Part shown: piece after piece, positions 1 to 64,000 of the stretch
Position numbering within the stretch: position 1 is the first letter of the stretch
Layout of the letters: each line of letters opens with the position of its first letter
Virus record (IMG/VR): IMGVR_UViG_3300050011_000393
Span: 1 to 64,000 of that record
Source of the DNA: a virus
Reading direction: 5' to 3' (one strand)
DNA length: 64,000 nucleotides
The notes under the pieces: model-generated
Database searches by the model: none
Seen by the model: only the letters and a program-made list of their open reading frames with translations
Told to the model about the DNA's origin: nothing
Made by a program: the position numbers and the translations under genes

Positions 1-399
1 GCGGAAGATAAAGTTGCGGCGTTGCACACGGCCTACGCCGAAATGAAGCGCACGGGTTTGTATTTCCCGCAAGGAGATACAGCGCCAGTAGCGGCTGCGG
101 CGGCTGCGGCGGCTGCGACCGTCGCGGCTCCTGCCGCAGAGGTAACTGAAGCTGCGGTATTGGCCGCGCGTGTTGCTGCGGCAGCAAAAGTACAGTCCAT
201 GTCCTCTTCTGTGTTCGGAGCGAGCTCGGGTACAAGTGGCGCACCTGTCACTTCGCCTGCGGTTGCTGCTGCGAAAGCGATTGTTCCCGCCGATGCGACG
301 CCGCAAGAAATCATTCGTGCATATAACGAAGCGAATCTTGCAGCGGGCATCAACCCCGACGAGGCGTTTAAAAGTACCACTCGCGCCAACGTCCGCTAG
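1..399 (+). CDS. C-terminal part of an Ala-rich protein upstream of the capsid gene (scaffold-like), open at window edge
   Basis: Frame open from position 1; Ala/Pro-rich; position before major capsid gene. Confidence 0.55.
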   Translation, partial: AEDKVAALHTAYAEMKRTGLYFPQGDTAPVAAAAAAAAATVAAPAAEVTEAAVLAARVAAAAKVQSMSSSVFGASSGTSGAPVTSPAVAAAKAIVPADATPQEIIRAYNEANLAAGINPDEAFKSTTRANVR

Positions 400-406
400 T
401 ATTTGC

Positions 407-434
407 TTGACTCTTCTTCGCAAGGTAGTATAAT
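407..434 (+). promoter_or_regulatory. sigma70-like promoter
   Basis: TTGACT-N16-TATAAT upstream of the endonuclease gene. Confidence 0.55.
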
Positions 435-528
435 CGAGTTGTGAACCTCGACGGAGGTTCACGTTAGCCGGGTGCCGGGAGAAGCCTCGAACTTCTCCCA
501 ACCCAGGTCCCTTTCGAGGAAGGAAAAG

Positions 529-939
529 ATGCCAATTAAAGGTAGTCGAAAACCCCGAGTCTGTAAGTGCGGTGAAAACAACCCAAATAATTTTTATGCC
601 TCTCGTGCGTCGGAATGTAAGTTGTGTCTGCAAGCTAGAACCAGCAAATATCAAACAGGAAATAGCGCCTTCAACCGCAGGCGTCATTTAAAGCGAGAGT
701 ACGGGTGGACCCCTGAAAAATATAATGCCGAGCTAATTAAGCAGCATGGACTTTGCGCGTTATGTGGGAAACCACCTCTTCTGGATGAAGTTCTTCGCGT
801 CGACCACAATCACGATACCGGAGACACCCGAGGATTAATTCATCAGCATTGCAATTCCCTCCTCGGATTCGCCAAAGAGGACACCTCTATTTTGTTAGCC
901 GCTATCGCATACATCCTTCGATATAAAACCAAAAACTGA
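529..939 (+). CDS. Endonuclease VII-like (HNH) homing endonuclease
   Basis: CALCG...VDHNHDTGDTRGLIHQHCNSLLG motif; ATG 529 after GGAAGG. Confidence 0.85.
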   Translation: MPIKGSRKPRVCKCGENNPNNFYASRASECKLCLQARTSKYQTGNSAFNRRRHLKREYGWTPEKYNAELIKQHGLCALCGKPPLLDEVLRVDHNHDTGDTRGLIHQHCNSLLGFAKEDTSILLAAIAYILRYKTKN

Positions 940-956
940 CTTATCAAATCATAAGT
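938..956 (+). promoter_or_regulatory. GACT-N8-CATAAGT motif (putative late promoter)
   Basis: One of 7 exact copies; precedes capsid gene. Confidence 0.7.
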
Positions 957-1024
957 AGAAGGCACTCCTTGAGCAAGAGACTTCGCAAGATTCGCGCTGA
1001 TTACAGCGCCCAAGGAGCACTACC

Positions 1025-2020
1025 TTGATACTGCCGCCTGGAGTTCAGTCAACAACATTAGCTGGCTTTCCGCAAATTGCCTATGATCGAACTGCGATTA
1101 TGGAGTGGCAATTTAATACGCCTTTCTTAGAGGAATTGTGCGACTTCCGTCCTCTGGCCCGTCGGTCAGGTCGAACAATACAGTTTTACGGGCAGACCCC
1201 GTTTGCTGCTGCGACCTATGACTTGTCCGAAGGCGTTCCTGGTCCGTCGCTCCAACTGAACCAAGTGTTCAGCGATTCTTTCGCCGACGAATACGGCGAC
1301 TGGATTGGCGTGAGCAACGTGGCTCAGCAAATGTTCCTCGCGGACATCACGCTGGATGCAGCCCGCAACCTGTCTTATCGCGGCGCTCTGACCAGCAACC
1401 TGATTGCGATTAACGCTTTCGAAGCGTCCGCAACCAACAACACCTCGGCCCGCATTGACTTGCTCGACAACGAGTACATGCTGTCCAACACCATCCGCAA
1501 GTGCGAGTCCCAGTTGATGGGCAACGCAGTGCCAGGTCGCGATGGCGGAATGTACACCTCGGCCATGCACCCTTACGTTGTGTACGACTTCATGTCGGAC
1601 AACAGCGCAGGCTCGGCCGTCGACACACTGAAGCGTTCGGATTCCGGCGCGGGAGTTCTGAAGTCGGACATGACACGCGGCTACTCCGTTCTCGAATGGA
1701 GCGGCGTCCGCATCATCCGCACCCCGACCGTTCCGACGTACTCCAACTATCCTTCCGTCGGTAAGACGGGCTACGCGACATACGTTGTGGGTCGTGAAGC
1801 GGTCATCGCATCTGAACTGTTGGGCGTCAAAGTTCCACGCAGCCCCAGCTTCAAGGTGAACGTCAAGACCTTCGGCGATAGCGACATCGATCTTTCGAAC
1901 CCGATGTTGCAGACACGCGCGATTGTTTCTTATGACTGGTTTTTAGGGGTGGTCGCACGCCCAAATACGAACAATACAACAGGCTTTAGGCGCGTTCGCG
2001 GAGAAGTTTCCGCCGTCTAA
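1025..2020 (+). CDS. Major capsid protein (N4-gp56-like, HK97 fold)
   Basis: 331 aa; PLARRSGRTIQF...LSEGV...EYGDW and MHPYVVYDF segments typical of the family; AAGGAG SD before TTG. Confidence 0.8.
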   Translation: MILPPGVQSTTLAGFPQIAYDRTAIMEWQFNTPFLEELCDFRPLARRSGRTIQFYGQTPFAAATYDLSEGVPGPSLQLNQVFSDSFADEYGDWIGVSNVAQQMFLADITLDAARNLSYRGALTSNLIAINAFEASATNNTSARIDLLDNEYMLSNTIRKCESQLMGNAVPGRDGGMYTSAMHPYVVYDFMSDNSAGSAVDTLKRSDSGAGVLKSDMTRGYSVLEWSGVRIIRTPTVPTYSNYPSVGKTGYATYVVGREAVIASELLGVKVPRSPSFKVNVKTFGDSDIDLSNPMLQTRAIVSYDWFLGVVARPNTNNTTGFRRVRGEVSAV

Positions 2021-2071
2021 ACGCTTGACTCTGAAAGAGATTCGGGTTAGTATGGCATTGGAGAAACTCTG

Positions 2072-2521
2072 ATGCCATACAAAGACCCAAATAGTCCAGC
2101 AGCAAGAGCGAACCTCGCCAAACGCACCAAAAAATGGCGGGAAGCGCATCCGGAAAAATGGGCTGCGATTAGCAAAAGAACAAGCCGTACTCGGTACTAC
2201 AAGCATATGCACGGTATTACTGAAGCCGAGTTCGAATCGCAGATTGAAACGCAACATGGTCTTTGTCCGATAGGGAATCATCCCTTCGGGCCGCGAGGCA
2301 AAACAGCAGGCGCTCCGTGCCAAGACCACAACCACACAACAGGCGAGAACCGCTTGATTCTGTGCCGAGAACACAACGTGGGTCTCGGATGCTTCAAAGA
2401 TTCAGTGCCTGAACTTGAGGCAGCAATTTTGTACTTGAAATCTTTTGAGAAACAAACAGGAGAACTACCGTGCCAAACGCATCCACAATTCGTCGGCAAG
2501 TCGCAGGAACGCAGCAACTGA
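2072..2521 (+). CDS. Endonuclease VII-like homing endonuclease
   Basis: HGITEAEF...QHGLCPIG...QDHNHTTGENRLILCREHNVGLG. Confidence 0.8.
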   Translation: MPYKDPNSPAARANLAKRTKKWREAHPEKWAAISKRTSRTRYYKHMHGITEAEFESQIETQHGLCPIGNHPFGPRGKTAGAPCQDHNHTTGENRLILCREHNVGLGCFKDSVPELEAAILYLKSFEKQTGELPCQTHPQFVGKSQERSN

Positions 2522-3081
2522 CTATCGCTCCGTTGGTTGGCGCGACGGTCAGCACTACCGCGACCGCGTTTCAGCTCAACAACAACGGCCTGACTCTGAC
2601 TGGCGGGGGCGTTATTCCTCTGTCCGCAGGCGTCACGGGTTTGTATCAGGGAACTGGCCAGGTGCTCTGGATTCATTGTGCGGGCACGGTTACGGGGTTC
2701 ACCGCGAACTCAAGTACGCTGGCCCTGCAGTTGTATCAAGTGCCAGCATCTTTGCTGCCTATTGCTAACACACTGGCAGCGGCGCAGTCATTTACGAGCT
2801 GGAACAGCATCGGCTCGCAGTCGGCAGCTTCTTTTGGAACTACAGAAACCGCCGGGTCTTTCACGTTTGACGCATATGTCCAACTCGATGCTCAAGGGAA
2901 CCTGATGGGTTATTACGATGCTAACATCGGGGCAACGACCAAGGCTCAGACCGTCATTACGCCAATCACAGGTTTGGTCGGCGAACAGGATCTGAACTTT
3001 GTGCTTGTGGCTACCATCGGCACAGCGGCCCCTGCTGGCGCAATCGTTACACTCGACGAACTTTCTTTGAACTACGTCTAA
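2470..3081 (+). CDS. Virion structural protein (capsid decoration-like)
   Basis: Beta-rich Thr/Gly/Ala composition, follows capsid; AGGAG SD before GTG. Confidence 0.55.
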   Translation: MPNASTIRRQVAGTQQLTIAPLVGATVSTTATAFQLNNNGLTLTGGGVIPLSAGVTGLYQGTGQVLWIHCAGTVTGFTANSSTLALQLYQVPASLLPIANTLAAAQSFTSWNSIGSQSAASFGTTETAGSFTFDAYVQLDAQGNLMGYYDANIGATTKAQTVITPITGLVGEQDLNFVLVATIGTAAPAGAIVTLDELSLNYV

Positions 3082-3117
3082 AACGCTCGGCAATAGATTC
3101 GGGCGCAAGCCCAATTC

Positions 3118-3150
3118 ACCACCTTGGGACTTGTCTCAAGGTGGTTTTTT
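3118..3150 (+). terminator. Rho-independent terminator
   Basis: ACCACCTTGGGAC-TT-GTCTCAAGGTGGT hairpin followed by T-run. Confidence 0.75.
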
Positions 3151-3172
3151 ATTTATCTGAGGAGGAAATATC

Positions 3173-3547
3173 ATGCCATGCGCAGGAAATGTGCCAGTCA
3201 TTGTCGCAAGCGGGTCAATCAATCAACCTAGCGGCGGAGATATCAGCACTACTACCTTATTCACACCAGCGGCAGACGGGGTTTTTCGAGTTTCGCTCTA
3301 TTTTGATGGGGTTGTTGCATGGGCAGGCAACGCCACGAGTGTTATTTTCTCTTGGACGGACGATAGCGGAGCGCAACATATCACCATGCCAATGAGTAAT
3401 CTGCCCTACGGTTTTAGTAACAGTCCTCACTCTGCGGCAATTGCAATACCAATTCACGCGGCCGCTGCCGTCATCACTATTGCGACGAGCGGCAATACCG
3501 ATACCAACAACTACACACTATACTACATCGTCGAGCAATTAGCGTAA
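3173..3547 (+). CDS. Small beta-rich structural protein
   Basis: Strong GAGGAGG SD; resembles the C-terminal domain of ORF 40125..42191. Confidence 0.6.
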   Translation: MPCAGNVPVIVASGSINQPSGGDISTTTLFTPAADGVFRVSLYFDGVVAWAGNATSVIFSWTDDSGAQHITMPMSNLPYGFSNSPHSAAIAIPIHAAAAVITIATSGNTDTNNYTLYYIVEQLA

Positions 3548-3558
3548 GGAGAAAAATT

Positions 3559-3738
3559 ATATCAGGATTACTATTCAACCAGGGCGGCTTCCACGCCCAA
3601 GGAACTGAGATCAACGGTAAAGGCGTCAGCGAAGAGCAGGTGACTATTGGAAAAGTGGTGACCGTGAACAGTTTATCGCTTAGCCTTACTGAATTAGCCA
3701 CAGCCGTGACCAATAAACGCACGGCCGGGAAAGCCTAA
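3559..3738 (+). CDS. Possible 59-aa ORF with non-canonical ATA start
   Basis: AAGGAG at 3546-3551, open frame ISGLLFNQGGFHAQG...AGKA*. Confidence 0.35.
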   Translation: MSGLLFNQGGFHAQGTEINGKGVSEEQVTIGKVVTVNSLSLSLTELATAVTNKRTAGKA

Positions 3739-3744
3739 AAGTTT

Positions 3745-3820
3745 GGGCGTGTAGCTCAATCGGGAGAGCGCCGCATTTGCAATGCGGAGGCAGTCGGATC
3801 ATAACCGACCATGTCCACCA
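3745..3820 (+). tRNA. tRNA-Ala(TGC)
   Basis: GGGCGTG/CATGTCC acceptor with G3:U70, anticodon arm CCGCA-TTTGCAA-TGCGG, encoded CCA; atypical T-loop ATCATAA. Confidence 0.9.
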
Positions 3821-3822
3821 AT

Positions 3823-3900
3823 AGGGGAATAACGCAGTCTGGTCAGCGTGCTTGCTTTGGAAGCGAGAAGCCGCAGGTTCGAATCCTGCTTCCCCTACCA
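3823..3900 (+). tRNA. tRNA-Pro(TGG)
   Basis: AGGGGAA/TTCCCCT acceptor, CTTGC-TTTGGAA-GCGAG, GGTTCGAATCC, CCA. Confidence 0.92.
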
Positions 3901-3944
3901 ACTTTATGCTTGACGGCGCGCCCGAAGCGCAGTAAGATATTGAT

Positions 3945-4268
3945 ATGTATGATCGACCAGAATGGAAACATAAATACGAACAGTTTCTTGTTGATTGGCT
4001 GTCTGGTCGCAGAAAAGGGACTCGTGGTCAAACGAACATTTCACAATTCATCCGTTACTGGCTAGTTCAAACCCGAGGCGAAAAATGCGAGGGGTGTGGA
4101 TGGGCGGAACGCCACCCTACCACAGGGCGTATTCCAATCGAAATCCATCATATGGATGGACAATGGGATAATAATCGCCCAGAGAATTTGCAATTTTTAT
4201 GTCCTAACTGTCATTCGCTGACTGAGACATTTAGAAATCTCAACAGCAATTCTGGACGGGACCGTTAG
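3945..4268 (+). CDS. HNH endonuclease inside tRNA cluster
   Basis: CEGCG...IEIHHMDGQWDNNRPENLQFLCPNCH. Confidence 0.9.
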   Translation: MYDRPEWKHKYEQFLVDWLSGRRKGTRGQTNISQFIRYWLVQTRGEKCEGCGWAERHPTTGRIPIEIHHMDGQWDNNRPENLQFLCPNCHSLTETFRNLNSNSGRDR

Positions 4269-4341
4269 CCCGATTCGTTCAGTGGCAGGACGGGGAGCTT
4301 GTACCTCCCAGACCAGCGTTCGATTCGTTGATTGGGCTCCA
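4268..4341 (+). tRNA. tRNA-Thr(TGT)
   Basis: GCCCGAT/ATTGGGC acceptor, GGGAG-CTTGTAC-CTCCC, TTCGATT loop, CCA. Confidence 0.88.
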
Positions 4342-4361
4342 CATTAAAGAAACGAGCTGAC

Positions 4362-4976
4362 ATGTTTAACATGGACCCAAGCCGAGAGACAGTCGGATAC
4401 CTTATCAGACACGGCGAGTTAACCGACATGGGCGTATGGGACGGCTGGTCAGACCTCAGTCTCTCAGAAAAAGGCGAGGAGCAGGCCGCTACCGCCGCGC
4501 GCTGGCTTTCCTTCGAGCCTATCGGCCGTGTAATTTCCTCAGATGTCCCGCGCACAATGCATACCGCGCAATACCTTATGGACACTGGTTGTGTCTCCTG
4601 CCCGTTTATGGCCTGTGAGCCTAACCTCCGCCCCTGGTTTGTGGCGGGATTTACGGGCAAGGAAAAAACACCGGAGCGCATAAAGGAATTTCAAAAATAC
4701 CTCGATAACCCTGAACTAGTGATTCCGGATGGCGAAAGTCATAAGCAGTTCGAGACCCGCATCCAAGTTCTTTTTCAATATTTGGCCACCCCATACAACG
4801 CGCTTCCAACCGCGTTTTTTATTCACAATTCTGTGATTAAAGGTGTCATGGGGATTCCTGATGTGAAAGAGAGTGTTTTGCCTGGCGGCATTGTTCGCGT
4901 GTCAATGGACGAACGCGGCGAACTATATTTCGACGTGGTACTCGGCCATGTTGAACCTGAGATAGGAGTGAGCTAA
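4362..4976 (+). CDS. Histidine phosphatase family protein
   Basis: YLIRHGE motif, SSDVPRTMHTA, PDGES, C-terminal FIH. Confidence 0.85.
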   Translation: MFNMDPSRETVGYLIRHGELTDMGVWDGWSDLSLSEKGEEQAATAARWLSFEPIGRVISSDVPRTMHTAQYLMDTGCVSCPFMACEPNLRPWFVAGFTGKEKTPERIKEFQKYLDNPELVIPDGESHKQFETRIQVLFQYLATPYNALPTAFFIHNSVIKGVMGIPDVKESVLPGGIVRVSMDERGELYFDVVLGHVEPEIGVS

Positions 4977-5549
4977 ATGAGCACACCGCAATCGCCATTT
5001 CAAGACCACGCATCGCCGATTCTCCAGGGCGAGCCCACAATAAATGATCAGCAACGGTCAGAACTCTGGGATACCTTCCACCAATCCAAGGACCCGAACG
5101 AGTTGGTGCAGAAACTCACGCCGCTGGCTATTCCTGACGATTTGAAGCACAAACTGTTCCAGGCTAAGCAGACATCTATGCCCGCGCCGCCCCCCGTCGA
5201 CAAAGTGACCGAAGCTGTGCAAAAAATGGTCGCGCTGGACCCCAAAGTGTTGGACGTGGCCGAAGCGCATCCGAACCTTCTGAAGGCATTTACGACCGCT
5301 GCCACAACCGAGCCTAAAGCCCCCGCCGAGCCCGCTGCAGCATCCGCGCCAGCAGGGAAGGGTAAGACGGCATCCGCAGCGCCAAAGACGCCCCTGACCC
5401 CTAGGGCCGACGGACAGCCCCATTTCCCGCCTATCCCTGACGGTCACCACCGCGTTTTGAGCAGCAACGGCGGCGTTTATGACGTGCCGCAAGAAAATAT
5501 CGACAAGGCCCGCGAAGCGGACCCGAACCTGCACGTACTGAACCCGTAA
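4977..5549 (+). CDS. Hypothetical Pro-rich protein (possible internal virion protein)
   Basis: Abuts upstream gene; GGAG SD. Confidence 0.55.
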   Translation: MSTPQSPFQDHASPILQGEPTINDQQRSELWDTFHQSKDPNELVQKLTPLAIPDDLKHKLFQAKQTSMPAPPPVDKVTEAVQKMVALDPKVLDVAEAHPNLLKAFTTAATTEPKAPAEPAAASAPAGKGKTASAAPKTPLTPRADGQPHFPPIPDGHHRVLSSNGGVYDVPQENIDKAREADPNLHVLNP

Positions 5550-5562
5550 TTCGGAGACCCTT

Positions 5563-8500
5563 GTGGCTGACGAGACGACCCAGACCCCTGCGCCTGCACC
5601 AGTACCCGACTCGATTCCGATTGACTTGGAGCCGTCTGCTGCTCCTGCATCTATTCCTATCGACTTGAACCCAACATACGACCCGACTCAGGACAAGCGC
5701 GCGCCGTTCCTCAAGACGAATCTAAATCCAACGGGCCCAACCATCCAAGAGGCGCATAAACCTCTGACACAACGCGTCAAAGAAGCAGTCACAGAAAACA
5801 TTCCTGAATTTTCGCAGAGGACTGTCAACGACCCGAAGTACGGCACAAAATCTTTCCTGCCTGACTCAGATGTAATGACTCAGCAGGAACGGAAAGACCT
5901 GCCCGTTGTCGCGGGAGCCATGGACGTGGCCAGTGAGCTGGCTTCCCCTGGGACTATTGGCACCATCGCTGCGACGGCGGGCTTAGGGGAGGCTCCTGCG
6001 ATAGTTTCGAAGGTCGCGTCTGCGTTATTCGCTGGCCAAATTGCCAAATCCGTTTACGACCAGTACCCGGCGCTGCAGGCGGCCGTCGACAAGGCCCAGC
6101 ACGCGAAGTCTCAGCAAGAACACGATGATGCTTTTGCGGATGCGCAGAAAATCCTGACGCACATGGGCGTCGACACCGCGTTCGGGTTGCTGGCGGCGAA
6201 GCACGGCGCGGAGGGCGCGAAAGATTTGCTGGATGCAACCACGGGCAGCGGAGTGCCTGATGAAGCGTCTACCCTGAAAGCGAAGTATCAAGAGAACCAA
6301 ATTGCACCCCGCGCGCCAGAACCGGAAGAGAAACCCGCTGCGCCTGAAGACGTTCATCCCGAGATGAATCGGCAGACGGTCAAGGAACTGCAGCATCTGG
6401 GGTATTCAACGCAACACATTACCAATTTCAATATCACTGAAATTCGCGACATTCTCAAAAATCAAACACCTGCATCTGAATATAAATTTTCCACGACCGA
6501 CCGTCGGTGGAATCCTGATCTACCAAATCCGGCAACAGCCAAGCCCGCTCCTGAGCCAGATAAGTTCGCCGACCAAGGCGGCAAGCTAGTTGGGCCTCAA
6601 CCAGAAACTGAAGCAGCCGCCGAAAAGCCTTCTCAGACCGCCGAAAACGCCACGGAAACCGCAGACCCCGTCGAAGACCTTATCATGTCCGACAAGATTC
6701 AAGGTAAGAAAGTGAAGGGTGCGACACCTAAGGTTGAGCCGACCGAATTGGCGCGCAGCGCGGGGCCGACCCCGAGCGGATTGATTGAGCGTACAACAGG
6801 CGACCCGAAGTCTGACGCCGCCATCAAGGCGGGAGGTGCGGTTCCCGCAGGCACAATGCTTGGGCTAGTCCAGTTTCACGACCCGAAAACAGGCAGCACC
6901 TTGGCGCTAAAGCCCGAGGCGGTCACGCCCGAAGCGGTCCAGCAACATCTCGCCGCGTCCCGCAAAGCCTTTGGCCTGACTCCGGAGCCTGATGCGCTGG
7001 CGGGAGTCGGCGGTAAGTTTGTAGGCCAGCAGCCTGCTGCGGCACCAGCACCTTATCATCCTGACTTACAAAAGGTTATTGATGATAACGGCGGTACGCA
7101 CTCAAGCGCAGCCAAAGCGGTTTCGCCAGACGAAGGGTCTTTTATTACGCCTGACGGAAAATTTGTTAGCGTAAAAGGGACCCATGATATTGCTATTGGC
7201 CGCGCGAATCCAAAAGACCGACCAGAAGGCCGCATCGATAATCGCCCTAGTTTTTTAGATGATACTGGCGCGATACGTACCAGAATGCGTGTTACCAAGG
7301 CGGGTAGTTCATTAAGTGTGACTGTCCCTAAAAACGGGATTTCTCCTGAACAATTAGATGCGTTGCGGCGGTCAGTCCAAGCTATGGGGCCGTACGGGAA
7401 TTTGGTAATAGAACGTTCAGATATCAGCCGAAATAACAGGGACACCGCCAGCACAACGAAAGAGCAGGTAAAGCCCTACCAAGTTGAGGACGCCCTCCGC
7501 GAAATCGGCGCGCATCCCGAGCAGCAAGATATTCTATCCAAAGAACTCCATACTCCGCACAAACAAACATATGGGATGGAAGTCACAGACGCTGAAGGCA
7601 AAGTTCAGAATGTGCCAATCGAAGCGCATTCTGCCAAGCAGGCGCTCAACACCATCGTAAAGAAATTCCCAGACGCGCATCGCTGGCGTTTGGCGACCGC
7701 GCCTGAAGAAAAGGCACCCTCAACTGACTACTCTGTACCTGCAGGCAAGATACAGAAAATGAAAGAGTCGGCAGGACGGTCTGAGATTCACACTATCCGT
7801 CACGAATTAGGACATATATTCGCAGGGGCGGCTGTGGGCATGAAAACTAACGGGATGCTTAGTTCTTCGCACCCCGCTATGCCGAGCGATGCGCGCGCTG
7901 CGGTTGCTTGGAGTTCTGACGGTTTGTATGAGAAGGGGCGCATCAAACCCGACAAAAGACTGGCGGTAATTCAGGCGTCTCTGGGCGGCATCGCCGCCGA
8001 CAAAGTGTTCAATGATACCCCGCGTTCCGCGAATCATAATTTCGATATCCGCGCTGGCGGGGATGGAACAAAAGCCTACGAACTGTTGCGCGACGCAGGG
8101 TATAATCATGCGGACGCGATGGAAAAAATGCACGAGCTAATTGATACAGAAGTCGAACGTCTGAGTCATCCAGCAATCATGTCCGTTATACATGAGAACG
8201 CAGGTGTGCGCGAGCCAGGTTTGTCGCGGCAGTATCACTACAGTCCCGAGCGGCTAAATTCAATCGTGGCGGAAGCCAATAGGAGAATGACCGATGAAAA
8301 ATATACCGAAAAGCGTGACAACGGAGCAGCTAATGGGGCAGTTAACCAAGGACGTGAAGGCGATGTCGCCCGAACAGAAAGCGGAGTTTCGCCTGCAGTT
8401 GGAAGCGAGCCTAAAAAAGAAGGGGTAATCAATGACAACGGAGCAACTGGGTCAGGCGGTTCTGAAATCAGTCCAGCAGATGTCGCCAACGGAAAAAGCG

Positions 8501-11316
8501 GAAGTCCTCAAGGAACTGGAGAAGGCGTTCCAGAAAAAGAAGACCTAGGCCTCGCCAAAGGAGAAGAGGACGGCATAATCTCCGAAGAGAAGATCAAAAA
8601 GGCCAAGGATTCCGAAGAGCCGCCTGAAATTGAGCCGAACAAAAAACTTCAAGCATCTGCGCAGCGATACGCCAAAGCACAAGGCATGGCTCCCATTAAT
8701 CACGAGCCTGTTGAAGCGGACCCTGAGCACGCGCGAGAAATCGCCAAAATTTACGAAGAATCAAAACATGAACCAAATAACCCGCGCGTGAAGGCGGCGT
8801 ACGATGCGTTGAAAGCAGAGACGCTGGCTCAATTCCACCATCTCCGTGACGACCTCGGTTTGAAGTTCAAGCCGCAAGAGGAGGACCCTTACAACTCCGC
8901 AGAACAAATGATGGATGACATCCGCAAGAACAATACTTTGAAAGTTTTCACTGGCTCGAGCACGGGCGAGGATCATCCTCTGTCCGCTATCGCCCCAGGA
9001 ACTGGCGGCCAGTCATACAACACTGTCTTCCGTTGGGTTCATGACGCCATGGGCCATGCTGCTGGCGGAAACGACTTCAGTGAAAACGGCGAGAAGTCTG
9101 CGACCGAAGCGCACGCACAAATGTATAGTGACACCGCGCGCCCCGCGATGCGCAACGAGACCGAAGGCCAGACATCGTGGTTCTTCCACAACCCTGAAGT
9201 TGAATCTGGCGCGAAACAGCCCGGCGACTTTGCGGAACAAAAAGCCGCACTCATTCAAGATGTCTCTCACGACTGGCATGAAACAATTGGTAAGGCTGCA
9301 GCCGAAGACGAAGCGGGCGGCATTAATCCTCGGACAGGAAAATCCGACACGATGGGCATCGGAACCGAGATTTTGCCTGAGTTCCGGCAGCCACTTGGTC
9401 ATGCGCCGACGCCTGCGGATTTCCAGAAGTTTTATGACAGGCATAAAGATTTATTTGATCAGCACCCAGAATTGCGCGTTGGTTTTGATAACATGTCGGC
9501 CGTAGAAGGCGGGCACGAGATCAATATTGGAGCGGTAGGTCCGAACGCCGCGAAGGTCGCCGCGAAGTTAGATCAAAAATCCGCGTTCGATATCAAGAAG
9601 GGTGAAGTCATTCCGACGGGCGGCAGCGGTTTGAAAACTGACTTCAAAGATTATCCTTTGGAAGACCGCATCAAGGATTTGAAGAGCACTCCTACACGCG
9701 CGGATAAACTCGCAGTCCGAGCGCAGCGCACAATCGCGAAGTGGAGACAAAGCGCCGCGTTTGACCCATCGGATGGAGGCACCCCGCAGGCCCCTGCAGC
9801 GCCGCCAGCACCTAAGGGATCGGAGAATATTCCGACAGTCAGCACTCGTACGCCCAGCATCACCGCGAACAAACAAAGCATCGAGAACCACTCGGATAAC
9901 TCACTGACTTCGGATATGCAAGCGGCCGCTGCGGCCCCGGGCTTCCTGAAGAAATTGGCCGACCGTGTCAGCGACATTCCTGGCTTCATTGACCCAGGCG
10001 GAGATGATCACGAAGCGCGCACCAACGCATACATCCGCCATGTCGCGGACAATACGAAATTCGTTCAGAGCAAGGTCACGCCGGAAGAGCATGCGACTGA
10101 TAGTCAGTGGTATCCAGTCGGCGCGCACGAGCGCGGCATTGACGTCGCGAAGAAACACGGGCTAGATGTTCATCAAGCATATGCCATCACGGCGGCACTT
10201 TCACCTTTGACCGACTGGGACCAGAACACCGCCCAGGCGGAGCGCGCGGCGGAAATCTGGAAGAATCAACAAGACACCAAGTTCGATACGAAAATGCGGA
10301 AGGCGGCCGACGAGATTTTGACCGTCCCTGAGATGGAACATTTCCGAAAAATATTCAAGAGTCTCGAAGGAAAAAAACTGGGAGAACTGAAGACGGAAGG
10401 CGAGCAGGCATGGTGGTTACGCCTGTACGAAGAGGGCCACTACGACCGCTCGTTTCAAACATGGAATCCGGATGGCACCTCTGCAGGGCTGGCCATGAAC
10501 TCTGACGGGGTTACTCCGAAGGCAATGAGCTGGAGTTTCCAAAGTCTGATTGAGAACGCTATCAGTATTATGAAGGATGGGTCTCCCGAGAATATCAGCA
10601 AGTCTCTTGGAGAAGGGCACAAAGTTCGAAATTTCTATAACAACCAGTTGTCTCCTGATGACCCGCGTTTTTTAACAGTTGACACACACCAGGTCAATAT
10701 AGGACAATTGAGGCCGATGTCCGGTTCGTATCCCGATGTGGCTGATAACTTTGGTACGCCGACCAACGTGCCGCATGGCTTGAGCGGCACTTATGTGCTG
10801 CACGATGCAGGGACGCGCCTGGCCGCCAAGGAGCTCGGGATCGACATTCCTAGCCGCTTGCAGTCATCCGGCTGGGTGAAGATTCGCAAAGTATTCCCGA
10901 ACAAGTTTAAGACGGAAGAAAATCTCGCGGTCATAGATGCGATATGGAAGGAGCACACAGATGGAAAAATCACAGCCGACGACGCCAGAAACAGAATCTG
11001 GGACTTCGCCGAAGGATGGAACCGAGATGCTGCTCGAAAAGTTCGGAATCCCAGTAACTCGGGAGAATTATCTGAACCTGGCGTTCGCGGGGAAGCCTCC
11101 GCAGCCAATGGATGGGGAGATCGAGGCGATGCTGCCGAGGAAGTTTCGGAACCAGGAGTAGATGACACCTCTTTCGACTTCGGGGCGAACGAGAAGCCTG
11201 TAGTGGCGGCCTCGCGCAAGAGTAAAGGGTCCGAGAAATCATATGCCAAGAAGGCAGCCGAAGTGCAGGGCTTGATCGCAGCCCTACATGATCTCAAGAC
11301 CCCAGGTAAAAAATAA
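5563..11316 (+). CDS. Large polyvalent protein (1917 aa) with M41-like metallopeptidase, second HDxxGH zincin-like domain and C-terminal putative DNA-acting domain
   Basis: TIRHELGH...LGGIAAD...GGDG; FRWVHDAMGH...ETEGQTSW; AITAALSP...KVRNFYNN...LTVDTH; domains joined by disordered linkers. Confidence 0.75.
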   Translation: MADETTQTPAPAPVPDSIPIDLEPSAAPASIPIDLNPTYDPTQDKRAPFLKTNLNPTGPTIQEAHKPLTQRVKEAVTENIPEFSQRTVNDPKYGTKSFLPDSDVMTQQERKDLPVVAGAMDVASELASPGTIGTIAATAGLGEAPAIVSKVASALFAGQIAKSVYDQYPALQAAVDKAQHAKSQQEHDDAFADAQKILTHMGVDTAFGLLAAKHGAEGAKDLLDATTGSGVPDEASTLKAKYQENQIAPRAPEPEEKPAAPEDVHPEMNRQTVKELQHLGYSTQHITNFNITEIRDILKNQTPASEYKFSTTDRRWNPDLPNPATAKPAPEPDKFADQGGKLVGPQPETEAAAEKPSQTAENATETADPVEDLIMSDKIQGKKVKGATPKVEPTELARSAGPTPSGLIERTTGDPKSDAAIKAGGAVPAGTMLGLVQFHDPKTGSTLALKPEAVTPEAVQQHLAASRKAFGLTPEPDALAGVGGKFVGQQPAAAPAPYHPDLQKVIDDNGGTHSSAAKAVSPDEGSFITPDGKFVSVKGTHDIAIGRANPKDRPEGRIDNRPSFLDDTGAIRTRMRVTKAGSSLSVTVPKNGISPEQLDALRRSVQAMGPYGNLVIERSDISRNNRDTASTTKEQVKPYQVEDALREIGAHPEQQDILSKELHTPHKQTYGMEVTDAEGKVQNVPIEAHSAKQALNTIVKKFPDAHRWRLATAPEEKAPSTDYSVPAGKIQKMKESAGRSEIHTIRHELGHIFAGAAVGMKTNGMLSSSHPAMPSDARAAVAWSSDGLYEKGRIKPDKRLAVIQASLGGIAADKVFNDTPRSANHNFDIRAGGDGTKAYELLRDAGYNHADAMEKMHELIDTEVERLSHPAIMSVIHENAGVREPGLSRQYHYSPERLNSIVAEANRRMTDEKYTEKRDNGAANGAVNQGREGDVARTESGVSPAVGSEPKKEGVINDNGATGSGGSEISPADVANGKSGSPQGTGEGVPEKEDLGLAKGEEDGIISEEKIKKAKDSEEPPEIEPNKKLQASAQRYAKAQGMAPINHEPVEADPEHAREIAKIYEESKHEPNNPRVKAAYDALKAETLAQFHHLRDDLGLKFKPQEEDPYNSAEQMMDDIRKNNTLKVFTGSSTGEDHPLSAIAPGTGGQSYNTVFRWVHDAMGHAAGGNDFSENGEKSATEAHAQMYSDTARPAMRNETEGQTSWFFHNPEVESGAKQPGDFAEQKAALIQDVSHDWHETIGKAAAEDEAGGINPRTGKSDTMGIGTEILPEFRQPLGHAPTPADFQKFYDRHKDLFDQHPELRVGFDNMSAVEGGHEINIGAVGPNAAKVAAKLDQKSAFDIKKGEVIPTGGSGLKTDFKDYPLEDRIKDLKSTPTRADKLAVRAQRTIAKWRQSAAFDPSDGGTPQAPAAPPAPKGSENIPTVSTRTPSITANKQSIENHSDNSLTSDMQAAAAAPGFLKKLADRVSDIPGFIDPGGDDHEARTNAYIRHVADNTKFVQSKVTPEEHATDSQWYPVGAHERGIDVAKKHGLDVHQAYAITAALSPLTDWDQNTAQAERAAEIWKNQQDTKFDTKMRKAADEILTVPEMEHFRKIFKSLEGKKLGELKTEGEQAWWLRLYEEGHYDRSFQTWNPDGTSAGLAMNSDGVTPKAMSWSFQSLIENAISIMKDGSPENISKSLGEGHKVRNFYNNQLSPDDPRFLTVDTHQVNIGQLRPMSGSYPDVADNFGTPTNVPHGLSGTYVLHDAGTRLAAKELGIDIPSRLQSSGWVKIRKVFPNKFKTEENLAVIDAIWKEHTDGKITADDARNRIWDFAEGWNRDAARKVRNPSNSGELSEPGVRGEASAANGWGDRGDAAEEVSEPGVDDTSFDFGANEKPVVAASRKSKGSEKSYAKKAAEVQGLIAALHDLKTPGKK
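8294..8428 (+). CDS. Nested +1-frame micro-protein A (44 aa)
   Basis: AGGAG-N8-ATG; MKNIPKSVTTEQLMGQLTKDVKAMSPEQKAEFRLQLEASLKKKG; paralog of 8432..8548. Confidence 0.7.
   Translation: MKNIPKSVTTEQLMGQLTKDVKAMSPEQKAEFRLQLEASLKKKG
8432..8548 (+). CDS. Nested +1-frame micro-protein B (38 aa)
   Basis: AAGGGG-N6-ATG; MTTEQLGQAVLKSVQQMSPTEKAEVLKELEKAFQKKKT. Confidence 0.7.
   Translation: MTTEQLGQAVLKSVQQMSPTEKAEVLKELEKAFQKKKT
10961..11161 (+). CDS. Nested +1-frame small protein C (66 aa)
   Basis: AAGGAG-N7-ATG; globular-looking LLEKFGIPVTRENYLNLAFAGKPPQPMDGEIEAMLP while the main frame is low complexity. Confidence 0.65.
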   Translation: MEKSQPTTPETESGTSPKDGTEMLLEKFGIPVTRENYLNLAFAGKPPQPMDGEIEAMLPRKFRNQE

Positions 11317-11756
11317 TGACTCAGGCCCAAAAAGATCGAGCTAAAGATCTCAGTCTTCAGCGCAAGTACGGCATCACCCTTATCCGACAAAACGAAATCA
11401 GAGCAGAACAGAACAATCGATGCAAAACCTGCGGAGTAGAGTTCACCGCAGAGAATCCTGCCTGTACCGACCATTTTCACTTTCGCATTACGACACGAAA
11501 ACTTGGTAAAAAGAACTGGGAAGCTGTTAGCATGGACGAACGCGGGGTCGTGAGCGCAATCGTCATCTCAGGTCGTCTTACCCAGAAAGCGGCGCGGGCA
11601 GATATGCGTGGCGTTATGGTCCCTCGCTCGGTGCGCGGGCTCCTCTGCAGGAAATGTAATCGCGGACTCGGATATATCGAGCGATTCTTCGACGCCGCCC
11701 GCCATCCCGAAAATCTCCTCCCTGTCATCGAATATTTGAAATCCCGCTTGACATAG
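11316..11756 (+). CDS. Endonuclease VII-like homing endonuclease
   Basis: RKYGIT...QNNRCKTC...TDHFH...VRGLLCRKCNRGLG, with an insertion between motifs. Confidence 0.8.
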   Translation: MTQAQKDRAKDLSLQRKYGITLIRQNEIRAEQNNRCKTCGVEFTAENPACTDHFHFRITTRKLGKKNWEAVSMDERGVVSAIVISGRLTQKAARADMRGVMVPRSVRGLLCRKCNRGLGYIERFFDAARHPENLLPVIEYLKSRLT

Positions 11757-11792
11757 GCGCGGGGTTTTGATACCTTATTTTCTGGAGGACTT

Positions 11793-12560
11793 ATGTCTAC
11801 CACCCCTGCACCGACTCCCGCAGCAACAACAACTCTCGCAACAATAGAAAAGGATATCACCTGGATTCGTGGTCATATCATCATCGCGCTGTTGGCCGTC
11901 GCGATAATTGCAGGCAGCATTATCGGCGGGGTCTCGTTATTCGAGAGCTTGATCGAACGGCATGACGCGCGTGTCGCGGCCGCGCAACTCCAAAAAGAGG
12001 GCGTCGACACCGCTACACAGACCGCGTTCCTAGCCCAACTGGAGCAGGACCGAGCTGCTAATACTGCCCGCGACACTCAGCAGGCCGCGTTAATTCAAAC
12101 TTTGGTCTCTCAGATGGCCCAGCAACACGCCCAGACGGCGAAGCAGATTCAGACTGACGCCACCCTTGACGCAAAGACCGCAGCCGCGCGCCTAGTTTCG
12201 CAGATGAAAGCAAGCTCGAGTGACGTAACGGTCACTAATGACCTGGTCACGCTGACGTTACCGCTTACTCGAAACGTGGTCGCCAGCCTTGATTTATTGC
12301 CTCAAGCACAGAGCGATGTGGTCAACCTTCAAGGCCAACTTTCCGCGCAGCAAATCCTGACTTCTGATGCTAAAGTAGAGGCTTCTGACGCCCAGAAAGT
12401 CATAGCGGCGGACAAAGTTGAACTCATTGCAACCATTAAAGCTGATAATTCCGCGTGCGATGTCCGTATCGACAAGCAGGCCCGAAAAGACTTGAAGCGC
12501 GGGTTCTGGGCGTCGGTGGTCAGTATTGTCGGCGGAATCCTTATTCGTAGCGCGCTGTAA
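11793..12560 (+). CDS. Membrane-anchored coiled-coil protein (spanin-like)
   Basis: N-terminal TM, long Q/A-rich coiled coil, C-terminal hydrophobic helix. Confidence 0.5.
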   Translation: MSTTPAPTPAATTTLATIEKDITWIRGHIIIALLAVAIIAGSIIGGVSLFESLIERHDARVAAAQLQKEGVDTATQTAFLAQLEQDRAANTARDTQQAALIQTLVSQMAQQHAQTAKQIQTDATLDAKTAAARLVSQMKASSSDVTVTNDLVTLTLPLTRNVVASLDLLPQAQSDVVNLQGQLSAQQILTSDAKVEASDAQKVIAADKVELIATIKADNSACDVRIDKQARKDLKRGFWASVVSIVGGILIRSAL

Positions 12561-12582
12561 AAATCTAGCTTAGGGAGTAAGA

Positions 12583-12870
12583 ATGCCACTACCTGCAGGT
12601 TTTAAATTGAATGGTCATATTACTACCAAACAGACTCACGTATCGCCGCGCATCCGGAAGATCCTGTCGATTCTGGATAAGTTGCCTCTAAATGAAGTGA
12701 TGACCACAATGGAGCTCAGTATTCGGCTGGGAATGTCGGTTAGCGGCAATTTCACGAATCAGCCAGTGTTGGAGCCCTACCGAGAAAAAATAGACAATAA
12801 ATTGTTTTGGGGTAATCGCAAGACCGTAGAATCATTGCGGAAGCAGTTAGCTACCTGCGAGGCGCGCTAA
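12583..12870 (+). CDS. Hypothetical protein, possible winged HTH
   Basis: GGGAG SD; coupled to the next gene. Confidence 0.5.
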   Translation: MPLPAGFKLNGHITTKQTHVSPRIRKILSILDKLPLNEVMTTMELSIRLGMSVSGNFTNQPVLEPYREKIDNKLFWGNRKTVESLRKQLATCEAR

Positions 12871-14405
12871 TGTCGAAGATTAAAGACCTTCTCAAAAAGA
12901 AGAAAGTGACCGCAGCCCGAGCGAAACTGAAAAAGCCGACGAAGCCGTTCTCCAAAGGGACGATTCACGGCCTGGTGATGGAAACGCTGCCTCTTCCGCA
13001 AAAAGGGAATATTAAGCGGTACATTTTGACATCCGCGCAAAACAATACTCCCGTGCATGCAGGGACATGGAAAAATATCCTTGCTCTGGCGAAACACTAC
13101 GAAGCAGAAATTTTTGTTGGGACTTTTACTTACGATAAAAACTCTTATGGGCCGATGGCCGTAAAAAAGGATACATTCCAGGGCGGCGATACGATGCCGT
13201 GGTATGCCCCTGAAGTGATGCCTTATTTTAAAGACTCTAGAATTCAACTTGGCGCTGGATTAATCTGGTGTGGAGAAGCTAACATCATCCCTACTGCAAG
13301 CGATCCGCTATCAGGATCTGAAATCTACGAAGGGCGTCAATCAATCATCTTCCCGCACGCCAAAATCTCGATGCGGAGCATCGCCTCGACTGGCGGCAGC
13401 GGCGCTAAATTAGCATACACCACAGGCACCGTCACGCAGCGCAACTATATTCAAAAACGCGCGGGAATGAAGGCCGAGTTTCATCACACGTATGGCGGAC
13501 TGCTAGTGGAAGTTGACAGCACGGGAGTCTGGCGCGTGCGACAGTTAGATGCGGAAACCTCGACAGGTACAATTCATGACTTGACCTTGAAAGCGGAGAA
13601 CGGGGTAGTCACGGACGGCCATTCCGTCGAAGCGATTGTTTGGGGAGATATCCACGCGACGCGCATTGACCCGTCAGTATTGACCCTGGCCGCGACGGGC
13701 AAGGAAAATATGCTGGACGTGCTGAAGCCTAAATACCAGTTCATTCACGACTTGATTGAGGGGGCTTCGGTTAATCATCACGACGCTCGGAAACCACTCG
13801 AACGATTCAAGACGTCCCTTCGCGGCTTGACCGTTGTGCGAGATGAACTCCAAATCAGCGCGGATGTTCTCAAACTCTACCACCGCGACAACACGGAAAT
13901 GGTAGTAGTGAATTCCAATCATGACCGTTGGCTGGACCGCTGGTTGGACAACTTCAATCCCCAGTTCGATGACCCGCGCAACGCTGAAATATATTACGAC
14001 GGTAATGCCGCTCGCTATCGTTCTGCGCGGGACGGCGGCCACTTGAATGTGTTAGAGTACTTGCTGCAACGCCACACCGACTTCGCTATTCCTGCCCGTT
14101 TTTTGCAGATGGATGAATCTTTCTTGATATGCAATAAGCGCTTGGAGTGCGGCCAACACGGGGATCTTGGAGCCAACGGGTCGGCGGGATCTCCAAAACA
14201 GTTATCGAAAGTCGGACGGCGCGCTATCACCGCACACACGCACACCGCAGGCATTTATGACGGCCTTTATGTTGCGGGAACCAGTACAGCATTTCGCTGG
14301 GGATATAACCACGGCCCTAGTTCGTGGACCCATAGCCATGTCTTGGTATACCCGAACGGCAAGAGAGCCATTATCACCATGTTTGATGGTGCCTGGCGAG
14401 CCTAG
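12870..14405 (+). CDS. T5 A1-like calcineurin-type metallophosphoesterase/nuclease
   Basis: [13 protein letters not shown]-terminal motif; GDIH, FIHD, SNHD, QHGD, HTH metal ligands. Confidence 0.75.
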
Positions 14406-14422
14406 TTTTCAAGGAGCACCAC

Positions 14423-15418
14423 TTGAGCGATAAAGAAGAACCAAAAGGTTTAAGCGAAGTATTAGCCAGCATTGAAAAAACGCACGGCAAGGGATCTGTG
14501 ATGATGCTTGGCAGCAAGAAATTTGTGGCCATGGACGTGGTTCCTACTTCCTCCTTGGCGTTGGATAAGGCCCTTGGCGTTGGAGGCATCCCGCGCGGGC
14601 GCGTTGTCGAAATCTACGGTCCTGAATCTGGTGGCAAAACAACTCTGGCGCTCCACATCATCGCCGAAGCACAAAAACTCGGGGGCCAGGCTGCGTACAT
14701 CGACGCAGAGCACGCCATGGACCCTGTCTATGCCCGCCGTCTTCACGTAGATGTTGATCACATGATCATCTCGCAACCCGACAACGGCGAGCAAGCTCTG
14801 GAGATTACCAAGTCACTGGTGGAGTCGGGCAAGGTCGCTATTGTGGTGGTGGATTCTGTTGCCGCTTTAGTCCCGAAGGCGGAACTAGAGGGGGATATGG
14901 GCGATCCGCAGATGGGTCTCCAGGCGCGCCTGATGTCGCAAGCCCTTCGCAAACTGACGGGGATCACAAACCAGTCGAAGACGATTTTAATTTTCATTAA
15001 TCAGATTCGTGAAAAGATTGGCGTCATGTTCGGCAATCCTGAAACTACCACGGGCGGGCGCGCACTGAAGTTCTACTCCTCCATTCGCCTAGACATTCGT
15101 AAAACCGAGTTGATCAAAGACGGCGACAAGGTTATCGGAGCCAAGACTCGCATTAAAGTCGTCAAGAATAAAGTTGCTCCTCCGTTCACTGAAGCGGAAG
15201 TTCGCATTATGTATGGACATGGTATTTCCCACGAAGCGGATCTGATTGTTCTTGGTGAATCGCAGGGCGTGCTCGAAAAGACAGGCTCGTTTTTCTCATA
15301 TAAAGGCCAGAAAGTAGGCCAAGGATTCGAGCAAGTTCGCAATTTCTTGTTGCAAAACGCAGAAATTGCTGCTAAAATCGAAGCGGATTTGAGAGCCATC
15401 ATTTTCAAAAAGGAATAA
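14423..15418 (+). CDS. recA: RecA recombinase
   Basis: [52 protein letters not shown]. Confidence 0.97.
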
Positions 15419-15421
15419 ATC

Positions 15422-15772
15422 GTGACTCATCCCATTACCAATAAAACAAATGTTCTTCCGACCGATGCGGCCGAACGCAAGGGAATTCCTATCGCAACGG
15501 GAGTGCTGGATTATTTCCCCGCCGCACTGGCCGAAATCGCCAAGGTCTCGAAGGTCGGGAACGACCAGCATAATCCCGGCGAACCCTTGCACTGGGCGCG
15601 CGGCAAGTCCACTGATCAAGACGATACTATTATCCGCCATTTCTTGGAGCGTGGGACAATTGACCCGTGCGATGGACAGCGGCACACGGCGAAGTTAGCC
15701 TGGCGGGTTCTGGCGCTGCTGCAGCTCGAACTAGAGGATGCAGGCGCGCCAATAGCTCGGGGGGCAAAATGA
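15422..15772 (+). CDS. dATP/dGTP diphosphohydrolase domain protein (DUF5664-like)
   Basis: FPAALAEIAKVSKVGNDQH...W.RGKS...IRH...HTAKLAWR. Confidence 0.75.
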   Translation: MTHPITNKTNVLPTDAAERKGIPIATGVLDYFPAALAEIAKVSKVGNDQHNPGEPLHWARGKSTDQDDTIIRHFLERGTIDPCDGQRHTAKLAWRVLALLQLELEDAGAPIARGAK

Positions 15773-16119
15773 AAAACATCGACGATTACGGCCAGTTCAC
15801 CTCTGATATGTGGTTTTCTGGAAAGAGGCCAGAGGGAACTCCGCTATTTACTCCAGACCAAGAACGGGAGTTAGCCATCATGGCTCTCGGGCTCGCGGGA
15901 GAAAATGGAGAGGTCTTGGAGCATATCAAAAAAGTCATCCGCGATAATCATCTTGACCGAGACGAATTAAAAAAGGAACTCGGCGATGCGGTATTTTATT
16001 GGGCGCGGCTTTGCATATTTTTTGGTTTCGAACCATCAGAAGTTTTGTCCGCAAACAAAGAGAAGTTGGAGTCTCGTCGAGCGCGCGGAGTCTTGCGGGG
16101 CGACGGAGACAATCGATAA
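15769..16119 (+). CDS. MazG-like nucleotide pyrophosphohydrolase
   Basis: LGLAGENGEVLEHIKK...ELGDAVFY...N.EKLESR...GDGDNR. Confidence 0.88.
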   Translation: MKNIDDYGQFTSDMWFSGKRPEGTPLFTPDQERELAIMALGLAGENGEVLEHIKKVIRDNHLDRDELKKELGDAVFYWARLCIFFGFEPSEVLSANKEKLESRRARGVLRGDGDNR

Positions 16120-16164
16120 ACGTCAAGTTTATGCGCTTAAAAACTGGACACATGGAGGAGCACC

Positions 16165-16569
16165 ATGCGAGTATATCTGGCCGCGCCGTATGTAAAGAAA
16201 AACGAAATTAAGGCCTACGCCACTGAATTGCGAGCAGGCGGAGTTGAAGTGACTTCCTCTTGGCTAGATGAGCCACATGATCCGTCCATGGGTCCCAAAG
16301 ACCTGACCCCCAAACAGAATCAGAAATACGCGGTGACCGATGTGTTCGATGTGCGCCGCGCCCAAGTCTTTGTGCTGTTTACCGATAAGACCAAGGCGGT
16401 CATCCGCGCAGGGCGGCACGTCGAGTTTGGAGTTGCAGTCGAGCGCAGTATGCCTATTTATGTGGTCGGAGAAGAGCGCGAGAACATCTTTCACTACCTG
16501 CCGTTTGTTACGCACGTCGATTCATGGGAACGGCTGCGGGACTACCTGATCGCCATGGCGGCGCGTTGA
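16165..16569 (+). CDS. Nucleoside 2-deoxyribosyltransferase-like protein
   Basis: VYLAAPY...D..DV...GRHVEFGVA. Confidence 0.75.
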   Translation: MRVYLAAPYVKKNEIKAYATELRAGGVEVTSSWLDEPHDPSMGPKDLTPKQNQKYAVTDVFDVRRAQVFVLFTDKTKAVIRAGRHVEFGVAVERSMPIYVVGEERENIFHYLPFVTHVDSWERLRDYLIAMAAR

Positions 16570-18893
16570 ACTATACATATCTTTACGCAGATTACGAAAC
16601 CTTCTCCCTGGCCGATCTCTCGGAAGTGGGTATCGACAACTACGCCAAGCACCCTTCAACAGGCATCAGCATGTGCGGCTGGGCGCTGGATGACGAAGAC
16701 GTTGATGCGTGGCTGCCCCATAAGGGCGCGATGCCGTCAAAACTTCTCGACGCCTTTCTGAACCCTAAAATCACTATCATCTCTTGGAATGCCTCGTTTG
16801 AATACAACATCACAAATCGCGTTGCGTTCGGTACACGCTACACAGGTTGCGGCGAGATTTTGCCGATGTCTCGATTCCGTGATCCAATGGTCTTGGCGCA
16901 CAATCTATCACTGCCCGGGTCGCTTGAAAAAGTTGCCATCATTCTCAAAATGGCCGAACAAAAAGACCCACGCGGAGATGAACTCAAATTTATGTTCTGC
17001 GAACCCGTCAGCAAGGGCGGAGAAATGACGCTGTTCGGTATCGCGCCGCCCCTGTTCCGCGATCACGTCAGCCATCCCCGAGAGTTTGCCGAATACATCG
17101 AGTACTGCAAACAAGACGTCCGCGCCGAGCGCGCGCTGTGGCTGCGCATGCTAAAGATAGGATTTCCTGAACGCGACTGGCAAGGGTGGCTGCTCGATCA
17201 GAAAATTAATCAATACGGTATTCCTGTCCGCCGAGACCTTTGCGAAAAAGGTTTGCGTCTGGCGCTGCGCTACATCAAAGACCAGCGCGATCTATGCAAG
17301 AAACTTACTGGGTTGGAAAATCCTAACTCTGATGTGCAGATGAAAGCCTGGGCCAAGGAGCGAGGATATACGCTGAACTCCATGCGCGCGAATACGGTCG
17401 CGGCCGAAATCGCCAACCCCAACTCTACTTTGACTCCTGAATGCAAGATTGCGCTCAGAGCGCGGGCATTTGCTCGTAAGTCTTCGTATACTAAAATCGA
17501 GAAATGTTTAAACCTGATGTCTCTCGATGATGACCGCATTCGATATCAGCTTCGATACATGGGTGCAGCGCGCACGGGGCGATGGGCGAGCGGCGGCGGC
17601 GAAGACGCTTCCATGCAGGTGCAGAATTTGCCGCGCGGCATGAAAGCGGTCAAGAAAAAACTGGCGCTTGCCTTGCAGTTGCTCGAAGCCGAGGATTACG
17701 AGGGTATCATTAAAGAGTTTACTGACACCAAGGACCCTAAGGATTCGATTTCTGTTGTGGATTTCGTTATCACGCTGCTGCGCTCGCTCTTTCAGGCGAA
17801 ACCTGGCAAGAAGTTTCTCGTCGCCGACAAGAACGCTATTGAAAATCGCATGCTGGGATGGGCTGCGGGCTGCAAGGCGATCTTAGACGTATTTCGCACA
17901 TGTACTGACTGCGGATTTGTGGTTGATGACCTCGACGGACCATTTTTATGTCCGAAGTGCGGCGGCAAGAAAGCCCGCTGCCCGTATATTTCGTTCGGGA
18001 CTCACCTATACTCCAAACCCTACGCCGAACTTTGGAAGAATTACCTCGCAGGCCAGGAAGAGGAGCGCCAGAATTCGAAGCCCCCAGTGTTGGGCGGGGG
18101 CTATGGCCTTGGTGGCGGAGAACTATATATCAATGAGTATGGTGACGAGGTTCGCGGCGGGTTGTGGGGCTATGCATTAAGCGTATGCGGCGTAGATATG
18201 CCGAAAGAACTAGCCCATAAAGCCGTCGAGATTTTGCGTAAGGCGTGGCCTGAAGTAGTTCAATTTTGGACCGATTTGGAAGAGGCGTTCAAACAGGTCT
18301 TCAAACGCGGCGGCAGCATTAAAGTTGGCGAAGTGACTTGGGACAAGAACGAGCACGCCTGGGTCGAGCACCCGACAAAGGGCAAAGGCTGTGTCATCAC
18401 ATTCCGTCGCATCAAAATGGATGACGGCCGTTACACTATCCGCATGGAGCTTCCGTCTGGCCGTGCGCTGCACTACATGAACGTCACTATCGAAGAAGAA
18501 AATCGCATCAGCAAAAAGACAGGCAAGCCCTACACCACGCACACACTGTATTACGATGGTGTAGAGCACAGTGCGACCCAGGGCAAGGATGGTAAGACTG
18601 AGAAGAAACGCCATAAATGGGGACGCGTTAAAACTTACGGCGGAAAAATCTGCGAGAACGCGATTCAGGCTATGTCGCGCGACGACCTTTTGAATAGCAT
18701 GCTGCTGGCCGACGACATGGGTTTTCATCTGTGGGGTTTGTTCCATGACGAACTTGCCGCAGAAGAGGATGACACGTTTGATGGTCTGCAACTGGCAGAC
18801 TTGATCTGGTGCATGACGCAAGTTCCTGATTGGGCTCCTGGCCTACTACTTGGCGCTGAGGGATTCGAGTCGCAGGTATATAAAAAAGGATAG
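16566..18893 (+). CDS. Family A DNA polymerase (SPO2-like) with 3'-5' exonuclease
   Basis: ADYETFS, WNASFE, YCKQDV; ARTGRW; DKNAIENR (motif A), RQNSK...GYG (B), FHDE (C). Confidence 0.92.
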   Translation: MNYTYLYADYETFSLADLSEVGIDNYAKHPSTGISMCGWALDDEDVDAWLPHKGAMPSKLLDAFLNPKITIISWNASFEYNITNRVAFGTRYTGCGEILPMSRFRDPMVLAHNLSLPGSLEKVAIILKMAEQKDPRGDELKFMFCEPVSKGGEMTLFGIAPPLFRDHVSHPREFAEYIEYCKQDVRAERALWLRMLKIGFPERDWQGWLLDQKINQYGIPVRRDLCEKGLRLALRYIKDQRDLCKKLTGLENPNSDVQMKAWAKERGYTLNSMRANTVAAEIANPNSTLTPECKIALRARAFARKSSYTKIEKCLNLMSLDDDRIRYQLRYMGAARTGRWASGGGEDASMQVQNLPRGMKAVKKKLALALQLLEAEDYEGIIKEFTDTKDPKDSISVVDFVITLLRSLFQAKPGKKFLVADKNAIENRMLGWAAGCKAILDVFRTCTDCGFVVDDLDGPFLCPKCGGKKARCPYISFGTHLYSKPYAELWKNYLAGQEEERQNSKPPVLGGGYGLGGGELYINEYGDEVRGGLWGYALSVCGVDMPKELAHKAVEILRKAWPEVVQFWTDLEEAFKQVFKRGGSIKVGEVTWDKNEHAWVEHPTKGKGCVITFRRIKMDDGRYTIRMELPSGRALHYMNVTIEEENRISKKTGKPYTTHTLYYDGVEHSATQGKDGKTEKKRHKWGRVKTYGGKICENAIQAMSRDDLLNSMLLADDMGFHLWGLFHDELAAEEDDTFDGLQLADLIWCMTQVPDWAPGLLLGAEGFESQVYKKG

Positions 18894-18900
18894 AATAGTC

Positions 18901-18930
18901 TTGACACCCGTATTAGTACTTTGGTACTAT
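18901..18930 (+). promoter_or_regulatory. sigma70 promoter overlapped by GTAC-N4-GTAC operator
   Basis: TTGACA-N18-TACTAT; GTAC-TTTG-GTAC at 18916-18927. Confidence 0.75.
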
Positions 18931-18936
18931 GCCTGA

Positions 18937-20151
18937 GTGAGCGAACTTATCCTGCAAGACCAAACCATTGAGTTTGCAAAACTGGTCGTGGCTGCTGGAT
19001 GGGAGTGGTGCGGCCTGCAGGAAGCAATTCCACCCGCTCCGCCCGTTCTGATTATTCAGAAATGGGGCGTCATAAAACGAATTCCGGTTGACCCAGAAAA
19101 TTTTGATCCTGTAAAGACGGCAACTCTGTATATCCCCCCACTGGAGAAGAAAATGACCGACAAACCGAAATTGAATTTGCGCCAGAAGTTGGTTCAGATC
19201 TATAAGAACCTCGACCACGTCGCCAAGGCGGGAGAGAACAAGAAGCAAGGATATAATTTCGTCCGCGCGGCCGACGTTCTGCGCGCAATTCGCGACGAGT
19301 TTGCGACGCTGGGAATCTATGCCGAAACGAATTTTGAATACCTCGGCAGCTATGACATCAAGACCAACAGCGGCGGCAATATGCACACTGCAACGGTAAA
19401 AGCGACGCTTAAACTGTACGATTGCGATTCCGATGAAACTAAGGTGATAAGCGGACTGGGCGACGGAGCAGACGGCGGCGATAAAGGCATATACAAGGCC
19501 CAAACAGGCGCGGTGAAAAACGCGCTCCGCAACGGCACTCTCTTGCCCGACGAAGGGGACCCGAATGGCGGAGACCCTGAAGGCGACCAAAACGTCGACG
19601 AGCAAACGACGGGGAACTATTCCCACAACAGCAGCACAACCGCGATTCCTGACTTTCACGAGGCACAACACGCTTCTCCGAAGCCGAACCCAGCCCCGAA
19701 GGCTCAGAAGCCTACAGAGGCTCCCAAAACGGCTCCTGTGAAGCCAGAACCAGTGCCCTTGCCGCAGACGTCTATGACCCCGGCCGTTGCGCAGGCGTCT
19801 ATCGCGGCTCCTGAGAATGTCCCTGGGAAGGGTGATGCATACGAAGGGCCAGAAGACACCACCCTGCCGACGGAAGCTGAACTGGTCGAATACCGCGCAC
19901 GGTTCAAAACCCTAGCTGATGATCTCTCAACTGCAGGTAAACTAAAAACCAGTCGCGGTCTACCTATCAACCGCAAGCTGCTGGTGTTCTTGATTAGCAT
20001 TACCAAAGCGGCCGATGCGAAGAACATTTCCAAATCGCAATGGGATAATTTTTTTAGTCGAGTCGATGCTGCGAAATCCAATGAAGCGGTCGGCCTAATC
20101 GGCCTCGCTAAGTTGGTAAACAAAGCAAACGGTCTCGACGAAAAGAAGTAG
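18937..20151 (+). CDS. ERF-family ssDNA annealing protein (internal SD-led start likely at 19153)
   Basis: LRQKLVQI...KAGENKKQGYNF...GADGGDKGIYKAQTGAVK. Confidence 0.8.
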   Translation: MSELILQDQTIEFAKLVVAAGWEWCGLQEAIPPAPPVLIIQKWGVIKRIPVDPENFDPVKTATLYIPPLEKKMTDKPKLNLRQKLVQIYKNLDHVAKAGENKKQGYNFVRAADVLRAIRDEFATLGIYAETNFEYLGSYDIKTNSGGNMHTATVKATLKLYDCDSDETKVISGLGDGADGGDKGIYKAQTGAVKNALRNGTLLPDEGDPNGGDPEGDQNVDEQTTGNYSHNSSTTAIPDFHEAQHASPKPNPAPKAQKPTEAPKTAPVKPEPVPLPQTSMTPAVAQASIAAPENVPGKGDAYEGPEDTTLPTEAELVEYRARFKTLADDLSTAGKLKTSRGLPINRKLLVFLISITKAADAKNISKSQWDNFFSRVDAAKSNEAVGLIGLAKLVNKANGLDEKK

Positions 20152-20194
20152 TCATACGCCCCTTCGGGGGAAACTCAAATAAAGGTGGTGTAGA

Positions 20195-20656
20195 ATGGCT
20201 TCATCAGTGAACAAAGTGATCTTGGTCGGACGCCTGGGCAAAGACCCCGAAGTCCGATTCACGCAAGGAGGCAAGGCAGTCGCAAACTTCAGTATCGCAA
20301 CCGACGAATCCTTCAAGGATGCCAGCGGCGAGAAGCAGAAGAAAACCGAATGGCACAACATCGTTGTATGGGGCAACTCCGTCGAGGCTTTCGTACAAAA
20401 GTATTTGCATAAGGGGGATATGGTGTACATCGAAGGCAAGCTGCAGACGCGGTCATGGGAAAAAGACGGCGTGAAGAAATACACGACCGAAGTTAACGTG
20501 ACCGACATCAAGGGCCTGGTCCTGGGCGATAGCGAGAGTCAGCCCGCAGCGCAGCAGCAACAGCGTCCTGCGGCCACCCAGTCCCGTTCAGCGGTTGTCC
20601 GACGAGATACTGCGCCTATGGCGGCGCAAGTGGACGACGAAGACATGCCGTTCTAA
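20195..20656 (+). CDS. ssb: Single-stranded DNA-binding protein
   Basis: SVNKVILVGRLGKDPE...TEWH...IEGKLQTRSW; acidic DDEDMPF tail. Confidence 0.97.
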   Translation: MASSVNKVILVGRLGKDPEVRFTQGGKAVANFSIATDESFKDASGEKQKKTEWHNIVVWGNSVEAFVQKYLHKGDMVYIEGKLQTRSWEKDGVKKYTTEVNVTDIKGLVLGDSESQPAAQQQQRPAATQSRSAVVRRDTAPMAAQVDDEDMPF

Positions 20657-20721
20657 CGATACGAACGGGGCGGCCTCGGTAAAAGGGCCCGATTTTACCA
20701 GTCAGCATCTACGGGGCCGAG

Positions 20722-20919
20722 ATGCTGACATTTTTTTTTGAGGAAAATATGCTGCATCGCATCTATGACCGAATTTCTTCTGGCTTTTGGCAAGGACTTG
20801 GGCTAGAGTTATCCTTCCTGATGCTCTGGTTCGGGTCATGGCTCCTGCACTCGCGGGTAGGCCATCGACTCGAACCCGGGCATTGGTTTCATAAAATCCA
20901 CGACTATTTCACCAAGTGA
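20722..20919 (+). CDS. Small membrane protein
   Basis: Hydrophobic segment; GAGG SD before an internal ATG. Confidence 0.45.
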   Translation: MLTFFFEENMLHRIYDRISSGFWQGLGLELSFLMLWFGSWLLHSRVGHRLEPGHWFHKIHDYFTK

Positions 20920-20926
20920 GGCTGCT

Positions 20927-23293
20927 TTGTTCCAACGAAACCCAGACCAGCACCAAGTTATCTGCGACCACTTGGGGCCGCGTTCAGTTGTGGCTGGGCC
21001 AGGTAGCGGCAAGAGCAGTACGATGGTTGAATTTATTAAAGATTTGATCTACAAACATGGCGTATCTCCTTCCGAAATTCGGGCCGTCACCTTCTCGAAA
21101 GAGATGGCCACGGTACTGGAAAAGAAAATCAAAATCCCAGGCATTGCGTCCACGTTCCACAGTTTGGGCTACCTGATCTGTTCCGAGACAGAACGCAAGC
21201 CCGTTGAGCCTGAGCTGCGGTATCGGTTGATGTGCCAGCTATGCAAGAAGTGGGGACTGGATTACAAAGAACTGGATCACTTCATCGCCAAAATGCGCCG
21301 CAGTAACATCACCCCGACCGAATGCATTGAAAGTGGCGAGTATGATTATGGATATGCCAGCGCGTATGTGACATACGAAAATTCCCGCGCCGAACAAGGC
21401 TGGATGGACTTTGATTGTCAGCCCCCTGAAACGCAAGTTACCATGGCGAATGGTGAAACAAAGCGGATGGACGCTCTGCAAGTTGGAGACTCCGTGCTTT
21501 CGTGGAATCGAAGAAATCAGGCGTTTAGGAGTCGCCGTGTTTCTGGTATTTCTAGACACGCACACTATGGAAAACTCGTTACGGTGCGGTGCGGAAACAA
21601 AAAGACCCGAGCCACCCGCAATCACTGGTTCTGGGTAAAATTCAACGAAGCTGCTAAAAATCAGTACGCAGTTTACCTGATGTGGCGAGAGGGCTTTGGA
21701 TTTCGCGTCGGGCAGTGTAAATTCTTTTCTCGCGGATACTCAAACTGGACTACTCGGATGAAACATCAAGTTGCCGACAAAATGTGGGTCTTGAGTGTTA
21801 CTACAGATTATTACGAGGCGTTGACCCGCGAAGCGGAGGTCTCAGTTAAATATGGCATCCCTCAGACGGTATTTGTGGGGGCGCGCGGGTACCCGACGTC
21901 TGAGGCTATTAATCGCATATTTCTGGCAGCCGATACACAAAACGGAATACGCTGTCTCGCGGACTATGCCTTGCAGTGGGACCGACCGCTTATAGCGAAG
22001 CAAGCAAAAATGCAGCAATGGACTCGCAAAAAAGGCGGGTTTATAAAGGTCTCTGCGTGCAATCTTCTCCCGCATATTATGTCCCTGCCGGACGACGGAG
22101 CCATTACTGAGATTCAACGAGTTCCGTACACGGGCGATGTATACGGACTAAGCGTTGATATTGACCACACCTATGTGGCCGATGGACTTATTACAGGGAA
22201 CTCAATGCTGGCCGACGCCGTCCAGCTACTGGAAAAGCCCGATGTGCGCGCTAGATGGCAGCCCAAGTTCCTAGTCGTCGACGAAGCCCAGGATACTGAC
22301 GACTGCCAATGGCGTATGATGCAGTTAATGGCGGCGCAACACAACAACATCACGGTTGTCGGCGATCCCAACCAAGCTATCTACGGTTTCCGTGGCGCGA
22401 AGCCCGAAAACATCACCAACTTCAATCAGTGGTTTCCTGGCGGCCGAAAATACTACCTCGGCAAGAACTACCGCTCGACGCAGACCATCGTGAAGTTCGT
22501 GCGAGAGAACGCGCCTGAGGATACCCCAAAGGAATTGTTAGACCGCATGGTCGCGGCGCGTGCAGAGAAGGGCGCACCTATCGGATTGAAAATGTACTGG
22601 ACCGACGACGCGGAAGCTGAGTCCGCCCTGGCGCTGGCGAAGAAAGACCCGCTCAATTCAATTATTCTTGCCCGCACAAACCGCATGGTGGGGCTCTTAG
22701 AGCGGCTGTGCAATCGCCATAAGGTCCGTTACCATCTGATGGGTAAAACTGGGTTCTGGAAACAAAATGAAATCCGTAAAGCTATTGAAGCGATGAAAGA
22801 TTACCCGAACCTGTCGACCGAAGCGGCGTTCAACCTGGCGTTGCCTGACCTCGAAGCCAAGTATGCTGTCGCAGATCGGACAGAGCGAGACAACGACGCT
22901 CTGGATAATTTGAAAGTGATTCGCCTAATCGGGAAAGACTTTCGAACTGCGCGGGAATTTACGATCTATGGCAACAAGATGATGCATCGGCGCAATGACC
23001 CGAAGGGTGTGACTATCTCAACCGTGCATCAATCCAAGGGCGGTGAGTGGAAGAACGTGTTCATCATCGGCGCGAACGCCAAGGGGTTCCCGCACACGAA
23101 GGGCGACCCTAAAGAAGAGAAGCGCATATACTTCGTGGCCATCAGCAGGGCCATTGATAATCTGCGCATCTCTTTCTCCGGTACTCCTAGTCCGTACTTG
23201 CGAAAATATCTCACAGATGAAGTGCTCGATAAATTACGCGAGCACGCCGAAGAGGTGGACCACCTGCAGGAACAGCATAAACTTTTCGTTTAA
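20927..23293 (+). CDS. UvrD/PcrA-type SF1 helicase containing an intein
   Basis: AGPGSGKS, STFHS, VDEAQD, VGDPNQAIYGFRGA, NYRS, STVHQSKGGEW, YFVAISRA. Confidence 0.92.
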   Translation: MFQRNPDQHQVICDHLGPRSVVAGPGSGKSSTMVEFIKDLIYKHGVSPSEIRAVTFSKEMATVLEKKIKIPGIASTFHSLGYLICSETERKPVEPELRYRLMCQLCKKWGLDYKELDHFIAKMRRSNITPTECIESGEYDYGYASAYVTYENSRAEQGWMDFDCQPPETQVTMANGETKRMDALQVGDSVLSWNRRNQAFRSRRVSGISRHAHYGKLVTVRCGNKKTRATRNHWFWVKFNEAAKNQYAVYLMWREGFGFRVGQCKFFSRGYSNWTTRMKHQVADKMWVLSVTTDYYEALTREAEVSVKYGIPQTVFVGARGYPTSEAINRIFLAADTQNGIRCLADYALQWDRPLIAKQAKMQQWTRKKGGFIKVSACNLLPHIMSLPDDGAITEIQRVPYTGDVYGLSVDIDHTYVADGLITGNSMLADAVQLLEKPDVRARWQPKFLVVDEAQDTDDCQWRMMQLMAAQHNNITVVGDPNQAIYGFRGAKPENITNFNQWFPGGRKYYLGKNYRSTQTIVKFVRENAPEDTPKELLDRMVAARAEKGAPIGLKMYWTDDAEAESALALAKKDPLNSIILARTNRMVGLLERLCNRHKVRYHLMGKTGFWKQNEIRKAIEAMKDYPNLSTEAAFNLALPDLEAKYAVADRTERDNDALDNLKVIRLIGKDFRTAREFTIYGNKMMHRRNDPKGVTISTVHQSKGGEWKNVFIIGANAKGFPHTKGDPKEEKRIYFVAISRAIDNLRISFSGTPSPYLRKYLTDEVLDKLREHAEEVDHLQEQHKLFV
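21416..22201 (+). mobile_element. Intein (262 aa) in the UvrD helicase
   Basis: Starts CQPPETQVTMANG, block B RATRNHWF, ends VYGLSVDIDHTYVADGLITGN followed by +1 Ser; removal restores DFD-SML. Confidence 0.9.
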
Positions 23294-23315
23294 TTTATTT
23301 TGGGACATACTTCTT

Positions 23316-23334
23316 GACTTTTCATATCATAAGT
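23316..23334 (+). promoter_or_regulatory. GACT-N8-CATAAGT motif
   Basis: Exact copy upstream of the endonuclease gene. Confidence 0.65.
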
Positions 23335-23348
23335 AGTAGAGTAAAAAT

Positions 23349-23825
23349 ATGAAGATATGTTCGAAATGCAAAACTCCTAAACCTGCGGTACATTTCCGCA
23401 AAGACCCTCGGTATAGGGGGGGACGATTCTGCTGGTGTTACGACTGCACAAAAGCGTACGGCAGTAGCCCAGAAAAACTCGCAAAAGACCGCGCTAGGCG
23501 CAGAGAGAGATTTTCCGACCCTATGATTCGAGAAGTCCACAACGCGGATTGTAGGGCAAGGTATGCAACACCCGCAGGAAAGCGGAGACATAAAGATGAG
23601 ATGTACCAGCGGAAATATGGAATTACCCTTGATTTTTTCGAATCGGAAGTAAAAAACCAAAATAAATGTTGCAAACTATGCGGGAAACGACGTAGACTCG
23701 TGGCAGACCATAACCACAAAACCGGGAAATACCGAGGCGCAATCTGCGGCATATGTAATGTGGCGGTTGGGCGAATCGAAGCGGTTCCAGATTTTATTCC
23801 AAAAGTTCAGGAGTATATTCAATGA
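23349..23825 (+). CDS. Endonuclease VII-like homing endonuclease
   Basis: CSKC...RKYGIT...CKLCG...DHNHKTGKYRGAICGICN. Confidence 0.85.
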   Translation: MKICSKCKTPKPAVHFRKDPRYRGGRFCWCYDCTKAYGSSPEKLAKDRARRRERFSDPMIREVHNADCRARYATPAGKRRHKDEMYQRKYGITLDFFESEVKNQNKCCKLCGKRRRLVADHNHKTGKYRGAICGICNVAVGRIEAVPDFIPKVQEYIQ

Positions 23826-24943
23826 GCCTAATGAAACCCCATCTCTACATAAATAGTCGCGGTTTTTTTGTAACCCGTCACAGCTACAGCGGGTCCGAAT
23901 CATTTGGTTTTTGTCCCCGCAAATATTATCTGGAGCGCGTGCAAGGCTGGTCCGAAAAAGTCGACCGCGCCGCGCGCTACTTCGGTATTGCGCTCGAAGC
24001 GGGTGTGACTTTCTGGCATCAGCATCGCCAGGACGGCCCTGCGGCCGTGACGGAATTTGTGCGCCTGTGGGCGGAGCACAAAGACAAGCCCTACGTATAC
24101 TCCAAACCAGAGCGTGACTGGGACTGTCTGAACCTGACTGGTCAGGAACTCCTTCGCCTTTACTTTGTCCGCTACCCGACTTTCCCATACATTGTGAATA
24201 ATCCGCAGGATTTCCAGGTCCAAACCAACTTCGAAGTTTTTCCTGGCACAAAGCTGGCAGGCCTTGAATTCACTTCGTACATCGACTTGATTGCCCAATT
24301 GAAAACATCCTTCCGAGACCTGATTATTGATATCAAAACCTCGGGCAAGGATGTTCCTGAACTGACAGTTCTCGATCCGCAGTTGCGCAGTTACTCATGG
24401 GTCAAGAATATTCCTGACGTAGCGTTCTTGTGGTTCCGAAAAATGGGTCGTGAAATCTCGAAGGGCGACCGAGCGACGATTCTGGAGTCTTATGCCGGAT
24501 TTGAGCCTGGTGCCGATGTAATCGTACTATCCACGGATGACTTCGGAGCGTGGGTCACGGCGGACCCCGCTATTGAAGAGGCCATGGGTGCTCTGTTCAC
24601 TGATAAGAAAAAAGCGACTGAGCTCGCCAAGCAGGCGTACATCGAAGCCAACGGAAAGCACGTCGTCGAGACGGCGCTCACCAAGCAGCGGGTTCAATTC
24701 AAGATGGCTACCATCTCGAAAGAGAGCGCGGAGGACGTCGGCCGCTCGATCAAACGGGATGTGATCAACATTGCGGCATCTAACGAGAAGGATTTCTGGC
24801 CCCTTCAAAGCGGGGTGAGATTCCCAAATGAAAAATGCCCAAATTGCTGCATGCGGGGTATTTGTGCTGAAAAACCGGAACTTAGGGATCTACTCGTGGA
24901 ACGAAAGCAGGTAGATGAGTTTCGAGATTTTGACCATGAGTAG
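23822..24943 (+). CDS. PD-(D/E)XK exonuclease (Cas4/AddB-like, Fe-S Cys cage)
   Basis: SYS...CPRKY; YIDL...IIDIKTS...QLRSY; C-terminal CPNCCMRGIC. Confidence 0.82.
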   Translation: MSLMKPHLYINSRGFFVTRHSYSGSESFGFCPRKYYLERVQGWSEKVDRAARYFGIALEAGVTFWHQHRQDGPAAVTEFVRLWAEHKDKPYVYSKPERDWDCLNLTGQELLRLYFVRYPTFPYIVNNPQDFQVQTNFEVFPGTKLAGLEFTSYIDLIAQLKTSFRDLIIDIKTSGKDVPELTVLDPQLRSYSWVKNIPDVAFLWFRKMGREISKGDRATILESYAGFEPGADVIVLSTDDFGAWVTADPAIEEAMGALFTDKKKATELAKQAYIEANGKHVVETALTKQRVQFKMATISKESAEDVGRSIKRDVINIAASNEKDFWPLQSGVRFPNEKCPNCCMRGICAEKPELRDLLVERKQVDEFRDFDHE

Positions 24944-25487
24944 GCCCACCATGGTCATAGAGAACGGGACCCGTTTCGGAAAACTGGTCGTGCGCAGTCG
25001 AGTTACCGAAGGGAGAAACCGAGATTCAAAATATCTGTGTGATTGTGATTGCGGAAGATCATCCACTCCCACAGGTACAAGTCTAAAAACCGGGAATTCC
25101 AAAGGGTGTGGGATTTGCTATAAACTCAACTATTGTGTGCCAGACTCCGCATTGAGTCGGGCCTACCGCACGTATAAACGCGGGGCTAATAAAAAAGAAG
25201 TATCGTTTCAATTAACCTTTCCTGAATTTGTTTTTCTAACTAAACAGTCTTGCAGTTATTGCGGCGCGGCACCTAGTGTAAACTCATATTCCGAAGATGC
25301 GAAAGTTAAAGTACCAATGAACGGAGTAGACCGAGTCGACTCCGCGCAAGGGTATTCTCTAATCAACTGCGTTCCGTGCTGCACGACTTGTAATTTAGCG
25401 AAATTGGATACCAACGTCGTAGAGTTTATGGCATGGATTCAAAGGGTTCATGCACACCTGTTTGACTTTGGCAAGGAATCAGAGTAG
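24936..25487 (+). CDS. HNH-type homing endonuclease
   Basis: GTRFGKLVV...CDCG; CSYCG...GVDRVDS..GY...NCVPCC..CN. Confidence 0.85.
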   Translation: MSRPTMVIENGTRFGKLVVRSRVTEGRNRDSKYLCDCDCGRSSTPTGTSLKTGNSKGCGICYKLNYCVPDSALSRAYRTYKRGANKKEVSFQLTFPEFVFLTKQSCSYCGAAPSVNSYSEDAKVKVPMNGVDRVDSAQGYSLINCVPCCTTCNLAKLDTNVVEFMAWIQRVHAHLFDFGKESE

Positions 25488-25513
25488 AGTCAGTAAGCCT
25501 GCAGAGACAACCT

Positions 25514-27766
25514 ATGCCAAAAGATAAATTTTCTGATGAAGATTTATCGCGGTGGAAGCGTGAAATAAATCCTGCTCCCATTATCAGCTCGCGTGTAAAG
25601 CTGAGCCGCGATAACTCGGAATGGCTGGGCCTATGCCCATTTCATCCCGAAAAAACTCCGTCGTTCAAAGTGTGGAAACTCGACGACGGCGTATGGGGAT
25701 TCAAGTGCTTTGGGTGTCCGACGGGGGACCCCAAGAAGCCGTCCTCGGGGAACGTATTTCAATTCGTGCAGAGGTTCGACAAGATCCCATTCTCCGCAGC
25801 CGTGGAGAAGGTACTATTCGAAGCGGGCGTTGCTGGCTGGGCGGACGGGACCCCCCAGTCCGATCCATCCATGCCCGAAAAAGTGCATCGAGAGATGGTC
25901 ACGTTTCCGATTGCACAATATACTCCCACTGAAAAAGCCCTCGCTGAATCTGCGGCCGGAAAAGCGTGGCTCGCGGCGCGCGGCATCAGCATGGAGACCG
26001 CGCGGGCGTTCCATATCGGGTTCGTTCAAGACGCTACGGTCACGTGCGGCACAAGCAACCCTTGGGCGAAACTGGGATGGGTCTTGTTTCCAACCCTGTC
26101 TGCAGACGGTCACTCTGTAATTTCTGTAAAGTACCGCAGCATTGCAGGAAAGAAAAAGAAAATAGACGGCAAAAACATCGGCGGAATCTACCGCGCGCAA
26201 GACACAGTCACCGTGCTGTTTAATCTGCAGGAAATCAAAGCCGCCGACGATATCTGGGTAGTCGAAGGTGAACCCGACACCCTAGTGCTGGCGCAGGCGG
26301 GCTGCCTGGCCGTCGGATATCCTATGGCGGGATACCAGCCCACCGAGGAAGAATGCGATGCACTGTCTACCGCCAAGCGTCGATTCCTTGCGGGAGATAG
26401 CGATGCCCCGGGCGTCAAGGCGATGGCCCAACTGAAAGACAGGGTGCGCGGCGCGACGTTCCTCATCAAGTGGCCGAACAATCGCAAAGACGCGAACGAC
26501 GTACTGACCAACGAATGCGGCAACGACACGGGCAAGTTTAAGGTCCTGCTCGAAGAACTGAAAGAGCGCGCGACCCAGACAGAAAGTATTTCCATTGTCC
26601 GCCGAGCCTGCGATATCGTTCCTAAACAGATTCGGTGGCTGTGGCAGGAAAAAATCCCTTACGGTAAGATCACACTGTTCGCGGGGAATCCAGACAACGG
26701 AAAATCGCTGGCGAGCACGAAAGTCGCAGCAGCCACAAGCACGGGGGACCCTTTCGGGGAAGAGAACTTCGTCCGCAAACCTGCCGACGTCTTGATGCTT
26801 ATCGGGGAAGACGACGCGGAGGACACTGCAGTGCCGCGTCTCATGGCGGCGCAAGCGGATTTGAGTCGCATTCATTTTCTGGAATCAGTGCGCCCTATTG
26901 CATCTGAAGACCGCGAAGTCCGCTTGGATATGGATATCGCCGCGATTGAGCGCAAGCTGGAAGAGATCCCTGATGCGCGTCTGTTGATTATCGACCCTAT
27001 CAGCAATTACCTAGGCGATGTCAGCATGGTGGCGGAACAAGAGGTGCGCTCGATTCTAATTCCTTTGAAGCGCCTGGCTGAAAAATTCAACATCGCCATC
27101 GTGATCGTCATGCACTTAAACAAGAAAAATGATATGGATGCGATCTCCCGTGTTGGCGGCGCGATGGCTTTTATCGGCGTGGCTCGATGTTCGTGGCTTT
27201 TCGCGCGCAACGTGCAAGAAGAGAAACCGGAAGGGGAAGACGTTACCGCCCCTGTCGAAAAAAAGCCCGATACCTTCTCCATGCTTCGAATTAAGAACAA
27301 CCTGGTCTCCTCCAGCCGCGCAGGCATGGCCTACAGTGTCTTGGTCAGGCCGATTGAAATCGAGGGGGATAAAATCATGACCCCTTATGTCGTGTTCGGG
27401 AAAACTATCGAAGGGAACGCTGACGATGCGCTAAACCGCAACAGTCGCGGACAGAAGAATGACCCTTCTGCTCCTCCGCGCGCCGTGGGACGCCCGAACG
27501 ATAAGCTGCAGGCCGCAGTACGATGGCTGGAAAACGCGCTACAAGACAACCAGCCGCAACGCACTAAAGTTTTAAGGGAGAATGCCAAGGGGGAGGCGAA
27601 CATCGCATCAGATACCTTGGATCGCGCCTTTACGACCATTGGCGCGAAGTCGTTGAAGATTGCAGGTCATTGGAACTGGAAGTGGACTCCTCTGAGTGAA
27701 CCTGATGAGAACGACGGTGAAACAGCCCAGCAAAGTATGTTGATTCAGGTCGAGGGGGCGGAATGA
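25514..27766 (+). CDS. Primase-helicase (CHC2 zinc finger, TOPRIM, RecA-like AAA helicase)
   Basis: CPFH.EKTPSF...CFGC; VVEGEPD, GDSD..G, KDAND; GNPDNGKS, LLIIDP, VMHLNK. Confidence 0.9.
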   Translation: MPKDKFSDEDLSRWKREINPAPIISSRVKLSRDNSEWLGLCPFHPEKTPSFKVWKLDDGVWGFKCFGCPTGDPKKPSSGNVFQFVQRFDKIPFSAAVEKVLFEAGVAGWADGTPQSDPSMPEKVHREMVTFPIAQYTPTEKALAESAAGKAWLAARGISMETARAFHIGFVQDATVTCGTSNPWAKLGWVLFPTLSADGHSVISVKYRSIAGKKKKIDGKNIGGIYRAQDTVTVLFNLQEIKAADDIWVVEGEPDTLVLAQAGCLAVGYPMAGYQPTEEECDALSTAKRRFLAGDSDAPGVKAMAQLKDRVRGATFLIKWPNNRKDANDVLTNECGNDTGKFKVLLEELKERATQTESISIVRRACDIVPKQIRWLWQEKIPYGKITLFAGNPDNGKSLASTKVAAATSTGDPFGEENFVRKPADVLMLIGEDDAEDTAVPRLMAAQADLSRIHFLESVRPIASEDREVRLDMDIAAIERKLEEIPDARLLIIDPISNYLGDVSMVAEQEVRSILIPLKRLAEKFNIAIVIVMHLNKKNDMDAISRVGGAMAFIGVARCSWLFARNVQEEKPEGEDVTAPVEKKPDTFSMLRIKNNLVSSSRAGMAYSVLVRPIEIEGDKIMTPYVVFGKTIEGNADDALNRNSRGQKNDPSAPPRAVGRPNDKLQAAVRWLENALQDNQPQRTKVLRENAKGEANIASDTLDRAFTTIGAKSLKIAGHWNWKWTPLSEPDENDGETAQQSMLIQVEGAE

Positions 27767-27798
27767 CCACCCCCACGAGTGAGAATTATACACTTGAT

Positions 27799-27997
27799 CC
27801 CGAGATGGCATCACGGGTAAAATTAGTATCTCGGGTAGAAGTAGGGAATATATCCCGAGATGAAGATGCAGAAGGACTTAGAGGGAAAGAGTTAAAAAAA
27901 CTTTCAGGAAGGTCTTTAGAATCAGTGACTGATTTCATCTCGGGTATATTTACCGAGATCTCACACTTGGCTGGAGTCAGGGGATTTTCCCCGAGAT
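27799..27997. repeat. Cluster of CCGAGAT/ATCTCGG repeats (iteron-like, putative origin)
   Basis: Copies at 27799, 27828(rc), 27854, 27937(rc), 27953, 27990 and a variant at 27810. Confidence 0.65.
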
Positions 27998-28021
27998 GAC
28001 TTTGTTGAAGTCCATGGGCCA

Positions 28022-28555
28022 ATGGAACTGGATTTTGAATCCGAAACCGACGGAGGACAGATGAACCTGATGAAAGAGTTGCCCAGAATCGCCGCCCGCG
28101 TACTCAAGAACACCCGAGGCGTCTATCCCGAGCTGAAAGCGCGCCTAGGTCTGGTTTCAGAAGCGTATGGAGCCAACCGCGTAGTTAGAGATTTTGAAGA
28201 ATGGTGCGCCACAGTGCTTGAGACGCCGCGCTACCCTATTTCCGAATATCTGAAGGTGGTCGACTCCCGTCTAGGTTCCGCCCCCGAGGAGCCGAAACTG
28301 GATATCAAGAATCCCGTGGTTGGGGAACTGGTCTCTCTCACTTATGAGATGACCGGGGTCCTTCCATCCGCCCTGTCGGTCGCGGACTTGCTGAACCAAT
28401 ACCCCGCCGAGGAAGTGCGCGCGGCTCTGGTTGAATTCGCCGAGGGGTTGACGGAGCGCGAACTGAAAACTTCGATCAAGATGTTTTTCGCAAACGGGGG
28501 AAGCGGAGCCTCGGCGGTTATTCTTGCCCGCAGACGGAGATCAAATGCCAAATAA
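28022..28555 (+). CDS. Hypothetical protein
   Basis: ORF in operon; GGAGG before an internal ATG. Confidence 0.55.
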   Translation: MELDFESETDGGQMNLMKELPRIAARVLKNTRGVYPELKARLGLVSEAYGANRVVRDFEEWCATVLETPRYPISEYLKVVDSRLGSAPEEPKLDIKNPVVGELVSLTYEMTGVLPSALSVADLLNQYPAEEVRAALVEFAEGLTERELKTSIKMFFANGGSGASAVILARRRRSNAK

Positions 28556-28826
28556 ACTCGAACCTGCATTGGAGTATACGTTCCCGGGAGCCAGAGGAAT
28601 TTGTGGATTCTGTGGTCAAGAAGAAAATGGCTATGCCAAGCGCGATGCCGAGGGAGCATGGCAAGCGGCGTGTTGGGTATGTGTGCGCCCGGCAGTTCGC
28701 GCGAAGCAGGAGAAGCGCGCATTTGTCGGCACGGTCTACACTGAAGTTGATGCAGAAGAATTCGAGAAACCAAAGAAGAAAAATCCCGGTTTGGCCCCGA
28801 GCGGCCACCGCCCGAAGGTGAACTAA
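28545..28826 (+). CDS. Small zinc-finger protein
   Basis: CGFC...CWVC; GGAG SD. Confidence 0.55.
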   Translation: MPNKLEPALEYTFPGARGICGFCGQEENGYAKRDAEGAWQAACWVCVRPAVRAKQEKRAFVGTVYTEVDAEEFEKPKKKNPGLAPSGHRPKVN

Positions 28827-29458
28827 TGGAAGAACCAAAAACAAGTGAGTACATCCTGAATCAAGTGAAGCACCAGGCCATCACCATGGCGGAAACTGAA
28901 GATGAGTGCGAGCGCGGTTATGCGCACCTCGGATGGATGCTGCTGGAAGTCGCCGATATGCAGTACTGGCGGGTCCAGCACGAAACTTTCCGCGACTACC
29001 TGCGCGCCGTCGCCATGGTCTCGAAGAAAACGCCAGAAACTCTCCATCGATATTTTCTTACGGTTCGAGATTTAAGCGACACATTTTCCGCCGCGCAGCT
29101 TGAGTCCATGGGAATCTCGAAAGCGATGAAATTAAGACAAGCTAAGGACTATGCAATCGTCATTCCTTCAGTTATTATTAACGCGGCGCTCGATTCAACA
29201 GTGACGATTAAAGAATTGAAAAAACTGATATCTACAACCCTTCGCATGCCTGAAGATGAGGGAGATTGGTTCGACCTCGGTGCGGAGTTTTATGTGTCTC
29301 CTGAGGAGCGAGCAACCATCGAAGACGCCATGAAAGCTGCTGAACATTGTGATCCAATAACTAAAAAAACCATAAGTATATCTATGCAAAGGAAGGATAT
29401 AGTGTTAAAATGGTGCATGAATTTTTTGGCGGACTATTCTCCCGAAGGTGGGTCGTGA
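28826..29458 (+). CDS. Hypothetical helical DNA-binding-type phage protein
   Basis: LGWMLLEV...YW...TFRDYL motif; coupled TAATG. Confidence 0.55.
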   Translation: MEEPKTSEYILNQVKHQAITMAETEDECERGYAHLGWMLLEVADMQYWRVQHETFRDYLRAVAMVSKKTPETLHRYFLTVRDLSDTFSAAQLESMGISKAMKLRQAKDYAIVIPSVIINAALDSTVTIKELKKLISTTLRMPEDEGDWFDLGAEFYVSPEERATIEDAMKAAEHCDPITKKTISISMQRKDIVLKWCMNFLADYSPEGGS

Positions 29459-29949
29459 TGCAGAAATACTGTCCGAAATGCAAACGAAATCGAGATACAA
29501 AACATTTCTTTGGTTCTCCGGCGCGAGGGGATAACCTTTCTTCTTATTGTAAACCATGCAACACTCAGAAGGGTAGAGAATGGTGCGCAGTGAACAGAAA
29601 ACGCAAAAACGAGAACGAACTGAACTATAGGCTTAAATTTCCACTTCGTCATATGTTGTATCGGGTGAGAACTACCGCTAAGCGGCGAGGATGGAAATGC
29701 AATTTAACGGAAAAAGACATCCAAGATTTATTTGTGGAGTTTTGTCCAATTTTGGGAATTCGATTAAATTACGACGGGCATCAAGGTCGTTCGGGACGTA
29801 ACTCCGCGTCTCTAGATAGAGTAGACAGTACGAAAGGGTACCTACGCGGCAATGTGGCGATTATCTCCGATAGAGCCAACTCTTTGAAAAATGACGGCAC
29901 TGCGGATGAGCATAGACGAGTCGCGGCGTATATGGAGGCACATCAATGA
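29458..29949 (+). CDS. HNH-like homing endonuclease
   Basis: CPKC...CKPC; CPILG...SLDRVDSTKGYLRGNVAIISDRAN. Confidence 0.85.
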   Translation: MQKYCPKCKRNRDTKHFFGSPARGDNLSSYCKPCNTQKGREWCAVNRKRKNENELNYRLKFPLRHMLYRVRTTAKRRGWKCNLTEKDIQDLFVEFCPILGIRLNYDGHQGRSGRNSASLDRVDSTKGYLRGNVAIISDRANSLKNDGTADEHRRVAAYMEAHQ

Positions 29950-30296
29950 ATAACATGGTTTGGGTTGAGTTGAATGACGTGAACGCAACAGTGCGAATTT
30001 TCCGGAACCGCCGCGCAGCACATGCGTTTGGGAAAGAGTGGATTGCCGAGCAGAATCGTTCTGAAGCAGTGGCCGAAATTCGACATCAACTCTGGTGGCG
30101 ATGCAAAGGGGAATGTGAACTCTGTGCATCGCCAGTGACTGAACAGAGCGGCCACATGCATGAACAGGTGCATCGCGGCAAAGGCGGCGAAATATCCCTA
30201 ACGAACTCGGTGTTCATCTGTCCGAAATGCCATGGCCGCGCGCATGCAGATAGAAACCCCAGATTCACGAAGAAAACCCTTGACATTCCTGAGTGA
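29946..30296 (+). CDS. HNH endonuclease
   Basis: CELC...HMHEQVHRGKGG...NSVFICPKCH. Confidence 0.8.
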   Translation: MNNMVWVELNDVNATVRIFRNRRAAHAFGKEWIAEQNRSEAVAEIRHQLWWRCKGECELCASPVTEQSGHMHEQVHRGKGGEISLTNSVFICPKCHGRAHADRNPRFTKKTLDIPE

Positions 30297-30390
30297 TTCA
30301 GGCACATTAGAAATTGTCAAGGGCGTGTCCAGCGGGCTCCTTGAGCAAGAGCCCGCTTAACTCAAAAAAATCCTTGGCTCGGAGAATACA

Positions 30391-30603
30391 ATGGCGCATT
30401 CCGTCGGGCAGCAAGCAGCACGAGCAGTAGCGAATAGTCAAAAAGTTGTGGTGGAGAAGCGTACTCCAGAAGAAATCCTGAAAGGTATCCGCTCAAACCG
30501 AGCAGCGAAACTTTTTGTCACGCCAACCGACGTGGATTTTCTACTGAGTCAATACGACGAAGCGATGGTGCGAATTCGCGAGTTGCATGGAGATGAGGCA
30601 TAA
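30391..30603 (+). CDS. Hypothetical protein
   Basis: GGAG SD after a TTGACA promoter and structured leader. Confidence 0.55.
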   Translation: MAHSVGQQAARAVANSQKVVVEKRTPEEILKGIRSNRAAKLFVTPTDVDFLLSQYDEAMVRIRELHGDEA

Positions 30604-30854
30604 TGGGGGCCAGTTACGATAGCGCGAATCCGACCTGCGATGATTGTCAGTCCCAGGTCGGCTGTTGCACCGAATGCGGCGGATGTTTCAGCGAGCACTG
30701 CGAGTGCGATCCCTGCCAACACGGCAAGGCGCGGTCAGAAGAATGCGGGTTCTGTGTTCGAGGGTTGAAGCCGCTAGTAGAAGTGATGGTGAAACACGAC
30801 GGCATGGAAGATGACCTTGCATGGTTGCTAGGTCCAGACCAGGAGATGGCGTAA
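30603..30854 (+). CDS. Small Cys-rich protein
   Basis: 11 Cys in CxxC clusters; coupled starts and stops. Confidence 0.5.
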   Translation: MGASYDSANPTCDDCQSQVGCCTECGGCFSEHCECDPCQHGKARSEECGFCVRGLKPLVEVMVKHDGMEDDLAWLLGPDQEMA

Positions 30855-31288
30855 TGTCGCAAAAGAAAGGCACGCCCAAAGAGAGGCGACATCGCGCATA
30901 TCAAAAACGGGTGCAGAAAGACCCAGATTTTATTCCAGGTATTATTCGGCACATGAAGATTTGGAAGGCGGCAAATCCAGAGCGGTATATTCTCAATAAG
31001 GCGCGGTGCCGTGCCAAACGATTGCGGAGACCTTTTACGATTACCCTCGCTGATATTCGGATACCTGCAATCTGCCCTGTGTTGGGGATTCCGTTGTTTT
31101 GGGGCGACGAGCAGAAGTCAGACAACTCACCATCCCTTGATTGTTTGCTTCCGCACCTCGGTTATACTCAAGGGAATGTGTTTGTGATTTCGATGCGCGC
31201 AAATAGACTGAAAGGCGACGGCTCCTGGGTTGAACTGGAAAAAATTGCAAATTGGGTTCGAGAAAAGGTGATTCATGCTGCGCGATAA
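30854..31288 (+). CDS. HNH-like homing endonuclease
   Basis: CPVLGIPL...SPSLD...GYTQGNVFVISMRANRLK. Confidence 0.85.
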   Translation: MSQKKGTPKERRHRAYQKRVQKDPDFIPGIIRHMKIWKAANPERYILNKARCRAKRLRRPFTITLADIRIPAICPVLGIPLFWGDEQKSDNSPSLDCLLPHLGYTQGNVFVISMRANRLKGDGSWVELEKIANWVREKVIHAAR

Positions 31289-31628
31289 AACAGGAAATCA
31301 ACTATTTCGGAGGGTCGAAGTCAAAATCATTTTCCCTAACGCGATTTTTCCCGATAAGAGGTTTGTGCAGCGCGCAGGCCCCCGCCAAGGATTTAACGCG
31401 ACGGGAATTGATGAAATTTTGATGAATATCGCAGACCAGCTTGATACTCTATACCCGTGGTGGAATTTTGCCGCCACGGAATTGACGCCAGTCGGGCGCA
31501 CCATTCGTTTCGTTTTTACGTTCGCAGGCAACCGCGCTGTTGCGCCCACTGCGCCCGTCGAAATTCATGAAAAACCAGTTCAAATACTTTCACCATCCGA
31601 CCCCCGCGCACTCGCGGCAGGAGAATAA
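31275..31628 (+). CDS. Hypothetical protein
   Basis: ORF in operon. Confidence 0.5.
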   Translation: MLRDKTGNQLFRRVEVKIIFPNAIFPDKRFVQRAGPRQGFNATGIDEILMNIADQLDTLYPWWNFAATELTPVGRTIRFVFTFAGNRAVAPTAPVEIHEKPVQILSPSDPRALAAGE

Positions 31629-31630
31629 TC

Positions 31631-31840
31631 ATGACCGACTTTTTAGCCATGCCGAAGATTCCGCGCCTCTCCCGTCTCTGCACTATCACTGAAAAAATTG
31701 ACGGGACGAATGCCAGCATCTTCATCAGTGAAGACGGCTCCGAGTTTTTGGTCGGCAGCCGCACGCGCTGGATTACACCACAGGACGACAACTACGGATT
31801 CGCGCGCTGTTTGAGATTTGGGAGAACCCTATGCGCGTAA
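31631..31840 (+). pseudogene. Truncated RNA ligase (nucleotidyltransferase N-terminus only)
   Basis: PKIPRL...TEKIDGTN...GSRTRWITP.DDNYGFA then ends at 69 aa. Confidence 0.7.
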
Positions 31841-31954
31841 CATTCCGCTGGCATGCGCAGATGGTGAGTTACGTCGCGCATTTCAACACCAAGGATGAGG
31901 CCGAACGATTTGTAGAGGCCGTGAAGATCTCTCGGGCAGCGGAGAAGCGTGCAG

Positions 31955-32100
31955 TTAAGTGATTTTGCCGCAGTCGCACAAGCAGGCCCAGAGATAATAT
32001 TTTCCGACTCTGGAGTGACCTACCCAGGATTGAACTAGTAATCTATGGAATCGGCGTCCCGTCAGATTCCATTTCGAAGGTATATTGTGACTGCCCCAGA
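31955..32100 (-). pseudogene. Remnant of an HNH homing endonuclease N-terminus
   Basis: NLTGRRFHRLLV...WACLCDCGK then stop; same module as the N-terminus of ORF 24936. Confidence 0.5.
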
Positions 32101-32275
32101 AAACAGGCAGGCAGGCCGCACGGACATTTTTCGCAGACGGCTTCATAGGGCTCCCAGCACATCGTGATGATGCAAGACCACCGAGCATGACAGGTGGGGC
32201 ACTCATGCTCTTGGCTCCAACCAGGTTCTTCGGGGTTGATTTTTTTGGTCACTCCAAAATAATACCAGAAACCTC

Positions 32276-32305
32276 TTGACAAGGCAACTGGTACTTTCGT
32301 ACTAT
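32276..32305 (+). promoter_or_regulatory. sigma70 promoter with GTAC-N4-GTAC operator
   Basis: TTGACA-N18-TACTAT; GTAC-TTTC-GTAC at 32291-32302. Confidence 0.75.
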
Positions 32306-32323
32306 TGACCTAGGAGAATTTAA

Positions 32324-32800
32324 ATGGCGGACTTTAATCCGGCGGTAGAGACCACCCTGCAGCATGAGGGTGGGTATGTAAACAATCCCAACGATAGCGG
32401 CGGGGAAACAAAATATGGAATCACCGCAAAGGATTTGCCCGGCGTGAATATCTCCGATCTCTCGGTCAGCGTTGCGACGAATTATTATCGCACACATTAC
32501 TGGAAACCGTTTTATGGTGAACTCACTTCCCAGGACGTCGCGAATAAACTTTTTGACATGGGCGTGCTGTTCGGTATCGGCGAAGCGGCCTATTTGTTAC
32601 AGAGGGCGTTGAATTTCGTGTCTTGGCAGTGGACAAAAACTTTCGATGACTCTACTCTCACGGCCGCGAACGAAGCCAACCCCGATACGCTTTTGACGTC
32701 TTATAGAAATCATTTGCGGACGCATGCCTTGAATTTAGCAAACGCAAATCCGAATGATCGAGAGTTTTTGACCGGATGGCTCTCGCGGATCAATTCATAA
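32324..32800 (+). CDS. Endolysin, glycosyl hydrolase family 108
   Basis: HEGGYVNNPNDSGGETKYGIT; LFDMGV; C-terminal FLTGWLSR. Confidence 0.9.
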   Translation: MADFNPAVETTLQHEGGYVNNPNDSGGETKYGITAKDLPGVNISDLSVSVATNYYRTHYWKPFYGELTSQDVANKLFDMGVLFGIGEAAYLLQRALNFVSWQWTKTFDDSTLTAANEANPDTLLTSYRNHLRTHALNLANANPNDREFLTGWLSRINS

Positions 32801-32803
32801 GGA

Positions 32804-32822
32804 GACTAAACCATCCATAAGT
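32804..32822 (+). promoter_or_regulatory. GACT-N8-CATAAGT motif
   Basis: Exact copy. Confidence 0.65.
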
Positions 32823-32928
32823 GTAAAAACAATTTGGGCGAGCGACGGCGCTACAAGGCTCTTCAGAAATTGGGGCCAGTCAAAGAAATACCGTCGCCCT
32901 TTTTTCGCATAGGACAGGTGGTGGGGCC

Positions 32929-33114
32929 ATGGGAGCAACACGAAGACTTCTGACGTATAAATGCGAAAAAGGGCACGTAATGCAAAAAACATATCCTCTC
33001 GGGGTTCGGTTTGACGACGTAGACGAAACAACTTGTTCGGAGTGCTTGGCTGTGAGCGAAGTTAAAAAAGCCTTCCTGATGTTCGCGGAGGCCGTCTCAG
33101 CAGTCCGCAAATAA
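32929..33114 (+). CDS. Small zinc-ribbon protein
   Basis: YKCEKGH...CSEC. Confidence 0.5.
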   Translation: MGATRRLLTYKCEKGHVMQKTYPLGVRFDDVDETTCSECLAVSEVKKAFLMFAEAVSAVRK

Positions 33115-33117
33115 AAA

Positions 33118-33417
33118 ATGACATCTGACTCACATCGGTACTATTGCCAGAGATGCGACCGTTTCCTCTACGGAGCATTGTTGGCGGACCTTATTTCAGC
33201 GGTGAATATCCACGCGAGTTGTTTTCATCCGTCGGATTTTTCGGCCTGGACCGAAAAAGGAATTATCTTGTCCGCTCAATACACTTATTTGGAGGGGGCG
33301 GTGCCGCCTTATTTACTATCGCAGGGAATTGTCGCCCCTCCTGCCGTTATCACTCTTCCGGAAATCACCGAGAACGACAGAAAAATGCTGGCCAAGGGGC
33401 ATGTGAAATGGGACTAA
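33118..33417 (+). CDS. Hypothetical protein (C2H2-like)
   Basis: CQRC...H...H. Confidence 0.45.
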   Translation: MTSDSHRYYCQRCDRFLYGALLADLISAVNIHASCFHPSDFSAWTEKGIILSAQYTYLEGAVPPYLLSQGIVAPPAVITLPEITENDRKMLAKGHVKWD

Positions 33418-33496
33418 AACTCTTTTTGGTTTTTGTTTTTGTGTCGCTTCTTGGCGGGCTCTGCGACCGCTGGTACGCTGTTTGGAGGCATCGCAA

Positions 33497-33682
33497 ATGA
33501 CGGCTACCGAAGAAAAACTTCTTGAACTCGGAAATGCCTTGGCGCGCGCAACAGGCCATCATATTGCCCGAGGATGTCCGAAGATTTCTCCTGCGGTTCC
33601 GTGTACGTGTGGAGCAGGTCTAGAGCAAGCGAAGGCCCTAGACGCCTGGCAAAGATTTCTTGACCAAGTAAAGGAGCAGTGA
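33497..33682 (+). CDS. Hypothetical protein
   Basis: GGAGG SD. Confidence 0.5.
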   Translation: MTATEEKLLELGNALARATGHHIARGCPKISPAVPCTCGAGLEQAKALDAWQRFLDQVKEQ

Positions 33683-34272
33683 TGCCGCTCGACTTATGGA
33701 GCCAGGACTACTATAATCAAAAATCGTGGAAACGTGTGCATGACGCGCGTCCTGATGATTTTTTGCCATATGACGAAGCAAAAGAAAAGTATATTGCAGA
33801 AAGTATTGAACCGACTCTCCAAAAGTATCGCCAGTCTGACCACGCCTGGTTCGCGGATTTTTCCCGCCGCAAAGGCGAAGTAATTCACTCCAGCGATTTA
33901 ATTTATCGTCTTCAGCAACTGAATCCACACATCTTCGTGCAGCAACAGTATAACTTTCCGTCGGACTGGGGGCTGTACACCTCGGCTCTTGGCCGCATTC
34001 AGTTTTTGACCGGGTTGCCTAAGGGGTGGTTGACAGAATTTTCTTACGCGATCACAGATGACCGAGATTTGCCGACAGAAGAGCGGCGGGGTTGGCGGAC
34101 AGTTTTGGTCTACGCTTTGATGAAAGGTGCGATTACCTGGGAGCAGGTGATTGCTGAATTCGGCGAGCCGCAGGACGGGTTTAACGAGCAACGGTGGTGT
34201 GAGGCCACCGCCGCATTTCGCCATGGCGGAGACCAGATATCGCAGCGAAATATCGCGAACGTCCTCGACTAA
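33679..34272 (+). CDS. Hypothetical phage protein
   Basis: AAGGAG SD; RGWRTVL motif. Confidence 0.6.
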   Translation: MMPLDLWSQDYYNQKSWKRVHDARPDDFLPYDEAKEKYIAESIEPTLQKYRQSDHAWFADFSRRKGEVIHSSDLIYRLQQLNPHIFVQQQYNFPSDWGLYTSALGRIQFLTGLPKGWLTEFSYAITDDRDLPTEERRGWRTVLVYALMKGAITWEQVIAEFGEPQDGFNEQRWCEATAAFRHGGDQISQRNIANVLD

Positions 34273-34297
34273 CTTCTTACAACTTATTACAGAAACT

Positions 34298-34316
34298 GAC
34301 TAATCAAACCATAAGT
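34298..34316 (+). promoter_or_regulatory. GACT-N8-CATAAGT motif
   Basis: Exact copy. Confidence 0.65.
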
Positions 34317-34355
34317 GAAGAGCAATCCAGTTGAGCAATTTCAAAGGCTATTTCA

Positions 34356-34526
34356 ATGGGCACGGACAATCAAAACAATCGGTCTACGGCCATCACTCCC
34401 GAAATCGCAGGAAAAATCAACACAGACCTGCTCGCCGCCGTCAAGGAAGCATTCGAGGCAGGCGTAATCGCAGGACAGCAACAAATCTTGACCGCCATAC
34501 AAGAACGCATCGCCCGAGGAGAATAG
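34356..34526 (+). CDS. Small helical protein (56 aa, not in ORF track)
   Basis: MGTDNQNN...IARGE*; stop abuts the next ATG. Confidence 0.5.
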   Translation: MGTDNQNNRSTAITPEIAGKINTDLLAAVKEAFEAGVIAGQQQILTAIQERIARGE

Positions 34527-34527
34527 C

Positions 34528-35055
34528 ATGTCGAACGAACAGAACAAACCGAACCCCGCAGTACCGCCCGAATTGATGACTCCCGCCGCGCAGGCGTATA
34601 TGAACTCGCAGTTGAAGGAAACCGTCGCCGCGATGTTTCGTGAATTTGCCCCTATGCTTCAGAGTATCGCTCTGACGCCCGATAAAATTCAGGCCATGGA
34701 AGAGGCTCGTCGTGCGCCCTCCGAGGAAGTGGTGAAACGCAAAGCCCGCGAGCTCCGAGAAAGAAAGATGCAGCAAGCGGACCTCGAAGAAGCCCGCCAG
34801 CGCCAGCAAGCACTGCAAGATTCTTGCCCGCATAAATATTCTAACGGCCAGTTGTCTCTGGCTGTGATCTCGAACCGTCCAGACCGCCAGCGCCTGCTGA
34901 TTTGTTTGAAAAATCATTGCATGATTGTGCCAGGCATGTGGGTTGTCGGACCCCCGACCGAAGACCATCCGCGCGGCCGGGTTTATTTCGAAAAACCGCA
35001 CCCCGACTATCGCCGTCTGATTCAGGAATACGATACGGTCCATCAAGAAGGATAA
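34528..35055 (+). CDS. Hypothetical coiled-coil protein with Cys/His cluster
   Basis: GAGGAG SD; CPH...CLKNHC. Confidence 0.6.
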   Translation: MSNEQNKPNPAVPPELMTPAAQAYMNSQLKETVAAMFREFAPMLQSIALTPDKIQAMEEARRAPSEEVVKRKARELRERKMQQADLEEARQRQQALQDSCPHKYSNGQLSLAVISNRPDRQRLLICLKNHCMIVPGMWVVGPPTEDHPRGRVYFEKPHPDYRRLIQEYDTVHQEG

Positions 35056-35061
35056 AATCTC

Positions 35062-35095
35062 TTGACATTTAGAGAAGTCAATAGTACTTTAGTAC
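35062..35095 (+). promoter_or_regulatory. sigma70 promoter with GTAC-N4-GTAC operator
   Basis: TTGACA at 35062; GTAC-TTTA-GTAC at 35084-35095. Confidence 0.65.
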
Positions 35096-35113
35096 TGCGG
35101 AGGGTTTAGGTTC

Positions 35114-35890
35114 ATGAGCGCACCAAAACCGAACGGTATCGTGCTGTTGATTCCGTCCAATGGGCGGAATACTTGTATTGAATGGGCGGCGGCCTTAGCG
35201 TCGTTCAGCTATCCAGTGGGAATGAACCACTTTCTGTACATGAGCAAGGCCGACCCGGACGGCGGCCACACGCGCGCAGAACAGCGTGAAATGCTGGCCG
35301 ATATGGCGGTCAAGATCAATTCCGAATACATGATGTGGATTGATGACGACACAGTCTGCCCCGCCACCACGATTCAAGAACTGTTCTACATCCTGGCACA
35401 AAACCCCAAGGCCGCTATCGCAGGCGGTATCTACTGCACGAAATCACACCCCTCCGAACCGATTGTGTTTTTGGAACTCGGCGGCGGTCCTCACTGGCTA
35501 TGGACCATGGGTGACGTATTTCCATGCAAGGGCCTCGGCACTGGGTGCATGATGGTTCGCACCAGCGTTTTGAAGGACCTCCCCAAACCGTGGTTTCAAG
35601 ACACGTCGAAATCGATTGCGGGGGAGACCGAAGTGCGCGGCGGAGAAACGATTAACGTCGCCGCCCGAACCGGAACCGATGACTTGTACTTCTGCAAGAA
35701 AGTTTCTGAAGCGGGATATGACATCATCGCGCACGGGGGCATTTTACCTGTTCACGTTGATTATTCAGTGAATCCCAACGTCCCCTATAAACTCCCGAAG
35801 AACAGCCATCCAGTGACCTCATATCAAGAGCGCCTAGACGCCTTGAACGCCACGCTGCCACCTGACCAGCAGAAAGTGTTGCTGCCATGA
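35114..35890 (+). CDS. GT-A fold glycosyltransferase
   Basis: WIDDD (DxD), GLGTGCMMV, PWF, TDDLYFC. Confidence 0.82.
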   Translation: MSAPKPNGIVLLIPSNGRNTCIEWAAALASFSYPVGMNHFLYMSKADPDGGHTRAEQREMLADMAVKINSEYMMWIDDDTVCPATTIQELFYILAQNPKAAIAGGIYCTKSHPSEPIVFLELGGGPHWLWTMGDVFPCKGLGTGCMMVRTSVLKDLPKPWFQDTSKSIAGETEVRGGETINVAARTGTDDLYFCKKVSEAGYDIIAHGGILPVHVDYSVNPNVPYKLPKNSHPVTSYQERLDALNATLPPDQQKVLLP

Positions 35891-36771
35891 CGGACCTGGT
35901 GATCGGCTTCGCCGCAAATTTCACCTGGAAAGACCTCGAACCCTTCGCTGTTTCTCTTGCCCGATCAGGGTATACAGGAAAAAAAGTTTTGTTCGCGCAA
36001 CGGTTGACTCAAGAGGCATGCGACTTTTTGACGTCTTTCGGCTTTGAATTACTTCCTCTTCCCGTGCTTGAGTACTCCGACCCTGAAATTACGAAGGGCG
36101 GGTACTTCGCTTACGTGGCGCGCTTCCTCTTGATTCATCGCTACCTGTACGACAACCCCGATTATAGATTTGTGGTGTGCGCCGATACGCGTGACGTCAT
36201 ATTCCAGCACGACCCGATGGCATGGATCGAGAAAAATATCGGCGACAAAGGTATCGTCGCGGCGTCCGAACATATTTATCACTGGGCCCAAAAAGGAAAC
36301 ACTGACTGGGTCATGAAGAATTTCAAGGAAGTCGACTCTTGGATGATGTCTCAGCCCGTGTATTGTTCTGGTCTGATCTCGGGGCGCGCAGACTACATCC
36401 GAGACTTGGCCATGAGCATTTATTTGATGGGCCGCGCACTAAGCGGAAATACCTGGGGAGCAGACCAGCCATCATATAACTCAATCATACACCAGAAAGC
36501 GTACGCGGACGCAACTCTGGTTCCATCCATGTCCGATGCGTACTGCCTACACTTGGTAGTGGTGGCTTTTGAAGAATATCGCAAAATGATGACCGATGCT
36601 CCCCCTCCAGTTCAGTTTGGGACCTGCTCGTCTGATGGCATCAACCCGCCTAATATGTGGGACTACGACCTTCGGGACCTGTCTAATTTCTCGGTCATTC
36701 ACCAATACGACAGAATGCCGAAGCTGGCCGAACAGATTCGCGCGAAATATAAGATGGGTTCGGAAAAGTGA
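35887..36771 (+). CDS. GT-A fold glycosyltransferase-like protein
   Basis: ADTRDVIFQHDP, CSG, ADQ..YN, IHQYDR. Confidence 0.78.
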   Translation: MTDLVIGFAANFTWKDLEPFAVSLARSGYTGKKVLFAQRLTQEACDFLTSFGFELLPLPVLEYSDPEITKGGYFAYVARFLLIHRYLYDNPDYRFVVCADTRDVIFQHDPMAWIEKNIGDKGIVAASEHIYHWAQKGNTDWVMKNFKEVDSWMMSQPVYCSGLISGRADYIRDLAMSIYLMGRALSGNTWGADQPSYNSIIHQKAYADATLVPSMSDAYCLHLVVVAFEEYRKMMTDAPPPVQFGTCSSDGINPPNMWDYDLRDLSNFSVIHQYDRMPKLAEQIRAKYKMGSEK

Positions 36772-36788
36772 CTTGTTCCTCCATAAGT
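36770..36788 (+). promoter_or_regulatory. GACT-N8-CATAAGT motif
   Basis: Exact copy at the head of the tail gene block. Confidence 0.7.
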
Positions 36789-36840
36789 AGAGAGCCACTA
36801 AGGTCTCCTGCAGGTTCCCTGTAGACAAGAGGAAAAGACA

Positions 36841-37812
36841 ATGGCAAATATCGTTAGCTCGCGCGGGCATAATTCATCCTTTCGAGGCGCATCTGCCCCG
36901 AGCGCATTTTATCAAATTTTGACGTCCGATTTCGGTGAACCAGTCCCAGCCGCTCCTGCGCTGACTGTTCGCACTGCTTCGGGCACGATTACCTCCACCA
37001 CTTCCAACATTCAGTTGACTTGGATCACAGCAGAAGGCGTTTCGCTTCCATCAACGAGCACAGGCGTCCTAGTGAACTCGGCCGACGGCGGTGTTTCTAT
37101 CGTACAGCCGACGGTGCCAACAAACGGCCAGACCGTCATCGGGTGGCAGATTTATTCGCAGGGTTCGACGGGCGCTCCGCTGTTGAATACGGCGGGCATT
37201 GTTCCTGCTCCTCAGAATTTTACGACTACGCAAGGCGTTGTGGTCGGGTTCCCTGTGAACACGACAACGGTTTTCCAGAACAGCCTTGGTACAGGCGCAG
37301 TGGTTCCTGCAATCGACCGCTCAGGTATTCAGCCCGCTCTGCCTTCGGTTGTAGCTGCGACTGGCAGCACGCAAGGCAATGTCGCAACTGCTACTTTCAT
37401 CGTGCCGAACAACGGCTCGCAATGGAAGACTTACAAATCTGTCGGTGTGATGCGCCCTGACTCGACTCCCGAAAACTTTGGGATCAGTTCCAATTATCCT
37501 TGGGATTGTCAAGCCCCTCTTTATCCTGGCGCAACACCCGGAGCCACCACTTACACGCAAGTGGCGGTGACCCCAGGAACTTATATGACGATGAACGGCA
37601 CGCTGTTTGTCTCCACTCTGGCAACCAACAGCACAGCCGCAACATTCGTCGGTGCAGCCGCATTTAACGTCGCCAAGGGGTCAACTGTAACAGATGGTTC
37701 CGTGACGTGGCTCTGCCTCGGAAAAGCGACGGTGATTAAGGCCGTCTTTGAGAACGCAGGCACAACCACTACCCAACCCGTGGCGCAGGAGTACGATTTG
37801 TACCAGAACTAA
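36841..37812 (+). CDS. Virion structural protein
   Basis: Beta-rich Thr/Gly; TVTDGSVTWLCLG module. Confidence 0.6.
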   Translation: MANIVSSRGHNSSFRGASAPSAFYQILTSDFGEPVPAAPALTVRTASGTITSTTSNIQLTWITAEGVSLPSTSTGVLVNSADGGVSIVQPTVPTNGQTVIGWQIYSQGSTGAPLLNTAGIVPAPQNFTTTQGVVVGFPVNTTTVFQNSLGTGAVVPAIDRSGIQPALPSVVAATGSTQGNVATATFIVPNNGSQWKTYKSVGVMRPDSTPENFGISSNYPWDCQAPLYPGATPGATTYTQVAVTPGTYMTMNGTLFVSTLATNSTAATFVGAAAFNVAKGSTVTDGSVTWLCLGKATVIKAVFENAGTTTTQPVAQEYDLYQN

Positions 37813-37907
37813 AATTTCGGCACGGGCTCGCAGACGTTATCTGAGACTCTGTGGGCCCCTCGCCTTAAAATGCAGTAGAACTAAAAATTAAAACGGAGGC
37901 ACCATCA

Positions 37908-38258
37908 ATGAGCGAAACACAAGCCGTACCTGTTGCGGGGACACCCGCTCCAGTAGCAACACCGAAGCCGAACGCGATTCAACTTATCGAAGCCGAACTC
38001 GCAAATTTCATCAAGCAGGCAGAAGTAGCGGCCAAGAATACGGAACAGGCTGTCGCCAATGTTCACGCTATTCAGGGCGCGATTCAAGGCACCAAGCACC
38101 TGTTGGCCAAGCTGCAAGGTGCAGCCATTGCCGCCGAAGCTGAAGTGAAGAAGGTCCTCGGCGAAGCGAAGCCTGAAGCCGTGAAGATTGTGACGGAAGT
38201 CGAGACCGAAGAGAAAACGGTCGTCGCGGATATCGAAGCCGAAGCGAAGAAACTGTAG
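37908..38258 (+). CDS. Coiled-coil hypothetical protein
   Basis: GGAGG SD; Ala/Glu/Lys rich. Confidence 0.6.
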   Translation: MSETQAVPVAGTPAPVATPKPNAIQLIEAELANFIKQAEVAAKNTEQAVANVHAIQGAIQGTKHLLAKLQGAAIAAEAEVKKVLGEAKPEAVKIVTEVETEEKTVVADIEAEAKKL

Positions 38259-38362
38259 TTATACCGATCTTCCAGAGACCTGCTGCTCACAGGACTGGAT
38301 TGCTCCGAACGCCCTGCTTCGCTAAAAACGGAGCAGGGCGTCTTTATTTCAGGAGAAAAAGA

Positions 38363-39760
38363 ATGAATTCGAACGGTGTACCAAACGTCAATCAGACCAC
38401 CACTCTCCAGGCGATGGCGGATCAATTACGCATCCATACAAAGCTCCAGAACTACTTTAATGTGGGCGGGGTCGACAGCCAACCGATGCTACGTTTGGCC
38501 GACAACGTGATGCAGATGTTGCTCACCAAGCGAATGCCGTGGAAATTTAACCGCGTTCAGATGGGGTCCAATAACCCTGCCGTCAATCCTGATTTTTTCG
38601 TCACGCAAATGGGTTTCCAAGATTTTAAACATGCGGGAGCTTCTTGTTTCGCTCTGATCAACAGCGTAACTCCTGGCGGCCAGCTTCCTGCAGGCGGCGC
38701 GGGCGTGGATTTAGCGCCAGGCGTGTACCAGAACGGCAACGCACGCATTACGTATGGGCCGTTCAACGGGGGTAATTCCTATGGGCCGACGGGAAATTGG
38801 CAAACCGCCGGAATAATATTCAACCCTACAACTGGTAATTTTACAGTTCAGTTTCTTGATCCCCACCCGTTTCAAGCCGGAAATATAGGGACGTCTCAAA
38901 TTCTTATATCGGGCGTCGTTAATCCGGCGTTCAACAGCACATTCACGTACAACCAATTAGCCCAGACCAGCCAATGGATCGGCAGCTATACCCTGGTCTC
39001 GATTCCCGACAATTTTCATATCGTACTGCAGGGCAACTCCAATCACAGCGGCGCAATCTCGAATATATCCGCTTCGGGCAGTATCACAACGGTCTCGGTC
39101 GCTCAGACCATGACGCCTGGCGACATCATGACGTTCACTGGCGTCACGACCAACAGCGCACTGAATGGGCTGACAGTCACGCTCCTGACCGCTACAGGCA
39201 ACGCAGTGACGTTTCTGACCCCATCAGGCGTAACGATCACGAACGGAGTTGATACGGGCACCATGTACGCGGCCCCGTCTGGCGCGCCCGGCATCTGGAA
39301 TCTGGGATGGGTCGAGTCGGCTGCAGTAATCGATATCAACAATCCAAGTTTTCCTCTACCTATATCTCCGATTGATGCGGTGCATCGTCTTGCTCCCGAG
39401 TATTCCAGTCGCGGAGAAGACATGAACCTGTCGTGCGAAATCGATTTCGGTAATGGAGTCGTGAAATTTAGATTGTCCGAGCCTGTCAGCACGTATCCAT
39501 TCGCTTTCAGCGTCAACTACCAAGCGAAGGCTCCGAAATTTACATCTGGCCAATCAATTTTTCAATGGCCTGATGATTTATCCTACGTGTTGTTTGAGAT
39601 GCTGCTTTGGCAGGGCATGCGCTTCGCGTACGGGATTACTTCGGCTGAGACCCAAGCACAGGCGCAGTCAGCGCAGATGGCGCTTATGGCGGCTCTGGCT
39701 TCCGAAGACCGCGAAGATAATGTTCAGGCGATTACGCCGAATCGTTCGCTGATGATGTAA
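38363..39760 (+). CDS. Head-tail adaptor-like protein with beta-domain insertions
   Basis: Helical ends (PWKFN; WPDDLSYVLFE) around a beta-rich insert. Confidence 0.5.
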   Translation: MNSNGVPNVNQTTTLQAMADQLRIHTKLQNYFNVGGVDSQPMLRLADNVMQMLLTKRMPWKFNRVQMGSNNPAVNPDFFVTQMGFQDFKHAGASCFALINSVTPGGQLPAGGAGVDLAPGVYQNGNARITYGPFNGGNSYGPTGNWQTAGIIFNPTTGNFTVQFLDPHPFQAGNIGTSQILISGVVNPAFNSTFTYNQLAQTSQWIGSYTLVSIPDNFHIVLQGNSNHSGAISNISASGSITTVSVAQTMTPGDIMTFTGVTTNSALNGLTVTLLTATGNAVTFLTPSGVTITNGVDTGTMYAAPSGAPGIWNLGWVESAAVIDINNPSFPLPISPIDAVHRLAPEYSSRGEDMNLSCEIDFGNGVVKFRLSEPVSTYPFAFSVNYQAKAPKFTSGQSIFQWPDDLSYVLFEMLLWQGMRFAYGITSAETQAQAQSAQMALMAALASEDREDNVQAITPNRSLMM

Positions 39761-39770
39761 TCGAGGATTT

Positions 39771-40115
39771 GTGATCACACTTACGGGCGGAAATATTGGA
39801 GTGCCGAACGGGTCCATCCGATTTCAGTTGAACCAGGATGCGCGGGTTGTCGCTGCACCATACGGCCAGGTTCCCGCAACTCTTGTGGTCACGTACCAGT
39901 TCGACGCCACGGGCAATCTGATTCAACCTTGTCCGCTATGGTCGAACGCAGAACTGACGCCACAGCTTTCGAATGTCTTGCTAGGGACTTTTTATCTTGT
40001 TGCAGTTTATTCGCAAAGCGGGGCGCTAGTATCGGGTCCGATGCGCTGGATTTTTCCGAACCCGAGCGGTTCAACTGTTGACATCGGAACGATGGTTGCG
40101 CTGGAAGTTGAATAG
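39771..40115 (+). CDS. Tail fibre attachment-domain protein
   Basis: Paralog of the N-terminus of 42191..44167 (VPNGSIRFQLN.DA...AAPYG). Confidence 0.65.
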   Translation: MITLTGGNIGVPNGSIRFQLNQDARVVAAPYGQVPATLVVTYQFDATGNLIQPCPLWSNAELTPQLSNVLLGTFYLVAVYSQSGALVSGPMRWIFPNPSGSTVDIGTMVALEVE

Positions 40116-40124
40116 GAGTTTTAT

Positions 40125-42191
40125 ATGGGTCAAATTTATTATCCATCGCCGTTCACCTTCATACCTGAGCCGCCTAATGTTGTTCTGGCGGGTCCTGCTT
40201 CTGGGAGCTCGGCTTTGCCGACATTTCGCGCGCTCGTGGCGGCGGACTTACCCGCAGTCGCATCGGCGTCCGTTCAGTCGCTTGATGTGTCGACTTTCGC
40301 TGGCGCAGACTTGGGTGCGAAGTTACTTGCAGCCCAGGCAGTCGCTCCCGCTGCGGGATGTGTTCTCGACTGTCGCAACCTCACATCACCCCAGACTCTG
40401 TCCACTGCGGTCAACATTACTGGCCCTCACCGAATCTTGGCGACGGGCTTAGTTGTCACCCAGACGGCAACGATCACGTTGACAGGGAATAACTCGGGCG
40501 TCCTCGGCACGCCTGGCCGCGCGTTCATTTTCAACAAAGGCGCGAACCTTGCCCAGCAGATTATCATCACTGGTAATGACGTGGTTGTGGATAACGTAAC
40601 GCTGAACGGTGCAATAGGGTCTGGGTATACAGGCAACGGCATTCAGGTCACGCTAGGCGCGCTCCGTCCTATCATTTCTAACTCGACAATCACAGGTCAG
40701 TTCACCGACGCGATTCATGACTTGGGCTCAACGGACTTGGATCTTAGTTTTTGTGATCTCACCGCCTTCGGCGTGAATGGTTTCAACGCGACCTCGGCAA
40801 ATACCTTGTATGCACGCATCGTCGGCACCACAATTGTGGACTCTGCCACCTCGACAGGGAACGCGGTCGTGGTGCGCGGCGGTATATTCCTCACCGATTG
40901 TCGCATCCTCACCAGCAGCAATAATGTCTGCGTGAACAATATTGGGTCTGTCACAATCGTAAGCTGCTTCATCAGTAACACAGGCGGCAACAGTTGTTAT
41001 ACTGCTTCGGCGCACGTAGGAAACATCTCATCTTCTACCCTTAGCGGCGGTGGAACTGTATCGGCAGTTGTTCAACCTTGCGTCTATGCAACACAAGGGA
41101 CCCTGACCCTGACGGGGAACACGATCCAAGGTGCAGGTGTTGGCTACGCAGTCCATGCCGACAGTTTACAAAATGGAAACCTGATCATCGCCCATAACCA
41201 GCTCGGTCAGTCTTTTACTTCGCAGGGGTATGCCATCATTTGGTTATCCGGCGACTCGATTGGTATGGTCGTTCACCACAACTCCATTATATTTGCTGAT
41301 AACTCGCCTACGGGTGTTAACTACGGTATCTGGCTGCAAACACCTAACGGCGCTCACTGCATTCAACACCGTATTGAAGACAACATTTTCCGTGCTGGTG
41401 GCGGCGGTAGCCTCGACGATATCGGAATCTTGCTAGACAATACGACTAGCAACGGGGTAAGCAGCGGACACATCATCAGCAGAAACTCTTTTGTGGATAT
41501 GACGGTAGGCATTGCGCGGAACGATCCGCCGTCGTATATGACATGCCTTTTCGAGGAAAATACTACCAACACCGGACCTATTTTCCAGACTCCAGTCGCA
41601 GGTGGCACCCTAGACGTCATTATCTCGCACTATGTGCCTTTCACTGTCGCGACTCTTCCGGTTTGCGGTGCTGGCTCGGAAATCCTTGTATCTGACGGGT
41701 TGCCAACAAGTCCGGTTAGAGCAGGTGCGGGATACTATCCACAGACTACGATTGCGACCCCGACATCTGCCGGATGGGCTGCAATGACTTCGCCTGTTGT
41801 GGCTCAGGTCAACCTAACTGCGCAAACAGCTACGTTGGCTAACCAGTATATTCCGGCCTCCGCACCGTTTTATGCGTCCGGACAGTACTTACTGACGTGG
41901 AATGCCAAACTAACGACGGTCGGGTCGGTCTCATCCACGCTCGGTCAAATGTACATCATGTACACCGATCCAGATGGCACCGCTATAACTTTGAGCGCCA
42001 CGGCTATGATTCCCGCCGGGACCTTTGCTCTGACAAGCGCGGCCAACACGGTTGCAGGGGCGGTTCTAATCGGCATGCCGCTGCTGTTGAATGTTAAACA
42101 GGGCGCGCGAATTTTATACAGCTTTGTTTTCGCACAAAGCGGCTCTCCGGCCGCTCAGTATAATCTCAACATTTGTTTGGAGATTCGATAA
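40125..42191 (+). CDS. Tailspike/receptor-binding protein with parallel beta-helix
   Basis: Repeated I..N.I / G.GI.. turns typical of pectin-lyase-like folds. Confidence 0.7.
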   Translation: MGQIYYPSPFTFIPEPPNVVLAGPASGSSALPTFRALVAADLPAVASASVQSLDVSTFAGADLGAKLLAAQAVAPAAGCVLDCRNLTSPQTLSTAVNITGPHRILATGLVVTQTATITLTGNNSGVLGTPGRAFIFNKGANLAQQIIITGNDVVVDNVTLNGAIGSGYTGNGIQVTLGALRPIISNSTITGQFTDAIHDLGSTDLDLSFCDLTAFGVNGFNATSANTLYARIVGTTIVDSATSTGNAVVVRGGIFLTDCRILTSSNNVCVNNIGSVTIVSCFISNTGGNSCYTASAHVGNISSSTLSGGGTVSAVVQPCVYATQGTLTLTGNTIQGAGVGYAVHADSLQNGNLIIAHNQLGQSFTSQGYAIIWLSGDSIGMVVHHNSIIFADNSPTGVNYGIWLQTPNGAHCIQHRIEDNIFRAGGGGSLDDIGILLDNTTSNGVSSGHIISRNSFVDMTVGIARNDPPSYMTCLFEENTTNTGPIFQTPVAGGTLDVIISHYVPFTVATLPVCGAGSEILVSDGLPTSPVRAGAGYYPQTTIATPTSAGWAAMTSPVVAQVNLTAQTATLANQYIPASAPFYASGQYLLTWNAKLTTVGSVSSTLGQMYIMYTDPDGTAITLSATAMIPAGTFALTSAANTVAGAVLIGMPLLLNVKQGARILYSFVFAQSGSPAAQYNLNICLEIR

Positions 42192-44167
42192 TGATAATCT
42201 TACAGAACGGATTTCCGCAATCACCAAACGGGCTGATTGTCCCGAACGGGTCGATCAGGTTCCAGCTCAATACCGACGCGACGATTATCGCCGCGCCGTA
42301 CGGATTTGTGTTCGCAGCGAATCCAGTCACTTTTCAATTCAACTCTGCAGGGCAGATCCAGCCGAACACTGGCGCATTCGCACAGATATGGTCCAATCAG
42401 GAGTTGAATCCTCAAAACACCTTCGGCCTCGGCACATATTACTTGGTGACGTTCTATGACCAGAATGGCGCTTTGCTGAACACGACTCCGCTCTGGTGGC
42501 AGTTTCCTGAAACAATCGGAACCACTGTTGACATCAGCAACATGACGGCCATCGCCACAATCGGCGGGAACATTATTTTTTACCCTACGAATTTTCTCGG
42601 CGGGACAGGAACCGTAACCAGCGTCGCGTTTGTCGGGGACGGCACAATCTTGTCCGCGACCCCATCGACGGCCGTGACTACTGCAGGAAATATTTCTGCG
42701 ACGCTGTTGACGCAGAGCGCCAATTTAGTGCTTGCGGGGCCTACGACAGGTATCGCGGCCTTACCAACATTCCGCGCGATTACTCTCGCGGATCTTCCCG
42801 CAGGCATAAATATTTGGAATGATCTGGGCGCACCAACCGGAAACCTAGTCCTAGCGACCACGACTTTTAACACGACATTCACGTCGACGACTCCGACGAT
42901 TTGGGCGTGGGCGAATATTACGGCCGCAACCAGCGGCGCGAATCAAAATTCTCCGGTTATTTCTTTTGCCGGAACGTATTGGACAGGCGCTACTAGTGCA
43001 AGCGATGCTTATTCCTTTCAAAATATAATTCCGCCGGGAATTAATCCAGCTACAATTTTTATTCTTGCCCATACAGGTTCAGGTGTTGGAAATTTCACCT
43101 TTAATGGGCAAGTAAATTTTGGATCCATCAATTCCGCGGCTAATATCACAGCCTCTACGAACATACGTGTTTCACCTACTACAGGCATAGCTACTAATAT
43201 AGCTAATGTTAATTCCAGTGTGCTTTCCATAAGCGGGGCCTATTGGACAGGTTCTGTATCTGCTGCAGATACATGGACGTTTAATGATATATTGGGGACC
43301 GGAACGAATCCAACTTCGACTCTCACAATAACCCAAACCGGGTCTTCAGGCGTTGCCTTGGTTCAAGTAAATAGCAGTATTAACATTCCTACAGGAAGCA
43401 CCTATCAAATTAACGGCGTACCTCTGAGTACTTCTAGTGCATTCAGTAGTTTAACGGGGGGTACGAATTCCGCAGCATCTATGATTGTGGGAACAGGGGC
43501 CAGTTTAGGGATATCTGGGTCAGGAACAATCACAGCTACAGGATTGACGGGAACTCCCGCTATTACCGTTGGCGCGATCACTAACACCGCGATTACAGCG
43601 AGCGGTCTCATCACTGGGAAAGCAAACATCCAATTAGGTGTTTCAGGAACTACTTCGGGAGTGATTACTCTAGAAGGATCTACTTCGGGGGCTTCTACTA
43701 TCACGGGACCTGCGGTTGCGGGAACGATAACAAATCCCATTGCTTTTAGTAATGCTATTTCTATAGCTGAAACCCTGATGTTTAATAACACCTCTGGTAC
43801 GCTAGGTCAAATTGTATTTGTGCCGAGTGGCGGCACTTACTTCGACTATTTGAACACTCTAAGTTTTCGATCTATTACAGATGGCCTAGCTTCACTTCTT
43901 GTTCTTGGAACGACAGCCGCAGCCGCTGTGACTGTCGCCGGAACAACAACGTCTTCGACTGTTGTGTTAACGGCAGCGACTCCAACTTCAACTACAGGGC
44001 AAGTCGGGCTAGGCACCACCGCGGGATTTGGAAACGGCACGCCAGCAACGCCGATGACAACTACAACAAAGAGTACGGGGACGGGCCCAACTACACCGCA
44101 GACCATTGTGAACTATCTTGAAATTGATATCGCGGGCACGAAATATTGGATTCCGCTTGTTCAATAA
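42191..44167 (+). CDS. Tail fibre protein
   Basis: Gly/Thr/Ser rich, internal duplicated YWTG module, terminal YWIPL. Confidence 0.7.
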   Translation: MIILQNGFPQSPNGLIVPNGSIRFQLNTDATIIAAPYGFVFAANPVTFQFNSAGQIQPNTGAFAQIWSNQELNPQNTFGLGTYYLVTFYDQNGALLNTTPLWWQFPETIGTTVDISNMTAIATIGGNIIFYPTNFLGGTGTVTSVAFVGDGTILSATPSTAVTTAGNISATLLTQSANLVLAGPTTGIAALPTFRAITLADLPAGINIWNDLGAPTGNLVLATTTFNTTFTSTTPTIWAWANITAATSGANQNSPVISFAGTYWTGATSASDAYSFQNIIPPGINPATIFILAHTGSGVGNFTFNGQVNFGSINSAANITASTNIRVSPTTGIATNIANVNSSVLSISGAYWTGSVSAADTWTFNDILGTGTNPTSTLTITQTGSSGVALVQVNSSINIPTGSTYQINGVPLSTSSAFSSLTGGTNSAASMIVGTGASLGISGSGTITATGLTGTPAITVGAITNTAITASGLITGKANIQLGVSGTTSGVITLEGSTSGASTITGPAVAGTITNPIAFSNAISIAETLMFNNTSGTLGQIVFVPSGGTYFDYLNTLSFRSITDGLASLLVLGTTAAAAVTVAGTTTSSTVVLTAATPTSTTGQVGLGTTAGFGNGTPATPMTTTTKSTGTGPTTPQTIVNYLEIDIAGTKYWIPLVQ

Positions 44168-44171
44168 TTAA

Positions 44172-44190
44172 GACTTCTTTCCCCATAAGT
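44172..44190 (+). promoter_or_regulatory. GACT-N8-CATAAGT motif
   Basis: Exact copy. Confidence 0.7.
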
Positions 44191-44218
44191 AGAGGGGTCA
44201 TTCCCTCATCCAAAATTT

Positions 44219-44890
44219 ATGGCAACTGCTCCCATTTTCGGAGAAATCTACGTTCATATGAATGTATCGAATGGGAAGAGCTACGTCGGTCAGACAACTG
44301 TCGGCATGGCGAAGCGGTGGGCTGGCCACATAAAAGAGCGGCGAAATCGAGTTTTTTCACATGCTATTAGAAAGTATGGGGTTGAGTTTTTTGCCCATCA
44401 AGTTTTGTCTGTGGCGTCTTCCCAAGAGCAATTAGATAATTTGGAAAAACTCTGGATTATTCTTCTTCAAACCAAAACTCCAAACGGATATAACCTAACA
44501 AACGGAGGAGAGGCAGGAACTTTAGGGTATCGACATACTCCGGAATCTTTGGCTCTTATTACGGCAGCGTCAGCGGGGAGAAAAGCGTCTCCGGTCACTC
44601 GGGAAAAACTTTCCAAAATTCATATAGGTAAGAAAATGCCTCGCAGCGGGGTTGAAAAAATGGCGGCCAGCAAGCGCGGAAAAAAGCAGTCTTCCGAGAC
44701 TATTGCTAAACGTTCAGCCGCGATGTCTAAAGTGATGCTAGGAAAAAAGAAATCCGATTCTCATCGTCGAAATATCGGATTAGCCCAAAAAGGTAAAAAG
44801 CAAACCGCAGAGCGTAAAGCAAATACATCAAAGGTTATGCAGGCGTGGTGGGATGCGAGAAAGAAGGTATCGCCATGGCCCGCCGCATAA
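44219..44890 (+). CDS. GIY-YIG homing endonuclease with NUMOD3 repeats
   Basis: EIY...NGKSYVGQT..R...H, GYNLTNGG, repeated GKK.S.E motifs. Confidence 0.9.
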   Translation: MATAPIFGEIYVHMNVSNGKSYVGQTTVGMAKRWAGHIKERRNRVFSHAIRKYGVEFFAHQVLSVASSQEQLDNLEKLWIILLQTKTPNGYNLTNGGEAGTLGYRHTPESLALITAASAGRKASPVTREKLSKIHIGKKMPRSGVEKMAASKRGKKQSSETIAKRSAAMSKVMLGKKKSDSHRRNIGLAQKGKKQTAERKANTSKVMQAWWDARKKVSPWPAA

Positions 44891-47800
44891 GCCAATCTGA
44901 TCCGGCGCTAGAAATTCCGTTCTTTTTATCGGGATTTTACACGTTTAGATCTCAATTGTTCGCCCCGTACAAAGCAATTGGGGTGTCAATTGTGTCATAT
45001 CACGACCCCGTGCTAGACGGCGCAAATTTTGAGAATACGGATCTTTTTGAATGGCAGCGCCGCCCCGGGTTCTCTCGATACTGTCCGACATTGTTGCCCT
45101 CCAATGAAGTGATCAACCAGTTTATGTTCTTTCGAAATTTGAAAGGACAGGTCGTAGATTATTTCGATTCGACTGCCCGCTTGGCCACGTTCACATCAAC
45201 TGGCGTGAACACCATTGTTGCGAAAACCACCACCGCACAGGGGTATATTTCCACGCTGGGAAACATGACGTACTTTGCGGATGGAGCGGCCGCCGATTAT
45301 TCCAAATCGGACGGCACTAATACTTCTGCGTGGGGCATCGCCGCGCCAACAATTGTCCCTACATCCACAGGCATGGGGTTCTGGCAGCCAGAGGCTAAGT
45401 TCGTTCTTGGCGAGCCGATTCAAGATCCGAACGGTAATATCGAAGCAGTCTCCGCGATTCTGATTCCAAACGGCAGCGTGGAATCTCCTACTGCGTATAC
45501 TGAACTGGCACTTGCTGGCGGCATCGGGGCCTGGGGGTCGGGTTCGATTACGGCAGGCAGCAACATCTCCCAAACCATTGTGACGGTAGGTCACACCAAA
45601 TATTTGTTTTTATACGACTTCAATCTTTCCATTCCGGCAGGCGCAACCATTATAGGGATTTCGGCTAGCGTGCCTAAACAGATAATCGGCGGGACAGCGG
45701 TGGACCAATCCGTGAAATTGGTGGTTGGCGGTTCGGTGGTCGGGGCGGATCTCGCATCGGGCGCGCCATGGAGCACCTCGGCTTTCGTAACTTCGATATA
45801 CGGCGGCCCTACCAACACCTGGTCTTCATCCTTGACCGCAACGCAAGCGAGTACACAAGGCCCGAGTGGATTTGGTTTGGCGATTGCGGCCAATGTGACC
45901 AGCACGACGAACTATAATTTGGTGCAGAGCGGCACAAGCAATTCCTTCGTGTCCGCCAGCACGGTCTATACCTTCCCGAATCCTGTGACGGTCGGAAACA
46001 CCATTGTGATTGGTCTTTTGATGTTTCATGAGGGATTCGTTTCAATTTCCGATAACCATGGAAACGTGTATACTCAAGCCGTTTCAACGGTCAACGGTGA
46101 AGAGTATGTGGCAGTTTTTGTGGCCCCGGTTCTTACGACAGGCGCAACGACAATCACGGTTGTGACTAGCGGGCTGAATTTTAATACCATTACTGGTATT
46201 AACGCTCATGAATTTCATGGGGTTCTATCTGCTTCCGCGATAGCGACGACTGGAGCTAACAACACTCCCGCGTCACCATTTAATTCTGGGACGGTTACGG
46301 TTTCAAACGCGGACGATCTAATTTTCTCGTTTCTGTGGCAAAGCCCAGGAGCCACCATCCCAGTCGGATATACCCGTGCGACAGTTCAAGATATCTACGA
46401 TTCCCCGGGGGGCGCTCCTTTTACCGCGCAAGCCGCCGCAGCCTTCTACGCGCCTGGATCCACAGGGTCTTTTTCGCCAACTTGGAGTCAAGGTAGTATT
46501 GGCGTGACGGCGGTCCTCAAATCTGCGGAGAGCGCGACGGTTTCAGTCGGCGGCGGCGCTCCGAATTCCCCCATTATTACTATATATTACCAACTCCCGA
46601 CGGGTGTCGGCCCCGGGTTCTCTGGCCCTACTGAACCGATTTGGTCTACTACGACTGGCGGCACGGTTAATGACGCAGGATTGGCCTGGACGAACTATGG
46701 TCCAGTCGAAATCTGGTTTCCGCTGACGAACTATCCTGTGCCTGTAGTCGTGCTCGATTCGAACGGGAATTTGCAATTAGCGACGACAACCACTAATCCT
46801 GTCGCGCCATGGGATTCCGGCACAGGGTATGCCGTGAATGCCGTGGTGTCTTATGGTGGCGGGTATTGGATCAACGTTCTGGGGGCAACGAATACAGGAA
46901 ATCCCCCGAATAGTTTGGCCAGCACTGCAACTACGAGCGGCAGCACAACGATCACCACGGCATACTGGGCCGTGGCGTCTAATCCTGTTGTGACAGGCTT
47001 GATAGCTCCTGTCTGGCAAACAACTCTGGGTGCGCTTACCGTCGACGGAAATTATACATGGAAAAATCTGGGACCAGGCTCTCCGCTGGCCAGTTTCGGG
47101 CATGCCTACGTCTATGGATATCGAACAGTATACGGGCATCTCTCGACCTGCAGTCCGTTCAGCAATAATACGGGAGCCATTCTCGGGCCACTGAATGGCA
47201 GCATTTCATCCTACGCGATTTCATCGAACGTGGTCACATTCCAAGGAAGCAACAACTTTCAGATCGGTGATATTTTTACGGTCACTGGGCTGACCGTCGG
47301 CACGTATTTAAACGAGCAAGTTTTCACCGTAACGTCCGCTGTGCCGTCCGCGATCTTTCCGCTCACCTCAGTCGCGGTCAGCGGCAGCAACGTTCTGACG
47401 ATTTTAGCGATAAACAATCTGGTTGTCGGTCAAACGGTCACGTTCAGCAACGTCGCGAACGCCACATTTTTAAACGGGGTTACGGTCACCGTTCTCGCGA
47501 GCGGATTGAGCGCCACCCAATTCGAAGCTAACTTCACTCACGCATCCTACGGCGCAACGGCAGATACAGGCAGCGTTTTGATTAACGGAAGCTGGACGGC
47601 TAATTTTGTTTTCGCGGACACAAGTTCCACGTCGGACTCAGGGACGGCCGCCCCACTTCTCTCGACTATAGCCGGAGTCGGAACAGGCTCACCCCTCTGC
47701 AATTCTATCGCGGCCATCACCGCGTTCTCGGTCACGGCGAATATCATTACCCTGACCGCGAGTAATAATTTTCAGCCCGGTCTGTGGGTCACGCTTACTG

Positions 47801-49239
47801 GACTGTCGGTTGCAACCTTCTTAAACGGGCAACAAGTGCAGGTTATAGCCGTCGATCAGCCTGTAGGAATTCAGAATACGTGGTTCCAGGTTTATTTCCA
47901 GACGCCGAATTCAGTACAAACGCCGGATGCAGGCACTGCGACATTTAACGCGGTGGAGATCTACCGCACGTCCGACGGCGGCGGCACTTATTTGTTCGAC
48001 GGCGCGGTCACAAACCCGGGCTTGAATTTGCCGTGGGTATTCGATGATTTTGTGATTGATGCTAACTTGGATATTTTGTTGATTGCTCCGCTGTACCACC
48101 AGAATGACCCGCCGCCGGGCGCACCAGGATCCTCGATCAATACGGTCGGGGCTCTGTCGGTTTATTGGCAAGGTCGGATTTGGTTGGTCGTCGGCAACTA
48201 TGTATACTACACTTCAGGACCTGATTGCACGAACGGCATTCCGGAAGAGGCGTGGGCACCTGGAAATCGGTTCCAGTTTTCAGGTCCTGTGATGAATTTG
48301 CAGCCGACCGCAGACGGTGTCGCCCTGCTTGTTTTCTTGGCCGACAGTGTTAACGCGATTCTGGGCGGTCCTGAGACGATTAGCTTCTATGCTTCGGATT
48401 TCCTGAGTAACTTTGGGATCTCCAGCTCTAACGCAATTTTCCGTGATGGGTCCACCATCGGTTTGTTCACGACACAGAAGCAATATTTTGAACTTCTCGG
48501 CGCGCAAAAAGACGATGTTGGCAAAAACATTTCGAATTACTTGGCGGCGAATTTCGCGGCGGCAAAATCTTATGTTACTATGCATCGCAACGGTACGGAT
48601 GTAGGGCTGTTCATTAGCAATGGAGTAGACCGCATCCTGCGTTTTGGGCCAGATGTTCCGTCCTGGAGCGTTCCTGCATTTCCTTCCTTCGGCGCAGGTG
48701 CGATCCGCTCGGTCGAGACTTCGGTCGGAGAGTACAGCCTGCTGTTGGCGACACCGAACGGCGGCCCGAATAATTATATTTATGCGCGCGATTTGAATTC
48801 ATGGGGCGACAATAATACGACCCTTGGCGCAAATGACGGCGCGTCTTACCCCTCCTGCTATATCACGGTCGGCAGCATCACGTTGTCGCCTCTGGGAGGA
48901 CGCGGATTCCCTCTGCAGCATGTATCAGGGTATTTCGACGCGGTCGGAACTCTCGCGAATGGCGGCCCATCGCAGCCCAACATTTGGATTCTGCCGAACG
49001 AAGTCAGCGGCACTTCAGGCATCGGATTTATTCAACTGCCCGAGGTTGTTCAAGAACCGCCACAAGGGCAAAATTATCCGTCGACTACGCTCTTGGCTTT
49101 ACGGTGGAACGTTAATATGATGAACAGTAGTCTGGCATCGCAGTTCATGCATCATATCCAGGTGAAGATCCAATTTGAGAGCGAAAACGCCCCTAACACT
49201 ATCAAGGCGATTTCGTTCGGAGAGGATCAGTCCACATAA
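44875..49239 (+). CDS. Large tail protein (nozzle/stabilisation-like) with repeated beta modules
   Basis: N-terminal RRPG, VEIYRT, WQGRIW segments; repeated T.D....W.N.G and FLNG..V.V modules. Confidence 0.6.
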   Translation: MARRISQSDPALEIPFFLSGFYTFRSQLFAPYKAIGVSIVSYHDPVLDGANFENTDLFEWQRRPGFSRYCPTLLPSNEVINQFMFFRNLKGQVVDYFDSTARLATFTSTGVNTIVAKTTTAQGYISTLGNMTYFADGAAADYSKSDGTNTSAWGIAAPTIVPTSTGMGFWQPEAKFVLGEPIQDPNGNIEAVSAILIPNGSVESPTAYTELALAGGIGAWGSGSITAGSNISQTIVTVGHTKYLFLYDFNLSIPAGATIIGISASVPKQIIGGTAVDQSVKLVVGGSVVGADLASGAPWSTSAFVTSIYGGPTNTWSSSLTATQASTQGPSGFGLAIAANVTSTTNYNLVQSGTSNSFVSASTVYTFPNPVTVGNTIVIGLLMFHEGFVSISDNHGNVYTQAVSTVNGEEYVAVFVAPVLTTGATTITVVTSGLNFNTITGINAHEFHGVLSASAIATTGANNTPASPFNSGTVTVSNADDLIFSFLWQSPGATIPVGYTRATVQDIYDSPGGAPFTAQAAAAFYAPGSTGSFSPTWSQGSIGVTAVLKSAESATVSVGGGAPNSPIITIYYQLPTGVGPGFSGPTEPIWSTTTGGTVNDAGLAWTNYGPVEIWFPLTNYPVPVVVLDSNGNLQLATTTTNPVAPWDSGTGYAVNAVVSYGGGYWINVLGATNTGNPPNSLASTATTSGSTTITTAYWAVASNPVVTGLIAPVWQTTLGALTVDGNYTWKNLGPGSPLASFGHAYVYGYRTVYGHLSTCSPFSNNTGAILGPLNGSISSYAISSNVVTFQGSNNFQIGDIFTVTGLTVGTYLNEQVFTVTSAVPSAIFPLTSVAVSGSNVLTILAINNLVVGQTVTFSNVANATFLNGVTVTVLASGLSATQFEANFTHASYGATADTGSVLINGSWTANFVFADTSSTSDSGTAAPLLSTIAGVGTGSPLCNSIAAITAFSVTANIITLTASNNFQPGLWVTLTGLSVATFLNGQQVQVIAVDQPVGIQNTWFQVYFQTPNSVQTPDAGTATFNAVEIYRTSDGGGTYLFDGAVTNPGLNLPWVFDDFVIDANLDILLIAPLYHQNDPPPGAPGSSINTVGALSVYWQGRIWLVVGNYVYYTSGPDCTNGIPEEAWAPGNRFQFSGPVMNLQPTADGVALLVFLADSVNAILGGPETISFYASDFLSNFGISSSNAIFRDGSTIGLFTTQKQYFELLGAQKDDVGKNISNYLAANFAAAKSYVTMHRNGTDVGLFISNGVDRILRFGPDVPSWSVPAFPSFGAGAIRSVETSVGEYSLLLATPNGGPNNYIYARDLNSWGDNNTTLGANDGASYPSCYITVGSITLSPLGGRGFPLQHVSGYFDAVGTLANGGPSQPNIWILPNEVSGTSGIGFIQLPEVVQEPPQGQNYPSTTLLALRWNVNMMNSSLASQFMHHIQVKIQFESENAPNTIKAISFGEDQST

Positions 49240-49718
49240 TGAAAACTACAGCAGATGACGCGCGGACCTCTCAGCCAGGAGCAGTTCCTACAACTCCACT
49301 TGTATGGCCTGCGGACAGACAAAAATCTAATCAAATCCAACAAATTAAAGGGTCAGCCAAGCCGCAGGCCACTTTTGTGCTGCCGTCTACGCAACCGAAT
49401 ACGTCATATGTGCCCCCGCGCACCACGCCGCAGCATGTTTCGAATGTGCGGGTGATTTCCTCGAAGGCCGTTGCGGGAAATAAAACCGTAACGGTGCAAT
49501 TCAACCACCCATCAAATGACCCTTATTTTTCAGGGGCGAACGTGTATCTCAGGCGCGCGGGACAGCAGCCGACTTTAGTTGCTTCGGGCGCGAAATCTCC
49601 CCTGACGTTCACCGTTCCGGTTCACTCCGCTGCGCACGTCATTCATGTCAGCTCGGTCGGGAATTGGGGAGAGACCAGTGTGGCGACCAGCCCTGCCCAT
49701 CCAGTTCGTCTCGTTTAA
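49239..49718 (+). CDS. Virion protein with FN3-like domain
   Basis: FSGANVY...VSSVGNWGE pattern. Confidence 0.5.
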   Translation: MKTTADDARTSQPGAVPTTPLVWPADRQKSNQIQQIKGSAKPQATFVLPSTQPNTSYVPPRTTPQHVSNVRVISSKAVAGNKTVTVQFNHPSNDPYFSGANVYLRRAGQQPTLVASGAKSPLTFTVPVHSAAHVIHVSSVGNWGETSVATSPAHPVRLV

Positions 49719-49737
49719 GACTTATTCAACCATAAGT
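49719..49737 (+). promoter_or_regulatory. GACT-N8-CATAAGT motif
   Basis: Exact copy. Confidence 0.7.
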
Positions 49738-49749
49738 AAGGGGCATCTT

Positions 49750-50226
49750 ATGAGCGCAACAGATGGTTGGAAGTTTCGGTTGGCGGGCCCAGAGGACGCT
49801 GAAGCGTTCACTCAGTGGACTTTAGCCAATCCGCAGATCGACCCGAAAGATATTGAAGCGGCTAAAAAAGACAACAACCCGACGGTGTTGTTTTTTGCTA
49901 TTGAAAACGCGGATGGAAAAGTTATATCTTTTGCGCCCGTATATATTCAATCAGTTCTCGCACATTTAGTTTTTAACCCTGAAGCCAGCGGGAAAGAGCG
50001 GCTGAACGCTTTGCAGATGACGCTGAATGGTGTCGCATCTTTTTCGGTCGGGCTCGGGATTCGGGAAATCACGACCCTGAGCAAACCAGAATACGGTGTT
50101 GCAAAGTGGGCAATGAAACACGGCTTTGAATTAGAGCCCAGGCAAGTTTTCAAGTTTGATATCAATAAGGTGCTCGCCGTAGCAAAGGAAGAAAAAGATG
50201 GCGTCGGTTTATCTACATACGAATAA
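49750..50226 (+). CDS. GNAT-fold-like protein (internal virion protein A type)
   Basis: FRLA.PED start, AMKHGF end; position before ejection-like genes. Confidence 0.45.
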   Translation: MSATDGWKFRLAGPEDAEAFTQWTLANPQIDPKDIEAAKKDNNPTVLFFAIENADGKVISFAPVYIQSVLAHLVFNPEASGKERLNALQMTLNGVASFSVGLGIREITTLSKPEYGVAKWAMKHGFELEPRQVFKFDINKVLAVAKEEKDGVGLSTYE

Positions 50227-50442
50227 AGATAACGGCGCAGTCTATATAACGCGGGACGCTTTCGAGCGGGGGTTCCGCCCTTGGTGCACTACTTGAAGGG
50301 GCATAAACCCTGGAATGCGGGATTGTCGATGAGGCATGGCGGGTCTTTTGGGGTAGGTCACACTCCATATTGTAATCATCTAGGCGGATTTAATACTGGG
50401 ACGGTTTGCAGTCGATGCGGAAAAGAAAAACCATGCGAATAA
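50198..50442 (+). pseudogene. Decayed GIY-YIG/NUMOD3 endonuclease
   Basis: MASVYLHTNKDNGAVYI then frame break; KGHKPWNAG in another frame. Confidence 0.55.
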
Positions 50443-51158
50443 CGATTAATCCTGTGCTGGACATGGAGACTCTCTGCTGGGTATCTAATGGGGGGGTCTA
50501 CGATTACGACGGCCCTTTAATGTTGGCTTGTTCTTCCGGCGGAAAAGTAGCGGCGAATGACCAAGCCCTGCAAGACGCAAATCTTGCAGCGAATACGAAT
50601 TTCTTGAATGACGCGAAGACCTCTTTCGCGGAGCAGCAACAGATTCAAGCGAAGCAGACGGCTTTTGCGAATAACCTAATCGCGAATCCATTGGGATATA
50701 CCGCGCCACAATTGGCGAACGCGAATACCGCTATCAACGAGAATTTTGCGAACGCGGCCAAGGGCGCGCTCGGGTCTGCGGCAGCTTTCGCGGCTGCGCA
50801 TGGCAGTTCCGATATCGGCGGCGGCGCAACTGGACAAATAGCAGGACAAATTGGCGGACAAGCGGCAACGGGGGCGGCCGCAGCACGCGCCTCACTCTCG
50901 CAACAGAATGAAGCCTTGAAGCGAGAAAGCATGTTGACAGGTTTACAGGAATTGAACACCGCAGGTACAGGCGCGCAAGGCGCAGTCGGCGGATCAGTTA
51001 GTGGTGCGGGAACGACAGGCGAGACGACCACGAACGCAGGCACAGGTGTCACCGCCGCGCAACAAGCAGGATGGGGAGATGTTACAGGAGTTTTGAGCGG
51101 GATTAGTGGACTTGCAACCGCCGGGCTTTCGCCATTCAAAGCCAGCAAAACGATATAA
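50433..51158 (+). CDS. DNA ejection/pilot-like protein
   Basis: YDYDGPLMLAC start; Gly/Ala/Gln rich. Confidence 0.55.
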   Translation: MRITINPVLDMETLCWVSNGGVYDYDGPLMLACSSGGKVAANDQALQDANLAANTNFLNDAKTSFAEQQQIQAKQTAFANNLIANPLGYTAPQLANANTAINENFANAAKGALGSAAAFAAAHGSSDIGGGATGQIAGQIGGQAATGAAAARASLSQQNEALKRESMLTGLQELNTAGTGAQGAVGGSVSGAGTTGETTTNAGTGVTAAQQAGWGDVTGVLSGISGLATAGLSPFKASKTI

Positions 51159-51171
51159 AAGGATTTTTATC

Positions 51172-51849
51172 ATGGCCGAAACAGTAAATCTTAAAAAATC
51201 ATATTCTGCTCTAAACGAGAGCCTTGCGAAATTGTTTGATGAAAGCGGCGTTCGCCGAAGTTTTACGGTGCCCTATGTTTTGGGGCAGGAAATGAAGGAC
51301 CACATCAACGCAGTTGGCACTGCTGCTTCGCAAAGCGGAGGACTGGCTACGAATTTTATCACGTCCGCGCATCATGCCGCAGGCAAAGGACACGGATCTG
51401 GTGACGGTCATACTCTCGGGCACCCTTCCGAGAAATTGCGCCAGACCATTATTCCGAAGGACGACGAGCGCGCCAAAGCCACCATCGAGGCGGCGCAAAA
51501 GTGCGTTAGCAATTTCAAATTTTTGCTCGGGGATGACGACCCGACAGTGAAGGAAGCACAAAGTCAATTGGACTTGGTTAAGCCAACGTTTGGGGCAGGT
51601 ATGAGCCTTTTTGACTTTGGTGTTTTGGTAATTAATATTTTGCATAAACCCACTCAAGCGGCGGCTCGAGCGCATAACGGCACCAAAGAAGGCGGCCACC
51701 AGCCGAGCCTTCGCGCGCCAGCCCAGCAGGAATCGCAACCAGAGGCGCAAGGCGAGGAGCAAGGGGACGGTGGGGCATCAACAGACCAATCAGAGGCTCC
51801 CGCGTCTCAGGGGGCTTCGGACGCCGCGCCACAACAGGCGCAAGGATAG
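51172..51849 (+). CDS. Hypothetical protein
   Basis: AAGGA SD; acidic disordered tail. Confidence 0.55.
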   Translation: MAETVNLKKSYSALNESLAKLFDESGVRRSFTVPYVLGQEMKDHINAVGTAASQSGGLATNFITSAHHAAGKGHGSGDGHTLGHPSEKLRQTIIPKDDERAKATIEAAQKCVSNFKFLLGDDDPTVKEAQSQLDLVKPTFGAGMSLFDFGVLVINILHKPTQAAARAHNGTKEGGHQPSLRAPAQQESQPEAQGEEQGDGGASTDQSEAPASQGASDAAPQQAQG

Positions 51850-51852
51850 ATC

Positions 51853-53670
51853 ATGGCTGAAAATACACCGCAGACCGCACCTGTCATCGACGGAATGAAT
51901 GCACCTGCCCCTTCTGTTATGGAATCGGTATCGCCTCCGAACCTGACGCAAGGCAACTTGCCCGCTTATGGTGAGCCTGGAGCCGCGTCTGAACCTTCAA
52001 CTGTTGTGTCTCCGAACACGCCAGCAGCCCAGCCAGCGGCCGCCCCTCCGAAGCACGCACATCTGCTCGCCATGGTTCAGGGTCTCGCTGATGGGCTTTC
52101 TGGTTTTTCTGCAGGTCTGGCCAGCAAAGGGAAAGTCTCGGGCGCTGAAGTTGTTCAAAACCTCGAAGCGCAGCGTCAGCAAGCAGCGCAGTCTAAGCAA
52201 GCCGCAGCAACGGCCCAGACAGCGGCGGACACAGAAAATCGACTGAAACAAGCTACGACGAACCAGATCAATTCCAGCACGATTCATAGCAACCAGACTT
52301 TTAAAAACGAAATGGCTCTGAGCGACATGAGCGTGCAAGAAAAAGCTACAAAAATAGCGTCTGACCAGTTCAATTTATTTGCAGGTACTGGAATGAATCC
52401 CGATCAAATCAACCAGCTAGTGAAGGGCGGCGCGGTCGACGCTAAAACTTCGAACATGCTGCAAGTGAATGCTCAGCAACAATACCGCATCGCTTCTCAA
52501 TTACTGCCCGAGGATAATCCGACGGTAGTGGCAATGAAGGGCGCACTAGCTGATCCAACCACGTCCCCTGCCACTCTGGTCCAACTGAACAATCGATTGC
52601 AAGCGGAACTGAAGGGTCAAGAAGGCGTAAACGACGCGAAGATCAAAGCCGCAACTGTTGCCGCGACCGCTCCGTTTGGCGATAAGGCCGCTGACTTAAA
52701 TAAAGCGCTGCTCGACCGCTACAAAATATCAAATCCAGGCGCAACTGAATTGCCGCAAGGATATGCGCTCGACGAGAAATCCACGCCGAAAGATTTTGAC
52801 CGCGTTGATAAAATAATGCAGCAGACTGAGTCCGCATTGGCGACAAAAGCCAATCGCGATATCGTCAATGGCATGCGCGAACAAATGCTGGACCTAGCCA
52901 AGGGAGTGAAGATTCCAGGCGACGAAACAAAAAGCGGAGCGGAATATCTTGCGTCTTTGCCTGTAGGATTACAGGGACCAGTGAAAGAAATCGGAGAAGG
53001 GCGCGCCGCGCCACCGCCGTCCGGTTCGCGCAGTCCTGCCGCTCAGACTCTTAATGCCGCGTTGAACCGCGCATACCCTGATTATGACGCGACAAAGTAT
53101 CCTGCCTATCTCGACGCGCGAAAGAAATTTACTTCGGGTCCTGAATCGAAGGGCATCAACTCTCTCAATACGGTTGAGACGCATTTGGGCCGCATGCTCG
53201 ACCACTTAAATGCACCGAACACATCGGGCGGTATTACTGGCCGCGTGACGGGGTTCTTCGGTGATAAGGACGTTCAGGCTCTGGATATTGATCGCACTGC
53301 GGTCTCTACCGAACTTTCGAAGGCGTATGCTGCAGGCCAGATTTCCGAAGGCGAAGTTCGAGACTGGGAAGCGAAACTTGATATTAGGCAGCCGGGTATG
53401 ACGACAGGCAAGATGGCGACTAACATCAAAGAAATTGATGGCCTGCTCGAAGGAAAACAGAAAGCATACCAGACGCAGTGGGCGACTGCAGCTCCCTCTG
53501 CCAGTATTGTGTCCCCTGTACCGATTATTAGTTCCGACGCCTCCGCCGCGCGCGCAAACATTCGTGGCGAAAAAGCCTCCGCGCACAACGTTGGTGATTC
53601 GGTCACATTAAAGAATGGCCAGACAGTCACTATCAAGACCATGAACCCAGACGGCACCTTCACTTACTAA
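51853..53670 (+). CDS. Internal virion/ejection protein
   Basis: Helical Q/A-rich, 605 aa. Confidence 0.55.
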   Translation: MAENTPQTAPVIDGMNAPAPSVMESVSPPNLTQGNLPAYGEPGAASEPSTVVSPNTPAAQPAAAPPKHAHLLAMVQGLADGLSGFSAGLASKGKVSGAEVVQNLEAQRQQAAQSKQAAATAQTAADTENRLKQATTNQINSSTIHSNQTFKNEMALSDMSVQEKATKIASDQFNLFAGTGMNPDQINQLVKGGAVDAKTSNMLQVNAQQQYRIASQLLPEDNPTVVAMKGALADPTTSPATLVQLNNRLQAELKGQEGVNDAKIKAATVAATAPFGDKAADLNKALLDRYKISNPGATELPQGYALDEKSTPKDFDRVDKIMQQTESALATKANRDIVNGMREQMLDLAKGVKIPGDETKSGAEYLASLPVGLQGPVKEIGEGRAAPPPSGSRSPAAQTLNAALNRAYPDYDATKYPAYLDARKKFTSGPESKGINSLNTVETHLGRMLDHLNAPNTSGGITGRVTGFFGDKDVQALDIDRTAVSTELSKAYAAGQISEGEVRDWEAKLDIRQPGMTTGKMATNIKEIDGLLEGKQKAYQTQWATAAPSASIVSPVPIISSDASAARANIRGEKASAHNVGDSVTLKNGQTVTIKTMNPDGTFTY

Positions 53671-53680
53671 AGAAAAAATT

Positions 53681-54979
53681 ATGGGACAAGCCAGTATCGA
53701 CGACATCGTTTCGAATCAGGGCCCGGCTGTTGCGCCTCCAACAGCGGCTGCTGCCGCCGCGCCCGTGAGCGGGACTGCGCATGTCGATGACATTGTTTCG
53801 AATCAAGGTCCTGCGCCCGGGTCTATTACCGAAGCGAATCAGAAATATAATCAACCCTTTCAGCCCGTGCCAAAAGATCCCGTCGCTCCTCCGCAGGACC
53901 ACAAGGAAGAATTGGTTAAAAGCGTCGGCGGGGATCATGGGTTAGCTGCTTATCGTGCTGCCCGAAAAGCCGTAGATGGCGTGGAGTTAATGATTAAGGC
54001 TCCTGCTGCATCATATGACGCAGCTAAAGAATTAGTTCGAAATCTCGGTACGGACATGTTGTCTAACGTCAAAGCGAATCTGACGGAAACAGACCCAAAT
54101 CACGGACAGATGTACGCAGCGCCGATTTTTCCTGCGCCGGGAGTAGGCACGGCTACACAAGCCTTTGCCGATACAGCTCCTGCGGTAAGTACGACAGCTC
54201 CTATCGCCGCTGCTACCACCGCACCCGCAGGCGATAGTCTTATGACTCGACTGACAAATCCGTTTAAGAAATGGTTGGCAACGCCGAAAGACGCAGGTGC
54301 TGCAGCAACTCAGGAGCCTACTGCCGCAGCCGTGCGAGACGTGACTGGATCTCCCGCAAGCGCGCCGATTGTTTCTCGCGAAGCAGGTACAACCGCCGCT
54401 GACGATATGTTGAACAACCTCGGAGTTCAAAAAGACGCCGCATATAAAAAGATTGATGATATTGCGGAATTTGATTTGAAGGCGGAGAAACAAAAACTCT
54501 CCGATACGAAGTACGCCATCAAGCAGCCAGGCGCAGACGTCAAGGGGCTACAGGAAGAAATGGATCTAAGCAATCAAAAAATCGCCGATGCCAATAAAAA
54601 ATTGGTCAAGGCAGGAATCAATCCCAAAGACGCCGACGAACTCAACAAGGCGTGGGAAGCGACGAAATTATTTAAGCAGGATCTCGTCAGGGCTACAAAG
54701 GCTGACGGGACTCTGGACGTGAATGTCTTGTTGAAGCGCGCAAATAGCCGCTTCAATCCTCGGTATGGCGACCGCCTCGCCCAGGCGTTTGGTAAAGGTG
54801 ACGCGCAAGCGGGCAAAGCAATCGCCTCGAAATACATTCAAGGACTCGAAGCGGCCCAGGCCGCAGGTCAGCACGCGCTCAGCACCCAGCGATTCAAACT
54901 GTGGCTGACGGGGCTTGGCGCGACTGCTGGAATCGGGAGCGCAGGATATAAAACGCTCGAGACTTTACTTGCTCCCTAA
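53681..54979 (+). CDS. Internal virion/ejection protein
   Basis: Duplicated DDIVSNQGPA at N-terminus; hydrophobic Gly-rich C-terminus. Confidence 0.55.
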   Translation: MGQASIDDIVSNQGPAVAPPTAAAAAAPVSGTAHVDDIVSNQGPAPGSITEANQKYNQPFQPVPKDPVAPPQDHKEELVKSVGGDHGLAAYRAARKAVDGVELMIKAPAASYDAAKELVRNLGTDMLSNVKANLTETDPNHGQMYAAPIFPAPGVGTATQAFADTAPAVSTTAPIAAATTAPAGDSLMTRLTNPFKKWLATPKDAGAAATQEPTAAAVRDVTGSPASAPIVSREAGTTAADDMLNNLGVQKDAAYKKIDDIAEFDLKAEKQKLSDTKYAIKQPGADVKGLQEEMDLSNQKIADANKKLVKAGINPKDADELNKAWEATKLFKQDLVRATKADGTLDVNVLLKRANSRFNPRYGDRLAQAFGKGDAQAGKAIASKYIQGLEAAQAAGQHALSTQRFKLWLTGLGATAGIGSAGYKTLETLLAP

Positions 54980-55037
54980 TCGCCGAAGCAATATAAAGTC
55001 CAGAACCCGCCAAGAATCGCACAGATAAATAGTAAAA

Positions 55038-55196
55038 TCATGATTGCCTCTCTGCGTTGAGAATGGCGACTTCGGGTCCGTCGTTTGCAGGGTCTTGTTG
55101 CTCGATTTGATCCACCAAATCATTATAGCCCCCGAACCGCAGCGTCCGCTTGATTAAGATGTAATCATCTGAACTCACTTCTATTTTGAATTTCAC
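55038..55196 (-). CDS. Small hypothetical protein
   Basis: GGAGG SD before GTG. Confidence 0.45.
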   Translation of the reverse strand: MKFKIEVSSDDYILIKRTLRFGGYNDLVDQIEQQDPANDGPEVAILNAERQS

Positions 55197-55242
55197 AGTG
55201 TTGCCTCCAATTCCTACAGTGTACAGATGTTTCAAATCCTTG

Positions 55243-55298
55243 GCAATAGTACTTTAGTACCAAGAGTTTGGCGCTTTAAGACTTTTCATTACATAGTT
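55243..55298. promoter_or_regulatory. Divergent control region: GTAC-N4-GTAC box and GACT-N8-CATAGTT variant
   Basis: GCAATAGTACTTTAGTAC at 55243-55260; motif variant at 55280-55298. Confidence 0.6.
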
Positions 55299-55314
55299 AG
55301 TATAGGAGCGTGAC

Positions 55315-55512
55315 ATGGAGCGGTCACCAATCTGCCCGAACTGTCTCTCGAAGTTTAATGATATTCGAGGGTGCATTTACGTCGACGGCAAAGTGACAGG
55401 CCGCCGATGCGAAGATGATTGGCATCGAGGAATAGGGTACGATCCCAACAAATGGGACCTAAGCGAGTTCGATACTGAATTTTTATCTGAGCAGAAAGTT
55501 TCTTCAAGGTGA
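55315..55512 (+). CDS. Small Cys/His protein
   Basis: AGGAG SD; CPNC...C.D.WH. Confidence 0.5.
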   Translation: MERSPICPNCLSKFNDIRGCIYVDGKVTGRRCEDDWHRGIGYDPNKWDLSEFDTEFLSEQKVSSR

Positions 55513-55515
55513 CTT

Positions 55516-55788
55516 GTGACAGATTTCGAGACGCTGGTAATAAAAGAACTTGGCGACATTCGGGCAATCGGCACGGCCACCGCGCAAAGAGTCGAGTCAC
55601 TGGAGAATCGGCTATTCGATGGAAATTCCAGCGTAGTGAGCACTCTGCAGGCCGACATTCAAGAAATTAAAGACGACCGCAAGTCCGATGCACGCTGGAG
55701 TCGAATACACAACGTGGCACATTACAGCTTGACGCCTATCGTAGTTGCTCTCCACGCCATTGCTCGTCATTTTGGAATCGAAATTTAA
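55516..55788 (+). CDS. Coiled-coil protein with C-terminal hydrophobic helix (holin-like)
   Basis: Heptads followed by LTPIVVALHAIA. Confidence 0.45.
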   Translation: MTDFETLVIKELGDIRAIGTATAQRVESLENRLFDGNSSVVSTLQADIQEIKDDRKSDARWSRIHNVAHYSLTPIVVALHAIARHFGIEI

Positions 55789-57146
55789 TTCAAAATTCCC
55801 CAGAATTTGCGCTCGGCGGCAGGCGTTTTAGGCAAACGCTTAACGCTGGTTATATCCGCGCGCACCAAGAAATATCGGCCAGTAGGAAAATTCACCCGGA
55901 CGATTACGCCTTGTCGATCAATCTTCGTCACTGTGCCACAATATTTCGCCGCGTCTCCCGCTAGGATTTCGACAAAATCTCCGCCATGAACCCCCAATAA
56001 AGTTGGGGGATTGTGCCCACCCATCATTTGGAGCACGTCTGCATGTGGAACCTCGACGGCATGCATGAATGTGCCCTCGTCGTCGCAGACTGTAGCCATT
56101 TCTGCAATTCCTCGAATCCGAGTCAATTTGCGCGTCAGAGCGGCCGAGGAACTCCGCGCGAAGATATATCCAAATGCCAGTTCGCCATCGGCGTTCAGCG
56201 GCGCGAAAATTTGCGCGGGCTTCTTGCCGAAAATGCGTTTTCCTTGTTCGCGGAGCGTCGGCATAATTTGCGCCATGCGGTGCTCCGACGAGATCTCCAA
56301 CATGCACCACGGCGTGTCCTCGAGGCTATCGATGCGGCCGAACGACACGAGCGGAGAAGTCTCCAGCGGCGGCGCGGCAAAGCGCATAAATTTGACGCGC
56401 CGGTTTCGTGCCTGGCACCGTTTGCTGAGTCCTGCGCCAGTCAGAGAAGCCTGGTGAGTCAAACTGCGGAGATATGCGCCGACGGCAACGGCCTGTACAT
56501 TCTTGTCCGCAAGAAGTTTCTCGATCACGGGTCGAAAGATTTTACGGACGGCAGGGGTCGGCATAAGGAAATATCGGGCCACGTCCGAATAGTTCTGGGT
56601 CTCGGCATAGGCGACGATCATGTCCGTCAAGGACCCATGTTCCGTGGATTCTACGCCAGCTTTGCGGAGAATAGGTCGCAGAATCTCCGCATCCGGTTTC
56701 ACGCCCAACAAGATCAAGGACCCAATGGACTGTTCGATGATGCGCAAATTTTGCCATACCCTTGTTTGTATAAAGCCGTGAACCTGGCCGATGAAACTCT
56801 GCGATTTGCCCAAGAGCCAATATTCGGCGAACAGCTCCTGAAACTCAGGCCGCAGGCGTTCGAGCAACGGAATTAATTTGTCAGGATAATCACGCGCGAA
56901 CGATTTGAAGTCGATGATGCTGCTACTCTCAGGGAGAGTCTCGGCGGACAGCAGAGGATTCTCTTCATTGCGATTAAAGGCTTCGTAACTCGCAGCGTCA
57001 GAGACGTGGTCCATGTAGGATTGCACGCCCTGGGTACCATCCCCCTTCATGCGCGCTTTGCCGCGTAACCACTTGCCGCCCCAAGCGCCGTAACTTCTCC
57101 GGCCTAACCCCCGAGGTGCCCGCCACCCGCACGAATATGTCTTCAT
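55785..57146 (-). CDS. Sigma-region-4-like/HTH fused to a NusG-like (NGN+KOW) transcription factor
   Basis: LERLRPEFQELF...GKSQSFIGQVHG..QTRV; WCMLEI...FGYIFA...IRGI; GDFVEILAG.AAKYCGTV. Confidence 0.65.
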   Translation of the reverse strand: MKTYSCGWRAPRGLGRRSYGAWGGKWLRGKARMKGDGTQGVQSYMDHVSDAASYEAFNRNEENPLLSAETLPESSSIIDFKSFARDYPDKLIPLLERLRPEFQELFAEYWLLGKSQSFIGQVHGFIQTRVWQNLRIIEQSIGSLILLGVKPDAEILRPILRKAGVESTEHGSLTDMIVAYAETQNYSDVARYFLMPTPAVRKIFRPVIEKLLADKNVQAVAVGAYLRSLTHQASLTGAGLSKRCQARNRRVKFMRFAAPPLETSPLVSFGRIDSLEDTPWCMLEISSEHRMAQIMPTLREQGKRIFGKKPAQIFAPLNADGELAFGYIFARSSSAALTRKLTRIRGIAEMATVCDDEGTFMHAVEVPHADVLQMMGGHNPPTLLGVHGGDFVEILAGDAAKYCGTVTKIDRQGVIVRVNFPTGRYFLVRADITSVKRLPKTPAAERKFWGILN

Positions 57147-57451
57147 AGATTTCTCAGCCCCTTGATTTTCTTCTGTGCGATTTTCCAGTATCGATTTACC
57201 ATTGTTTCAAAAACCGCGCCGTGTTCCAGCAGAGGCTCGGCCACATGTAACATCTCGTGGACCATGGTCTTTCCCCAGCGTTTGTGGCCCGCGTTTATAA
57301 AAATCACGGGGAGCATGAAGTCGTTGTCGAACAAGGTGACACCATTGCAGCGGGGAATCCAGGGGTCGTCAATGACGATGACGACCGCTGACGGGAGATT
57401 ATTCTTCCAAATGATTTTATTGAGTTGCTTGTATGCGGTTTCTGGCCTCAT
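57143..57451 (-). CDS. SprT-like zinc metallopeptidase
   Basis: YKQLN..IW...LP; TMVHEMLH...HGAVF. Confidence 0.75.
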   Translation of the reverse strand: MRPETAYKQLNKIIWKNNLPSAVVIVIDDPWIPRCNGVTLFDNDFMLPVIFINAGHKRWGKTMVHEMLHVAEPLLEHGAVFETMVNRYWKIAQKKIKGLRNL

Positions 57452-57472
57452 GAAAACAAGGGTACTAAAGCA

Positions 57473-57655
57473 CTAGTACCCTGTCAAGTCTTTTTCTTCT
57501 TCGGTAAAATACCGCTCGATGCCGTCGCGATAGCGGCGTTTTACATTGCCCGCCCAGCCTTGTTCTGGGTGCTCGACCACAGCACGCTCTTCCCAGTCGC
57601 GCACTTTACCAGGAAGAGCGGGCGGGAATAGCCAAGATAGGATACGTGCAATCAT
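57473..57655 (-). CDS. Small hypothetical protein
   Basis: Coupled TAATG with the upstream gene. Confidence 0.45.
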   Translation of the reverse strand: MIARILSWLFPPALPGKVRDWEERAVVEHPEQGWAGNVKRRYRDGIERYFTEEEKDLTGY

Positions 57656-58053
57656 TATCGCTTCACAATCGGCTCACGCAGAGAGCCATCTTGCGCGTTA
57701 TCGAAGCGGCCATAACGGAAGCGGTCGCGGACCAGAACTGCGCCGTCGAAGCTCGGGTCGTAAATGTTGCCGCTGACTTTTTTCTTGTCGACCTTGCCGT
57801 AACCCATGATGCCATAGATGATACCAGTGGCGATGTCGACCATGAACGCGCCCGAGCTGCCGATGTCTAGGCGCGCATATTTCTTGCCGAAAAACCCATG
57901 GACCTGGTCGTTGGCGTGGGTGAACCCATGACGGTTGTAGTGATCACAGTTCGCGGCTATCTGCCACGCGGCTAGAATTTCGTTAAACCTATCGCGCTTC
58001 GCTGCAGGAATCCCTGTTGTGATGTTGCTGCTCATTGTGCCCGCTTCGGTCAT
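57655..58053 (-). CDS. Hypothetical early protein
   Basis: GGAGG SD; GKKYARL...FMVD..TG.IY. Confidence 0.6.
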   Translation of the reverse strand: MTEAGTMSSNITTGIPAAKRDRFNEILAAWQIAANCDHYNRHGFTHANDQVHGFFGKKYARLDIGSSGAFMVDIATGIIYGIMGYGKVDKKKVSGNIYDPSFDGAVLVRDRFRYGRFDNAQDGSLREPIVKR

Positions 58054-58100
58054 TGTGATTGCCTCCGTGCGTACAACAATACGAAATTGTACAAAAACAT

Positions 58101-58119
58101 GCAATAGTACGAAAGTACT
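58101..58119. promoter_or_regulatory. GTAC-N4-GTAC operator in a divergent intergenic region
   Basis: GCAATAGTACGAAAGTACT, identical to 61901-61919. Confidence 0.7.
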
Positions 58120-58168
58120 AGTTGACAGATGGTACTCGATGTGGCACCCTGATTGCAGGGGATACCTC

Positions 58169-58513
58169 ATGCGTCTGTTTTGGATTTTATTGTTGGCTCT
58201 TTGTTTGATTGGCTGTGCCCAGTCCAGTCCATCACCGATACCGACTACCCTGACGGTCACCCCGGCTAGTTTGCCCGTGGCGCGCGCTGGGGAGGTCTAT
58301 GCCGTGCAATTAACCGCCATAGGGGGTTCCGCACCATATTCTTGGTCCGTCGCCTCTGGCGGGCTCCCAGTAGGGGTTACGTTAAGTCCTGCAGGGGTCT
58401 TGGCAGGGGTTCCCCAGCAGTCAGGCTCGTTCAATTTCGTCATTCAAGTAACAGATTCGGCTACATCCGTGGCTAAAATTCAAATCAGGGGGAAGAAAGA
58501 TGCAAATTCGTAG
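58169..58513 (+). CDS. Lipoprotein with putative Ig domain
   Basis: Signal ...LIG-C; GGSAPYSW...GLP.G.TLS..G.L.G.P. Confidence 0.75.
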   Translation: MRLFWILLLALCLIGCAQSSPSPIPTTLTVTPASLPVARAGEVYAVQLTAIGGSAPYSWSVASGGLPVGVTLSPAGVLAGVPQQSGSFNFVIQVTDSATSVAKIQIRGKKDANS

Positions 58514-59174
58514 ATGGTTATTCGCGTTTTTTATGCTGGTGTCGTTCGCACTGCCATGGCAGGCGAAGGCCCAGGACAAAGCAACTAAATCGCTGACGCT
58601 GACCGTCAATTCCGGCACAGTGGCAATTTCGACGGCCACGATTCCCGGGGGCATGGTCGGGTTGGCGTATTCCACAACGATTGCCGCGACTGGTGGCCTT
58701 TCGCCATATAATTTCACAGTGACTGCGGGAGCTCTTCCGGCAGGATTGACTCTCGCATCCACCACGGGAATTTTATCCGGAACGCCGACAACCGCAGGGT
58801 CCAGTACATTCACGGTTCAGGTGGTCGACGCCGAAACACCGACCGTCACTGCTACCCAGGCATACACTCTCGTCATTGTGCCTACACTCACGATCACGAC
58901 TTCAACCTTGCCCGCGGCTAACATCGGCGTCAATTACTCGACGACCATCGTGGCCACAGGCGGAGTGAGTCCGTACACATTCGCAGTCACGACAGGCGCG
59001 CTGCCTTCTGGCTTGACACTCTCATCGACGGGTGTAATTTCAGGGACGCCTACTTCTGCGGGATCCTTCTCGTTTACCATCACGGTCACCGACAGCGGGT
59101 CTAACATTGTCCGCTTGGAGATCAAAACAAACATCGAAATCGCGGCGGTCATTACGAAGGGCGACCGCTCGTGA
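58500..59174 (+). CDS. Secreted protein with two putative Ig domains
   Basis: Signal peptide AKA-Q; tandem ATGG.SPY.F.VT.GALP.GLTL...G..SGTPT.AG. Confidence 0.8.
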   Translation: MQIRRWLFAFFMLVSFALPWQAKAQDKATKSLTLTVNSGTVAISTATIPGGMVGLAYSTTIAATGGLSPYNFTVTAGALPAGLTLASTTGILSGTPTTAGSSTFTVQVVDAETPTVTATQAYTLVIVPTLTITTSTLPAANIGVNYSTTIVATGGVSPYTFAVTTGALPSGLTLSSTGVISGTPTSAGSFSFTITVTDSGSNIVRLEIKTNIEIAAVITKGDRS

Positions 59175-59512
59175 AATTGATTCGCACAGGGGTTTTGGCT
59201 CTCGCGTTGCTGGCTTCGGCCAGCGGCGCGGGGGCGCAGGACAAAACAACGCACTCGTATGCAGTCACTGTCGGGCATGTGGTGACCTTATCCTGGACTG
59301 CGTCAACGACCACGGACGTGACCGCCTATAATATTTATGTCAGCGGGACTTCAGGTGGGCCATACACTCGTATTGGGACCACGCCATTGCCGCAGTTTAT
59401 GGATTTAGGTGGAATCGCAGGCACAAAATACTTTTATGTTGTGACGGCGGTTGACGGCAACGGGGAGAGCGCATTTTCGAGCGAAGTCTCGGTCACACTT
59501 CCCACGCCATAA
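59171..59512 (+). CDS. Secreted fibronectin type III-like protein
   Basis: Signal peptide; VTLSWTAS...YNIY...YFYVVTAVD..GES.FS.EV. Confidence 0.8.
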   Translation: MKLIRTGVLALALLASASGAGAQDKTTHSYAVTVGHVVTLSWTASTTTDVTAYNIYVSGTSGGPYTRIGTTPLPQFMDLGGIAGTKYFYVVTAVDGNGESAFSSEVSVTLPTP

Positions 59513-59518
59513 TAGTTC

Positions 59519-59546
59519 TTGACATTGTCCGAGAGTTTGATACCAT
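59519..59546 (+). promoter_or_regulatory. sigma70 promoter for the tmRNA locus
   Basis: TTGACA...TGATACCAT (extended -10). Confidence 0.6.
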
Positions 59547-59552
59547 CAGATT

Positions 59553-60055
59553 TGCCGTTTAAGCGGCTGGTGGAAGGAAATGGTTCCACAAAGAGACTCG
59601 GATTGATGGGACGGTCCTAAAACCATAGGGACGAACAAAGGGATTGATGGTAGGCATCACTCCTAAATCCAACATCACCAGAGTCTCTTTGTGGGGCCGT
59701 TTCGCCCCAAAAGTATAATCGTAGAAAGGCTATTGCTTATCATTCGGACGGGGCTTCGATGCCCCCGGGTCCACCCGAACGCTAGGAAACCGCAAGGAAG
59801 GTCGCCGCAGTGCGGTGGACTCTGAGCACCGTGCCTAGCGTTTCGGTGGGCCCGAATCGGTTTCGACGGATGCATGAGAGGTAGTGCTTATTCGGTTCGT
59901 CACGGACACGACGTTAAACTGTACCAAACAAACAACAGTCAAGCCCACAAAGCTGGCTAAGGTCCTGATGTTTGCGCGTCCTGCGGCATTCGTGCCACAG
60001 GCACTCGCAGCCTAAAGGGCTGGGCGGGAGAGCCCGAAAGGTTCTCCCGTTTTTT
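59553..60055 (+). ncRNA. ssrA: Circularly permuted two-piece tmRNA (5' boundary approximate)
   Basis: 3' tRNA-like end GGACGGGGCTTCGATGCCCCCGGGTCCACC (to 59775) precedes 5' end GGGCCCGAATCGGTTTCGAC (59848); G3:U70; tag ends ALAA* at 60015. Confidence 0.85.
60025..60055 (+). terminator. Rho-independent terminator
   Basis: CGGGAGAGCC-CGAAA-GGTTCTCCCG followed by T6. Confidence 0.8.
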
Positions 60056-60072
60056 AATTTACGGAGGGCTAA

Positions 60073-60303
60073 ATGAGTTCACACAGATTCGACGGATTCA
60101 CCAAAATTAATTCCGGCCATATCGATGGGGCGCAGTACAACGCTATCGACCATAAGATGCGCGTTCGCTATCAAAACGGGTATGTCTACGAGGTTCACGG
60201 AATTTCTTCGGAAGCCTATCAGGATTTTATGGGCGCGCCATCGCAAGGGGAACACTGGCATGCCCACATCAAGGACAATTACCATGTCGTGCGCGTGAGG
60301 TAG
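60073..60303 (+). CDS. KTSC domain protein
   Basis: SGHI...YN......V.YQNG.VYE..G......F..APSQGE......K. Confidence 0.8.
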   Translation: MSSHRFDGFTKINSGHIDGAQYNAIDHKMRVRYQNGYVYEVHGISSEAYQDFMGAPSQGEHWHAHIKDNYHVVRVR

Positions 60304-60460
60304 CGGATTTTTTAGTTATCATCGAGCATTGCGAGTCGCAGAAATGTGCTTCGTTGTCGCAGTTGCAGTGCCACGCCCAGCCGTAGATGCCATCCCACCA
60401 AAAAGGCTGACAACCATCCGCAATCGCCAGTTGGAAAATTTCGTCGTGTATCGTCATCAA
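60269..60460 (-). CDS. Small Cys-rich protein
   Basis: Coupled to the upstream gene; WHCNC...H.CDSQC. Confidence 0.45.
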   Translation of the reverse strand: MMTIHDEIFQLAIADGCQPFWWDGIYGWAWHCNCDNEAHFCDSQCSMITKKSATSRARHGNCP

Positions 60461-60729
60461 TCGTTCTCCGGCCGCGCAAGTTCCCCATAAACCGCAGCGG
60501 GCTGTTCTTCCCGCAAATCTGAAATCACCGCCCGCGCGTGCCGGGTCGTCGGGGAGTCCGGAATTTTGAAGACTCTCGCGGGACGATACTCCGCTATCTC
60601 TACCCGAAAATCGAAAGAGACTTCGGCTCCGCCATCAAGATGCGATATTGCTTTTGCCAATCGAATCCGCATTTCGCTGACGGTGGTCGGGACGCCTCGA
60701 CTGCCTATATTTATGTGCAATTTACTCAT
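60457..60729 (-). CDS. Hypothetical protein
   Basis: ATGA overlaps at both ends; GGAGG SD. Confidence 0.55.
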   Translation of the reverse strand: MSKLHINIGSRGVPTTVSEMRIRLAKAISHLDGGAEVSFDFRVEIAEYRPARVFKIPDSPTTRHARAVISDLREEQPAAVYGELARPEND

Positions 60730-61283
60730 ACGGCCTCCTCGGCGTCACGTTGCGCAGATTCTTTTCGGTTCTTCGGGGCCACGGCTAGGCGAGCTTCGCA
60801 CCGCGCGATGGCCTCTTTTGCGCGGCGAATCTCTCCGCGCCAGTATGAGACGTTCCACGCCCAAGTTCTGTGCTGCTTTTCTTTATACCCAAGGCGTCGC
60901 TTCTCTTCTGCTTCGTGTTCGGCCACGAGGGCTTCCGCCCGGCTAGCTGCCTCATCCGGAAACTGGAACAACTCCGCTTCTTTGGTGTAGCAACTCCCGC
61001 TGCCGATGGCGTAGGTTACTTCGGGGATATATTCAGGCCCTCGCACTTGCACCCCCGTAATGAGGTATGGAACAGCCTCCCCGACGTATTGATACGTCTG
61101 GATACGCCCTGGAGAGCCTTCGTAGCCTCTCTCGCAGCATACGCAGGCGATTGAGACTTCGGAGTCATCCCCGAGGATAACGCGCAGCCTGCCGCTTCCT
61201 AGGCACTCTGGACAGGTAATCCAGACCTGCTTCGAACCTACTCGGGCACAGTAAACCACATCACCGATCTGAAATTTAGTCAT
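60726..61283 (-). CDS. Hypothetical protein with DnaJ-like CxxCxGxG zinc finger
   Basis: MTKFQIGD; CPECLGSG...CVCC; AGGAG SD. Confidence 0.6.
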   Translation of the reverse strand: MTKFQIGDVVYCARVGSKQVWITCPECLGSGRLRVILGDDSEVSIACVCCERGYEGSPGRIQTYQYVGEAVPYLITGVQVRGPEYIPEVTYAIGSGSCYTKEAELFQFPDEAASRAEALVAEHEAEEKRRLGYKEKQHRTWAWNVSYWRGEIRRAKEAIARCEARLAVAPKNRKESAQRDAEEAV

Positions 61284-61291
61284 TTTCGCTC

Positions 61292-61849
61292 CTATGCGAG
61301 TACGAGATTGTCCATGGCATCTTGGGCCATAACACCATCATTTTCTTGTAGATAGACGAAAGCCGAACTCGGAGACTTGTGTCCCAAGAATTCACTGACC
61401 GCGCCGATGCGCTTCGTCACGGCATATACTGCCATGGCGGCACTGTGGCGGAAGACGTGCGAGTGAGCATAGCTGCTGTGAACGCCAGCAACGGCAAAAT
61501 ACCGAACCAGCGTTTCGTTGTAGTACTGGCGGCTGAGTCCGCCGAAGATCTTGGACAGACCCTTGGTCGCCGCCAGGGCGATCAGGGGAGTCATGTCGAC
61601 CGTCGGGTCCTCCGAGATGTGAAGGTTGCGCACGACAACTTTACCGCGCTTGGCTGCGCCGACCCGAACGACCCACTTGCCGTCGCGCTGGAAGATATCT
61701 TCCCCGCGCAGGTCCAGCATCTGGGAGACGCGCGTGCCAGTGTAGAACATCACCAGCATGGCCATGTGGTGCAGGTGGCTCTTCTCGGTCTTGGCTTCTT
61801 GCGCCGCTCGGAAGACTTTTGCCAGGTCGCTCTCGGGTAAGTAATTCAT
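61292..61849 (-). CDS. Minimal tyrosine recombinase (catalytic domain only)
   Basis: TGTRVSQ (R), K, HVFRH (HxxR), LGH, AFVY; AGGAGG SD. Confidence 0.85.
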   Translation of the reverse strand: MNYLPESDLAKVFRAAQEAKTEKSHLHHMAMLVMFYTGTRVSQMLDLRGEDIFQRDGKWVVRVGAAKRGKVVVRNLHISEDPTVDMTPLIALAATKGLSKIFGGLSRQYYNETLVRYFAVAGVHSSYAHSHVFRHSAAMAVYAVTKRIGAVSEFLGHKSPSSAFVYLQENDGVMAQDAMDNLVLA

Positions 61850-61900
61850 GTCAGTTGCCTCCTGAACTGAACCCATTATGGGGGAATGACCTGGCCTAGC

Positions 61901-61919
61901 GCAATAGTACGAAAGTACT
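61901..61919. promoter_or_regulatory. GTAC-N4-GTAC operator upstream of the recombinase
   Basis: GCAATAGTACGAAAGTACT. Confidence 0.7.
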
Positions 61920-61944
61920 GTTTTTCGACTAGTACTAGGGGTGG

Positions 61945-62361
61945 TTACTCTGCCCCTTTTGTCTTGATGAAGTGCTCGATTCTGTTTACGCCTGCGCGCG
62001 CCCTGCCTGCTTGGGATCTGGCTCGAACATACGCCGTTGCGTATTTGGCGGGCCACTCCGAACGAAAGAATAACCGAAGTCTTTGGTTTGCGGTTAGCCC
62101 AAGCGCGCGTGTTGCGAAGATCTCCACGGAATGGCCTGAAGGGAGATCGTCAAAGCTGCTGGGTTTCTTCAAATCGAGTTTGTGCTCGAGGACGTAAGCC
62201 GCTCCAGCCAGACAGCAGGCGGTTCCGCAGAGGGCTTTTTCATCCCCGAGAACAGAAGAGGACTTGGTTGGCTGCAGCCAGTCGGACATGTCAAATCGAC
62301 CTTTTTCTTGCAGGATGAATTTCTGAATCTTTCTCAGCAGCTTTGTATTAATTCCGCTCAT
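61945..62361 (-). CDS. Hypothetical phage protein
   Basis: FDMSDW...CGTACCLAGAA motif; AAGGAG SD. Confidence 0.6.
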   Translation of the reverse strand: MSGINTKLLRKIQKFILQEKGRFDMSDWLQPTKSSSVLGDEKALCGTACCLAGAAYVLEHKLDLKKPSSFDDLPSGHSVEIFATRALGLTANQRLRLFFRSEWPAKYATAYVRARSQAGRARAGVNRIEHFIKTKGAE

Positions 62362-62443
62362 CGTCGTTTCTCCTTTGGTGTGCAAATGACAGCAGTCAAC
62401 AATAACACATGAAAAAAGCAAAGACCATACATTATCAGCATGA

Positions 62444-62857
62444 TTACCGTCTCCCGGCCAACGCTAGAATGCGTGTCGCGTTTTCTCGCTCGATGTAATC
62501 AATAACGATTTTAAGTTCAGCGAGCGTGGCATCACCCTTCACTTCATTGCAGCGGTAACAGATGACGCGGGTGTTTTCCAATGTATATCCTTCTGTGTTT
62601 TCCAGACGGTCGAGCGAGGGAGAACTTCTGCGTCCCTCGATACCTCGCCTCGTTGTGTACACCAGAGGGCGGTGACAACAGGCGCAGTCGAGCAGAGGAG
62701 ACTCTTTAAGGCGATATATTCTATCGTCGAATGGTATATTTTTTGCCCGCGCCCGCATTCTGGCCTGCCCAATCATATTTTGAAGGCGACCTGCGGGCGT
62801 AGCGTGATACCTGTCGCATCGGATGGCGGCTTTCGCCTTGTCTCTCGGGGACCTCAT
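62444..62857 (-). CDS. HNH-like homing endonuclease
   Basis: CACC...SPSLDRLENTEGYTLENTRVICYRCN. Confidence 0.85.
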   Translation of the reverse strand: MRSPRDKAKAAIRCDRYHATPAGRLQNMIGQARMRARAKNIPFDDRIYRLKESPLLDCACCHRPLVYTTRRGIEGRRSSPSLDRLENTEGYTLENTRVICYRCNEVKGDATLAELKIVIDYIERENATRILALAGRR

Positions 62858-63447
62858 GGTTTGTGCGCCAAAGAGAGAATTCGTGAAGCATAACCACCAT
62901 CACATGAATCGCAGCCCACCCCAACGCCGTTGTACCTCTGAATGCCTGCCTGGGTGCCATAACGGTTGATAGAATCAGCCAAAATAGTTGCCCCCGTGCG
63001 CAGGCTGTCATATTTATTGAACAAGTTTACATCATGTCCGAAATCGAACTTCGAGGACCAAATTCGAAGCATGATCTGGGTGAGCCCGACTGCGCCACGA
63101 CTCGACACTGCGTATGGATTGCAGGCGGATTCTGTCGCTACAGTGGCAGCCAGGATTGACGGGTCCAGATTTGTGTCAATTGCGGCTTTCGCAGTCGCCT
63201 CGATCAAATCACTGTCCGCATCTGCGCAGCCCGGGGAACGGCCGAACACTTTTGCGACATCCAGCGGCGCGCTGCGCCAAATGGAATAGGTCAGCAAGGA
63301 TTCCTTCGGGTGCGGCATGTTTCGTAGCAAGATTGGCCGAATGTCTGCAGGCGATGGAAGCAGGTAGTGCCCAGCCACCGCTGGAATGGTGAAAGCCAGC
63401 AAGGGGGCCAACAGAACCAAGATGAGCATCATTTGTTTTGTGCGCAT
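62854..63447 (-). CDS. Lytic transglycosylase (SLT domain) with N-terminal signal/TM
   Basis: ATESACNPYAVSSRGAVGLTQI...RYNG. Confidence 0.85.
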   Translation of the reverse strand: MRTKQMMLILVLLAPLLAFTIPAVAGHYLLPSPADIRPILLRNMPHPKESLLTYSIWRSAPLDVAKVFGRSPGCADADSDLIEATAKAAIDTNLDPSILAATVATESACNPYAVSSRGAVGLTQIMLRIWSSKFDFGHDVNLFNKYDSLRTGATILADSINRYGTQAGIQRYNGVGVGCDSCDGGYASRILSLAHKP

Positions 63448-63521
63448 AGAATTATTCTCCTATGAGGTGAGTGTCCCTCTTTGAAGGCCCGATTGCTCGG
63501 GCCCTCTTAGAGAAGCACTAA

Positions 63522-64000
63522 CTAAAATACGTCATTCTCCTTTCCGCGATGGCGCGGGAATTCGAGTAAGACGGATACGTTGACGCCACCGCCAAGCGCA
63601 GGCCCGCGCTGGCACGTTACGGGTCCGCCGTTCGCGCCGTCGCAGAGAGGGTTGCCCTGGGTTAGCACTCGCCCGAAGACGAAGTCTTCCGAGTTGCGAA
63701 TACAGACCGCGCCAATACAGCCGAAGCGCACGGTGAATCCGAAGTCACCTCCCTGAAGTTGTGGAGTCTCCAGCCCTGTCGGGGACACGCCGTTGTTGAA
63801 TTCGCGGATATACGAAAGCGCAAATCGAGCAGGGAGCCCGCCCACAATGCCTCGATAGATGATGCCACCGAAAGCGTAGTCACCATCTTTTGAAATTTTG
63901 GTCACGTTGTATGACGAATCCTCGACGCGGCCAGTAAGACCCAAGGACGGAGTAAACCAGATATTTCCGCCCACGGATGCCAGGTTCGCGCGCCCGCCAC
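63522..64000 (-). CDS. Partial ORF, possible beta-barrel membrane protein
   Basis: Open to window edge; alternating hydrophobic beta strands. Confidence 0.4.
   Translation of the reverse strand, partial: GGRANLASVGGNIWFTPSLGLTGRVEDSSYNVTKISKDGDYAFGGIIYRGIVGGLPARFALSYIREFNNGVSPTGLETPQLQGGDFGFTVRFGCIGAVCIRNSEDFVFGRVLTQGNPLCDGANGGPVTCQRGPALGGGVNVSVLLEFPRHRGKENDVF

Follow-up and report, generated by a model that had tools for sequence, protein, structure and literature searches.

To our knowledge, NusG/Spt5 is the sole transcription factor conserved in all life, and its specialised paralogues locate their operons via the NGN domain itself or via RNA. RfaH, LoaP, UpxY, TaA and the plasmid-encoded ActX combine an NGN with a KOW domain in about 160-200 amino acids and serve a few long, horizontally acquired operons, each of which attracts its factor through a sequence signal in the leader, read as non-template DNA by the NGN itself or as RNA. 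Short NusG/RfaH-like proteins are found in databases among uncultured phages, and NusG-like genes are known from plasmids and prophages (PMC7593976). The phage protein described here shares the NGN and KOW architecture of the RfaH-type factors and, we propose, their recruitment by a sequence signal, but differs in carrying a 250-aa N-terminal module of sigma-4-like helix-turn-helices (HTHs), of the type that reads duplex DNA. Our literature searches turned up neither a description of a sigma-4/NusG fusion nor one of a phage NusG with a sigma-4 partner.

The window analysed here, 64,000 nucleotides at the start of IMG/VR record IMGVR_UViG_3300050011_000393, belongs to the 96.7-kb, 97% complete genome of an uncultured phage. 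On its minus strand, the ORF list and its translation give an uninterrupted frame of 453 codons (plus stop) at 55785..57146. Judged by its sequence, this is a genuine gene and a chance frame is excluded, because 152 database proteins match it at E <= 1e-3; the best 120 of these 152 are 49-73% identical to it, many homologues are encoded on contigs of 93-107 kb, and the family alignment holds 53 invariant columns over 32 members. ORF, homologues and alignment describe the whole gene as a sigma-4-type module followed by a NusG-type module. Its start is uncertain, either M1 (57146) or M33 (57050): the database copy of the protein begins at M33, and an M1-type N-terminus is present in 20 of the 32 homologues. 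The basic, Arg/Gly/Trp-rich tail formed by residues 1-40 (57027..57146) is predicted to be disordered (pLDDT about 31), and its translation is likewise uncertain. Residues 62-76 (56919..56963), marked by invariant alignment columns, form a short conserved linear motif with strong conservation of S67, E69, P72 and E73; its S and E are near-invariant also in the alignment of the stand-alone N-module family, and residues 65-76 appear as a low-confidence loop in AlphaFold2 (pLDDT < 50). This segment may be a docking peptide. Sequence models are weak by themselves for this protein, and the domain assignment rests on predicted structure: PHROGs returned zero family matches, the sole Pfam match of the protein by itself is KOW2_Spt5 (E 0.014, sub-threshold), and the ESM Atlas offered nothing beyond low-scoring leads, at 0.78 to viral Sigma70_r4 clusters.

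Predicted as a separate chain, the N-terminal half reaches pLDDT 88.8. The preliminary description of this locus had proposed a sigma4-style HTH here, and the fold bears this out: in VIA-align comparisons, residues about 82-150 match more than 20 sigma region-4 structures at Z 8-10, including those of SigD, SigF, SigL, BldN, SigB, sigma32, sigma28 and sigmaE, with superpositions at rmsd 1.1-2.8 A over 57-65 residues. We assign residues 80-150 (56697..56909, minus strand) to this sigma region-4-like domain, HTH 1, whose top PDB sequence match is SigF region 4 (E 0.066) and whose relatives pass Pfam Sigma70_r4_2 (25.9 bits vs a cut-off of 25.7); Foldseek with the N-domain alone returned nothing at E <= 0.001. 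The other HTH-like segment named earlier is present at residues 185-204, inside what is probably a second HTH domain (residues 153-233; 56448..56690). In its favour are the helix-turn-helix geometry of both predicted models, full protein and N half alike, and an hhalign alignment that sets it in register with HTH 1 (P 0.0012), with sub-threshold Pfam matches of relatives to Sigma70_r4, HTH_1 and HTH_28 over the same residues and an almost invariant IRKIFRP on the recognition helix; we keep this domain as probable.

The AlphaFold2 model of the full protein, built from 32 sequences, has a pLDDT of 77.5, and its 24 best Foldseek PDB matches are NusG, Spt5 or RfaH chains throughout (probability 0.99-1.00). 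On this predicted structure, a complete NusG/Spt5/RfaH module of NGN plus KOW occupies residues 273-440. The NGN domain (residues 273-382; 56001..56330; Foldseek probability 1.0) superposes on NGN residues 6-117 of E. coli NusG at rmsd 2.8 A over 98 residues (Z 8.2), and it aligns over the whole domain with NusG of E. coli, M. tuberculosis and A. aeolicus, with RfaH and with archaeal Spt5 (overall, rmsd 2.2-3.0 A over 79-101 residues, Z 7-8.5). The KOW domain (residues 385-440; 55827..55994) is recognised by structural alignment, by KOW-type Pfam matches at E 0.002-0.02 for the protein and its family, and by PDB profile matches to the KOW domains of NusG, Spt5 and uL24 (L24/L26); it is modelled as a beta-barrel, with no RfaH-type helical state, an apparent difference from RfaH in a single AlphaFold model, from which fold switching could escape. 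Alignments that take in both domains span 142-158 residues. The fusion protein has no match to Pfam PF02357 (NusG NGN), and its stand-alone relatives score 16.6-17.3 bits against a cut-off of 22.2 (best E 1.7e-4), so that membership in the NusG family rests on the fold. The NusG/RfaH pattern seen earlier in the letters has its place in the model, with GYIF on a strand at residues 326-329 and the KOW glycine motif at 389-406, and the NGN and KOW folds on which that reading had been staked are both there. By analogy with known NusG proteins, the NGN would contact the beta-prime clamp helices.

That the protein joins two partners end to end follows from its halves being separate, co-occurring genes in jumbo phages. 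In profile searches, the N half occurs alone as proteins of about 250 aa and the C half heads proteins of 194-755 aa, either half thus being found elsewhere as its own gene, as expected of the true fusion suggested by the preliminary description. Profile positions 254-437 correspond to residues 2-191 of the stand-alone C-module proteins, which by consensus comparison start near fusion residue 264, within the basic linker and fusion junction of residues 234-272 (56331..56447, minus strand). Both modules are present as unlinked genes in Tunturiibacter phage Tunturi_5, a cultured jumbo phage of Acidobacteriota, and in 3 of 3 jumbo IMG/VR contigs of 69-100% completeness that were located by a back-translated DNA pattern. 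The Tunturi_5 proteins gp25 ('transcription antiterminator') and gp346 (annotated 'exonuclease') are the same two modules, but they are unfused, a distance of about 32 kb separates their genes on the circular map, and gp25 has an additional C-terminal part. Tunturi_3, of similar size, gave zero matches to the fusion protein. The first 50 kb of Tunturi_3 are arranged differently.

Directly upstream of the fusion gene on the minus strand is a small SprT-like gene with an HExxH motif (57143..57451), recognised by synteny and by a Pfam match in one homologue whose ORF call merges both genes. The ATG of the fusion gene overlaps the TGA of the SprT-like gene (ATGA), an arrangement that indicates translational coupling of the two, and the gene pair is syntenic in 5 of 6 relatives. 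Expression would start from a host-type promoter, TTGACA-N17-TACCCT (57459..57487, minus strand), which is overlapped by a 22-nt palindrome and whose -10 box stands 7 nt before the start codon of the first gene; TTGACA-N17-TAnnnT is kept before the orthologous gene in five relatives. Because the promoter is of the canonical host type and conserved in relatives, the fusion gene is probably expressed early. At its 3' end, small plus-strand genes run tail-to-tail into the fusion gene; relatives keep the ORF at 55516-55788.

The putative targets of the fusion protein lie on the other strand. GACT-N8-CATAAGT has 14 copies on the plus strand of the 96.7-kb genome and 0 on the minus strand, with 0.6 expected by chance. 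The copies lie in tight intergenic gaps 9-100 nt 5' of start codons and head plus-strand replication, virion and lysis operons; they have no -35 element, and as candidate promoters they consist of GACT behind an A/T-rich stretch and, 8 nt further on, a -10-like box. In the window, candidate target sites on the plus strand are found at 938..956 (with a variant at the orthologous position in three relatives), 23316..23334 (14 nt before a start codon), 32804..32822 and 44172..44190 (motif scan), 34298..34316 and 36770..36788 (motif scan and orthologous-start comparison), and 49719..49737 (12 nt before a start codon); a variant site at 55280..55298, with the second box CATAGTT, precedes the small plus-strand genes. 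In relatives, GACT stands unchanged 8 nt ahead of a second box that resembles TATAAT; their strand biases are 16:1, 12:0, 11:2 and 9:3, and spacings of 7 or 9 are without comparable strand bias in them. The motif is found again at orthologous gene starts. In the window's phage the fusion gene and the motif lie on opposite strands, as they do in the four relatives with enough copies of the motif for a judgement. Since neither the recognition helices nor GACT vary within the fusion family, no covariation between helix and motif can be seen. The motif lacks the GG and GC dinucleotides, and we therefore rejected a sigma-54-like -24/-12 reading; a promoter for a single-subunit polymerase was likewise rejected, no such polymerase having been found. 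The co-occurrence of gene and motif in related phages, named earlier as a check, holds among the relatives, but the exact motif is absent from the genomes of Tunturi_5 and Tunturi_3, and the co-occurrence is confounded by shared ancestry. We infer that the motif is a promoter and that the fusion protein reads it.

The absence of a separate sigma factor or RNA polymerase, first remarked for the window, extends to the full 96.7-kb genome. In a Pfam-type search that detected its positive controls, Sigma70_r2 was absent from the fusion protein and from the whole genome. The same genome gave no T7-type polymerase, in a search whose controls were likewise silent and which is hence weak evidence, and no DxDGD polymerase motif in any frame of its 97% complete sequence. 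Intrinsic terminators are no commoner than in shuffled sequence and are not enriched in the late region, so that a need for antitermination is not evident. Sigma-70-type promoters show no enrichment over shuffles either, in scans of a kind that says little.

We consider the chances about even that the fusion protein is a phage transcription factor for the host multisubunit RNA polymerase which then becomes a rider of the elongation complex, and it is the best candidate for switching the host polymerase to middle and late phage genes. The general pathway would begin early, when the host sigma-70 holoenzyme makes the fusion protein from the canonical promoter on the minus strand. The sigma region-4 domain and the second HTH would bind duplex DNA at GACT-N8-CATAAGT phage promoters, and this binding would bring the C-terminal NGN alongside the polymerase. 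At promoter escape, sigma region 2 would leave the beta-prime clamp helices and the NGN would occupy the vacated site, a step in keeping with the common binding site of NusG-family NGN domains and sigma on the polymerase (PMC7593976). The factor would then ride the elongation complex and maintain processivity, like RfaH and the specialised NusG paralogues, and by the same analogy it may act in antitermination. The preliminary description had already suggested a late activator that couples sequence-specific recruitment to processive antitermination; this reading fits the facts because the gene has a host-type promoter and the GACT-N8-CATAAGT sites are positionally conserved on the opposite strand, and the function it proposes is drawn from that fit.

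A more radical model would have the fusion protein act as the promoter-specificity subunit itself, with its NGN on the beta-prime clamp helices from initiation, its tandem HTHs reading GACT and upstream duplex, and host sigma-70 dispensable at the motif promoters. The binding site shared by NGN and sigma region 2 (PMC7593976) is consistent with this model, as are a genome without a sigma of its own and a second box that here usually has G at -7, where sigma-70 needs T. Only about one helical turn separates the conserved element from the -10-like box 3' of it, a spacing that suits a DNA-binding domain tethered to the NGN at the upstream fork and leaves too little room for a sigma region 4 on the flap to read a -35. 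Nonetheless, the second box of the relatives drifts towards canonical TATAAT, pointing to host sigma region 2, and we know of no NusG-family protein that melts promoter DNA; we think this model rather unlikely. Were it correct, a NusG fold would anchor initiation and the same molecule would stay for elongation, a new kind of promoter-specificity subunit whose existence we likewise think rather unlikely, and control of initiation and elongation would reside in one polypeptide, or in two partner proteins in jumbo phages.

Two other roles deny the protein any part in selecting promoters, and we rate both as decidedly improbable. As an elongation factor only, it would join polymerases begun at upstream sigma-70 promoters and use the GACT sites as ops-like loading or pause sites within long transcripts. 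The sites are indeed one-stranded and in tiny gaps between co-directional genes, often right after a stop codon, and canonical sigma-70-type promoters also occur on the plus strand, for example near 407, 18901 and 32276; however, the fixed-spacing -10-like box and near-leaderless start distances, like those of the early promoter, favour initiation, and 14 reloading sites would be unusual. As an inhibitor in host take-over, it would attach to host polymerase by its NGN and by a sigma-4 domain on the flap, displace host NusG and/or sigma and stop host transcription, with no specific role at the GACT motif. Such a competitor would be expected to resemble both polymerase anchors, as the protein does in NGN and sigma region 4, and to be expressed early, as its promoter suggests. 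Against it, both recognition helices are near-invariant, as for DNA reading, and the 14 non-canonical promoter-like sites need some factor, for which the proteins scanned offer no other candidate.

Returning to the preferred reading, a phage factor that is recruited at promoters and then travels with the host polymerase, other known systems resemble parts of it. Lambdoid Q antiterminators bind a late-promoter DNA element, engage the polymerase and travel along, as proposed here for the fusion protein; they are not known to have an NGN or KOW and act at the RNA exit channel, whereas the riding part of the fusion protein is its NusG module. A stand-alone N-module relative scores 26.9 vs 26 bits against Phage_antitermQ (PF06530), with no single stretch that passes, and within the fusion family 6 of 32 members show sub-threshold matches (best E 0.0039); no Q structure is among the top fold matches of the N half in VIA-align. 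The T4 systems, MotA/AsiA for middle and gp55/gp33 for late genes, replace -35 recognition at -10-only promoters with a phage element and divide the function over two proteins, as the jumbo-phage relatives do. MotA is a double-wing domain and gp55 a sigma-2-like protein; we found no sequence or fold relation of the T4 systems to the fusion protein, and the genome of the window's phage differs in having no sigma region 2. The sigma-70 family is closest in ECF-type region 4, with which residues 82-150 share the fold and the L-x-x-x-x-E-L...Q..I/L layout. The fusion protein is nonetheless not a sigma factor, because it has no region 2 or 3 and because, with respect to the part that anchors it to the polymerase, its domains come in the opposite order.

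If our model is correct, it offers a candidate explanation of how soil phages that encode neither a polymerase nor a sigma factor control their middle and late genes, in a large and poorly studied phage group that includes relatives of cultured Acidobacteriota phages. Tunturi_5 is cultured and its host is available, and the idea is therefore testable at the bench. In such phages, two types of control over the host polymerase, that of initiation and that of elongation, would be directly joined, and the NusG module hard-wired to sigma-type promoter readers would represent a third route of recruitment, beside the NGN-read and RNA-read signals of the RfaH-type factors.

The 453-codon frame at window 55785-57146 (minus strand) is open throughout and represents a real gene family with many members. 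A search of 5.8 billion proteins returned 152 homologues, many of them on contigs of 93-107 kb; the best 120 of the 152 share 49-73% identity over 73-100% (mostly at least 90%) of the length, and 53 columns are invariant in an alignment of 32 members. The phage record itself is 96,667 bp long and judged 97% complete, the window covering its first 64 kb. The start codon is either M1 or M33: the M1 codon at 57146 shares an ATGA with the stop codon of the gene before it, the basic N-terminus that begins there is retained in 20 of the 32 aligned homologues, and the database copy starts at M33. A few family members carry the JGI label 'transcription antitermination factor NusG', and among the database matches none has a precomputed Pfam domain.

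Sequence models by themselves are weak for this protein. Pfam returns KOW2_Spt5 at E 0.014 and its NusG threshold is not reached, PHROGs gives no match, and the profile of the full-length alignment finds, among PDB sequences, the KOW segments of Spt5, NusG and uL24 alone (E 0.001-0.1). It is the predicted structure that settles the domain anatomy. In the full-length AlphaFold2 model (pLDDT 77.5; residues 1-42 and 65-76 disordered), the top 24 Foldseek matches of the C-terminal half in the PDB are all NusG, Spt5 or RfaH chains, at probability 0.99-1.00 and with E values as low as 4.5e-6. VIA-align superposes residues 273-382 on a complete NGN domain (rmsd 2.8 A over 98 residues, Z 8.2, for E. 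coli NusG 6-117; 2.6 A for RfaH 1-101; 2.2-2.3 A for archaeal Spt5 NGN) and maps residues 385-440 onto the KOW barrel. The aligned family retains the KOW glycines and, in comparison with E. coli NusG motifs, the typical NGN strand, G-Y-I-F-A-R with an invariant Tyr. By predicted fold the protein belongs to the NusG/Spt5 family, and the NGN-KOW module first read from the sequence is recovered with both folds in the model.

The sigma4-style helix-turn-helix proposed for the N-terminal half is likewise found. When this half was folded separately using 56 relatives (pLDDT 88.8), residues 82-150 matched more than 20 different sigma factors in their region 4, with Z 8-10 and an rmsd of 1.1-2.8 A across 57-65 residues, and these matches top the structural search of 48,161 chains. 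Among PDB sequences the corresponding profile scores best with region 4 of SigF (E 0.066), and the alignment runs motif for motif. By modelled fold, the protein carries a sigma-70-type region 4. As a sigma factor it is ruled out, because it has no region 2. We grade the second HTH-like segment as probable: residues 153-233 form a helix-turn-helix in both models, with a nearly invariant recognition helix I-R-K-I-F-R-P, the same region in relatives gives sub-threshold Sigma70_r4, HTH_1 and HTH_28 matches, and the sub-profile of the first HTH aligns to it in register (hhalign P 0.0012, probability 19%). The disordered loop ahead of the first HTH holds a short conserved peptide (invariant S67, E69, P72 and E73), common to the stand-alone relatives of this module, that looks like a docking motif for some partner.

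Searched with the profile, 1.84 billion cluster representatives yielded 334 proteins at E <= 0.001, and the matches beyond the full-length family fall into two clean groups. Profile positions ~28-240 match stand-alone N-module proteins of ~240-280 aa, whose scores reach or touch the Pfam thresholds of Sigma70_r4_2 (25.9 against 25.7 bits) and Phage_antitermQ (26.9 against 26 bits). Positions 254-437 match residues 2-191 of stand-alone C-module proteins of 194-755 aa, with NusG-NGN matches below threshold (best E 1.7e-4) and KOW matches too; the fusion junction lies near residue 264, where these proteins begin. Across 50,697 GenBank phage records either module occurs only in the Tunturiibacter phage Tunturi_5 (PP885688.1), where both are present as separate genes: gp25, labelled 'transcription antiterminator', and gp346 (301753-302487), a stand-alone twin-HTH module (N-module profile, E 2e-100) whose label 'exonuclease' is probably wrong. 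Tunturi_5 infects an Acidobacteriota host and, at 309 kb, is a jumbo phage (PMC11924767). A back-translated KOW pattern found five more jumbo-type IMG/VR contigs; all five have the C-module, and in the three with a completeness of 69-100% the N-module is present too, at a distant position; the two that lack it are fragments (36% and 60% complete). The modules co-occur in every sufficiently complete genome examined and form a single polypeptide in the 97-kb lineage, a classic argument of the Rosetta-stone type for the two parts working together. In P0171 (452 aa), one of the stand-alone C-module proteins, the order is reversed, NGN-KOW followed by HTH_38/GerE-type DNA-binding domains, and combinations of NusG and HTH therefore arose more than once. 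Two further homologues, P0253 (591 aa) and P0209 (755 aa), one a relative of the N-module and one of the C-module, contain a LAGLIDADG and/or intein-like insert; inserts of this type are usually located in essential, conserved genes.

The portal is of SU10 type, a podovirus-type marker, and the phage also encodes a family-A DNA polymerase, a primase-helicase, a full RecA (window 14423-15418), an integrase-family gene (window 61292-62056), a GroEL-type chaperonin (79190-80797 of the whole record), an ice-binding-domain protein behind a GACT-N8-CATAAGT site (82280-83320 of the whole record) and three tRNAs. The earlier remark that the window holds no sigma factor or RNA polymerase extends to the whole genome: no sigma region 2 was found by a search that detected its positive controls, a T7-type polymerase gave no match in a search whose controls were also silent, and the DxDGD catalytic motif of multisubunit-type polymerases is absent from all six frames. 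Most likely, therefore, the phage depends on the host polymerase throughout.

Its promoter-like signals are of two classes, canonical TTGACA-N16-18-TAnnnT, several of which contain a GTAC-containing palindrome, versus GACT-N8-CATAAGT. A canonical promoter (57487-57459, minus strand), its -10 box 7 nt before the start codon, drives an operon in which the fusion gene is accompanied by a small ORF and a SprT-like gene. In front of the SprT-like gene here and in five relatives (L010-L014) the form is TTGACA-N17/18-TAnnnT, with 6-18 nt between it and the start codon of the orthologous gene in those relatives, and some of these mRNAs would therefore be leaderless or nearly so. The palindrome within the spacer in three genomes is likely an operator. 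With this promoter kept in relatives, the fusion protein would thus be an early product, needing no more than the unmodified host holoenzyme. Translation of the small SprT-like gene (HExxH; 57143-57451, minus strand) is coupled to that of the fusion gene; the two are syntenic in 5 of 6 relatives and are called as a single ORF in the database homologues P0028 and P0037.

The genome has 14 GACT-N8-CATAAGT sites, every one of them on the plus strand, with no copy on the minus strand; when one mismatch is allowed, the pattern matches 8 times within the window, where chance would give 0.6. The sites occupy tight gaps ahead of plus-strand genes (replication, virion and other functions), 9-100 nt from the next start, and often follow immediately on the preceding stop codon. 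In five related phages too the motif keeps to one strand; four of them have enough copies for a comparison, and in these four the fusion gene is on the other strand. A relaxed pattern is biased 16:1, 12:0, 11:2 and 9:3 in four genomes, and the bias is present at spacing 8, not at 7 or 9. In relatives, orthologous gene starts, that of the portal gene among them, retain GACT and its spacing, and the second box varies (CATAAGT, TATAAGT, TATAATT, TATATTG, TATAGTA); drifting in this TATAAT-like manner, it behaves as a -10 element. The sites have no conserved -35; if the second box begins at -12, GACT falls at about -24 to -21. Three copies (window 34298; 75702 and 95704 of the whole record) have an identical ~20-nt upstream stretch ending ...TTACAGAAACT before GACT, which suggests a site subclass or recent duplication. 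A GTAC palindrome precedes one variant, GACT-N8-CATAGTT, which stands at the head of two small plus-strand genes (window 55280-55788). Relatives conserve the second of these genes (55516-55788), which runs tail-to-tail onto the fusion-gene stop codon; late transcription in this stretch would run antisense into the fusion gene.

We infer that the motif sites are middle/late promoters and that the fusion protein is the factor through which host polymerase comes to use these sites. In this reading the tandem HTH module would recognise GACT, and perhaps adjacent upstream A/T-rich DNA, replacing -35 recognition; the NGN, one linker away, would occupy the beta-prime clamp-helix site, which is common to NusG-family NGN and sigma (PMC7593976), once sigma region 2 leaves; and the KOW would be the usual platform for coupling or antitermination along long operons. 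Every step past the presence of the folds is one that we infer. In the main rival reading the NGN would be seated on the clamp helices already at initiation, the fusion protein supplanting sigma altogether. The short distance from GACT to the second box favours this reading; the drift of that box in relatives points to host sigma region 2, and we consider such replacement unlikely. The case for motif-directed use of host polymerase by the fusion protein is itself weakened on three counts: comparison of the family and relatives found no covariation of recognition helix and motif, because both are invariant in the family; co-occurrence of gene and motif is lineage-bound, and the motif is absent from Tunturi_5; and intrinsic terminators are not enriched. 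Overall, we regard the proposed function as a motif-directed transcription factor as plausible; it comes with a specific candidate target motif, and a related system in culture is available for experiments.

Judged by its predicted folds, the fusion protein is a specialised NusG paralogue, encoded by a phage, into which a sigma-4-type module for reading DNA is built. Short NusG/RfaH-like proteins are present in uncultured phages, and we found no paper on a NusG module fused to or paired with sigma-4-type domains. Lambdoid Q proteins follow a like logic, DNA-guided loading at a late promoter, with a different fold, and in T4 the phage factors MotA/AsiA and gp55/gp33 stand in for -35 recognition. 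The nearest functional counterparts, RfaH and the other specialised paralogues of NusG, have the riding module in common with the fusion protein and differ from it in recruitment.
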